A stretch of DNA of 62,900 nucleotides, counting the filler, from Ministeria vibrans ATCC 50519 (Eukaryota; Protista; Filasterea), in NCBI GenBank assembly GCA_943704425.1. It is 3 parts of 3 records of this genome, joined end to end, with 100 filler letters (N's around TTAATTAATTAA, not from the genome) between each part and the next. Parts side by side here need not be neighbours in the genome. Positions count along the whole stretch, not along the records: positions 31,436 to 61,761 come from CALSCP010002040.1; 2 more parts are not named here. The stretch is one strand, 5' to 3'. A program made the position numbers and the translations under genes. Below the pieces are notes generated by a model. The model worked only from the letters and a program-made list of their open reading frames with translations. It did no database searches and was not told the origin of the DNA. Below, in pieces: positions 1 through 62,900 of this stretch (position 1 is the first letter of the stretch; the number at the start of each line of letters is the position of its first letter).

Positions 1-39
1 TGTGAGAGAGAGAGAGTGAAGTGGACTGACCTCCTGATT

Positions 40-3000
40 TCAAACACAGAAAAGTTTGGGCTGACCAAGGACGCAGAAGACTACAGGTACCTTACACGTG
101 GAAACACAACGCGCGTGTCGGGCGTCGACGACTGGCAGAACTTTTGGGAGACAAAGGTAAACGGGCACCGTCACAGAAGAGAAGAAAATTAAGTGTTTTT
201 TGTGTGTGTTTTTCTTGCAGAGTGGATTGGGATTTATCGGATTCACTGAGCGTGAACAGGATGAGATCTTCCGGATCATTGCAATGGTTTTGATGTACGG
301 CCAGATTGACTTTACGCAAGCCAACGACACTGGCGCCGCAGTAACGACAGGCTCATCTGGCGAAGGTACCAATAGTGAGAGAGAGACAGACAGACAAGAG
401 AATGAGAGCATGTGTGTGTGAGAGAGAGACAGTGCGTGTGTGTATGTGTATGTGAGAGAGGTGGGTGAAAGAACAAAGTGATAGAGAGAGAACATAGTGT
501 GTGTGAGAGAGAGATTGATTCGTGTATTTTTGCCTTGTCGTAGCATTGAGCTCGCTTGCCGGTCTACTCTCTGTCAGTGTGACTGAGATCGCACAGGGTC
601 TCGTCAACAAGACTATTGTGTCTGGTGATGGAAGTGTCTTTACTACCCCCCTCTCAGTGGATCAGGTACAAAAACAAGCAAACAAAACGTCGTACGGTAT
701 ATGTATTCGCAGAACGTACCGTAACATCACACACTTCTTAGTGTGCGTACTCACGCGATGCATCAGCCAAGACCATGTATGATCGGTGCTTCAAATGGAT
801 TGTTGCCCACATCAACAAGAGCATCAATGCCGATAAACACCTCGTCGGCTCACTCATTGGCGTCCTTGACATTTATGGCTTTGAGATTTTTGAGGTCACT
901 AAAAAAACATTTCATCGGGTTTTTGTGTTGGTCTTTCCTTATGTGCTGACTTGCATTTGTGTGATAGATTAACTCTTTCGAGCAGTTTTGCATCAACTAT
1001 TGCAATGAGAAGCTGCAGCAGCTGTTTATTGAGAACATGTTGCGCAAGGATCAGCACGAGTACGAGGCAGAGGGGGTTGTATGGACGCCCGTCGAGTACC
1101 ATGACAACCAGGCCATTTGCGAAATGATTGATGGTGTACGTCACACAAGAAAAAGGGGGGACAGAGGAAGAGAAAACGACGTGATAGAGAGAACAAAGAG
1201 ATCAGAGAAAACAATCAGAAAAGAACGGGAGAGGAATTTTATGTGCTCCGTTGCAATTGACAATCACTAACTGCCTCATATAAAACTCTGCTGTTTTGTT
1301 AGGTGTCGGGAATGTATGGACTGATGGAGGAGGAGATGATCAAGCGAAGTTCGCCGACCGACGATGGTCTCATGAAGATGTACGCCAGCGACCGTCCCAT
1401 ACATTGCACTATGTTGATGCTCACGCTATGGTATCACTGTCTGTCTGTTTGATGTAGTTTCGACTCTGAGTTGAAGCACACCAAATACTATGCGTCGCGT
1501 GCCAAGCTCAAGGACTTGTCGGTTCCCGAGAATGAATTTACCGTTGATCATTACGCCGGAAAGGTAGCATTGTTTTGTTTTGTTTTTTTTTTCTTGATGT
1601 GAATCTCGTTTGACTTGTTTGTTTTTTTTCTCTCTTGTTCTCGTCTGCATGTTCCTGATATTTTTTTTTTCTTTTTAGGTGACGTACTCTGTCACGGGAT
1701 TCACTGACAAGACTGCCGATCCGTTCTACAAAGACGCTGCTGTGCCGCTTTTCAAGTGTGGCAACTCCATTGTCAAACAGCTCTTCCCTGAAGGCAATCC
1801 AACACAATTATTATTCTTGATACAATTTCAATACTAATTTTGTCGAATATTATTTCATGTTGTTTTTACAGGTGACAAGTCCAAGTGGCAACAATCGTCG
1901 AAGCGACCGATTGCGGTGGGCACGGCGTTCAAGCGGTCTATGAAGGAGATGGTTGACATGTTGCAGGCGCGCAACATGTCCTACGTGCGCTGCATCAAGC
2001 CCAACGCAAACAAGAGTCCCACTGAGTTTGACATGAAGCTCGTGACCGATCAGGTCAGTCCTCGTGTTGTCTGTATTCTACTTTCTAACCCTAAACCCAC
2101 TCTCAAACCTTTCTAACCCTAAACCCACTCTCAAACCTTTCTAACCCTAAACCCACTCTCGAACCTTTCTAACTCTCAAACCTTTCTAACCCTAAACCCA
2201 CTCTCAAACATCTCTAGGTGCGTGCTCTGGGCCTGCTGGAGAATGTCAAAGTGCGTCGGGCGGGCTACTGCTGGCGTCAGCGCTTCGACTTGGTCGTGCA
2301 TCGCTACCAACTGCTCAGTGAGCGCACGCGCAACTCAAACCTTGCAAGCATTGACCCGCGCACGGGCACCATTGCCATTCTTGATGCCATGAAGGTAGAG
2401 AAGCACCTCTGAGTCTTTCTTCTGGAGCACTCACATTATTTCTCGTAGGTCGCGAAGAAGGACTACACCATGGGCAAGACCAAGCTGTTCATTCGACATC
2501 CCCAGACTGTTTTTGCCATCGAGGAGGCCCGTGAGGTGCTCATTCCCAAGTATGTTGTCAAAATCCAACAGTGGTTTCGTCGCAAGGTATGCTCAACTCT
2601 CTTATTATCGTACATTCTTCTTTCAAATCACTCTTTGTTTATCAATAATAATTTGTTATTAATAATAATTGTTTCTTTAATTGGAAATCTCTTCTTCTTC
2701 TTAATTGTTTCTTTCTCTCTTTTTTTTCTCCTTTCTCTCTTTCTCCTTTTTTTCTTTCTCTCTATGTGTCGTGTAGCGCTACCAAGCGTGGCTGGGTGCC
2801 ATCAACAAGGTGTACGGTGCGTGCAAGTCAGACCCCAAGTTCTGTCACGACAAGGAATGGCCCCGGGTAAGTTTATTTCTCCACGCTCTTTTCTCTCCAC
2901 ATTTTACGTCATTCACCCTTCCCAACATCTCCTCAAACGCACACTTTGTATTTTTTTATTTGTTCTCTACCGCTTTGTTCTGTTCTTCTGTCTTCTTTCT

Positions 3001-4395
3001 CTCTTTCACTCTCACTACTTTGATTATTTTTCTTTTTCTTATTTGCTTTATTTTTCCTGCTTTCTTTCTCTCTCTCTCAGGCCAAGTTCGCGGTGGTCAA
3101 AGAGGGCGATAAGTACACGCAGAAGATCTATCGCAACTGGTGGGCGTACAAGTTCATCACGCGTCTTGACAGCGACGACCGCGATATCTACCGCATCAAA
3201 CTTCTCGCAACCGACTTCTTCCAGAACAAGAAGACGTGGGACATGTCGGTACTGACTGATCCCATTTGCATGTGGCTTCTTTGGCTTTGCTAGTGTCTTA
3301 TACGTTGATGTATTGAATTTGTTACTTAGCGCAAGTGGAGTGCGTTCTACTTTACCCACTGGCGATTCGATGCAGAGGAGCGCACCTTCACTTACGGATC
3401 CACATTCCGGTAAACACATCCTCTTATTATGTCTTGCTCATCTTGATATCTTCTTGTGTGTTTGTCCCCCCAACACAGTACGACATTTGTGTCGACAGCC
3501 AACAAACTGTCGCGGCTGTGGGGCGCATCATCGCGTGTTGTGGCTCTCTCCAAGTCGCACCTTCACCTCGTATGTTACTGTCACTCATAGTTTAGTCGCT
3601 CACTCGAGCACTGAGAGTCACATTATTATTATTTTTAGTATTATAATTATAATAATAATAATTATTATTATTAAATTTTTGTTATTGCTGTTTGTAGATT
3701 CCACTGAGTAAGATTGACTGGAAAGTGAGCTCCTTCTTCAATCGATCGACCGGTCAAGAACTGACTAACGTGGCTCGTGTGTCGTTGGGACGTCAAAATA
3801 GCGGCATTGTCATCATCAACAGTCGACGGGTGAGAATGTGTGCGTCTGAGAGAAGCACATTGTTATCATTGATGTGTATGCTTTATGCACGTTTCTATTG
3901 TGTACTTCTTGTCTGGTCTCTTTGTCACACTTTGTTTCTCTCTCTATCACTTTGTCTTTCTCTCTCCCTATCATATTTTTGCTTTCTTTCTGTTTTGTAT
4001 CTTTTGTGTATGTCTCTCTCTCAATATACCTTTATTCATCCAATCTGCCTTCTTGGTGTTGTAGCCTGGCGACGATGCTGTGCTTGACTTTGGCGAGTTT
4101 AACCGTGATCACGCTTGTGAGTTTGCTGTGCGTCTTTACGTTGCCTGTCGATCCTGTGACAACAAAATCGAAGTGGAGGTACCCCAAAAAAAAAAGCAAA
4201 ACAACCCCTCCGCTGATAGTCTGATTCATTTTTTCTTTTTAGGTGACGGACAGCATGTACTACACGTTCAACGATGGCTCTCAGCGCACTATCGAGCTGA
4301 ATCAGGCGGTTGAGCCCTTTGGGATCAACTCCAAATGGCTTCGTGGCTCTGGTGGCACTTTTGACGCTCTCATTTATGGCCCAATCCCAAAGTAA
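40..4395 (+). CDS. MYO1: Short-tailed class I myosin (motor, IQ, TH1), multi-exon, 5' truncated by the window
   Basis: Spliced exons give [79 protein letters not shown] and an IQ motif ([10 protein letters not shown]). The tail ends ...IYGPIPK* at 4395. Confidence 0.92.
2082..2210 (+). repeat. Intronic ~28-bp tandem repeat (CTTTCTAACCCTAAACCCACTCTCAAAC) with a telomere-like CTAACCCTAA core
   Basis: About 4 near-identical units inside a myosin intron. Confidence 0.85.
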
Positions 4396-4583
4396 AAAAT
4401 GAAAAGCAAAACGAGCACTGAAAAATAATAATTTGCAGTAACATCAAAAATATATAAATATTATAATAATTAATATTATAATAATTATAATAATAAGAAT
4501 AATGATAGAAATTTACAACAAACCATTTTGGTCGACTGACATAAAGATCACTCTCCATTAACTTACAATATTTTTCAGTCAAA

Positions 4584-5155
4584 ATGATCGCGTTATCACG
4601 AACAATTGTGACATGCTCGTTACTCAGTTTCACGGCGCGATGTGCGTTTGCCTCGAAAGCAGGCAACACCGCGACAATGCGAGAGGAGTCAGTGTTGGAA
4701 AGTGCGCGAAAGCTGCCTCGTCTGGCGCGCCACGTCGCCCTTGAAGGCGGCACCGAGCGTGCCTTCTCCGGAGTGTTTGCCAGCGGTGAGCCGTACGACC
4801 ATGCCGCCGAGGGCGTTTACCATTCAGCTGTTTCAAACATTCCCATATTTTCATCGTCCGCCAAATACGACAGCGGAAGCGGATGGCCTTCGTTCTACGA
4901 TGTTGTTGATCCTTTGGCCATTCGTGAGGTTGTGGACGATTCGCATGGCATGGCGAGGGTCGAGGTAAGACACAAGAGACGAAGAGAGCACTGAATAATA
5001 TTGCATGACTGTGTTTCAATTAGGTTCGGGATTTCGCATCGGACACTCATTTGGGACACGTTTTCAACGACGGTCCTCCACCTACGGGGAAACGATACTG
5101 CATCAACGCGGCTGTTTTAAGATTCGTTGCAGCAGAGAGCAAATCAGAGTTATAA
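4584..5155 (+). CDS. msrB: Peptide methionine-R-sulfoxide reductase MsrB, 2 exons, probable N-terminal targeting peptide
   Basis: [19 protein letters not shown] and SHGMARVE, then an intron and [28 protein letters not shown]. Confidence 0.92.
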
Positions 5156-5239
5156 AAAAATTGCAATCATATTCGAGATTTGAATTTTCAGCTCGGACTG
5201 ACTACTATATTCATTATTCACACTTTTCTTTTGGGCACT

Positions 5240-6616
5240 ATGCGTCGACGTCTCTTGCTTGGATTGGGCATGCTGACGGTGGTTGTTGCAGTAGTCACGA
5301 TCGGGATGTCGTTTGTGGCAGATGCGGGCCCGCTGTACATTGCAGAGCACTTTGGGCTGGGCGAAGGGCCCGCGCTGGACGGGGCGGGCAAGTACGAGCG
5401 CGTCAGCGACTGGCTGGCCGACACGGCGCATCACGACGTCCATCTGGAGGAGATGGCGAGCGAAACGCTGCACGTGCTTCTGCCCTCGCCTACGTCGGTT
5501 GCGTCGCAGTGCGGCAGTGCCTGGCAGCAGCGCTACGCCGCGCTGCACGCCGACATTGTCGCCGGTCGACGTCCCCCCAAGTTTCTCGTCTACCGCTGCG
5601 CAAACCGCCACGCCGGTCCCGGACGAACCTCGGCCTTTCGGGGCTGTGGGGGTCTGGGCAATCGCTTGCGCGGCCTCGCCTCTGCCTTTGTTCTTGCGCT
5701 GCTGACCGATCGAGCGTTTCTCATTGACTGGGAGTCGCCCGATTCATTGACACGGTAACAACCTTTTGATTTGTATTAAGTTTAATATTGTTTCTCGTTG
5801 GAGGCACGCAAGTGAGTCAGAAGCGTATGTCACGTATTGTATTTGTTTGGCATCCATGGTGAAACTCCATACAATACTATGATTGACTTGGACTTTCGTC
5901 TTTGCTATTGTGCTGAAAACTAACCCTCAATCATAGCGTATTGCATACAAGTGTGATGCTGAAATACATAATGTCAACGTTGTATTAATTTCAATAATAT
6001 AATTATTATAATATTAATTATTTTTCATTATAATATTTTTATAATATTATTATCATGTCAAGTGTTCCTCTGCATTGTCCGATCCAAAATAAGAAAGAGC
6101 ATTATTAATAATTTTATTATAATTATTTTGGTAGATACCTGATACCAAACAAGATTGACTGGAGGTGGAGCGCAGTCGAACGAGCTCGCGTAAAGGCAGG
6201 GGCGCTGCGCGAAGTCGAGCACTATTGGGGCTCGGAAGAGTGGTCTTTGGGATTGCGGGACAATGCCTTTTTTCGCACAACCGACCTTAATGTGCTCTTT
6301 GAGGGCGCTCAAGTTGTTTACCTGACCACCATTTACGATATTTTACCGCAATTGCGACAAAACCGCCTTTTAATTGAAACCTTCCAACGACGCAACCTCG
6401 AGCACTTCCACCATGGTCTCGGCTGCGCCTTCCACTACCTCTTCAACTACTCCCAACAGCTGCTTGGTCTGGTGGAAACCTTCCGAAGGGAGCAACTTCT
6501 ATCGCAATGGCCTATCATTGCAATTCACGCGCGCGTCGGCGACGATTCCTTTCGTGTCAAAAAGACTGGTAGGGCCGAATGGATCCGAAAGCAATTGGAA
6601 CTGTTGAATGGCGTTT

Positions 6617-6661
<45 letters not shown>

Positions 6662-7457
6662 TATTATTATTATTAATTTTTATTAATAATACGTCTTTGC
6701 ATAGGAGACAGTGTGTATAAGTTTGAGGATTGGAAAAGCGTTTTTGATTGTGCTCTGCTAATGGAAAAGCTCTGCTCGGCCGATGGTAACTCTTCGGGAG
6801 TCCGTTGGTTTCTGGCCACGGATAATCATCAGCTTAAAGTAAGAAGCAAAAGAACACTGATGTCTTGAACGAAAGTTCTCTCATTGCATAAAACGAAGAA
6901 AAAAAAAAGAAAAAAAAACGCAAGTTGACATGACATACTCAATAACGATAACATATTTAATATTATCTTGTGCAGATGGACGCTCTGGAGCGATACGGAG
7001 GACGCGTGGCCTCCATTGACAGTCGGTTTCTCATGCACATCAGCTTCCAAGCGCGCGACCGCAACCGCATCCTCAGCGACTACGAGCGCCGCATGGTCCT
7101 GCGCGCCAACCGCATTGGCTTCCAGATGGGCACCTTTGTGGACCATCTGCTTCTGCAAGGCTCGCGCGCTATTCTTGCCACCGGTGGCTCTTTCAGTGTC
7201 ACCGCCCATCAGGTTAGACACTTTGTTTTATGCAAACTCACATATTATACACTAAAAAAGAAAAAAAACCACAAAACAACAACAACGACAACAGAAGTGA
7301 AGAATTAACGCATTGGAGAAATTCTTTTTTTGTTCTTATGCTTTTATAGGTGACATTGTCACGAAATGCCCTGTTGGAGGAGTGCGAGCTGAGGTATGAG
7401 TCACGGGACTTTTCTCTGGCGTGCATGGCCAACGCAACGTCTGAACGTCCACTGTAG
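5240..7457 (+). CDS. Type II membrane fucosyltransferase-like glycosyltransferase (GT-B; GT37/GT23/GT11-like)
   Basis: N-terminal TM anchor, GGLGNRLRGLASAFVLALLTDRAFLIDW, IAIHARVGD (HxRxGD motif) and WFLATDN across several exons. Confidence 0.75.
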
Positions 7458-7564
7458 CTTGAGTGTTGTGTGTACGTTTTATGTACAAAAATAAGATAAC
7501 TGACTGAATGAGATGAATGAATATAGATTGCGTACATTAGAAAAATGAATACAGAATAAGTATA

Positions 7565-10500
7565 TCAAAGTGAGGCAAACCAGCGGTGGTGAAGCAGTTC
7601 GCCCGCGGAGGGGCGCTCGTCGGGGTCAACGGTGAGACACTGAGAAATGAAGTCACGGCCATTCTCACTGAGAGTAGTGGGGGGAGTAGGTGGAGGCTAA
7701 ACACAGAGAGAGAGAGACAGGGAGACACGCGCACACACAGACACACACAGAGAGAGAGTGAAATACCCAGAGACAAAGACAAAAAGAGAGAGAGAGAAAA
7801 AGAGGGGTCAGCGTCACCCATGGTTAACAACTCAGATCTTACCGAAGTCGCAATCTGAAAGATAATGGCTTCAGGACCATGAAACTGCGACCAGGGTGGA
7901 CGACCCGTCACCATTTCATATACAACACATCCAATCGACCAAATATCAGCCTAAAACACAGAAACAAACCGAAGATAAAAAAAAGAAAAAGCAAGAGAGA
8001 AGAAAGAGGCAAAAGAGAATGAGTAACGTAATAGGGAAAAGGTATAAAGAGAGAAGACAAAAAAAGAGAAAAAAATAGAGAGAGAGGAGGAAGAAATAAA
8101 CAATCAACACGTATAAAACAGAATAACAAATACTACACCCCTCACCGATCGTCCGTGACCAATGCGCTTTTCGCGCGTAATGACCTCAGGCGCCATGTAC
8201 GCAGGCGTACCCGCCAGGTCTGGCATCTCTCCGTGCAGCGTTGTCTCCTTCTTTAACTTGTGGCATGATCCAAAGTCGCCCAGTTTGAGTTTACCTTCGT
8301 CATCAAAGAAAATGTTGTCGCTCTTAATATCACGATGCTACACACAAACAAACAAACAAACAAACAAACAAAAAAAGCATTAATAATTCTCTTTCAAAAT
8401 AATTATGATTACAATGAGACTAAAAATAATTTCAAACGTACTGCAACTCCTTCGTTGTGCAAATGGTTGACGACCTGGACAAGATGCTGTGAGAGAGTGC
8501 AGGCCAGCGACTCATGGTCGATGGGACCGCTCTCAAGCATCTTGGTGAGAGTGCCACCGTTGCAACACTCCATGATGAGACACAGCTCGTCACCGTTCAC
8601 CTCACAGCCGTAATATGTCACCAGATTGGGATGGTGCAGAACCGTAAGGACAGACAACTCCAGTTGGATGCTCCGGATGCGCGCCGCTCGCTCCGGATGG
8701 TTCAGGTTGATAAATTTGATGGCGACCGGCTGACCCTTGTCGAGGTCTACACACGCATGAACCACACCTGAGCTGCCCTGCCCCAGCAGACGTCCGCGCT
8801 GGTAGCGCACTTTCTGCAGGTAGGGCGCCAGCATACGCAACTCTTCCTCACTCATTAGATTTCCAGCTCGCGTCGGACGCGACACCTCCTTGCCAATGAC
8901 AGACACCTTCCTGAGGCGGTCGTCGCGCGCCAAGTCGAGCTCCTTGAGCACCTCCAAGCGCGACGCAGTCCGTCGCACCGGTTGCTTCCGTCGCGACAAA
9001 ATGCTTCCGGGCGCAGTCGACGCTCCGCCGTTGGCCGCAGTACCAGTCGCAATGGTGCCTTCCTCGAGCATGCCCGCCGGAAGGTCCTTCAAGTCCATAC
9101 TGTGAGAAAAAAAAATTAGTACGTGTTTTGGCAACACGGCTGCCCTGTCGTACCTGACGACGCTGCTGGAGGAGTCACGAGTCGAGGTTCCAAAAGTGGT
9201 AGTCTGAGAGCGTCTCATAAGGGCCGGTGGCGTAACGCTGCCCTTGGTGCTAAGGGCAGTAGTACCAGAGGCGACGGAGGAGAAGGCGGTGGCATGACGC
9301 GACTGCGGTGGCGAGTGGGGCACTGAGTGCGTGGCACTAGCAAGTGACCGCTGGTGCTGCAACTGCTGCTGCAGAGTCGAGCTGGGCTGGTGCGCGGCGG
9401 ACTCGTGTTCTCTCTCCTTGTGAGCGAGACCGCTCAGTGGGTGATGCGATCCGGCCACCACGGCCGACGAGGGCCGGTTAGCGCCCTCACCTAATTGCAG
9501 ACTACCAAGCGACTGGTGGGACACGAGTGAGTACGCCGACTGGGTGATGCTGGTAGAGACGCTGTGGCGCATCAGTGGGTCAAAAGGCAAGTCACTGACA
9601 AGGTGAAGCATGAGCAGACGCACATTAGAGCGGTACTCTTCGGTGACACTGTGATCGAGCTGTACCAAATGCGTTGGTTTGTTGTCGCGGATGAGCTGAA
9701 GACCCGCCATGGCCCACTTCGGAACAATCTTGTGCTGACCCGGACACATGTGAGTGACAAAGCGGGCCCAGCTCGTGAGCAGACGCACACACTCGGTGAC
9801 CAGCTCGTTGTCGGCACTGATGATCTTGAGTGCCTGAGGGTAAAACTCAAAGGCGACGTTAAACGCAAGCTGCAGCACGTGCTGGCAGCGCGTCGTCTCG
9901 GCGTCCGTCTCGGTGTAGCGCTCCGCCTGCATCATCAAGTAGAGCTGCTGCACCGACTCCATCACCTCGAGCAGAAGACGACGGGTGCCGACAAAGAGGG
10001 AGCGCAGGTTGCTCTGAACAGAGTGCAACGGACTGCACTGACGCAGCGACTGGCGCTCGACAATGCCACGTCCCACCATCTGCACAAAGGTCGCCTTACA
10101 CTCTTGCAGATGAGTGCTGCTACATGCGATCACCTTGAGAATCTCCTGGCGCGACACACTCGACGACGTCTCGTGAATGTCCGACGGAGGGTTCGGGTCG
10201 GACAGGTCCATGTCGGACAGCACCAGCGCAATGTCGACCTGGCGTTCAAGCGTCATTAGACGCCCCTTGTGCCGAGTCCAGTCGCGCACGACAAGCGAGT
10301 CAACCTGCGCTGCCTCGTCGGCAATCTTCGACGGCGTGTTCTGTGCGTCCACAGCAATGAGGTAGATGTGGTCGGCATCAAAGTTGCCCTGCTCGCCACG
10401 ACAGCAGCGCAACAGTTGTGCCAAGCAGGCGCGCTTGTGATCGCTCGCGACAAATGCCGGTGAGGCAAAGAGGACGACGCTCGGGTCGAGGGGCATCTCG

Positions 10501-13500
10501 TTCGTGTCGACAAGCATGGCAAATCCATTGCTGCGCAACACCTTCAGTACCGTGCGGATCTTGGCCACCATGCGAAAGTCGACAGCAACTTCGAGGCTAC
10601 GCAGGAGCTTCTTGGAGAAACGCAAAGTACGTTGCGAGCTACGACGAATCTCGTCAAAAAGCTCGCGCGCGTCGCGCTCAAATTGCAGCACGTTGGAGGT
10701 CATGTCTTCGTCGTCACCCACCTGCGAGACAAGACTGTCACTTCGATCGTCGTTGGACGTGTGTGGCACAGGCGGTGGGCTGAGTGAGATGGGCAGCTGC
10801 TGTCGTTGTTGCTGCAATTTCGGCAGTTCAAAGTCAACAGTCTCAATGCTGCCAAACGCGACGCTGCCACTCGCGAGGGTCGACGGTGTTTCGGGCAACG
10901 AAGCACCTCCTGCTCCACCAACCGAGTCCGTACTACTATGGTGCTGGATGGAGCCCTGCGGCGAGAGGGTACGCGACGGGTGGTTGGCGTTGTTGTTGCT
11001 GTTGTTGTTGTTCGAGTTTGAGTTGGTGTTGATGCTGAGAGGGGTTGAGGTGGTGGCCACGTTTGAGTTTGGGTTCAAGTTTGACGAGGGAGTCGCAATT
11101 GCGTTGCTGCCAATCCCAACAAGAAGCAGAGCAACACTGGCCTTTTGACTGGCCTTGCCCGTACTCATCGAGCGCGAACCGAACGAGTGAGTTTTGCGAT
11201 GGCGAAGCACAGGCGAATCTGACGGAGAGTTGGAAGTCGCCGCTGCAGTTGTGCTGGTTGACGCTGTAGCGGTCGCCTCGCGAGCAGCATTTTCTGCTGC
11301 CGCTGCGGAGGCGGAAGTTGAGCTGGGAGAAATTTTGACGTGCGCAAGGGAGCGCGAACGTTGCGGAACGATTCGAGGAGCCAAGTAATTGAGGGGTTGC
11401 CTCTTGCTGTTGAGAGAAGATTCGGGTGAGACGAGGGCCTCTGGGTCGGGACCCGTCCGTGGCACGAGAGGCTCGGTGGTATTGGACAAGGTGGGTAAAT
11501 CGAAGAAGGGGCGCGTTGGGGGACTAACGCTCAGTTGGGGCACAGTTGTGGTCGGAGAATGAGTGGAAGTGGTAATACGATGAGTGGCATTGGGTATGGA
11601 AATACCATTGCTCCTCGTCAGCTCTTCCTCCACCATCACCCCTACGTTGTTGTTGCCATCATCATCATCCTCCTCCTCCTCCTCCTCGTCGTCGTCGTCC
11701 ACTTCAACATCCGCGCCAACATCAATGTTGCTGACTTGCGCTTCAAATTCTGCGTCACGTTGGCGCAGAGAAGCCATGCGACTCTCAAGAACGTGCTGGA
11801 CATTGGCAGTGATGGAGGAGACCATGAGACAGAATTGACGAGCGCACTGTGCTTCGCCATCGAGAATGTGACTGGCAAACTTGAGGAGTTCTTCCCAGCG
11901 ATTTTCCAGAACGTCAACAAAGTTGCGTGTAGGCGGGTACTGGAGTGACTGGACTTGTCGAAGCCACTCGTAGAGAAGGCGCAGGTGTTGTTCGAGGGCA
12001 CACTTGAGGTTTTGCTCGAACACATCGAAGACCTGTTCCTTCCACTCGTCGTCGCTGGGTTCCCTTGCCGACAGACCAATCATCATGTGAAGGTAGACCG
12101 ACTTGACGCGCACCGACTGAGCAATAAGTTCGTGGAATTCGTTGGCAAGCTGATTGGACGATTGGACGGAGAGAATTTTCGGAATGGATAGGAGGCGCAA
12201 CTGAAGGCATTGAAGCAGAATGGCAATGGGCACGCGCGTGAGATAGAGAGCGAGGGGTTGGAAGGAAGGCAAACCAAGTTTGTGGAAGAAGTTGACATGG
12301 CTGTGGTGAGTGAGGAGCTCGATGGCCTTAAAGACGGGCGCCGACTTGGCGTCGTCGTCGGGCAGGTCGACAATCTTGAAGACGGACGACGAGGGCTTCT
12401 CGTCCTTGTGCTTGCGCTTGTAAATGCGATGCAGCACAAGGTCAACCAGACCCGTAACAGAGTAGCGCTTGAGACCATTTTGCACAAAGACGGCCGAGTC
12501 GTCGGTGCGTGCGTCGTAGCGGATGACACACGGCGCAATGGGGTTGAGTTTGCGAGCGAGAAGACGTTTGGCGAGCAGGGAGGGTTCGTCACAACAGGGT
12601 ATGTCGACCTTGGCAACGTGCCACAAGGTGAGGATGGTTTGGTAGGCGTCGCGCAACGAGCGCGTGGTGTTGGCGTAGGTCATGAGGGCGTCTACATTAC
12701 GATCGTAGCAGCGACGCTCCGTCTCCGACGGGAGATGGTCGTCGCGCAGCTTGATGTATTTGAGTGTGCCATCGGACTCCTTGACAGCGCGTGGATAGAG
12801 ACTCTCGGCGTCGTCAAGGGCCTCGAGGACGGTGTGGGCGCGCGTGACATTGTCAAGGCTGACGGGCGATGAGGCAAAGTTGAGAATAGAGTCGACGACG
12901 ACACGGGCATCGCGACGTTTCCTGTCGATGACAGACGCCTCGAGAGGCGCCGGGAGAATCTGGTTGCCAGTCTGGATGCGCATGAGATTAGCAATGGCGG
13001 ACGGTAATCGATGAAGATCCTGCTGTGCCTGCGAGCCCCGACGACTGTTAGCGCCATCGTTGAGCTGCTGACGCTTGTGGAACATGCGATCGATCCAGTC
13101 GACGCAATGGGCGGTAAACTCGTTGAGAGACTCGAGATGGTCGTCGCTCTTGATAGCGGGTGTCTGGACCATTTGCGTGCCCAGCTGCATGGTGGTGGGC
13201 GACGGCGTCGAGGGCATGTTGGATGCTGCAGCGATGACTGCGCTTCCAAGAGAGAAGGGTGCGAGAGGGACGGGAGGGCCGCGCGCGGGTGGGGGCGGCG
13301 TGACTTCGTCTGGAGGTGGTGGTGAGGTTGTGGTAGAGTTTGAGCGAGTGGTGAGCTCGGAGTTGGGCTCGGACGTGGTGGTGGTAGTGGTGGTGGTAGC
13401 AAGAAGTACGGCGGGAGTGGACGGGGTAAAGACCGAGTCGGTGTCGTTGTTGTGAGAGGAGGTTGGGGTGCCCATACCGAGGGTGGTGGAGCCCAAGCGC

Positions 13501-13862
13501 ATGGTCGTTGGTGTGGCGGGTGCCGTGGAGAAACTTGCGCTAGAGGTGGAAGTAAGCGTTTGTAACGACGTGACGCTGCGCTGGCGCAACTGAATATCTT
13601 CCCACTGATCAACATCCTCGTCAAAGTGAAACAGTTCCATGTGGGCTTCGGCGGCACGCGAAGATGAAGAGCGATTGCGTGAAGGTGATGAAGACGAGGT
13701 GGCGTTGGAGCGCGACGAAAGCGTCGAGGAGTTGCCAAGGCGCAAAGCCTTGCCTGTTGCTGCTGACGACGATGCGGGTGACCCACGAGATGTGGTGGGG
13801 GGAGACGTGGGGACGAGCGGTGGAGAGGAGGGGACACTGGAGCGAGCGGATCGTTTGGGCAT
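7565..13862 (-). CDS. MAP3K4: MAP kinase kinase kinase, MEKK4/Ssk2-like
   Basis: Long N-terminal region and a C-terminal STE11-type kinase: YQRGRLLGQGSSGVVH, VAIK, HRDIKSDNIF, KLGDFG, GTPAYMAPE, ADIWSIGCVVYEMVTGRPPW, ...ERPSAGELLHHRWFASL*. Confidence 0.8.
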
Positions 13863-13978
13863 GGTGATGCGAGCAACATTGGCGACGGTGTTTCGGCGTT
13901 TATGGTTGATCTTGTTGCCCCAGCCTCGTGAGCGTGGAGGTGACTGGTCGTCGAAGGGGTACTCGATTGACAGGGAGA

Positions 13979-15008
<1,030 letters not shown>

Positions 15009-15308
15009 ACGTACGACAAATTAAACTACAATAAACAAAACAATTTACTAATTTTAGAAATCGCACCAAGTGACTTTTTTTTTTGACCCACAAGAACAAT
15101 GTATAGTGTGTTGCCCCTGTTTCAGTTTCGGTATGTATTGTGTAATGGATATTACATTGGATTGGGTCTTGTGGGTGTCGTGTGCTGCTCAGAGATGTAA
15201 CGAACACTGCGCTCTGTGGGAGACGGCTGTCCACAAGAGCACACAGCAAGGTGACCTGAGTGACCACTCACCAGCGCATATTCCACTCCTGTGCACGTTG
15301 CACTTTTG

Positions 15309-15323
15309 CTAGCACTTGTCGTC

Positions 15324-15358
<35 letters not shown>

Positions 15359-15851
15359 TGTTGTCGTTGTCATTGCCAAAGAAGATGCGCAGCTCACGCT
15401 CGGCCGCCTGTGCGTCCGAGCCGTGCGCGGCGTTGCGTGTGTCTGACAGACCGTAAAGGGCCCGCAGCGACGTGGGCGCCGAGTCGAGCGCAGCAACGGG
15501 GCGCGTGGGGCCGAGCAGCGCGCGCCACTTGGCAACGGCGTCGACGCCCCGCAGCTCCAGCGCGATCACTGGGCCACTTTGGATCCAGTCTACGAGACGC
15601 CCATGGAAAAACCGGCCCTGGTGCTCGCCGTACAGCTCGTCCGTCATCTTCTCGCTGACGGTGCACCGCTTGCCGCGCACAATGACGAGGTTCTGTTCGC
15701 GAATTCGTTGCAACACCGCCTGAAAAATAATCAATCAGTTGGTCATGCTGAGCGACACACACACACACACCCCCTCTCCCGCTATGGATACCAGACATCG
15801 GGGTGCATGGGCAACCAGATCGGGCTTGAGTAAAGCCAGTGTGCGTTGCAT
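15309..15851 (-). CDS. NME6: Nucleoside diphosphate kinase, NME6-like, 2 exons
   Basis: MQRTLALLKPD; YGEHQGRFFHGRLV; WRALLGPT; LRALYGLSDTRNAAHGSD. Confidence 0.9.
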
Positions 15852-16332
15852 TTGAAAGAAATTAAGTTTGCTGTTTGATCGAGTTTTGACACAAAGAAAA
15901 AAGAATCTGTCATTCAATTGATCATCAAAATTAAACGAACTAAATTACTAAAAATAATAATAATAATTTCCCCTTCGCTCTCACCATCTCATCACCGCTC
16001 ATCATTCAGCTGAGGCGTTAAGACAGCTACCTACCTGCTCTTTGGCCCTGGTACGTCTCATACTTTAAAAAATCATTATACGAAAAGATAAAAAAAAAAA
16101 ACCACCCCAAAAAATCTGAATTTCCTTTCAATGGTTCCCTCCGCCGCCCACCACGGTGCACCGCCTCGTCGGTTATGTCGCTTTTCCAGGCGCCACGGCC
16201 CCCATTGTCTTGATTTTGTGCTCTGCTTCGCTCTTTGTCACTAACCCATCCCCAAATTAATACTGCAACTGCACCCGTTTTGTTTTTGGCCTTCTCCTGA
16301 CCCGCTCGCGTCCATTTTGCCCTCTTCCAGGC

Positions 16333-19300
16333 ATGAGTAGTGATCAGTGGGACGGGCATGGTCCCAGCAGCGACGGGCCCCAAGGCGACGAAGCGGGCGT
16401 GCAGCAGGGCGCCCCCGTTGAATGTTGTGTCGCGTCGACTCTCCAACGTCGCGCGTCGCTCGAACGGCGCATGCTGCTTCGCCCCGAACGCCGCGAACTG
16501 CTCAACGCGAATATTCTCAGAGAGGAACGAGCGCCGTCGCCGTCGACGGTGCGGGCGCAGACCCAAGACCGCCTCAACCGTCAGTTGAAGCTGCGTCCCG
16601 CTCGCCAAGACCTCGTCAACGTCCACATTTTGCCCGAGGACGAAACTGTTGATGCGTCCACGCACGCCCAACTACAGGCTGTCGATCGCCAGCAGCGGGG
16701 CCAGGCCCTCTCGAAATTCATCCAATCGCGTCCCGAACGAAAAACACTCGTCGACAGCCACATTCTCACAGACTCCTCCGCCTCCCCTGCCCTCCATGCC
16801 AAGCAAGCATCCCTCAGACGTGCTCAAGTCGGCGATTTCCTCAACGAAAAGATCACCACTCGACCCGGTCCGCTCGAATTGCTCGCTGAAAACATCATCC
16901 AGACGGATCCGACGCAGCGTGCGCCAGGGTCGTCTTCCTCCACCGCTCCCACCACCACCACCACGACAACGACGACGGCGACGGCGACGTCGTCGAGCGC
17001 GACCGCCGATGCAGACAATGTTAACTCTAGTGCCAAGCATCCGAGCGAACCACCGCACTTCCCACAGCCCTTTCAGCACGACGAACAGATCGACGTCACC
17101 TCGGACGACCCTCAACTCCAGGAAGCCGGCGACAGCGAGCCCATGGATGTTACCATGACCGATGTCACCATGGTCGATCACACAACGGCAACATTGTCGT
17201 CGTCTCCTCCCCCTCCACCTCCTCCACCCCCTCCTCCTGAGACATTCCAAAAATTCTGGACGCACCCCAACTCAGGCGAGTCCCAATCACCTCAACACCA
17301 AGATCATCATCAACAACAACAACAGCAATCGTTTACATCCGACATGGTACAACAGCAACAATCGTTTGCATCCGACATGGTACAACAGCAACAATCGTTT
17401 GCATCCGACATGGTACAACAGCAACAATCGTTGGCATCCGACATGGTACAACAGCAACAAGAGCAGATTGACTTGCTGCGTCGCCAGGTGGCCGAACTGC
17501 AGGAGAGCCACAAGCAGAAGGAACGCGAGGCGGCGTTGGCGTCGGCTATTGCGGCTGCCGCCACTGCTTCCATGGCCGCGAGTGCCTCTTCGCCAGCACA
17601 ACCCACTCGCAAACAGTCACGCAAGAGCAAAGTACGTCACTCCGAGTACGAGCGACCTGCGTCAAAACATCGTCGATGCCAGAGTAGCAGTGGCTCTCAG
17701 CTCTTTCCACTCAACATGACGCCTGCCATGCGCGCCCTTGCTGCCAGTGGTGGTGTTCGCAGCGCCGTTCCGGCCGCATCGCGTCTCTCCCAACAACAAC
17801 CGCGTCTTCCCCTCCCACCCATGGTCTTTGCACAACACTACCCTCAACTGTTGGCGCAACAAGCAGACTTTTTGCGCTTTCAACAGCTCGTACTCTCACA
17901 GCAACAGCAGCAAAAAGTCGGTCTGGCGCCTATGACAACCACACCTGCAACGATAGCACAGCACAACCCCCGTAGTGCCACTCCCACCAGTCTAGTGTCG
18001 CCCGGGGCGCTGTCTCCTGGCGATGACGCCGTGCTCCGAGGCACCACTCCCAACTCACATGGCTCACCCTCGTCCGAACAATTCAACATGATCTCTCCCC
18101 CACCTCCGCCTCCACCTCCGCCTCCGCCACCCCCGCCGCCATTGCTCCCCGTCGCACCACCTTCCAATACTCTTCCACTTCCTCGCATGCGCCCTCAAGA
18201 GGCGGCGCCGGTCCGCTTGCGCTCCGTGCTCAACGCCGACGTCATGGCCGACATGCGCGTGGCCGACATTCGCATCGAGCTCAAGTCGCGCGGTCTCTCT
18301 ATCAGCGGTCATCGAGCCGACCTCATTGCACGTCTTCTTTCTGTGTTGCCACCGGAAGACCGTCGTCGCACCTCCGAATCGTTGCAGCAGCACCAATTGA
18401 AGTTGCAGTACGAACAGCAACAGGCGGCCATTGCCTACCAGCAGAAGCAGCAGCGTCTCGAGGAGAAGCGTCCCAAGCAGGAGACCATCGAAGCGAGTCC
18501 CATGGACACGTCCATGTTGAGCAGTGGCGCTGGCGCTACTACTACTAGTGGTGGTACTGCAAGTGTGACGGCGGCAGAGCAATACGTGCCGGGACAGACA
18601 CTCCACTCGGTGTCCCCGGCGTCTCTACAGTCGCCACAGCAGCACGTCATTGCGCACTTTGGCGTGGATCAGGCAACGTCGAGTGGTGGTGGTGGTAGTG
18701 GTGGTGCTGGTGCTGGTGGTGGTGGTGGGGGCAGTAGTGGGGGCGGTAGTAGTAGCTCGTCTCGCGGCCGACCGGCGTTGCGCCGTTCCTCGTCACAGCC
18801 CAAAGCCAAGTCGTCCATGACCCGACCTGTCTCGGCGCCTAATCTTGAACGTATGGGTCACTTGGCACAGCAGCAGCAACAGCAACATGAGCAATCGTTA
18901 CGGCCACGACGCACTCCCCGCACTCCCTCAGGCACATCGCCTTCGGCGTCATCGGCCAACGTTGAGCGACCCGACTCAGCGTCGTCGTCGTCCGCAACGG
19001 CGTCTGCCGGTACGGCGACGCAACTCGAGTCCATGTACGATGCACTCATGCGTACTGTGCACAACGGCACGGCTGACCCACTCATCAGTGCTGCCGCTGA
19101 AGCTGCACACGCTGCCTTTCACAAGCGTGTCCGGCTTGCCGGCGAGACCATGACACCCGCTCTGCAGCGCTCCATGGAAAATGCTGTGGTCGACGCTGTG
19201 AATCGCGCGGTACAACAGGTGGGACAGAAGGTGCGCAATGGAATCAGCGAGCGCAAGGGAGTCTCGCCGTCCAGCTCTGCACCCGCCTTTGATGTTAGCG

Positions 19301-19738
19301 ACAAGGCACGCCGCTCGCCCAGCAAAAAGAAGTCATCAGCAACGGCCACGCGTCGTCGCGCCTCCAGCTCGTCCAAGCGACCTCGTCGCGAAATTCTCCC
19401 TCAGCCCACCTTTCAAGTGTACGATCAACAGCAGCAGCAGCAGCAGCAGCAGCTCCACCATCATCATGAACAACACTACCAACAACAGCAACATCAGCAG
19501 CAGCACCAACAGCAACAGCAGCATGACGAGGCTGCCCAGCAGGCGCGTCAGCGGTCGCAATCCGCATCCTTTTTCCAGCCCCCGACCCTCGCCCAACTTG
19601 CCATGGATATGGATCACTTCGAGTCACTGCCCGTTGTCGAGTCCGTCTCACACACTTCTGTTTCCGACGTGCCCACCCTCGACGAGGATGCTCTTCGCGA
19701 TTTTCTCCGCTCCGAAGGTAAAAGCGAAAGGAACTTGA

Positions 19739-19775
<37 letters not shown>

Positions 19776-20169
19776 ATTTTATTATTATGATTATAATTAT
19801 ATAATTATATTTTTTTTGGTAGAATACGATTTGGAAATGGACCCTGAGACAGACCGATGGTCGTTTTCGGCGCCGACACAAGACTTCCACGAGGATGCGC
19901 GAGCGAATGAGGTAGATCCTAATGGGTTATCGTCCTTGTCGCCGTCGTCACCGCCCGCTGCGACTGCCTCAGCACACGAGTCAGACGAGCACCGTGTCCT
20001 CACTCACGAACTGAGTCAGCTGCTGTCGCCCTTTGTCGATGGCGAAACCAAGCACTTTCGTGTGGGCGACGACAGCGACACCCGCGATGCACCCACGACC
20101 ACCACGACCACTCTCGATGAGAATGACATGCGTGACATTGCCGAGTCACTTGACATTCACCTCGCCTAA
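16333..20169 (+). CDS. MRTF: Myocardin-related transcription factor (RPEL repeats, basic region, Q-rich region, SAP domain, acidic C-terminus)
   Basis: RPEL motifs including LNEKITTRPGPLELLAENII; KSKVRHSEYERP basic region; YPQLLAQQADFLRFQQL; SAP domain MRVADIRIELKSRGLSISGHRADLIARL. Intron at ~19717-19822. Confidence 0.85.
17320..17460 (+). repeat. Coding 33-bp tandem repeat x4 (QQQQSFASDMV)
   Basis: CAACAGCAACAATCGTTTGCATCCGACATGGTA-type units inside the MRTF exon. Confidence 0.9.
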
Positions 20170-20505
20170 TTGTTTTGTGTTTGTTTTAGTGATTTCGTCC
20201 TTTCATGTTTGTTGTAACTATTATTCGTATACACCGATTTTTCAGTATTATACTGATAATAAAAATAAAATAATTAATGAAATGTTTACCCAAGGAGGTG
20301 AAAAATAATTCAACAAAGAGAAAATATGTTTAATACAATGAACATAATAAAGAATACAACTTATTAATGATACAGTCACCACGCGAAAATAAGTTTGAAC
20401 AAGACAACAATTAGAACAAGTAGGAAAATGGGATGAGATCTTTGAAGACATATGTAATAAGAGTTTAGCGTCTCTGTAACAATAAACTTTTGCACGAAAA
20501 TGATG

Positions 20506-20536
<31 letters not shown>

Positions 20537-20616
20537 AGGAGTTATTTTTAGATTGGCTATACCGTATTCACTATACTATTTGAATAATTCTTTATTTTAA
20601 TTGTTTTGTGGCAGGA

Positions 20617-22299
20617 ATGAAGTTTGGGCAGTACCTGATTACGGAGCAGGTGCCCGAATGGCGTCTGAAATACGTCCATTACAAGGTTTGGAGTTCAACG
20701 CGATTGTTCAGGACACGCCGCTTACTCTCGCCTCCTGCTGCAGCCTCTCAAGAAGATGATCACTGCCATACGCAAGAATATGTCTGATGACGTTGCGTTG
20801 CGACGCAAAGCTCTTCTGAAATTGGTAGGGAACAAAAAATGATGGATTTGTATGACACCTTGGGCACGGGACACGTACACGGGCACTGGCACGCGCCACG
20901 CCCCTTCTCATGTCGTGTGCATGTCTATATGCTGATGCTACACCACTTCCTCGCCCTGTGACAGCCCGGCATGCCTCGCGAGGGCGATCTGGTGAACCGG
21001 ATTGACTTTTTGGCTGACGGTCGCGCATTCTGGGCGCTCATCGAGGAGGACCGCGCCACGGTGCAGGCCTTCTACGAAGAGAAGCGCGAGGACGCCTTAC
21101 AGTACTTTGCGAAGCTTCAAAAGCAGATTGAAGCGCTGCACGAGACGTTGCAGACAGAGTCGTCCGTTGTGTCTGAGGACGGAGCGCCTGCGTCCACGAC
21201 CGCTCGTCGGCGCAAGACGCCCGCCTCTACCGACGGCTTGGTCGACAGTAAAATGGAGAGTGGCGACACGACGATGTCGCGGGTCTTGGATGCATCGCGT
21301 ACCGTCACGTCTCGCTTTGCGGGCAATTTCTCCATTCGTGACCGTCTCTCCATGAAGTTGGCTGGGAGTGGAACTGCCATCCGCAAACGACTGGATGTGA
21401 ATGCGCAGCGCAAGTTGCGACAGGCCTTCAAGGAGTACTACCGAGCGCTGGGGTTGCTGCAGCAGTACCAACAACTCAACCGCACGGCGTTCAGCAAGAT
21501 TCTCAAAAAGTACGACAAGGTGACATTTAGTCGGACGCGCGAGGACTTTTTGGAGCAAATCAACACAGAATCGTGGGTGACGGACAGGGTCGTCGACGAA
21601 CTGATGGTTCAGGTTGAGGTATAGAGAAAGCGATTCAGGAGGGGGTCTTTCAAGGGAGTATCGGAGTTTCTGATAGGTTGGGTGTGCTCATAGGATATGT
21701 TTACGACGAACCTGACGAAAGGGGACCGCGCACAGGCTATGCGGCACTTGCGACTACCACCAAGCACACAGTCGCACGAGACAAGCGCAATGTTTGTTGG
21801 AGGGTGCATTGCCTTCGGAATTTCGGTGGTTATTCTGGCGTCGGTCCTTGGAGCGACCACGCTCAGCTTCACGTATGATCGGTGGGTGCCCGTCCTCATT
21901 CAGGTAAGGGAGAGAGTAGGGAGGGCTAGTGAACAAATAGAAAGAGAGAGAGTCAGAGTATCATTATTCTCAGTGCCAACTGAGTGAGTCACTCTTGTGT
22001 GCGTTTGTCTGTGTCTGTGTCTCTGATTTTATTCTCTCTTTCTCTCACATTTCGACTGTGTGTACAGTTTCGCGGACTATTCCTGCCTCTGCTGATGACT
22101 GCGTTGATTGGGATCAATGTACAGACGTGGACTCGCACCAGAATCAATTACCGTTTTATATTCGAACTGGACAATCGGTCTCGGACAAACCATTGGAATA
22201 TCTGGGCTTTGGCATTGGGGTTTGTGAGTCTCACTTCACTCTTTCTTGTGTCATATTTACTCGATGGGGTTCTTCAGGGCCAACTGGACGGTACACAAC

Positions 22300-22367
<68 letters not shown>

Positions 22368-22735
22368 CGCTTAATAACACACTCGCCGTGTGTACATGTG
22401 TAGGTTCATGGTTTCCCGTCATGGCTTACATTTTCATTGCTTTTGCCTGGTTCAATCCTTTCCCGCTTCTCTTTCGCTCTTCTCGTTTCTGGCTTGTTCG
22501 CAAATTGGTACAAATGACTCTCATTGTCTTTCTTGACACTGAATTTTCTCTCTTTTCCTCTCTCTCTGTCTTTTTTCTGCGTATGGCGCTAGGGACGGTG
22601 TCTCATTGCACCCTTTGCTGATGTCCGTTTTGCTGATTTCTGGCTGGCCGATCAACTTAACTCGCTTGTGGGTACGATGACCCTTATCCGCAGCAGAAAT
22701 TGCCCTCACACCAACCAACCCCCCCNNNNNNNNNN

Positions 22736-22825
<90 letters not shown>

Positions 22826-23534
22826 GTGTATCTGCAGTGCCTTCGTCGTTACCGTGACACTAAAGCGGCCTTTCCTCATCTGGTCAATGCGGGCAAGTAC
22901 TCGACGACCTTCTTCGTGGTTGCCTTTGGGTCGCTCGATGCCATTTCCAGAGGTTGGTATCTGCGTGTGCACTCAGTACCTCAAACTGACTCTCAAGCTT
23001 TCTACCCTTCTCAGAATCAAACAACCACTGGAATGTGTATACGACTCTGTGGATCATCAGTGCGGTTGTGAGCAGGTGATATCTGTTTCAGAGCTTCCCT
23101 TTTGAGTCTGACACAGTCTCTCTCGTTATCTCACTCGTTGTATAGTTTCTATGCCTTTTTGTGGGACATCTTTATGGACTGGAGTTTGGTTCAGGGCCAT
23201 GCCAAAGTTGCTTTTCTACGTCGCTCAGACATTGTCTATCCCAAAGTAGCCCTTCTTTCAATCAGTATCACACACTTCTTCTGCTTAACACTATATTATA
23301 TCTTCATCAGCTGGTGTATTATTGGGCGATCTTCTCGGACCTAGTGCTGCGCTTTGTCTGGTCGATCAACATTGCTCCCGATGCTCTTGTGGGACTGGGC
23401 ATCCATCGTGAGGTCGTGCGCACTATTCTTGCCGTCTTGGAGACCTTTCGTCGTTTCCAGTGGAACTTTTTCCGCCTTGAAAATGGTACTTTTTTACGCT
23501 CTTCTCCTTTCTTTTCTATCACTTTGCGTGTGTT

Positions 23535-23626
<92 letters not shown>

Positions 23627-23962
23627 AATTACTTAGTTTTTTGCTCTCCGCCACTTGTTTCTCTCCCTTTGTTTCCATCACTTTTGTTTCTTCCTCTTTT
23701 GTTTTTAATCACTTTGTTTCTTTCTCCTCTTCTCTCTCTCTCTCTCTCTGTTTCTCTGCTTGGCTTTCTAAATTTGATGTGTTCTTGCGTAGAACATGTG
23801 AATAACTGCGGACAGTTTCGAGCAGTCAAGGAGATTCCATTGCCATTTATCATCTCTGAAGTGCAGACGCCGGATGCGCTGCAGCGCGCTAATGCGGCCG
23901 TGGAAGACTTCAACGACGAGGATATGGTCGTGGTGGAGATGTCTCCTATTGAGGCGCGATGA
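20617..23962 (+). CDS. XPR1: SPX-EXS phosphate exporter (XPR1/SYG1/PHO1 family); internal exons probably lost at the N gap near 22730
   Basis: MKFGQYL...[12 protein letters not shown]; [15 protein letters not shown]; [10 protein letters not shown]; [15 protein letters not shown]; HLVNAGKYS; WDIFMDW; [26 protein letters not shown]. Confidence 0.93.
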
Positions 23963-24109
23963 CTGCTATCGGGAGGACTTGCGTGAGTCGAGCGTCAGTG
24001 GTGACAAACGCAAACATATGTGTAACAATGAACAGTCAAAATAATGTCAATTATCAATGGAATTATTCAAACTTATTCTTTCTTTTTACCTCCACTCTGG
24101 TGTCTGTGC

Positions 24110-25576
24110 ATGATCCGTCGCGCAGAAGCGCTGCTGGGACTCTCGGCGGGCGAGTCACATCGGGCGGAAGGGCGGCAGTTGCTTCAGGATGTGCAGGGGG
24201 ATGAGGCGACGTCTCTGACGGTCGCAGAGCGTCTCTTTGTGCGAGGGACAGCTCTGTTGGTGACGAGTAGTGCTGAGGCGGAATGTGTTTTGACACAGGT
24301 AGCACTTCTTGGCTGAATAGTGCAGTGCATGAGGAATGAACGAGATCGTGTGTTTTGGCGTATGTTTCAGGCTGTCAAACTTGGGCCGAACTGTGCAGCC
24401 GCATGGAATGCACTTGGGGAGTGTCTAGCGGAGCAGCAGGACTGTGAGCAGGCACGAGTGTGCATTGAGCGGTCCATGGCGTTGGCGGAGAGTGCCGCAG
24501 CTGCGCGCAATCTGTCGGTTGTGTTGCGACAGTTGCCCGAGGCAACCGCAACCACGCGAGAGCACCTGGTCGCCACCAGTGTCGATCTGGCTCGCAAAGC
24601 TGTCTCTTTGAATGTGGCTGATGGTCATTCGTGGCGTACGTATTCTCAAAGCATCGCAACCGCTTCTTACTTCTCGCTGTGTTTCTGTTGTCTCTTTTTG
24701 TAGTCGTGCTTGGCAATGCGCTCATGTCAAAGTTCTTTTGTCCGTCACTGAAGGAGCCCAATGATTTACAGCAGGCTATACGAGCGTATGCTCAAGCGGT
24801 AATAGTTGCAACAGTGCATCTGCCATACCATACCATTACCCATGACACGCTGCGTTCCAGTCAAACAATGTGCAGACGCGCGACGATTCTTCGCTGCGCT
24901 ACAACCGCGCTGTCCTCTACCAATACGAAGAGAATTTTGCCGCTGCCATTGCAGTAAGGGGAAAAGTCCAAATGGATGAAGAAAAGCAACTGCAAATGCA
25001 AATGCAAATTGAACCTGTCAACTGTCACAGGATTTAGAAGTGGCCATACAGAGTGACCCCAGCTGGTCACAGCCGCAACAACTGTTGGCGAGCATTCGCG
25101 CACGACTGAAACTCATTTATCAACTCATCAAGGTGTGCACATGCAAGTGTACCGAGGCTGAGATGGGCATTACTAATCTCATGTAGGACATTGAGGGGGA
25201 AGGAAATGCAAATGGGGTACATGACAAGTGGGAGTGTGAGATACCATTGGAGGTGATAGTGACTGCCGTTGTGCCACCGTCGAGTGAGTCTGCCGCACAG
25301 TCCTTTGTGTGTGAGCACACAGGGACACATCCACGGGGTGTCCTGGTCAGTGTGTACAATGTGGCACAGGGGACGCGTGTGGCAACCAAGGGAGCGCGTC
25401 TGACCATTGGCGTAGTGACGCGCGTCCATTCCATTGAGACTTCCGCTGGCTCACCCGTATGGTGTGCTCGCGTAGAGCAGCCCAGCGCACTGCGGGTTAA
25501 TGGTGTGCCCGTTGATAAACACAGTGTCCTCGCTGGTCCTACTGTTACGGGCGATTACGCACGATCGAGAGAGTGA
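24110..25576 (+). CDS. TTC5: Tetratricopeptide repeat protein 5-like (TPRs plus C-terminal OB fold)
   Basis: AVKLGPNCAAAWNALGE, ARNLSVVLRQL, SVDLARKAVSLNVADGHSW, LGNALMSKFF and RVEQPSALRVNG match the TTC5 pattern. Confidence 0.8.
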
Positions 25577-25704
25577 TAATTGTAATTATTATAAAAATGA
25601 TTAAAAAAAAAAAAAAAATGTAAGAAGTAAAGATAAAAAACAATAATATTATTATAACAAAAAAAAGAAGAAAAAAAATAGAGGGAAAGAAACCAAAAAA
25701 AAAT

Positions 25705-25845
25705 CGTACGAGAGCGGCACAATAACCAACTATGCTATGCGGGCGATGAGTGCCCACAGGGCGATGCTCGGTAGAAACACTATATTGGATTTCTATTTCG
25801 AACGCCCGACCTCCGCTTGACTCGAGGATGCCCGATGGGAACAAA
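25705..25845. ncRNA. Candidate structured ncRNA (H/ACA-like on +, or Pol III-like on -)
   Basis: GC-rich island with several inverted repeats in AT-rich intergenic DNA. No family recognised. Confidence 0.3.
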
Positions 25846-26253
25846 AAGTGCTATATATAATTATTTTAAAAATAGTTATTGCGTTTATCATGCTTTCACA
25901 TCGTTTTAAGGAGGTAGTTGCCATAGACAATCATAGGCACACGCAAAGTTTTACATCCAGCTTGATAATCTTGATTGATTTTGTGAGTTGATAATAAAAT
26001 TCATAAAAGTGATACCAGCAGTCCTTCGGAGACCGCCACCATTGACCATCTGCCGTAATGTACTCAGATGTTGTCTTTCAAAAAGGCGCCTAGTAAACTT
26101 ATATCGGATCACTTTCAAGTGTGTGCTTTTTTTTAAAATAAAAAAACACAAAAAAACACGCACACACAAATGAACACGACCTGTGCTGAACACCATCTCA
26201 TCTCGTCTATAACTAACTGCTATCCCAATTGTATTATCACATTCACAGAAAAT

Positions 26254-27491
26254 TTATGCCTTCTTGCGGAAAGAGCAACCTAAAGAGACAGGGTGAGCCA
26301 TTCTCAACTCACATACTCCTTCTCAATGATCTCCATACCCTCTGTGAGGCGGGCACGGCCACCGGTGGGCTGGCACAGAGCCTGTGCGCACGAGCCGCAG
26401 GTCACAACAGTCTGTGCGTGGGAAAAGAGCGTGCTGATCTGGAAGCAACCAGGGCACTTCACGTCTGCACACACAAAAAGTAAACAAAAGTAAACAAAAG
26501 AACATGGTCAATTGAGAGTTGAACGGCCACCATCACCATCATCACAACCACCACCACCACCACCACCACCACCACCAAGGGGTGGCATGGTCAAACACAA
26601 AAAACACACACACACACGAGAAGGTCCATTATCCAAATCAAACACACCACGACGCAAAACTCAATATCAAAACACATTGACACTGCGACAGCACAAATAC
26701 GTAATCCGACACTACCAAGTCTACCGCCACAACGGGGCACACATCCCTTCTTCAACAACGAAGTATCGAGAAATCTCAATCAAACGACGCTCTTGCTCTT
26801 CCCCCTCCCCCTGCACCACCACCCATCCATACACCACCCATCCATACACACATGGCACCCACTCTCGTACTGTGCATGCCCGCACACACACACACACACA
26901 CACACATTCGCATATTCCGTCTACAGCAAAATCTGAAAAAAAAAAAAAAAAAGAATACTTACCCATGAAGTACGAGTTAGGGCTCTGCACCAGGCGCTTA
27001 AGCTTGTGCTTGCGCTTCTCAGACTCGGCGGTCGGGTGGAGGAGATCCTGAGCGAGCTGCAGAGAGAGAGAGAGAGACAAAAAAAAAAAAAGTCAAAATC
27101 GTGTGTGATGCGAGAGAGAGCACAAAAGGGTAGACGCGACGGCCTCTCGGCGGGAGCAATGCTGCACGGATTGAGGATGGCAAAGAGCAGGGTGCAAAAC
27201 AGGCGCATCTCAACGCCATTGCTCCCTAAAGGCGAAAAAAGAAAAAAAAAATCCAAGCATTGCCGTGCCGAGTCTACACGACATGGGAATAGGCTTGGGC
27301 CGCTGGAGTGAACGACAAGGGTCGCCTGCAGTGGCAAAAGAGGGCCGGCATTGGCGAGGGATTGCGAGAGGGCGCTGGAAAGGTTGTTCGGTAGTGCAAA
27401 AGACGCCACAGCGCTTCATGCTGCCCGTTTGGCGGCTGACGGGACGCGCGCACACCCCACACACGATCAGCACAGTGCAACTTACAGGCAT
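26254..27491 (-). CDS. RPS27: 40S ribosomal protein eS27, 4 exons
   Basis: MP | [31 protein letters not shown] | [43 protein letters not shown] | CSFRKKA*. Confidence 0.95.
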
Positions 27492-27611
27492 GACAGGAAG
27501 AGGCACCAAAAAAAAAGACCGATTCGACTCCTCTTTGATATTTGGCACGTGGCAAACTGATCGGCACAGTCGACGGCACGCCAGAATATTTTCCCCCCGC
27601 TGCCCTCATCC
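27492..27611. promoter_or_regulatory. Probable bidirectional promoter for RPS27 and eIF3f
   Basis: Divergent ATGs only ~120 bp apart. Confidence 0.6.
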
Positions 27612-29135
27612 ATGAGTGATCTGTTTCTGACCGACCGTGGCATTGCGCCAAAGGCACAAATTCATCCGGCTGTACTTTTTTCGTACGACTCATCCGTTTC
27701 ACCAGGCCATTTTCTCGCCTGTACCACACCCACGCATCCTTACTGTTGACCCTTGCCCCCTGAATACGTCCCTATGGAGGAATTCTACGACCGAGGGTCA
27801 ACGCCCTGCCTCGCAAACACCTCTACGAGTCGTGTGGGTGCACTTTGTCTCGCGTCGTTTGTCCCTCTGTCGCACTCTCTTCGCCCCTTCTCCGGTTTGT
27901 CCTCATTCGCTCACTTCGCTGTTTCGCGCAATTGTTTACTCTGTTGCTGTTGCGCATCCTGTAGGCGTGTGGTGCCTGCTATCTACCCACTTGTCGTTTT
28001 ACTTATGCTTTTTTTTCTTCTCTTTTTTTTGATGATTCTACTGTACTAAAATCACCACTGCGTGTTTTACAGAATGGCGGACCATCACCAGCGACGAAAG
28101 AACCTCAAGGGCTACGTACTTGGTGCGTTGATGGGAGGCGTGGCCCCGGACGGCAGCATTGAAGTGCACAGCAGCTGTGCGGTGCCGTTTAAGGAGTCAG
28201 AGGAGCAAATTGACATTGACGGTCAGTTTTTGAGCAAAGCGCTGCGACTGCACCTCATTGTCAATGCTTCCGAGCGTGTCGTGGGCTGGTACACCACCTC
28301 GCCCGACCTTACACCACAGTTGAAGGCTGTTCACAAGGTGATGATTTTTTTGTCTTGTTGTACGTGATAATAATAATAATATATGCACTAAACCGATTTT
28401 TATTTTCTCCATCCTGACAGATATTTGCGCGAAACATTGGGCAGCAACAAACAGCACTGTTGATCCAGATGGATGCACGGACAGGCAACGACGAGGTTCC
28501 CATCAAAGCATTCATCAGCGAACCACTTGGCGTCGGTGAAACCGCCACCACTGTGTTTACGCCTATCGCGACAGCCATGAATCAGTTTGGAGCGGAGCGC
28601 ATTGGTGGTACGACGAGATGATTAATCAAACGTACCATTGACATACACACCACCAACATTACGTGTTTATTGCTGCAGTGCGTATGCTCCAACGTGCGAA
28701 GCACGTCCCCAACAGCACACAGACGGTCATGACTGACATTGAGCACACCGAGTCGGTTCTGGCTCGTCTCGTTGATCTCATCGACTCCACTCAAAAGCAC
28801 GTCAAGGAGGTCTTGGTATGGTCGTTTATTATTATTATTATTATTTTGTACATACTATTCGACTCTTGTTCTCCTGTACACTTTTTTTTTTTTTTTTTGT
28901 AATCTGACTGGGTTCTTTTTCTCTTCCTTCGCTCTCACAGGCGTCCAATGCGCCGTCGGATCCGCAAGTGGGGCGTGCTATTATGAATGCGCTCGCACAA
29001 GTGCCGCAGATGGATAGCAGTGAGTTTGAGCAGCAGTTCCAGGCGAGTCTGCAGGATCTGCTGATGGTCATGTACCTCAGTGAGCTCACCGAGACCCAAC
29101 TTGTGCTCAGCGAGAAAATCAATGCCCTTCTGTAA
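27612..29135 (+). CDS. EIF3F: Translation initiation factor 3 subunit F (MPN domain)
   Basis: IHPAVLF, VLGALMG, VPFKESEEQI, ERVVGWY, AERIGV, SLQDLLMVMYLSELTETQLVLSEKI. Confidence 0.88.
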
Positions 29136-29181
29136 TTTAAATGATACTTCTCTCTTTCTTTTATAAACGAAAACAAAAGGG

Positions 29182-30162
29182 TTAGAAGTGAAGCGTGCCA
29201 TGGAAGTGGTTGCAGTCGAGGAGGGCATAGCCGTTGGTGTAGGTGCGGAGGAAGATATTCGGAGTAGTCTCATGGCACGTGTCAAGGGGTTCGCCCACGT
29301 CGAGAGAGCGGAAGAGCGGGTCGAGAGCGGGCGGGTCGTTGGAGCAGCCAATCCACCCGTGCCCAATGCGCCAGTGGTCGCCGCGCGCAATGAGAAATGA
29401 TGCGATGTTTTCCGTGACGTTGGTCGGGGACATGCGCATGAGAAGTGGTTTGGCGCGCAGTGTGGGATCGCACACGGTACGCATGTACGTCGCGCAGTTG
29501 TAGTCGCGCACGTAGTCGTAGGTGCCGTCACCCCATGCGCCCACGTACGCCTGCCAGTTGTACGCATTGTGCGCGCGCAGGGCGGCAATGAGCTTGTCGT
29601 ACGCACTGTTGTTGTCCCACACCAGCTGGTTCACCTGGGCCTGTGTCAACCCCATGGCCGCTGCCGCCTGCGGGTGTTCCTGCCCAAGTCCACTCACGTC
29701 GTCTGTAAACACACCGTCCACATTCTCATTCGCAACGCCTCCTGCACCCAGCGACACAGTGTTGATGAAGTAGTCGACCGCTGCCGGATTGGAAAAGTTC
29801 CAAAAGTACTAGCGTTTTTTTTGTGTGAGTGTGTGTTACTTCTCAACGGATGTGATTGGGGTAAATGGAAGGTACCTGGTCGCCCGGACCGACGGGTTCG
29901 TTGTAGATTTCACCCTTGTGGGTGCCGTTCTGGTAGAGCATAAAGTAATCCTTCTTCGCGGGATCGTACATGGCCGCACGTTCGCTTGAGAGCCACTCGA
30001 GCGCCAGTTCAAAGTTGCGATAGACAAACACGCGCGTCTTGGGGTTCTGCTCTTTGGTAAACTTCGCTTGCTCGAGAAGATACTCTTCGCAGCGCGTCTC
30101 GTTCTTTGGCACATTTCTAAATATCAAGAGACGGAACAAAGCGTGTGTGTCAAAAGATGTGT

Positions 30163-30203
<41 letters not shown>

Positions 30204-30242
30204 TATGCATAGCGAGAAAGAAAGTGAGAAATTTAGTGTGTG

Positions 30243-30326
<84 letters not shown>

Positions 30327-31156
30327 AAAAAATAGAAACATCATAGGAGTGAGAGAGAGGCACACACATAGTGAGGGAGGGAGCGAATAAAGCGATTGAG
30401 AAGAAAACAAAGGTAATAGTGAGGAAAACAAGCAAAGGAGATCAAGAGAGAATGGGTGAGGAGGGAACGGAGATGAGTCGAGTCAACGACAAGGACGTGT
30501 TAAGTTGTCGTACGTGCTCCAAATGTCCTTCATGTTGCTCCAGTCGTATGAGGTGAGTCCCCACTCACCGCCAACCTCGAAGAATCCCGTTTGATTGCAC
30601 GGCTGGACCACCGTCGACTCGCTCAGTCGGTAGGTGGCGGGCCACGTTGGCGGAGGGCAGGTGCCCAGCACAGCGCACGAGTTCAAACCGCGCACGGCCA
30701 ACGACGACGCAGCTGGCGCTTGCCATTCGGGCTCATCCACAGCGCAATACGGGAACTTGCACCAGCCCTTGTATGCTGTACACGGCGGTGCGGCATCGCT
30801 GAAGCGTGATGCCTTCAGCTGATCCGTGTCTATGGCACGACAAGTTCAAAAACATTGAACAAGTTCGTATCGGTCGTACGTTCGTCTCCGTTGCTCATAA
30901 TGGTCGCCGAGCGCTCGTCCACGTCCACACCAACAACAGTAAACATGTAATCTGTGTCAATGGGCGCGTCGCTCGCCCGTGCGAGCGGTGTCACACGGTA
31001 AAGATTTCCGGCAGGATTGGATTTTGTGGGCGGAATGGAGTTGAGCCGAGCAGCTTTACCAGAGTCACGTTGATACCACACGCCAGACAGATCATGGCAC
31101 GAAGGTGCCGCGAGTGCCGATGCGATGGTGCACAGAACAATCAATTTCGCGAACAT
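29182..31156 (-). CDS. Secreted putative glycoside hydrolase-like (TIM-barrel type) protein
   Basis: Signal peptide MFAKLIVLCTIASALA; WGLTSYDWSN; KEQNPKTRVFVYRN; YFWNFSNP; VDGVFTDD; C-terminal DVGEPL...RTYTNG...LDC. Confidence 0.6.
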
Positions 31157-31335
31157 ACAAAAATAAGAATGATGATAGTTAATTAACGGGAAAAATGCAA
31201 AGTGCACACCCTAAATGCAAAGTGCAACCTTTTCAAGAAATACATGCAAAAAGCACACACTGCGAATTCGTGTGCAACGAGAGCGCCAGCCTTCATGACA
31301 CCCAATTGCCCAAGCAGCCCTACACCAGGTGAGAC

Positions 31336-31435
31336 NNNNNNNNNNNNNNNNNNNNNNNNNNNNNNNNNNNNNNNNNNNNTTAATTAATTAANNNNNNNNN
31401 NNNNNNNNNNNNNNNNNNNNNNNNNNNNNNNNNNN
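31336..31435. other. Artificial contig spacer (Ns + TTAATTAATTAA + Ns)
   Basis: A six-frame-stop linker between N runs; the same linker occurs at ~61806. Confidence 0.9.
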
Positions 31436-31618
31436 TGGAGAGCTCCGAACCTTGTCGAATCTTGGCGAACCTTGAGCGGCGCTCGAATATTCGAGGTTCG
31501 GAAGATTCGAAGATTCGAAGATTCGAAGATTCGATTTACCAGGGCCTACTAATCATCCACTTTTCTTTATTCTCTTTCCACCAACTGTTAACTTGCACAG
31601 CCACCCATCCGCACAGCC

Positions 31619-32416
31619 ATGGCCGAAACAACCACCCAGAAAGCAGCAGTATGTGCGATATTTTTCTCCAATCTCTTTTCTCATCGTCCTCTCCTCTCCT
31701 CGCGCAGAAATTCGTCGCTGAGCGCATCAGAGACAAGCCCATCACTGAAGTTCCCGGTACGCTGCCTCTCTCATTGTCGTCCTTTGCTGCCAACAAACCT
31801 TTCGCGCATGTTCACGAACAAATCTGTTCGTCGCTCCTCTTTCGCCGGCACAGCGTCTACCCAGCTCGATCCCCCGCTTGCTCGCCCGCCTACCTCGGAA
31901 ACATGCAATGTTTCCTTCTATTGCCACATACTTTTTGTCGAATAAGCGTCTCTTGGTCATTTCCCCAAGTTTCAAAAATTCAAAAAAAAAAAAAAAAAAA
32001 CGAAACGAAACATGCACAAGCACCGCACGGCCACACACGAAGCGTCTAAGACCCTATCGAAAAACGAAACGAAACGAAACGAAACGCGACGAAAGTTTTT
32101 CCCCAAAACATTTTCCCTAAATATAACACACACTGTACATAGGCATTGGTCCGGCCATCGGAGAGAAACTCAAAGCAGAGGGCTACGAGAAGGCCTACCA
32201 CGTTCTTGGTGATTTCCTGATGCACAACAAAGACGTACGGTCGAAGTTGCGTGTGTTGGTTGGTGGGTTAGTACGCACTTTGCACTCACTCTCAATTCTT
32301 TTCTTCAGATCGACATGTTTGTGGCGACCCTGCGCGACAAGGCTTCCAACTGCTCCGACAAGAACGGAAGAGCTGCGGCAACCGCACTCGCTCAATGGTG
32401 CGAATACAACTTGTAA
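31619..32416 (+). CDS. BANF1: Barrier-to-autointegration factor, 4 exons
   Basis: MAETTTQKAA|KFVAERIRDKPITEVPG|IGPAIGEKLKAEGYEKAYHVLGDFLMHNKD|IDMF...ALAQWCEYNL* is colinear with animal BAF (TTSQKHRDFVAEPMGEKPV..LAGIG...GFDKAYVVLGQFL...EWC). Confidence 0.9.
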
Positions 32417-32481
32417 TAAACCAAAAAAAAAAAAATATTATTATAATACAAAAGAAAAGAAAAAAATAATGTTCACTGGTA

Positions 32482-33177
32482 TCAATCGTCAAACCCAACA
32501 AAATGGCGCTGGTCAGCATCAGATATGGGAAGTGGGTCGGCAACACGCTGCTGGTCGGTGTAAAAGTTGCCAGTGCTGCTCCCGGGGACAATGGGTGGTG
32601 GGTACTGTTGGTTCTGCACACGACTAAAAGAACAAGAGAGGTGAGAAATGCCATCCCACACTTATATATCTGAACAAAACAATGGTACCGAAAGTCAACG
32701 GTAGACATCCAAGGGTGAGACATGAGAGACGCAACGCCACTGTCGCCGCCCAGTCGTTTGGTCATGTTGGAGCGCAGTAGACCCTTGACAAACGACCGCG
32801 CCTGAAAGAAAAACACACAAAGAGTGAGTCACTCTCCCACATTATAAACATCGTATCTCGTTGTGTGGGCGCGTACAGAAGAGGAAAAGGCAGTCGAGTA
32901 GGTGGTTTTGCCCTTGTCAATGGCCAAGTAGACCTCCCAGTGGTTGCCATGGACACCGGCAGCAAAGGGCAAGTGCCCCGCTATCATCTCATAGACCATT
33001 ACTCCCAACGACCACAGGTCCACCCGTCGGTCGTGCGGCTCTCCTCGCACCATCTCTGGGCTCATGTAGTGTGGTGAGCCGCAGAACGACATCGTGCGCT
33101 CCCCAACAGGCACAATCTTGGCAAACCCAAAGTCACACACTTTCAAGTGTCCACGCGCGTCCAACAGTACATTTTCT

Positions 33178-33208
<31 letters not shown>

Positions 33209-34209
33209 CAGACATTAGTACAAGAGAGGTTAAAAAATACTCATATGAAACACAAATAATCGCGCACGCATACTCAAGTCACGCTAATCACACAAACATA
33301 AATAAATAATATTATATAATTAAAATATATTGCACATTCATACACACACACACACACATACCTGGCTTAAGGTCGCGGTAGATAATATCTTGATCGTGCA
33401 GGTAAGTAAGGGCAGCAATGAGTTCGGCCGCGTAAAATCGACTGGACGACTCACTAAAGCGCTGTGCGAGCCGAAGGTGCGTGAACAACTCTCCGCCTTG
33501 CACAAGCTCCATCACTAGAAACAATGATCGCGAGTCTTGAAACGCCGCAACACAGCTCGCAATGAATGGGCTCGAGCACATTCGCTGAATTCGACTCTGC
33601 AGCAAAAAAAAAAATAAAAAAAGTTGAGAAACACTCACACATACAAACACAACACACAATCAACGCATACCTCTGTGATCGCACGAGGAGCAAGCTTGTG
33701 CTTGAGCATGGTAATCTTGGCCATACGCTTGACGGCATAGCGCGTGTTGTTGCCCTTGTGCACGGAAGCAAACGTACTCGCCGTCAACCCCGTCCCCAAC
33801 AGCTTCCCCAAAATGAAGTCGTCCGGTGACGCATTCTCCAGCTTCGCAGCAACCTACAATTTTAGGAGAAACCCCCGAAACAAAATTAATCTAATTTATA
33901 CTGCATTATATAGACGTACCGCTGCGGGACTGATGGACTTGAGACAACGCGAAATGAAGAGATGAATCTGCGAGTGCAAACTCACAAGAAGATCGCCCAT
34001 GGACATTCGCGAGAGCTGCCGTACAGACGATAGCGCGTGATGGTTGCGCGCAAGAATCACATTTCCATACCGGTACGCTGTACCAGAAAAAAAAAACAGG
34101 CCAAAAAAAAAATATTAAGTTTAGATTATACATTATTATTATTAATAATCATAACAAAAATAATTATTATAATTATTATAATTAATAATAATAATATTTT
34201 ATTATTTAT

Positions 34210-34258
<49 letters not shown>

Positions 34259-36005
34259 GTTTTTTTTATAATTTTCTCTTACCTGCTGCTGCGTCGCAGA
34301 GACCGGAACGGGCCGAGTCCGACACCACAATGGTGAAGGGTTGCTCGAGACGCGAAAGAGCAGCGACAAAATCGTCCACAGCAAAGGCACCGTACGCAGT
34401 CGGCGTCATATTCAAATAGAGCACGCCGTCGTCGGCACGTTGCAATAGCGTCTCACCCGTATCTCCACTCGCCGCACACCCATCACCACCACTTCCACTG
34501 CCACCCGCTTCCCTAATGCCACCATCAATCGACGCGCTTGCACTGTTGTTGTGCACCAGTGATGACGACGACGATCGCTTTGGACGCGATATCGACGACA
34601 CACGTGACGGGGGTCGCTCCGTCGTGGGCGATCGGCGACTGGAGTCAAAAAGCGATGTCGAACTCCCGCCTCGCTGCATGTCACGCAGTGTCGGGTCAAT
34701 CAGCAGAAGTTCGTCCGGGATCGGCACGCGAACTCCTATAGGAAACAAAACAAACCAAGTTAAACCACTTTCCTTCAAACAAAATAAAAATAAGCTTCTT
34801 TTTTACCTCGATAAGAACGAGAGATGGATGTGGAGATGCGCGAGAAGAGCATAGGCAGTTTGTTCGTCTTGAGTCCGTCTTTGGCATGCTCGCTCAGCGT
34901 CGTAGGTGACTGTGACCGCAAACCCGGAATAACTGGGTTGAACAGCATGTAACCATCAGCCGGCTACACAAAAACAGTATTAAATAATAGAATATTGATT
35001 ATAATTTAATGCGTTGTTATTATAATTAAACAGTTCTCTCGCACACACACACACACACACAACATTGTTTCTTTCTCTCGCTTTAGCTCTCTCAATTCGC
35101 CTTACAATGTGAGATCCACTGGCGACGTAGTTGACGAGAAGGGCACAGCCTTCGCCAAAACCAGCAACAAAAAGCGGCAGATTCGGGTAGTCCTGTCGGA
35201 TGTGGGAAACAACAGTAGCAATGTCGCCCCACACTAGATAGCGTGTAGGCGCATCAAGACGCCGTCCGGCCGACAACCCCGTCCCACGCATGTCCATGGC
35301 GTATACACCATAGCCGACGGGCGGCTCGTCGCTTTTGACTCCTTCAACAAACTGCTGGGCAGTAAGACGAAACAGGTGCGTGCCGCCAATGAGAAGAACG
35401 TTCGCCGATCGCTCACAGCCCTTGGTCTGTTGTTCAGTCACTGCAAGTGAAATCCCATCGCTACTTTCCACATGGTAAACATTGCTCAGGGGTGTCGGCA
35501 CACTCTCGAGGGCCTGCAAAAAGGGTCGCAGATCCTCTACGCCCATTGCATTTGCAGCGCGTGACTGTGCCTCGGTCATGCTCGTGCCCTCCAAAGACGG
35601 AGTCGTCGGCTGCGACTCCGTCTCGTTCACGTCTTCCTCGTGTGCTCTTGGCACAGGGGTAAGCACGACATATGGATGAGCAAACTAAAAATGAAAAAAG
35701 TGAGTAATGACGACGTTGTGTGTTTTTATTACCTTTGCCACAAATTGAGCAATCAATGGCGCACCTGAAACAAGCAAAGACAAGTGTGTCTCATTCTTTT
35801 CGACATGGACAGTCACTTGCGCCACATTGTCCTTCCACAGCTTATGCATTCCCTACCAAAAAAAAACGGTTGTTTACACAACGCATTGATTTGAGAAATT
35901 TACCTGCACATTGACAAGCTCATCGTTCTCGCCCATCAACACAGTGCACGGGTAGGTCAAATGACGCAAGGCTACACGTAAGTCCGCCACCGCAAATGAC
36001 GCGAC
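32482..36005 (-). CDS. Tandem alpha/beta-hydrolase-fold domains fused to a PKA/PRKX-like AGC kinase; 5' end missing
   Basis: Hydrolase motifs PCTVLMGENDELV, AMDMRGTGLSAG and PNLPLFVAGFGEG continue by spliced exons into LGTGLTA, YAVK, MELVQGGELF, YRDLKPEN, CDFGFAK, FCGSPHYMSPE and the AGC tail ...HFVGFDD*. Confidence 0.75.
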
Positions 36006-36112
<107 letters not shown>

Positions 36113-36280
36113 GAGTGATAGAGAGAGAGAGAGAACAAAGTGAGAGAGAGAGAGATAGAGAGAGAGAAACAAAGTGATAGAGAGAGAGAAACAAAGTGAT
36201 AGAGAGAGAGAGAGAGAGAAACAAAGTGATAGAGAGAGAGAGAGAGAGAGAGAAACAAAGTGATAGAGAGAGACGCATAC

Positions 36281-37612
36281 CTTGTTGTCGAGCATGGCGC
36301 GGACCATCATCTCGACATAGCGCGGGTGGTAGTAGTCATCGTCATCAAATTGCACGACAATCTCTCCCGTTGCGTGCGCATTGAGCCAGTTGCGCTTCTC
36401 GCCAATGCTCAGTTTGGGGCCCGAATGGAACTCATACCACACACGCGGGTCTTTGTTGGTCGCAAGGTCGATGAGGTACGGGGATGGTGCAGAGTGGCGT
36501 GGCTGGTACTTATCACCATCGTCGATGAACAGCAGCTCCATCTCGCCCAGTTTGTGGTACGTCTGCGACAGCCATGTGCCGTACAGACGCGGGTGGATCG
36601 CATGCCGTTTGTTGTATGTCGGCGTGATCACACTCACCTTGGGCCACACCTTGCGGTCCTTTGCGTGTGCTTTGGTGTGATCCAGGAACTGCTTGAGCTG
36701 CGGATGGCGGATAAAGTCTTTGGGGAATCGCATCTTTTTCGGGTCGTAGTTGGGTGGAATGGGAGTGCGTCCACCGCCCAGACTCAGCGACGGCGCAACA
36801 CCCAGCTTCTCAAAGACAGCACGGCTTCCGTCGAGGCCCTGCGTCCAATGGCACGTTGTCGCGCGCCGCTTGGGCTGGTCAAACAGTGTGTTGCGCCAGC
36901 GTCCGCCACACTGCTCGTCCGTATTGCCGGCACAGCGCGCATTGCACTCGCTCTCCGGCCGAGGATCGTTCCAGTTGCCCCGGAAGTCTCCAACAAAGCA
37001 TTCCGTCCCACTCTACACACACAAAAAAAACAAAATCAAATGAGCAGAGTGTCAAAGGAAACAGGTTTTGACAAGTGACAGCGCAACTCATTACCTGAAC
37101 CGCAAACTGAGGATACGGCGCAATTTGCTGCGCGAGCGTGCCGCACAGCTCCAGTGACATGTCAGGACCACTGTCCATCATGGTGTGCAGCGATCGACGG
37201 CTCATTGAGTCCTCAAAACATCCTTTTGCAAAAAAGAAAAAAAAAATTTCAAACGTTTTTCTTTTGGCTTTTCCAATCGCCACTTATCAACTCTCTCTCT
37301 CTCACGCACACACCACATGTTCTGTTCCATCTGCAGTACTCAGACAGACGGATCATGCGACTGTCCACACAACATGAGTCTCCTCCAAATTGTGATTTTC
37401 ATCACATTTGTGTCTCTGTGTGTGCACATACCTCGATAGTTTCCGCCCAGCAGACACCCCGACGCAAAGGCGGAGTCATCAAAACACTGGACGAGGAAGC
37501 GTGGCTTCGTCTGGAAGACGAGATCGGAGAAGAACTCAGCAAATGTGGGACAGTGGAATTCAGCAGAGACGGACGCCACGGCAATCGCAGCGATCACAAC
37601 GAGCGAGCGCAT
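36281..37612 (-). CDS. Secretory-pathway WSC-domain plus GT2 glycosyltransferase; 3' end missing
   Basis: Signal peptide; WSC domain GCFED...MSLELC...FAVQ|SGTECFVG...ECNARCAGNTDEQCGG; GT2 PKVSVITPTYN, IDDG, IGEKRN, QFDDDDYY. Confidence 0.75.
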
Positions 37613-37703
37613 GAGTGTGTACGGATCAGAGATGGATAAATAATAATAATTAAAATTTAATAATGATTAAATTATTCAATTTTAGTGTACAACAGAACAG
37701 GTC

Positions 37704-39237
37704 TTAAAATTTACCAAAAGGACTGCGTTGCGGTGGCTGATGTGTCGACTGCGACGACTCTTCGCCAATGGCAAGGGTAGTGGGGCGCGCAGAGGGTAGG
37801 GGAGCAGTTGCCTCTTCGCCGTGCGCGCGTGTGGACGCACTAATAGCACTCTCCTCGCCAAGCGCCATGGAGGTCACCTGGGGCGCAGGACTGGCGGCTT
37901 CCTCACCAAGCGCCATGGAGGTCACCTGGGGCTCCTGCGCAGGACTGGCGGCTTCCTCACCAAGCGCCATGGAGGTCACCTGGGGCTCCTGCACAGGACT
38001 GGCGGCTTCCTCGCCAAGCGCCATGGAGGTCACCTGGGGCTCCTGCGCAGGACTGGCGGCTTCCTCGCCCATTGCAAGCGTGGTCGAGTGCCCAAACTGC
38101 ACCGGTACATTGTTTTTGCCAGCAGCAGCAGCTGATGCATCAGCTGCTACGGGAGCGGCAGTGGCGAACGAGGGTGGAGAAGGAGTAGCCGAGGCCTTTT
38201 CTTCATCGGGTTCGGGGGATTCAATGCGTGGCACTGCACGCGATGAGGCAATGGACGACTCCTCACCCAATGCCATGGTCGTCACGACGGGTCCTGTGCA
38301 AGTAGCGGGCGTGACGGGCACTGCCGTCTGAGGGGCAGTTCGAGTGGCGTTCGACGGGCTGCTTTTGCCCATGGCGACGCGCGTTTGTCCTGTTACTTGT
38401 GCTTGTTGTGCGGGTGTGGCAGATTCGCCAAAGGCATTGGTAGGTGTTGTTGTTGAGGGTACAGTCGGGGTGTAGATGGTCTCACCAAAGGCTTCGGTCG
38501 GGCCGGACGGGGTGGACTCGCCAAAGGCGACGGAAGGTGCAGAGGGATGGGTCGAGTAGAGCGACTCTTCGCCAAACGCCATGGTGCTTGGAGCGGGGGC
38601 AGCAACGCCGCCTTCTTCGCCGATTGCTAGCGTAGTCGTAGTCAGGCAGGGGGGTGGTGCGACAGGCGCAGACGGTTCGGGCTGTTGCGGCGGCCGTGTG
38701 ACCACTGGCGGCGTAGGACGCGACAGAGTCTCTTCGCCCTCCATCATTGTGGTGACAACGGCCCCTGTGGCCGGTACGGGTGCGCTGGCGATGGGCGTGC
38801 TCTCTTCGCCAAGCGCCATTGAAGTCACCACCCCGCTTGGCACCGCTGCCGACACACTCTCGGGAGGTGGCCGAGTCGACGGTGGGGGCAATGCGGTTGC
38901 TGCGACCCGTGAGCCATGCGCATCAACCGTCTACAAAGAGAGAAACGGGCAGTTGAAGGAGACGCAGTTTGACCCTCATAATACGACATGAAACGCACTT
39001 GCTGTGGAATGGGCACTGTCTCCTCGCCCGTGGCCTGCGCCCAGCCCCGATAAAGAACAATGTTAATACACATGCAATGGATCCTCCGCTGCGTACCATT
39101 GTGGTTGACACTCCTGTGAGACGTTCAGACTGGAAATGACCCCAAAAAGAAAAGAAAAACACAAGGTTACGACGCGCCAACGCGATAGTGAAGCATGCTA
39201 GGGATCGCTGGATGTTTTATTGCTAGGGTCTTACCAT
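37704..39237 (-). CDS. Multi-core TTxxxGEE repeat protein, plesiocin-type graspetide-precursor-like, 4 exons, ~432 aa
   Basis: Exons 39237-39235, 39129-39097, 39034-38999 and 38930-37704 join in frame with GT-AG introns. 13 [TS][TS]xxxGEE motifs lie in P/S/T/A-rich linkers, and the protein ends SPFGKF*. Confidence 0.75.
37853..38070 (-). repeat. Coding 54-bp tandem repeat (AASPAQEPQVTSMALGEE) x~4
   Basis: Units are near-identical at DNA level; the last is shortened. Confidence 0.9.
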
Positions 39238-39392
39238 AGCAAGAGAAGTGGGTGAAACTGTTTGATCATAAAATTCGGGTCGAATAACGGTCGATCATGA
39301 AATTGAATAAGACGAAGTCTTAGCATATCTCACAAGACACAAGTCACAAGTTTGAATTTTGAAATTATTGTTATTTTGAGTGATCTGTTGAT

Positions 39393-40335
39393 ATGAGCGA
39401 CTACGATCATGTCCAAGGGGGCTCGCTGCAGCTCAAGGGCGTTGGGCGCGTTGCCAAGACGTCCAAGAATAAGAAGAAGAAGAAGGCGCTTGCCGAGAGG
39501 GCCGCCGCGTCTGCCGAGTCGCCAGCGGCCACGTCGGCATCGTCGTCGACGGCTGGTGGGGCGGCGCAGCGAGTCGACAAGAGAACGGACGCAGAGAGAA
39601 AATTCGACGAATTGCAAAAGAAACGAGTACGATCGACACACGTCTCCACACGCCTCTGCGCATGTGTGTATGTGTATGTGTGTGTGTTGTGGGTGCCCTC
39701 GCGCTGGTTATCGTGGGCTGTAGTGTCGCATATGAGTTCCAAACGTCTCTTTGTCGTTTTTGTTCTCTCTACGTTTCCTCTTGAACGTCATTCTCACACG
39801 CGATACGCTTGCTCTCGTGTTTGGCGACTTCCCGACTCGCCTTGCATTTCTTATTGTATTTGTGTCGTCTGTTCTGTCATAATTATCAATTTTTCAACTG
39901 TTGTCACATTCTTATATAACATCTTATCAATTTTTCAACTGTTGTCACATCACTTACGCTCGTCTACACACCTGTAATGGTCTCTGATGTACCCACCTTC
40001 TTTCTCGCCTTGATTATTTATTGCAAAGGCGAAACAGACGCAAATAATGAACTTTGTGTCTGTGTGTGTGTTTGCCTTTAGGAAATTGAGCGGGTGATGA
40101 AAAAGGCTTCGATTCCTCACAAGCAGCGAGTGCAAGAGTACAATCGGTCGTTAGAGGCGCTCACTGAGCACAATGGTTGACCCATATCTCTGTCACAAAG
40201 AACAGAAGCGCAGTAAACGGGCGATAAAAAAAAAAAAAACACACACACACACAGAGAGACTAAAACCAAAACACACAAAACATCAAAACACACAAACCAT
40301 GCGTAGATATTCCAAAGGTTTCGTGGACGAAATAG
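39393..40335 (+). CDS. FAM32A: FAM32A-like spliceosomal protein
   Basis: MSDYDHVQGGSLQLKGV, DKRTDAERKF, KASIPHKQRVQEYNRSLEALTEHN|DIPKVSWTK*. Confidence 0.92.
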
Positions 40336-40407
40336 AAACCGGAGTTTGTCTGTTATGTAATAAGTGTACACTTTCAGTTTTACAAAAAAAAACACACAAC
40401 GAGAAGG

Positions 40408-41284
40408 TTATCTGAGAGTGACAGCGAATGTGCACTCTGAGAGGAGAGCGCGCACAGCAAGAAGAGCCGAGGGAAGGGCAAGGAAGAGACCGAAGAAGAA
40501 GAGACGGCGCAGGACGAGCTGCTGTGCGGCAGGGCTGAGCGTAGGGAATTGCTGGCTGTGCAGGTTTGGGTCGTCGGCGGCGCGCACCGAGAGCAGTAGA
40601 GTCCATGTAAATGGGGTGGGACTGGTGTTGTTGGTGTCGTGCCAGCGATGGTGTACATAGCCGATGGAGGAGTCGTTGCGCGCATCAATGTCGAGGGCAC
40701 ACTCACCACTGGCACTCACGAGGGTCCCTGCAGTGCGGTCGACAATGAGTTGGGCGCAGAGCAGGGCGGTTATCTTGTGGCCAGTGTGATCGGGCGTCGC
40801 GACGAGAAGATTTTGAAGGCGAGTGTGAACAGTGGAGACGTTGAGTTCAATGCCAATGCCCAACGACGATTCGGCGCCCACCGCACTGTGCGGCGTCGGG
40901 GCGACGGTGAGCGCCACTCTCGATTGAAAGACAGCCCAGCGAGGCGAGTGGCTCAGCGGCGCAACCGCCAGCTGGACGGGGGGCGCAGGCGGAGCGAGAC
41001 GGACCAGCGAGAGCGACTGATGCGCATTCACAGCAGTCGAGTGCGTGATGCCGATGGACACGGCGCTCTTTCGAAAGCTGTCAAACCCGTGGTCGCGCCA
41101 CGTCTTCTTGGCCGTGTCAAACTGTCTGCAACGGCGAGGGTGTGAGTCGGGAGGAGGAAAGGCAAATGACTCACTTTTGTGCCACAGCATCAACAATTGG
41201 CCGAAGCTGAAGACATGAAAGTGCTATGCACAGGCACGAGCCAAGAAAGGCAAACAGCACGATCGTTGATCGAGGAGGGTTCAT
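40408..41284 (-). CDS. Uncharacterised membrane protein with N- and C-terminal hydrophobic segments
   Basis: MNPPRSTIVLFAFLGSCLCIALSCL... splices into a long ORF ending in LFFFGLFLALPSALLAV. No family recognised. Confidence 0.5.
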
Positions 41285-41354
41285 ACAACGAAAGTGAAAA
41301 GTGACTGAAAACTGAAAAACGTAAAACATTGAACGTTCATTCACTTTTCTTATA

Positions 41355-42233
41355 ATGGCTCAAGGAACCCCTATCCACCAGCGCCGCGCACAGGCAAAGC
41401 ACGAACAGAAGATCACCAAGCGTGGACGCGTCGCCTCGACGGTACAGAGAGAGAGAGAGAGAGAGACGTCTTTTACCTCGACCTCGTCTCAGGTATTCAT
41501 ANNNNNNNNNNGAGAGAGAGAGAGAAAAAAAAAAAAAAAAGGAGCACTTCTTTCCTCTCTCAAATCACTCTGCGTCTCTCTATCACCCTACGAACGGAAC
41601 GAATCGTATGAGGGAGGGCATGTGTTGCGTGATGGGGACGCTGATGACCTGTCGGCGTCTCCTCTCTTGCGCTATGGCTGAAAGGGAAAACCTCAACGCG
41701 TCGCTGCGCCCTTTGCCCGGCCGCTTTCGGGCTTGTCGCTGGGTGTCATCCTGTGTTGTGTCCCGGGTTGATCTGACGAGACGCGAATCTGGTCACGGGA
41801 AGGGCGCAAATGCAATATTCGCATGAAGAAGAATATTTCCGTGTACGTGGCATCCGCTCCAGCAGCCGATTGAGCCATCGCCCGCCTACGCTCTCCCTTG
41901 CTGGACCCACACTGCATGTGTGGCCACAGTTGTTCGTGTTGTCGCAGTCGCAAAGCTGCTTGCATTTTGAAATGGCGCTTTGGGTTTCGTTTCGTGCGCT
42001 GACATGTCATTGTGATGGTGTAGAAGAAGGAGGACGACAAGCTTCCCGTGAGCAAGTCTGTTGTTGCACTCTTTATCTTTGTTGTTGTTGGCTCGGGTAA
42101 AGAGAAAAACAAATCGGATGCAGAGAGAAAGAGAGAGAGAGAGAGACAGTTGTTGACTCTCTTCACATTCGCTCTTGTAGCTGTCTTCCAGATCATCCAA
42201 ACCGCCATGAACACTCCGTCTCCCACCAGCTAA
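41355..42233 (+). CDS. SERP1: Stress-associated ER protein SERP1/RAMP4
   Basis: KHEQKITKRGRV | KKEDDKLPVSKSVVALFIFVVVGS | AVFQIIQ. Confidence 0.9.
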
Positions 42234-42432
42234 CCACCCCCACCCCCAGCCCTCCTCCACCGACACAGTACATATACAGACTAATAATTTTAGACCAACC
42301 CAAAAGTTCTCCATGCATCCAGAAATTTCTCTCGCTCACCTACTAAAACACACTCTTTCCCGCAAATAATTCCGATATAGCAACCACAAAGTAAGACTGA
42401 CTCTTTCCATATCGATTACACTCGGATATTGT

Positions 42433-43805
42433 TCAAAACATTTTGGCAAAAAGCGATTTTTCACGCGATAGCGACCACTGTGCAATTGCATCGAGTGCAG
42501 ATCGTTCCGGCTGCACATCGAGGGAAGGAGCCAAGCGCCCCAGCGCATCAAGGTCGCGCTGGGCCTGCTCCACATCGCAGCGTGCGCGTGTGCGGCGCAC
42601 ATTAGCGCGCACCCGGCGCACCAGGGCCTTGACGCAGTCGCATTGCAACCCCAGCGCACGCGAACACACCGCCACGCACTCTCCCAACATCGCATCCGCA
42701 CTGGCATCATCATCCGCGTCCACCGCCAGCACAAGCAGACACGCTCCCATGTTACACAGGCACGGCACCAGGATTCCATCCCGCACTTTGGGCGTCGCAG
42801 TGCCCTTCCGCTCAAATTGTCCCAACTACCTCAATTTCAATATCAATTCTTTTCTTTTTCTCTGCTTTGCTTCGCTTTAACTTACCTTTTCTCCAAGTTT
42901 CACCGCTTCTCTAAAGTCAGTGAGGGCCTTTTCATACCTAAAATCAAGTTGAAGCTCGTTTCGTTTTCCTTTGTTGCTTTTTGACTGACTGTTTCTCAGC
43001 AAATTTGTCCTTCCCGCTCTGTCTCAGAGCCAGCGCCCGTTCCAATAGTTGCTCTTCGTTCAAATCGTCCATTGACTCACTCGATTGTTCCACTCTGCGC
43101 ACCAAGTGCGAAAACGGAGATGAAAGAGGGATGCAGGTGAGAGCGAGCTCACCCTCACCCCCTCACTCAACAAGGGGGGGGGGGGGGGGGGGGGGCACCA
43201 ACTACGCGTACCGTTTCAGAAACAACTCAAAGTCAAGTGGCTCATTCTGAAGCGAAGAAAGTTCCTTGAACAGGTCCGACTGACTGGCGGCCCCGGCAGC
43301 ACAGCACGAGGGATGGCTGTTCGCGTCTGAGTCGTGGTGTGCGTGTGCCGTGGTCTTGTGCTGGTCGAGCACCATGATGAGCTGTGCGTACCCCCGCGTG
43401 TACTACATGCAGAGACAGACGCACAGGAGTCAGGCGGGGCGTGCGTCGGCAGCACTCCTATCCTACCGTGGGCTGGCAGTGGAAGCGAGCGCGTTCCCCC
43501 ACACGCATTGTCCGCACTGCTGTCTCCCACGCCGGCACGCAGAAGCTCTTGCCAAAGCGCACTTCGACTCCCTCGTTGCATTGCATGGTGTAGCTCGAGT
43601 GCGCGACAGTCCCGTTGGCGCGTCGTGTGCAAAACTCCACAAGTGCCTTTGGGCAAAGGAACGCGAGTCAACAAACGCCAAAGGTTCACAGTGGCGTCTG
43701 TACCAAAGTGCCAGGCTGGAACTCAGGCATGGCACCTTCGCCCTTCTCAATGATTCGCTTCAGCATGCCTCCGTTGGAGAGGATGTCCTCGATAGGAGGC
43801 GGCAT
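42433..43805 (-). CDS. AIP: AIP/AIPL1-like FKBP-TPR co-chaperone
   Basis: MLKRIIEKGEGAMPEFQPGT, VEVRFGKSFCVPAWETAVRTMRVGERARF, SCC insert, EPLDFELFL, and C-terminal TPRs ending EKSLFAKMF*. Confidence 0.8.
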
Positions 43806-44067
43806 CGCACTATTTTGATGAATAAAACTGAAACTAAAAGTCTAAGGCTGGTTTATTTTTCGCTTTCGTCTCTTCCCCCTTTTGATACTCCTGTTAGTCC
43901 TGTAGGCTGTAGGTGAATAAGGTGGACACGCTGAAAGTACTATATCTCACATTCTATCGCATATATTACGATTGAAGAATCGGATACTAATTGAACATTG
44001 TAAGTTGTATCTACTATGAACTATCTTGTAAGTTTAAAATTTTGCAAAATACAATCAAATATTTCCT

Positions 44068-45422
44068 ATGTCGCTGCTCTTCACTGCCGCTCGTTCGCTG
44101 CGAACTGTCGCTGGTCGCCGTGCTGCCTCGACGACGGCCCAGTCGCCGCTCCTCAAGGGCTGGCAGGCCGAAATCAACCATAACATGGGTATAGACGCAT
44201 GCGCCCCCCGCCTGCCGCGTGCCCCTGCCCCCTCCCCCCGCCTCTGCACCCGGCGATCGTGCCCTTCGTCGCAATTCCTTTCTCTTTCTCTCTCTCTTCT
44301 TTTTTTCTTGATGTCTTTTTGACCTTTCGCACTTGTCCATCATTTGTCCTTCATTTGCCCTTCATTTGCCCTCTCGCGTCGGATTTTGTGTTCCTGCCAC
44401 CTGCAGCCGATCGTGGGGCTGCCATGCCGTGCCCTCCTGGCCCTGGATGCCCCGCTCTTGCCCTCTGCTGACTCTTTCTTTTGTCGCTTGACTCTCTCTT
44501 AGAAACGTACAAGACGTGGAAGAACATCTCCTTCTTCATCGCCCTTCCCCTCACCGTCATTGTTGCTATCCGCACGTTCATGCAAGACGAGGTACGTTTT
44601 TCTTTCTTTTTTGTCGTTCACTTTTTGTCTTTTTTTTTTTTTTTTTTTTTTTTTTTCGAGTTGTGACATTCTTCGAGCCGTTTGAGCTGCTCACTCTGAC
44701 TGCACCCATCTCTTACGCTGGAAAAGAGCCGAATGGCCCTGTTCAACTTTCTTGATTGAGTCGTTCATTTAGTGTGAACTTTTTACGTTCTCTCACGAAC
44801 CAGACAAATACCCTCTCTCTCTGCACTACTCTTCTCTTATGATGATGGGTGTGATGTACTACTACTCTTGTTCTATGATGAGTGTGATGTACTTCTCTTG
44901 TCCTGATGTACTTCTCTTCTCTTACGATGAGTGTGATGTACTTCTCTTCTTTTACGATGAGTGTGATGTACTACTCTTCTCTTATGATGAGTGTGAGGGA
45001 TGTACTACTCTCCTCTTATGATGATGAGTGTGATGCACTTATGATGATGAGTGTGATATTATGGGTGTGATGTACTGGGTGTATACGTTTGTATGTCTTT
45101 CGCGACATCCCCGTCTGTTGTGCATGTTAGAGTTGCCTCGTTCTATATCCCTTTTGTGATTTTCATCTCATTAAATAAACATTGTTTGACACATCGCAGG
45201 ATCTTCCTGACAAGGAAAACTACGTAAAGTACGAACACCTCCGCCTCCGTCTTCGAGTAAGAAGAGCCCATAATCACAGTCGAACATGACAATCCAACGG
45301 AATCACACCCTTTCTAAAACTACTTTTTCTTCTCCGTGCCACAGTCCTTCCCGTGGGGCGACGACACGCTCATGCACAACCCTCACGTCAATGCCGGCGC
45401 AGATGGCTACGAAGGGCACTAA
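44068..45422 (+). CDS. COX6A: Cytochrome c oxidase subunit 6A
   Basis: Transit peptide; TWKNISFFIALP; YEHLRLR; FPWGDDTLMHNPHVN. Confidence 0.92.
44822..45080 (+). repeat. Intronic ~30-bp degenerate minisatellite (ATGATGAGTGTGATGTACTACTCTTCTCTT)
   Basis: Roughly 8 degenerate copies in a COX6A intron. Confidence 0.85.
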
Positions 45423-45519
45423 ACCTAATGACATCACATTATCAAAAAATAAATCAATTAACAGTGCATTTTTTAAAAAAAAAACACAAAACGTTAGGAT
45501 TGTATATTCAGAATAATTA

Positions 45520-48500
45520 TTACAGTGGGCCAATAAGATCATCCGCGTCATCCATGACCAGTGTACGGCCCGACCGAACGAGCGCCTTTGTCGTGTTTGC
45601 ACTATTCGTCTTTTTGGGACGCACCATAGGTACTTGACTGCTCTCCGCTGCCACAACATTGCTCTGCGTGAACGAGAGGGGCGGGACACTTGCCGTCTTC
45701 TTCTTGTTCTTCTTCTCATGTCGCTCTCGTTCCACGGTCGCACTGCTCTCCTCAATGCCCATCTGAGGCACCGACCCTCTCCCCTTCTTCAGCACCGGCT
45801 CATCATCATCATCATCCTCTTCTGCTTTATCAAATATTGACTTCGGCTTCTTCGCCTCCTTTCCCTTTTTCTTCTTCTTCTTTCCTTCCTTCTGCGCCCC
45901 TTCCCCTTCCGCCTCCTCTTCACGCAGCAGCTTCCGCACAAGTGCCTCTGCCGCAGGCGACCCTTCCTCCGTCTCCACTTCCCCCGTTCTCTTCTGCTTC
46001 TTTTCTTCTGCTTCGTCAGAGTGCATCTTCAGTTGTGGTTGTGGGACTCCTTTGCGTCCCAGCACAGGCGAGTCGTCCTCCACATCAATGACAACCTCAT
46101 TGCTTGCGTTGAGACGATCGTCCGTCTCGCACTCCATACGATCCATTTGCTCCACTGCAGAGTACTCCAATGCATACGCTCCGCTGCTGTTGCGCTGTCG
46201 TCGTACATGCCACAAAAAGAGCAGTAGCAACGCCACGGCAATGACAATGGGCACTGCCACTGCAATTACAGGATATGGCACAAGATTGTGCACCGTTACG
46301 ATGCCGCCACTCACAATCACAGTCGATAGCTCATTGACACACTTCACGCGAAGCGCATACCCCCCCTCCGCCGCGTACACATGCATGGCCGTGCGCTGTG
46401 TCGTGTGCGTCACCGCAGTGCCATCGCCCCAATCAAAAGTGTACGAGACGGCACCAAACGCACTGCCATGACTCACATCCGTGTACTCCACCGACGCCAC
46501 CAGGCTCTGGCCTCGTGTCGCCACGCTGCCCACTACCACACCGACATCCGCCGTTGTCAAAGTCCCAATTCCAACCACAGTTACATTGCTCGATTGGGAC
46601 GTAGTTCCCGCTTCGTTGGTCAGCGTCACCCTCACCGTGTACGTCCCCACGTCACTGTACACATGTTCTGTCGACGGATCGTCCACCGTCGGCCCAGCTG
46701 GTGCACTTCCATCGCCAAAATCCCACTCGTACGTCACACTCCCATAACCATACGTCCCGATTGGAGGACTCGCCAGTTCAACAACAAACCTACAAGTTAT
46801 AATAATTATGATGTGTAACTAATTATTAGATAAGACGTTAAACCAAACAGCAACTACTAACTCTCTTGACCACTTTTGTTTCTCCCTCCTCCGCTCTCTG
46901 TATATGCAGTATTACTCTGAAGGGCTTCCAACTCGAATGGTCTTTGTCCGCGCAATGGTGACGGCAGAGGGATCAATGAAGACAGCGCCCGAGACAAGAA
47001 TGGCACGTGAGACGAGTGTCTCGCCAGCGGCATTGGCAACGCGCACCGTCACGTTGTGTGTGCCTGGGGTGATGTACGTGTGGTTGACACTGCGTCCTTG
47101 TGTCAGTGAAGTTCCGTCGCCAAAGTCGTAGGTGACGGTGAGCACGCCGACGTTGAGAACGCCGTTGGAAATCTCTATAGCATAGTAGCTGGTCTGACCC
47201 AGCAGCTGATGGGCCGTGTAGAACACCTCGACGGCGGACGCCGGGATCACATCGACACCGTAGACGACGACCGAGACGGCACTCGTCACCGTGATGGAAC
47301 CAAGGGCATTGGTGATGGTGCACTGCGGAGTGACTTGAGCGATGCGCGTGAATGTGTGCACGACTGCACTCGACGAGGTTGAGAGAGCGGGCGTGCCATC
47401 GTGGAAATTCCATACAAACTGTGCATCCACCGCCATCGAAGGGTCCGTGAAGTTGACGGCAAACGAAACGGGATCCAAAAGGTGTGCACGAGTGGGCACA
47501 ACGAGCGGTGCGGCAGCCGCTGTCAACGGTTGAAGCACCATGACGCTTCGAACACTCGCGTCGGCACCAACGGCATTCACTGCAACCACGCTCACCGAGA
47601 CTGAGCCAACAGGCGCATCGACTGTCCACTCAAGCGTAGAACCAGACGTGGACGTGTGGACGGCGTTCTGTGCGATGCCGCGAACACTCCAGTGATAGAC
47701 AGCGTGAAGCAACGAACCCTGTGTGGCCGTCGCATTGAAGGTGACTGTTTGGCCAACGGCAACGGCCGGATGCGCTGCGGGACTCATAGCAATGGTGAGT
47801 CCCTGAATGGGCAAAAGAGGACACGCAACGGGATGTGGTTCGAGTGACAGAGCGACCCCGCCGGAGCACACGTCGGCAGCAACGCGTCTGTAACCGGTCA
47901 CGGGCAGATAGAGAGTGTCCTCGGGGCAGGGAGTGGGCGGAGTGGGCTGTATGCCCGGTAGAGGAAGGCAGTAGGGGGAGGCATCGTCACGGTAGTAGCC
48001 ATAGGCACATGCAAAGTCGGATGCCTGGCACGAACAATTAAAGACACTCGTGAGCACAAGAGGGGACGCACGCGAGTCGTGGCACGGATGCAATGGAGAG
48101 GGACGCAGGAGCGTTTGTGACTGGCCCAGCAGACACATGGACTGACCTGTGCCTGCTGTGTACGACTCAAGCTCAGTTGCAGTGCACACCGAGCCCAAAG
48201 CCCCTGCAAAATTGACCTTGGCCACCGCCCAATGGCCATCGCCAGTCGTCCCCACCACAAGTGTTGATGTCGACACGTCTCCCAACGAGACAATCTGCTG
48301 CGACGCAATCGGGCTCGGCAGTGCAGAAGACACACTCCACGATACACCATAGTCAAGAGAGTAGCGAAAGAGCGCCGTAGGAACCGTAGATGCATTGATC
48401 GCCAACAATGCTCCTCCTCGATTGATCATACCAGGTAGAACATCCGAAGCAATGCTCTACAAGTACAAAAATGAAAATCCATTCAAATCCATTCTATTCT

Positions 48501-49691
48501 TGTTCTTCCTATACGTTGAAGAAGTTGTTTGAGCCATCAGAGCTGACGTAAAGCGATGATGATGATGACGATGAGGAAGGGAGAGGAAGAGACGACGAAT
48601 GGGCGCGAGCGAGGACGATGCCGGTTTGGCTGGCAAGGACTGAGTGAAGAGTGTCAATGGTGAGGGAGCACCGCGGAGGAACGCAGGTGCCATCGGGGGT
48701 GCCCAGGGAAAGCCAGAATGCACCTATAATAAACACAGCCAACTCGTGAGACTTTCTGATTCGATTACTCTCCTGTGTGCGCACCTTTGTCGCGCGTGAT
48801 GAAGGTGCGCGAGTCGCATGTGACAAGGTAGAGGCCTGGAATGGCACCATGGGCAACCTGGGCAAATGCATCAAGGGAGGAGCAGGCAAGAGACTTGACA
48901 AAGTGCGTTGCGTGTGTGTCGGTGCTAGCAAGAAGAGTGCCGTTGGTGTGGATGAATGTAATGGACTGAGCGGCACTGAGCACTTGTACGGGCGAGGAAG
49001 GCACAATGTTGGGCGGCAGGAGTGCCCGTTGGAGCACAAGGGGCGCCGAGAGAAGCTGATGTGTCGAGGTAGACACCCACAAGGAAGTAGATGTGGTGGG
49101 AGTGGCAACTGAAGCGAGCAAAAGTCCGTCACCAAGCGTCATTTCGACAACATCACACACGTTTGTGGGTGTCCAAGTGACGCCAAAGTCATCAGAGTAG
49201 CCAAGGCATCCTGCTGATTTTGACGACGACGTCGTCGTCGTTGTGGCACTACCGGTCGTGGCGTACAGTGCTACAATGCGAGTGCTACCACTTGCACCGT
49301 TTTGGTCGGTGACAGCCGACGCTGCCCACTTGACGGACAGGAGCGACACGGCGTCGCCGACAGAGAGGCTTGTAAACGAAGTGCCGCGGTCTCGCGAGAG
49401 AAGAAAGTTGTTTGATGCGGCGCGTGTGTCCGACACAAGCATCATCTGGTCAAACTGGGGGTGGAAGTGGAGGCGTGCGGGTGCAATGGGCACGGGAGTT
49501 GAGGTCCAGCGATCGCCGGCGTCTGGCGTCGTAAAGACGATGCGGTGGACAGCGTCGCACAGTGACAGGGTGTTTGCATTGGACGGCGACTGCACAAGCA
49601 TGTCTGCGCGTAGATTCGATGGGAGAGGAGCGCCTACGCCCACGTTGAGCGAATCGAAGCTTTCGCCCGAGTCCTAACAAAAGCAAAATGT

Positions 49692-49733
<42 letters not shown>

Positions 49734-49966
49734 AGGCAGACGCCTACCAGACTTCGATAGAGCGCCGACGGGGGCGCGCCGTGCGTGCTGATGTTCGTCG
49801 CCGAGAAGAGCGCAAAGACAACGGCGCTCGTGTCGCCCAACGCCACCAGTTGAACGACGGGAACCAAATGATCCGACTCGGAGCCAAATTTGAAAAGAGT
49901 GCTGGTGACGCTACCACCCCAAGCAACCCGGGTGGTGATCGTTAAGATCAATGCGAGTACCAGCAT
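45520..49966 (-). CDS. VPS10-domain receptor with PKD repeats, TM and acidic tail (SorCS-like)
   Basis: Signal peptide; Asp-box repeats (TPDAGDRW, SRDRGTSF, YSDDFGVTW, YSLDYGVSW); 10CC region (CSCQASDFACAYGY, GYRRVAADVCSGG); several WDFGDG-type PKD domains; TM VAVPIVIAVALLLLFLW. Confidence 0.85.
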
Positions 49967-50282
49967 AATACACAAGAATCAAGATTGTATTATGAGATAT
50001 TTTGAGTATTCGTGTCCTATTCAAAACCAAAAGTTCTAATTCACTTGGATTTTGATCTTTCGTGGATCTTTCAATTCTCCCTCTGCAGACTTCGAGACTG
50101 ACTCCCCCTCAGTGGACCTTTGTAGCGCTTGTGTTGGTTGCAGCGCTCTGTATGCTCCGGAGTCTCTCGCGTTTCTCCCCGTCGCTTCTCAGTCGCTCGA
50201 CAAATCCATTTCGGTCTTGATCGTTTGCGTTACGTTTGTTCGTCTGAAACGATTGGTGTTTGTGTGTTTTTATAGACTCTAT

Positions 50283-50970
<688 letters not shown>

Positions 50971-51228
50971 CAAGGACCATCTTTTATAATAAAAGTTACT
51001 CTTATCATAAATTATCATGCAGTCGCAACGCAATTATGTCAACGCAAGACAAGTGAGTAGTTGGTCCCGTTACAGTTAATATTCGAGCTTCCGACGCGAA
51101 CGCACGCCGACTGCACCCTTCTGCTCAAGCGTCAAGACAGGCACGAGACTGATGACTGACGGCCCGTCCAGGCGTACACAATGAACGTGTTGCTAGCTTT
51201 TGTCTTGTTTTGGCATTGGTTTACGTTC

Positions 51229-52236
51229 CTATTGCATATGAAATTCCATCCTTTGATGAAAGGCATTTGGGTTTGGACTGTGACTCTCAGACTGAGAGCA
51301 GGGTTTGATTGGGGGCACAGGCGGACCGCACATGTGCTGGCGTAGCTTTTCGTGTGTGTCGTCCCAGGCGGTGCGCAGCGAGGGCAAACTAGCACTGCAA
51401 AACGACGGAATGTAGCGCTGCTGCCAAAAGGCCACGCCGATAGGTATGGGATCACTTGACGTGGCGCGACCACAGCGCGTTTCGTGAGGTGGCATGGGTG
51501 GTGTTGTCCAGAAGAGTGTGCGCCAGTGGGGTGCGACCGACGACCAGGGCTGCTTGCCAACCACAAGAGGCTCGAGCAAGGCAAGAAAGTGAGCAACGGT
51601 CGTGGCGTTGAGCGCGTCGGCGAAGGCACTGCGCTCGCGCGTGTCCAGCGACTGCTGAGTGAGCCACATGTATAAATCGTAATCTCCGATGAAGCCCTGG
51701 TACAGGTAGTACACACCGTCGGGAGCACGCTGAAGAACAAAGGTGTGACCGGTCCCAAGAAGCGGAGACTGGAGGTACACCTGAACAATGAGACGAGCGG
51801 CTGAGTCGCCAGCGCACGCAGGTGACACCCCAAGCAAGCAGGCAATCTGCTGCAGTGTCGAACGGGCCGACTCGGCTGAAGGCACCGTGCAGCCAACGTG
51901 GGGCAGCCATGGGGCACTGTCGTACGTCTGCAGGCCCGTCTGAGCCTGGAAGAGCGCCAGCGTTGCGTTTGTGACGGGCAGGCGCGAGAGCGACGACATG
52001 TATGCTGCGGACGAGAAGAAGTACGTCATGAAGAGCGCCGTCGAGTCGCACGAGCAAGGGTCCATGCCCGACAGGTAGCCCCGGCCCGCCGCGACCAGCT
52101 GCGCCACTGTGTCGCGAGAGCGCTCGTCACAACTCTCACTGACAAAATTCTGCATCAAAAACTCGCGGCACAAGTCACCCTTGCTGCCCACTAGTCCAAC
52201 AACGATGTACACACTTATGACTAAGAAGGGTTTCAT
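51229..52236 (-). CDS. Intronless secreted protein with a putative papain-like Cys-His-Gln triad
   Basis: 335-aa ORF with a signal peptide, SCDSTA, GHTFVL and YLYQGFIGDYDL. Confidence 0.65.
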   Translation of the reverse strand: MKPFLVISVYIVVGLVGSKGDLCREFLMQNFVSESCDERSRDTVAQLVAAGRGYLSGMDPCSCDSTALFMTYFFSSAAYMSSLSRLPVTNATLALFQAQTGLQTYDSAPWLPHVGCTVPSAESARSTLQQIACLLGVSPACAGDSAARLIVQVYLQSPLLGTGHTFVLQRAPDGVYYLYQGFIGDYDLYMWLTQQSLDTRERSAFADALNATTVAHFLALLEPLVVGKQPWSSVAPHWRTLFWTTPPMPPHETRCGRATSSDPIPIGVAFWQQRYIPSFCSASLPSLRTAWDDTHEKLRQHMCGPPVPPIKPCSQSESHSPNPNAFHQRMEFHMQ

Positions 52237-52814
52237 AACAAGAACATAAATAAAAATATTGTTATGATAAATTTTAAAAAGTTTACGACTTTAAAAAAAA
52301 CCATAAACAATCTCAAAAATCACCAAAATTAATAATTATACTCCACAAGTGACCACAATTCTGTCCACATTCCACAACTCCGGATTTAGAGTGAGTCGTT
52401 CTCTTAAGGCATGAAATAATTTTAGGTTATTTCGATGTTCGGTAATAATAAAATAGGTTAACTGGTTATGGCGGAAAGGACATGTCTTATTCAATAGCAT
52501 CCAAAAGTTGTTTGGTGAAGGCGATTGACATGTCATTTCCAAACTCACACAGTCACAGTGGTGTCATAATTTGTTTGGGGAAAATTTCGTGTACAGTTTT
52601 TATTAAAAGGGGAACGAAAAGGACAGTTTTTTTTGTTTTTTCTTCTTTTTTCTGTTTTCCTTTCTCTCTAGGGTTTTTTGGGAGTCCTTTTCTAGGCAGT
52701 TCCCCTCACTCATACTCTCTCTCGACTGTTTCTCTCCTCAATACTGTTTCTCTCCTCAATGAGACTCACTCACTCACAAACACACACACACACAACACCA
52801 AGAGACGAGGACAA

Positions 52815-53785
<971 letters not shown>

Positions 53786-54173
53786 TGTTGTCCGTAAAAG
53801 TTATCTGTGACACGACACAACACACACACAAAAAAAGGAGGGGGTCAGCATTGGCCTGTCGATGTATACGTCAAGGGTGAGAGTTTAAACTCCAGTAGGT
53901 GGGAGGAGGGCGCATAGGCATTGGCTGTTGCAGTGTGCTGGCGAATCTCGTGGAAGTTTCACCCAACTCGCGACGGAAATGCACTGCACAAGCGATCATT
54001 CCACAGCACAATCAAACGGCAAAACAGCTATGATGTCAATCAGCGCAAGGGCGGGCGGGCAAAGGGCCCCAACGCGCCCGTACTGTTATTTTTCGGCGGA
54101 CAAGGAGCGACAAGTCAAAAAAAGGATGTTGGAAAGAGCAAGCCGGCGGGCGTCAAGTTGCCTTTCGCTTTTC

Positions 54174-55069
54174 NNNNNNNNNNNNNNNNNNNNNNNNNNN
54201 NNNNNNNNNNNNNNNNNNNNNNNNNNNNNNNNNNNNNNNNNNNNNNNNNNNNNNNNNNNNNNNNNNNNNNNNNNNNNNNNNNNNNNNNNNNNNNNNNNNN
54301 NNNNNNNNNNNNNNNNNNNNNNNNNNNNNNNNNNNNNNNNNNNNNNNNNNNNNNNNNNNNNNNNNNNNNNNNNNNNNNNNNNNNNNNNNNNNNNNNNNNN
54401 NNNNNNNNNNNNNNNNNNNNNNNNNNNNNNNNNNNNNNNNNNNNNNNNNNNNNNNNNNNNNNNNNNNNNNNNNNNNNNNNNNNNNNNNNNNNNNNNNNNN
54501 NNNNNNNNNNNNNNNNNNNNNNNNNNNNNNNNNNNNNNNNNNNNNNNNNNNNNNNNNNNNNNNNNNNNNNNNNNNNNNNNNNNNNNNNNNNNNNNNNNNN
54601 NNNNNNNNNNNNNNNNNNNNNNNNNNNNNNNNNNNNNNNNNNNNNNNNNNNNNNNNNNNNNNNNNNNNNNNNNNNNNNNNNNNNNNNNNNNNNNNNNNNN
54701 NNNNNNNNNNNNNNNNNNNNNNNNNNNNNNNNNNNNNNNNNNNNNNNNNNNNNNNNNNNNNNNNNNNNNNNNNNNNNNNNNNNNNNNNNNNNNNNNNNNN
54801 NNNNNNNNNNNNNNNNNNNNNNNNNNNNNNNNNNNNNNNNNNNNNNNNNNNNNNNNNNNNNNNNNNNNNNNNNNNNNNNNNNNNNNNNNNNNNNNNNNNN
54901 NNNNNNNNNNNNNNNNNNNNNNNNNNNNNNNNNNNNNNNNNNNNNNNNNNNNNNNNNNNNNNNNNNNNNNNNNNNNNNNNNNNNNNNNNNNNNNNNNNNN
55001 NNNNNNNNNNNNNNNNNNNNNNNNNNNNNNNNNNNNNNNNNNNNNNNNNNNNNNNNNNNNNNNNNNNNN
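54174..55069. other. Assembly gap
   Basis: Run of N. Confidence 0.99.
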
Positions 55070-55167
55070 TTTTTTTTTTTTTCCTCGTGTTTTGTTTCAT
55101 TGTCGACATCTGCCTGCCGCACCGGCGCACAGCCGCAGCTTACCGTTGTGTGCGTTGTATTCTGTAG

Positions 55168-56219
55168 CGAATGGGGAGTTTGTGGTCGTGCTGGACGACC
55201 CAGGACGCGAAAACGAAGGCGATCTGATTATCGCTGGTGAGTCGATGACAAAGGACAAGATGGCCTTTATGATTCGCCACACCAGGTACGCCGATCCTGT
55301 CGATCCACTGTGTAGCTCACTCTGTTGACGCCTCTCTCTCTATGTTTTTTTTTTTTCTTCTTCTTTTTTGTGTATGTTTGTTTGTCTGTCTGTTTGTGCG
55401 TCTGACTGCAGTGGAGTCGTCTGTGTGGCACTGCCATCATCTCGGCGCGACACCCTCCAACTGCCTCCCATGGTCACAGACAACACGGAGCGTCATCAGA
55501 CGTCCTTCACACACTCTGTGGATCTGCTCAGTGGCACGTCGACCGGCATTTCGGCGGGCGACCGTGCTCTGACCATTTGTGCTCTCGCCAATCCCGATAT
55601 TACAGACCCCAAAGCGTTTTCGCGTCCCGGTCACATTTTTCCTTTAGTCGCACGGTACCAACACACAAACGAAACAAGACACTGTGTATTGAATTGATTG
55701 TATAATTAGAGACGGAGGAGTAAGAGAGCGCGTGGGGCACACTGAAGCGACAGTCGAACTGTGTCGATTGGCGGGGAAAGAACCAGTCGGAGCACTCTGC
55801 GAAGTAACGACACTATGAATGAGAATGAATGAGTGTCTCATAGATGCAATGTAGATTGTGCTGGACAATGGGGACATGATGCGCTGCGCACAGCTGATGC
55901 ACTTTGCCCACGTACACCATCTCAAAATCATCACTATTGAAGATCTGGTACGGCAATCATATTATCAGCGTGCAGTTGCTTTTTTTTTTGTAATGTTTTA
56001 TATACGTGTGTGGTGACGAGACTAATATGGAATTTGGTGTTGTTTGCGCGACACTCTCTCAGACTGTAATATGACGATTTCCATCTGCCTTCCTTCTGAA
56101 CGCACTCTTTTATGTGAAACTTTTTTTGTCGTTTCGTTTGTTTTTTTCTTTTTGTGTGTTGATTTTATTTTCTTTTGATTATTGTGTAGGTGAAATATGT
56201 GACGGAACTGGAAAAGTGA
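55168..56219 (+). CDS. RIB3: 3,4-dihydroxy-2-butanone 4-phosphate synthase; 5' exon probably in the gap
   Basis: [53 protein letters not shown]. Confidence 0.93.
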
Positions 56220-56289
56220 GACTGTGACAAATGCCAACTTGTGAATATTGTAAAATGTGTAAAGTAATAAGTATCACTGTAATTTCGAA

Positions 56290-57239
56290 TTAATAGTCAT
56301 GCAGATTGTACAAGGAAAGATGGAGAGAGAGAGAGAGAGATGGGAAAGTGTGATTGTGAGTTAACAACAACCAGAGGAATGGGAAGAGGAGCGTTTCGCG
56401 TTGGAGAGAGTGAGATTGGACGGGGGAGTGACAGTGGAGTGGGGATGGTGTTGATCGTACGTGCGCATGGCGGAGAGTGCCATGGCATAAAAGGCCTCTT
56501 CGATGTGCTGTCCGGTACATGCTGATGTCTCGTAGTGCTAAGAGAGAAAAAAGAGGCGTTGTGTCGCTGATTTCCGAACTGGTAAGACGTACCGGCATGT
56601 TATGTTCGTCTGCCGTTGATTGACCTTTCGCCTCACTCACTGCCCTCTGCTCCGTCCGGTCTGACTTGTTCCCCAGCAAAATCTTTGTCACTGCTCCGTC
56701 CGTTGACGAGGCGTGTTCGTCGATGCTTCGAACCCTGCGGAACCGTATTGACATAGGATTAGGGTTATGATTAGGGTTAGGGTTAGGAACATGTTTGGCC
56801 TCCAACTCACCAACGTGGAATCGACAATAAACTCGCTTCCGAAGTGAGATCATACACAATGAAGACTCCTTGTGCGCTCCTGTAGTACTTCACGGTGATC
56901 CCATGGTATCGCTCTTGCCCAGCAGTGTCCCACTGCGACCAGACGTGTCAGTTTTCGTTCGGGCACTGAAACGTAACGTACAATTTGCAACTTGACCGTC
57001 TTCCCCATCACGTTGAGTGTTTTCACTTTAAAGTCCATGCCTACGAGATTGCGACAAAAGAAACGGGAGTCGTCAGAGAGGGCGAAGGGTCCTCGGACGG
57101 CCTGCGAACCAATGGTGGAGACCAAGTCGGTCGAAAACGAGTTGTTCGTATATCTCAAAAGGACGGATGTTTTCCCAACACCGCTGTCGCCTACGATCAA
57201 GATCTTGAAGAGGTAGTCATACTCAGCAAAGGAGGTCAT
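56290..57239 (-). CDS. Divergent Rab8/Rab1-like GTPase paralogue; 3' end uncertain
   Basis: [56 protein letters not shown]. Confidence 0.8.
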
Positions 57240-57308
57240 CGGAAGAGAACAAAACAATCAAAATTGTAGTGAAATTGTGAAATTGTATTCACTTACAATT
57301 ATTTCGCC

Positions 57309-58328
57309 ATGTCCGTTGCCAAAGGCAGAACCGCCGCCGAGGCGGCCGTGATGCTCGAAGACGAAAGCAGACTTGAGGAGGACCTTGAAGACGAATTGGA
57401 CATTGACGATGTGCCGCAACACTTGCGCGAACGACGAATGGCCGAACTGCAGAAGGAGATGGACCTTCTGAAAGGTATCAACCACCGCTTGTTCCGCGTC
57501 TGCCTGAGCCATCTACGCCCCGGGGCACCATCCTGTGTGTGCTCTTCGTTCAATGAGAGACGCGCCAACCCCCTGGCGGTCCTCGATGCGCTGTTGCTGT
57601 GGTCGGTTGGCAACGACACACACGTCGCTCGTGATCCCTCTGGGCTTGTCTCCTGCTGCCCACTGCGCTCGTCGTCGTCGTCGCCCCCCGCCCCCACTCC
57701 CCTCTCACCCCACCCTCCGATCTGTGAGAGTGTCCCTATTGCGACCTGCGCGTGTGGTCTGCATGCTGAGCAGCGTCAGAGTTTGCTATACAGTTGACAC
57801 TCTGAGCATGTAGAAATGAAGGAACGTGAGCACGGCACCTATGAGACGCTGTCGCTCGAAAAGAACTTTCTCGAGGTGACCACTGGCACCAAGCTTGTTG
57901 TGTGTCACTTTTTCCACAAAGATTTCCAGAAATGCAAGACGATTGACGGACATATGAGCGTAAGGACGAAGCGGAACATGACCAACACTCCTTGACACCC
58001 CGTGTAGAAACTCGCCAAGGTACACTTCAAGACAAAGTTCTGTCGAATTGAGGCGGAAAAGGCGCCCTTCTTTGTGACCAAGCTGGCGGTGCGTGTGCTG
58101 CCGGCCGTCTTCTGCTTTGTCAATGGCGTTGTCGAGAAGCGTCTGGTGGGCTTCGAGGCGTTTAACAACCGCGGTGACTTTTCCACACGCGAATTTGAGT
58201 TTTCACTCGCCGAGTGCGGTGTGTTGGGAGCGGATAAGGTGCCCAAGGGACTAAAGAGCATGGCAAGTGTGTTTGGTGGGGCGAGAAGTACAAAGAGAGG
58301 GAGTGATGACGAGTCGGACGACGACTAA
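57309..58328 (+). CDS. TXNDC9: Phosducin-like thioredoxin-domain protein (PhLP3/TXNDC9)
   Basis: LRERRMAELQ, HGTYETL, VVCHFFHKDFQKCKTIDGHM, TKFCRIEAEKAPFFVTKL, RLVGFE. Confidence 0.88.
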
Positions 58329-58632
58329 ATGCACACAAAGGACTACATGAATTGTATTAAAACGACTAAAACATGATGACAATGATAGCAATAATAGGAA
58401 TAATAATAACAATAATAACAATAACAATTCTTATTAGAAGAAGAATACAACCTATTTACTCATGATATAGTCCCCAGGTCTTAATAGAAGAAGAACAATA
58501 AATCCCATTTGATAATAATTAATATTAATGGAATTGTATTAATACGTTAACAATGATAATGACGATGGTAACAATAATAGAAATAATAGTTAGTTATTAA
58601 TAGTTGATGGCGGTACAGAGGAGTGCGCGAGG

Positions 58633-61600
58633 TTATATGAGAGATTCAAGAAGACGCGACGAGTTTGGAGAGGAGTCTTGAAGACGGATTGTAGAAGAAC
58701 GGATTGGGGAAGAGGAAAGGGGGGCGGTGGAAGGAGTGGCAAGGGGGGAGGTGCGTTGAAGCGGAGGAGATGAAGGCTTTGTGGTTGTGGTGTTCGTCGG
58801 GTGCTGCTGGTCTGTGAAGGATGTTGTGGCAAGAGGAGAGGTGGACGAGTATTGGACGGTGGAGGCAGAGGCGCGGGTCATCGTGGTGGTAGTTGTGCCG
58901 AGAATGGAAATGGGCGGAGAGGCGATGCGGACACGGACGGCGGTGGGAGAGGATGGCGTGCGGCGGTGGGCGTTGATGGCGGCTGTCGACACGCGTGTCG
59001 TGGCGGTGGCAGAGCGAAGACGTGGGGGCGAGGTGAGATGCGGCGTGAGAGTGTGGAGGTAAGACTCGTCCAGAGAACGGGCGCCGAAGGAGTTGCGGGT
59101 GGAAGAGAAACGAGGGGATACGGAGGAGGAGGTGAACGAGTAGGAGGAGGGCGGATCGCTGTGTGAGTTGACAAGAGATCCAGCGAGACACGAAGGGGAC
59201 GACGATGAACGGGGGGCACGAGACGACGGTGACTGGGGAGTCGAGTCGACAACACCCGATGTCTGTGACGATGAGGTTGAGGTTGAGCGCAGCGGAGTAC
59301 CGTCGCTCAGAGGACTGGGGCTGGAGCTGGACACGTTAGTGGCGACGGGGGACGATGAGCCACTTCCACTGCCACCAAAGCGGTTTCGACGAAAGGGGTT
59401 GTTGCCACGACGCGACGACGAGCCACTGGAGCCGGTGCTCGAGCTACTGTTGCGCTGAAAGCCAGGCAGAGACGACGCTATGTCCTTGACAAAGGCAAGG
59501 GTCATGGTCACCTTGCTCTTGGCCGAGAGCGACGAACGACGGCTTGACGACTCGCCACCCACCGCATTGGGCGATGACACATTGCTCTTCGAACTGCGCT
59601 TCCACAGCCCCCCACCTCCACTCCCACTCCCTGTGCTCACCGCACCCAGAATTGCGCTGCCGTCGGCACTCGAAGTGCGCGACACGATGGTCGGCTGTCG
59701 TGGCTCCTTGCGCAACGACAATGCATACGTGGCGTCTTCGTCTAGCGGCGGCACACGCGCAAACAGATTCTCATAGCCGCGTGACGTCGGTTTGAACGGA
59801 AAGTACAAGTTTTGGTAGCGACGAATCTCCTCCAGCACTAGTGCCATTCGTTGGTACTTTTGAAAGTGAATCAGTGGTCCTCTGAGCAAACAAGAAGAAA
59901 AGGTGAGCTGGAAACAAGGACATACAACAACAACAAAAAAAAGGTCGTACTCCTCAGAGCCCTCGAACAAATTGGAGTAGTTGGCACGGTAGTATTTGGT
60001 GTTGGCGTCTTCAATAAATACGAGGTCGGACATGTGAACTCCTGAATAAGCAAAATGAATGCAGAGAGAGAGGGAGAGGAGAAAGAAACAAAGTAATAGA
60101 GAGGGAGGAGAAAGAAACAAAGAGATAGAAAGAGAGGAGAAAGAAACAAAGTGATAGAGAGAGAGGAGAAAGAAACAAAGTGATAGAGAGAGAGAAACAA
60201 AGTGATAGAGAGAGAGAAACAAAGTGATGGAGAGAGAGAAATAAAGTGATAGAGAGGAAAAGAAACAAAGTGATAGAGAGATTCGTCAGAAACGCCACAT
60301 TTAGATATTTGTCAATCCTGACCAATATAAGGAACACACGGAGGATTACAAGCGTGCAGGCGAGTGCGGTAGGCGCCAAAGTTGTCCTGGGGAGATGCAA
60401 TGTCTTTGATTTCGGAGAAGTGAGCAAGTGAGGCGTCGTCGACGAGACTCCACGAGGCGCGCAGGCGACTAACTGCGCTGATCTTGAGAGCGGCGACCAT
60501 TTGGAAGACGCCGTGGAAGTTGTTGAGTTGGAGGAAGCGATGGCCCAGGGAAATAAACTTGACGATGTTGGCGGCGCGAGAGGTGGGTGTGGACCCGGAA
60601 ATGATGCGGTCGACGGTCCAAGCGACAACGGAGTTGAAGCGATTCACCAGTTCCGTGATGTTCGGCGCGATAATTTGTCGTTTAGTCCAGTTTTGGTTCT
60701 GACACTCGATGGGCTTGATGCGGTTGTAGCAACGACTGTCCAAAGCGGTGAGCTCGTTGGCGAGCACCCCCGGGTCGATGTAGTCGAAAACGACGTCCGA
60801 GCAACCAACCACTTCGCACATGCACACACGCACAAAGGGGTGCAAGGGAAAGTCGACTTCGAGTGGAGTGCCAGCACCCGCCAAAGTGACCACGTAGTCC
60901 CACGGACTCAGGCGCTTCTTCGCACACACTTCGCTGAGCAGACTGCCCACGGTAGCGTTGCCAGGCAAGTCCAGCTCAAGCGCTTCGCCCTGCGGCAAAA
61001 GCAACACGTACACGTGGAGGTTGACAAAGGCGTTGCCAAAGCCAACACGATCCAATGAAGGTGCAGCAAAGAGCGAGATTGACGACGAGAACATGGGATC
61101 GACGTCGTTGCGAAGACCGCCCAGAGAGCGCTGTTCGTTGCGAAGCCACGACGAATTCGTCTCGCGTCCGCCACTGCCGCCACGACCACGACCCACTCGC
61201 TCGTACTGAGTCACGGACGAGACACTCTTGGGTGAGGTGTTGGTGGACGTGGCCATGGGAGGCGAGAAACAGCGTTTGACAGGCATGGTCGCGAGGGAGC
61301 GCGAACTGAGACTGATCACAGTTGAGGGACGCGGTGCAGTCGCACCCGAGTCATTCCTGCTCGCCTCGGCCGCCGTCATGTCGTCGACAAGTGTCGTCGA
61401 GAGTGCGACCGAACTAAGACGTCGACCCTGTCGTCCCTTCGGGAATTTTTGGTGGTCATCTGCATTGCGCGGGTGTGAAACGGGCGATGTCTGTGTGCTT
61501 AAGGGTCGCAAACACGCCGGACTAAGGTGACCCGTCGCCTGTCCATTACTCAATGCCATCTGTTTGGTGTTGTGCGCCTTGGCTTCGCGCTCCGCCCGCT

Positions 61601-61652
61601 CCTTCTTCTGCAGCGCCAATTGCCGTTTGAGTTTCTCAGCCGAGCCGGTCAA
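58633..61652 (-). CDS. CDC25-type RasGEF with an upstream ubiquitin-like (RBD-like) domain and S/T-rich tail; 5' end uncertain
   Basis: LANELTALD, APNITELVNRFN, LNNFHGVFQMVAAL, AVSRLRASW, PCVPYIG|VHMSDLVFIEDAN, IHFQKY, SLRKEPR. Confidence 0.85.
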
Positions 61653-61679
61653 CTTTGAAAAAAATCAAGAATGAGGGTG

Positions 61680-61761
<82 letters not shown>

Positions 61762-61861
61762 NNNNNNNNNNNNNNNNNNNNNNNNNNNNNNNNNNNNNNN
61801 NNNNNTTAATTAATTAANNNNNNNNNNNNNNNNNNNNNNNNNNNNNNNNNNNNNNNNNNNN
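61762..61861. other. Artificial contig spacer (Ns + TTAATTAATTAA + Ns)
   Basis: Same linker as at ~31380. Confidence 0.9.
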
Positions 61862-61895
<34 letters not shown>

Positions 61896-61924
61896 ATGCA
61901 TTAGTCACACTGCTCGTCTGCTGT

Positions 61925-62765
61925 TCACGGGATCCTACCTGTCTTTTGAAGTACGTTGATGCAGTCGGGAAGACCACCGGAAAGAAGACACGCCACAAAG
62001 TTGATGTTGTGCTTGCCTTCCTTGAGAGCCTGCTCGGCTAGCGCCAGCATGCCAGTGTGGTGGCCCGCAGAGGAGTAGAGCAGCAGAAGTCCACCGTAGT
62101 CTTGTGCCCGCTTCAGACAGTCCTCGGCAAGGTCCAGACGGCCCTTCTTCAGCGTCATGTCCGCCAGTGTCTTCCATTTGGCAGTGTGATCTCCCTCCAT
62201 CTCGCACGTCACTTGAATGGCAGTTTCAAGCTGGCCCAGCGACATTGCCAGCTCAAACTTCTGTTCGGGGTCATTGGTCACCTGAATCGCGAGCTCCTTG
62301 AACCCTACACCAAACCAAAAATAAAAATAAATTAATATTATTATTATTTTAAATTAATCCACTGCTACAATCGCGCGTGGTACACCCATCATGAATATGT
62401 GAGATCGCTTCATACCTTGCTTCTGCAGAAACATAGCAACACGGGCACGCTGTGACTCAGGAATAGAGGGCAGCAGCTCCATGGCCGTCTCGTGGTCGCC
62501 TCGCATCACCACCGTCTGGTACTCGAGAACTTGCAGCGACAAATGGTAACTGTTCAATCATCAAAGGGTGCCGTCAGCGGGGTTCTCATTTCTTTCTACC
62601 TCTCCGTTTATCTCTTTTTTTTTTGTTTTTGTACGGTACCTGACAATGACGTGGTCACGATCAGCAAGGTACACGCGGTTGTGCGCAGGAATGTAACCCA
62701 GCAAGTACAACGGACGATCCACATGCGCCACCGTCACAATTTCTCCTCCCACAAAGTAGCACAGT
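61925..62765 (-). CDS. COPB2: Coatomer beta' subunit, internal fragment
   Basis: YFVGGEIVTVAHVDRPLYLLGY, LEYQTVVMRGD, DPEQKFELAMSLG, AQDYGGLLLLYS. Confidence 0.92.
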
Positions 62766-62791
62766 CTGAAAACACAGAGAAACAATAAGAC

Positions 62792-62900
<109 letters not shown>

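Follow-up and report, generated by a model that had tools for sequence, protein, structure and literature searches.

Can a eukaryotic nuclear gene encode a graspetide precursor, and, if so, what becomes of its core peptides? Plesiocin, with which the locus described here has to be compared, carries four TTxxxxEE cores, each closed by two Thr-Glu lactones. Its ligase recognises the core residues Gly36, Glu37, and Glu38, and the LFIEDL leader of the precursor is required for ligase binding and activation. Plesiocin is a serine-protease inhibitor whose potency is higher when more motifs are cyclised (PMC13097080). In the literature consulted, graspetides are described only from bacteria and archaea, and the papers searched contain no report of their biosynthesis in eukaryotes. 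A preliminary description of the present locus had pointed to a plesiocin-like series of octapeptides in the filasterean Ministeria vibrans; what it stated about plesiocin, i.e., the TTxxxxEE core motif, the two Thr-Glu esters per core, and the inhibition of serine proteases, is borne out by the literature.

A spliced and transcribed gene with thirteen cores

The window, i.e., the whole stretch of DNA under analysis, is 62,900 nucleotides long, filler included, and the piece analysed within it is 31436-61761 (30,326 bases). The core-array gene occupies 37704-39237 on the minus strand, and its translation gives four exons totalling 1296 nt, or 432 codons, the small upstream exons 1 to 3 being in frame with the main exon (coding part 37707-38930). 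Exon 1 (39235-39253), which is seen as a loose end of an RNA contig from run X15, is made of a 5′ UTR, at least 16 nt long in RNA, and of the start ATG (39237-39235); an in-frame stop stands 20 codons 5′ of this ATG, with no intervening ATG. Intron 1 (39130-39234; 105 nt, GT..AG, phase 0) follows directly after the ATG. We infer it from the 17-letter loose end that the X15 RNA contig displays at 39130 and that is identical to 39236-39252; its boundary is ambiguous by one C, and the GT..AG placement was taken. Exon 2 (39097-39129; 33 nt) encodes SERLTGVSTTM, with the first half of core 1, and exon 3 (38999-39034; 36 nt) encodes ATGEETVPIPQQ, with the second half. Between them, intron 2 (39035-39096; 62 nt, GT..AG) splits this core between TTM and ATGEE and is removed in an RNA contig of one run (X15; joint 39033/4 to 39096/7). 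Intron 3 (38931-38998; 68 nt, GT..AG) is skipped in RNA contigs of two runs (X8 and X15; joint 38930 to 38999). Exon 4 (37704-38930) contains 408 codons and the stop (37704-37706), with 12 intact and 4 decayed cores; its 3′ UTR extends to about 37647, and RNA contigs span 37647-38930. Hence, the splices proposed in the preliminary description hold, all three introns being GT..AG and backed by RNA contigs, and its coordinates, strand, and motif list agree with our translation and motif count. Plus-strand ORFs that run over the repeats (e.g., 37768-38331) were rejected as antisense shadows of the minus-strand gene.

In the 432-aa model, the octapeptide [ST][ST]xxxGEE occurs 13 times, against a mean of 0.014 and a maximum of 2 in 20,000 composition-preserving shuffles of the protein. 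The cores are TSMALGEE (five copies), TTLAIGEE (two copies), and TTMATGEE, TTMMEGEE, STMAFGEE, TTMALGEE, TTLAMGEE, and STRAHGEE (one copy each). In exon 4, dispersed cores are found over 38259-38825 (TSMALGEE at 38802-38825, TTMMEGEE at 38730-38753, TTLAIGEE at 38613-38636, STMAFGEE at 38565-38588, and TTMALGEE at 38259-38282), and the decayed copies over 38364-38534. The latter, which lack one of the hydroxyl residues, a Glu, or both, are SVAFGES, TEAFGET, and TNAFGES, already listed before, and, in addition, TRVAMGK. A dense block of five cores (37851-38084) is composed of TTLAMGEE and then TSMALGEE four times, with a spacing of 16-18 residues, and the last two cores (37758-37835), STRAHGEE and TTLAIGEE, precede the C-terminal tail QSTHQPPQRSPFGKF. 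Within this block, a 54-bp tandem array (37852-38069; 4.1 copies, 94% matches) contains four to five of the cores and is a recent expansion that added intact cores. The cores outside this array encode their shared residues with codons that differ at synonymous positions, which makes them older duplicates, maintained at the protein level. In spite of this synonymous divergence, 13 of the 13 cores have both of their hydroxyl residues and both of their Glu.

Comparing the contigs of the sequencing runs with the stretch, no difference was reported inside the cores. Run X15 carries a six-base in-frame insertion (GCTCCT) at 37882, in a linker of the tandem block, and run X9 a C>A change at 38227, which alters a linker codon, from Arg to Leu by our reckoning.

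The protein is rich in Ala, Pro, Thr, and Ser, and acidic, with a net charge of about −28 (41 Glu and 3 Asp vs. 16 Lys plus Arg, i.e., 4 Lys and 12 Arg). No signal peptide was seen by inspection, and there are no dibasic spacers between the cores. The protein is probably disordered: its single-sequence AlphaFold2 model, weak evidence as such models are, has a mean pLDDT of 40 and no helices. Searches against Pfam and NCBIfam returned no match except a chance one to Nucleoporin_FG, and the ESM Atlas no usable match. The FG-nucleoporin candidate was rejected, as it fails the profile test (PF13634, E 2.2, 9.6 bits vs. a cut-off of 32.2), and the resemblance to FG repeats is confined to the decayed AFGE[ST] copies.

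The core-array gene is a real nuclear, transcribed, and spliced gene of a marine eukaryote. RNA-type contigs show it transcribed and spliced in several runs, and a poly(A) metatranscriptome contig lies inside it (38637-38787). The stretch is present in sequencing runs of 10 studies, among them runs labelled as algae metagenome and seawater metagenome. Spliced eukaryotic genes flank the core-array gene 92 nt past its stop and 155 nt 5′ of its ATG, and its GC3 is 0.60, that of the neighbouring genes being 0.58-0.74. The piece also encodes FAM32A, the intron of which is confirmed by RNA contigs, a Sortilin/Vps10+PKD receptor, a RasGEF, a GT2 glycosyltransferase, and kinase exons.

Bacterial relatives and the origin of the array

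The search for related arrays that the preliminary description had proposed as a check did reveal relatives. With the main exon, which stood for the protein in all database searches, a word-indexed protein search found 4 relatives and an exhaustive HMMER search of 1.84 billion representative proteins found 68, at E-values (1.3e-15 to 1e-3) that reflect the repeats, the linkers being of low complexity and not alignable with confidence; no self-match was among the results. The four-exon join was used for motif counts and residue numbering, and the 11- and 12-residue exons were covered solely as six-frame pieces in the local profile searches. Sixty-four of the 68 bacterial-looking relatives carry 3-20 cores of the TTxAxGEE type ([ST][STC]xxxGE[ED]), and no eukaryotic-looking protein is present among them. 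Three bacterial types of N-terminus were recognised, i.e., a twin-arginine-like RRDFLRR segment (19 relatives), a Nif11-like region (8), and an HPF motif (9). P0001 and P0008, which together with 17 other relatives form the RRDFLRR group, also share a C-terminal PWKNFRRW tail; such segments may serve either in export or in recognition by the ligase.

Wherever the surrounding DNA was available, the bacterial genes had ATP-grasp genes as neighbours. The genes adjoining P0001 and P0002 match TIGR04187, an ATP-grasp RiPP maturase family (E 5e-12 and 2e-23, respectively), and the neighbour of P0003 gives a weak match to the MvdD pre-ATP-grasp domain. Moreover, for each bacterial and archaeal species, one genome was scanned with the core pattern, and 207 bacterial loci were confirmed by tblastn, in Myxococcota, Planctomycetota, marine filamentous Cyanobacteria, Thiothrix/Thiolinea, Neomegalonema, and Acidobacteriota. 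Of the 80 loci kept from these 207, 66 have an ATP-grasp maturase-like gene at most 6 kb away, usually directly beside the repeat gene. For the single ligase compared, that of locus L003, the best PDB match is 7drm (E 2e-18), i.e., PsnB, the plesiocin macrocyclase; the bacterial relatives are thus plesiocin-type (group 2) graspetide precursors. The core-array protein itself, used as query, had no relative in bacterial genomes or JGI metagenomes, where the bacterial alignment A1 found loci, and PDB sequence searches with this protein and with one bacterial relative did not find the PsnA2 peptide chain.

Cores are also found in large proteins. Three bacterial relatives, P0006 (1637 aa), P0036 (789 aa), and P0016 (474 aa), contain 8-20 TTxAxGEE cores between folded-looking domains, and one of the three is RTX-like, with repeats that bind Ca; cores are thus not restricted to small RiPP precursors. 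In IMG/VR, eight phage-like contigs (L085, L087, L089-L092, L094, and L095) have an ORF for a plesiocin-type ATP-grasp ligase (profile E 1e-36 to 1e-44), which in several of them is located directly 5′ of an ORF of 269-840 aa with 3-5 TTxAxGE[ED] cores (e.g., L089:2550-3332 then L089:3345-5864, and L090:4654-5466 then L090:5470-6942). These pairs suggest an ester cross-linking of long viral proteins. Four of the large phage-like core ORFs and one ligase had no match in PHROGs.

How deep is the likeness between the eukaryotic cores and the bacterial ones? We compared the window cores with 484 bacterial cores, which were collected by similarity to the window, so that the agreement at the free positions is inflated: Ala is found at position 4 in 92% of the window cores vs. 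86% of the bacterial ones, position 3 is Met/Leu vs. Leu/Met, position 5 Leu/Ile vs. Val/Leu/Ile, and Pro occupies position −2 in 46% vs. 44%. The log-odds summed over the pattern-free positions stand at z ~13, none of 20,000 random sets reaching the window value, and the excess persists when the 8 distinct cores alone are taken. Five of these 8 octapeptides are identical in the bacterial set, where TTLAIGEE is the commonest of them (33 times), followed by TTMALGEE (21), TTLAMGEE (7), TSMALGEE (5), and TTMATGEE (1). TSMALGEE occurs there in precursors with Nif11-like N-termini, so that Ser in place of Thr at the second position, which according to the preliminary description keeps the hydroxyl needed for ester formation, is also known from bacteria.

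Several known systems can be set beside the protein. With PsnA2 and the other group-2 precursors modified by PsnB, it shares an array of TTxxxGEE cores on a single chain, the Gly-Glu-Glu that closes each core, internal Ala and hydrophobic residues, and Pro-rich linkers. It differs from plesiocin by its eukaryotic, nuclear, and spliced gene, by the number of cores (13 in 432 aa vs. 4), and by Ser in place of Thr at the second position of 5 cores. The bacterial proteins with a Nif11-like N-terminus (e.g., P0004, P0017, and P0031) contain the exact unit VTSMALGEE, i.e., the commonest core of the window; on the other hand, their N-terminus is a leader region of Nif11-like type and their linkers, made of Lys, Arg, and Pro, are basic. 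The core-array protein lacks this region, and its linkers, which range from acidic to neutral, contain much Ala, Ser, and Pro. The fungal ustiloxin/dikaritin-type precursors also hold many copies of a short core, with a signal peptide, dibasic Kex2 sites between the cores, and oxidative cross-linking. The core-array protein resembles them in having many short cores in one eukaryotic precursor and differs by the lack of both the signal peptide and the dibasic spacers.

As judged from the sequences, there is good support for a kinship with the group-2 (plesiocin-type) graspetide precursors, which would most simply result from a horizontal transfer. We thus consider it quite probable that the core-array gene descends from a bacterial precursor of this group by such a transfer. 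Even with a bacterial set collected by similarity, bacterial descent explains the data much better than convergence does.

Ligase, leader, and fate of the cores

No ATP-grasp maturase was detected in 31436-61761, either by tblastn with three ligases (best E 0.3) or by a 62-ligase profile searched on six-frame pieces with hmmsearch --max (best E 1.8); the flanks are thus ligase-free over at least 6 kb on one side of the gene and 22 kb on the other. At the core-array locus, the TAT-like, Nif11-like, and HPF-type leader profiles gave noise only (in the controls, they recovered all of their own 19, 8, and 9 members), and a pattern search revealed no LFIEDL-like or HPF motif. The preliminary description had seen neither an ATP-grasp ligase nor an LFIEDL-type leader, and this is confirmed, for the 30-kb piece and for the locus, respectively. 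In both respects, having no recognisable leader and no nearby ligase, the protein is unlike PsnA2.

These results determine how the protein can be classified. It displays the repeated core motif of group 2 and, on the repeats alone, kinship with ligase-adjacent precursors; an ATP-grasp macrocyclase is missing from the 30-kb piece, and so is a recognisable ligase-binding N-terminal leader from the protein. Because of these last two points, we do not file it as a proven graspetide precursor and we call it a precursor-like eukaryotic derivative of group-2 graspetide precursors. As to the earlier proposal of a eukaryotic graspetide-like RiPP precursor or inhibitor of bacterial origin, the kinship is supported, through the 68 relatives and the ligase genes found beside bacterial loci of this type; a working precursor or inhibitor is not supported, with no maturase in the piece and no leader of the known types.

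We propose the following scenario. After its transfer, a bacterial precursor gene would have come to resemble the host genes in codon composition, acquired introns, and grown by tandem duplication. Another locus of the genome would encode a PsnB-like ATP-grasp ligase, which would activate both Glu of each core by phosphorylation with ATP and then join them, as esters, to the hydroxyls of the two Thr/Ser. The cores would turn into bicyclic hairpins and the whole protein into a multivalent serine-protease inhibitor, more potent the more cores it has, as plesiocin is reported to be. By analogy with plesiocin, we tentatively favour the view that the protein may still be a ligase substrate, cross-linked by an unlinked PsnB-like enzyme into an inhibitor, and we place the probability of this view somewhat under one half. 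In its favour are the four reactive residues and Gly6, kept in 13 of 13 cores, and Ala4, kept in 92%, in spite of silent divergence; the recent expansion of intact cores and the six-base length variant, which is in frame; the steady transcription of the gene; and the cores known inside long proteins elsewhere (789 and 1637 aa in bacteria, 269-840 aa in phage-like contigs). Against it count the lack of a nearby ligase, when the bacterial one is nearly always adjacent, the lack of a leader and of a secretion signal, and the four decayed copies. To inhibit proteases outside the cell, the protein, which lacks a signal peptide, would have to be released by another route. A complete eukaryotic graspetide pathway, in which a leaderless 13-core protein would be modified by a ligase of bacterial origin encoded elsewhere and act as a multivalent inhibitor, either intracellular or released by lysis, is conceivable and still rather doubtful.

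The main rival explanation is that the precursor, although of bacterial origin, has been orphaned, its ligase never having been transferred or having been lost later, so that the cores would never be cross-linked. The protein would then either be a relic in slow decay or, as a linear, acidic, and disordered chain, have been recruited to another role. This is a serious possibility, which we would nevertheless not call probable, whichever of these two fates is considered. It agrees with the piece devoid of ligase and the locus devoid of leader, with the decayed copies, with the missing signal peptide, and with the absence of relatives in other eukaryotes among the 1.84 billion representatives. 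It sits less well with the conservation of the reactive residues and of Gly6 in the 13 cores, and mostly of Ala4, while synonymous positions diverged, with a recent tandem expansion that added intact cores, with an indel between runs that stays in frame, and with a transcript that is correctly spliced in several runs and represented by a poly(A) metatranscriptome contig.

Two other readings trail behind the orphaned precursor. The array could be a eukaryotic linear motif that binds some host protein and whose likeness to graspetides is coincidental: the motif has only eight residues, it is this repeated motif that produces the E-values, the low-complexity linkers cannot be aligned with confidence, and disorder is usual in proteins that carry linear motifs. 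We judge such a convergence improbable, since the bacterial cores include exact copies of five of the eight distinct octapeptides, the preferences agree at the free positions and at the flanking Pro, no other eukaryotic-looking protein with the array appears among the HMMER relatives, and Pfam finds nothing, the weak Nucleoporin_FG match (E 2.2) apart. All of the relatives being bacterial, one could also think of contamination, i.e., of bacterial DNA mis-joined into a eukaryotic contig. This is effectively refuted by the three GT..AG introns removed in RNA contigs, one of them inside a core, by the spliced eukaryotic genes on both sides, to the next of which an RNA contig joins the 3′ end of the core-array gene, by the presence of the stretch in runs of 10 studies, and by a host-like GC3.

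If the cross-linking reading is right, this would be the first graspetide pathway known outside prokaryotes, and a leader-free one. The existence of a ligase would extend the graspetide class of RiPPs to eukaryotes and would offer a natural test of leader-independent macrocyclisation of long proteins. If there is no ligase, the gene would mean that a RiPP precursor parted from its enzyme by transfer can persist, retained for another use.

Neighbouring genes and low-complexity tracts

Downstream of the core-array gene, an RNA contig of run X8 (1531 nt) leads from its 3′ end to the next gene. There, a minus-strand ORF (37431-37616), starting at 37612, i.e., 92 nt past the core-array stop, could pass for a small secreted protein. 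More probably, it is the first exon of a longer gene and encodes a signal anchor, since it is spliced at 37431 and a 2331-nt RNA contig has it at one end, and this longer gene is probably that of the downstream GT2 glycosyltransferase (36005-36733). A search with the GT2 ORF had no match at E 1e-20, and for the Sortilin neighbour, the matches in the ESM Atlas are chordate SorCS-like clusters only.

The piece also contains several tracts of biased composition. The GC content falls to 0.18 over about 1 kb at 54436-55435, from 0.36 in the preceding kilobase; an AT-rich repeat, or else a run of N, might explain this drop. Over 34037-34336, a tract that is AT-rich and (ATT)n-like gives a poly-I ORF translation. 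A long (GA/CT)n microsatellite (35874-36278), located within or after the coding ORF of the GT2 glycosyltransferase, is translated as a poly-SL ORF.
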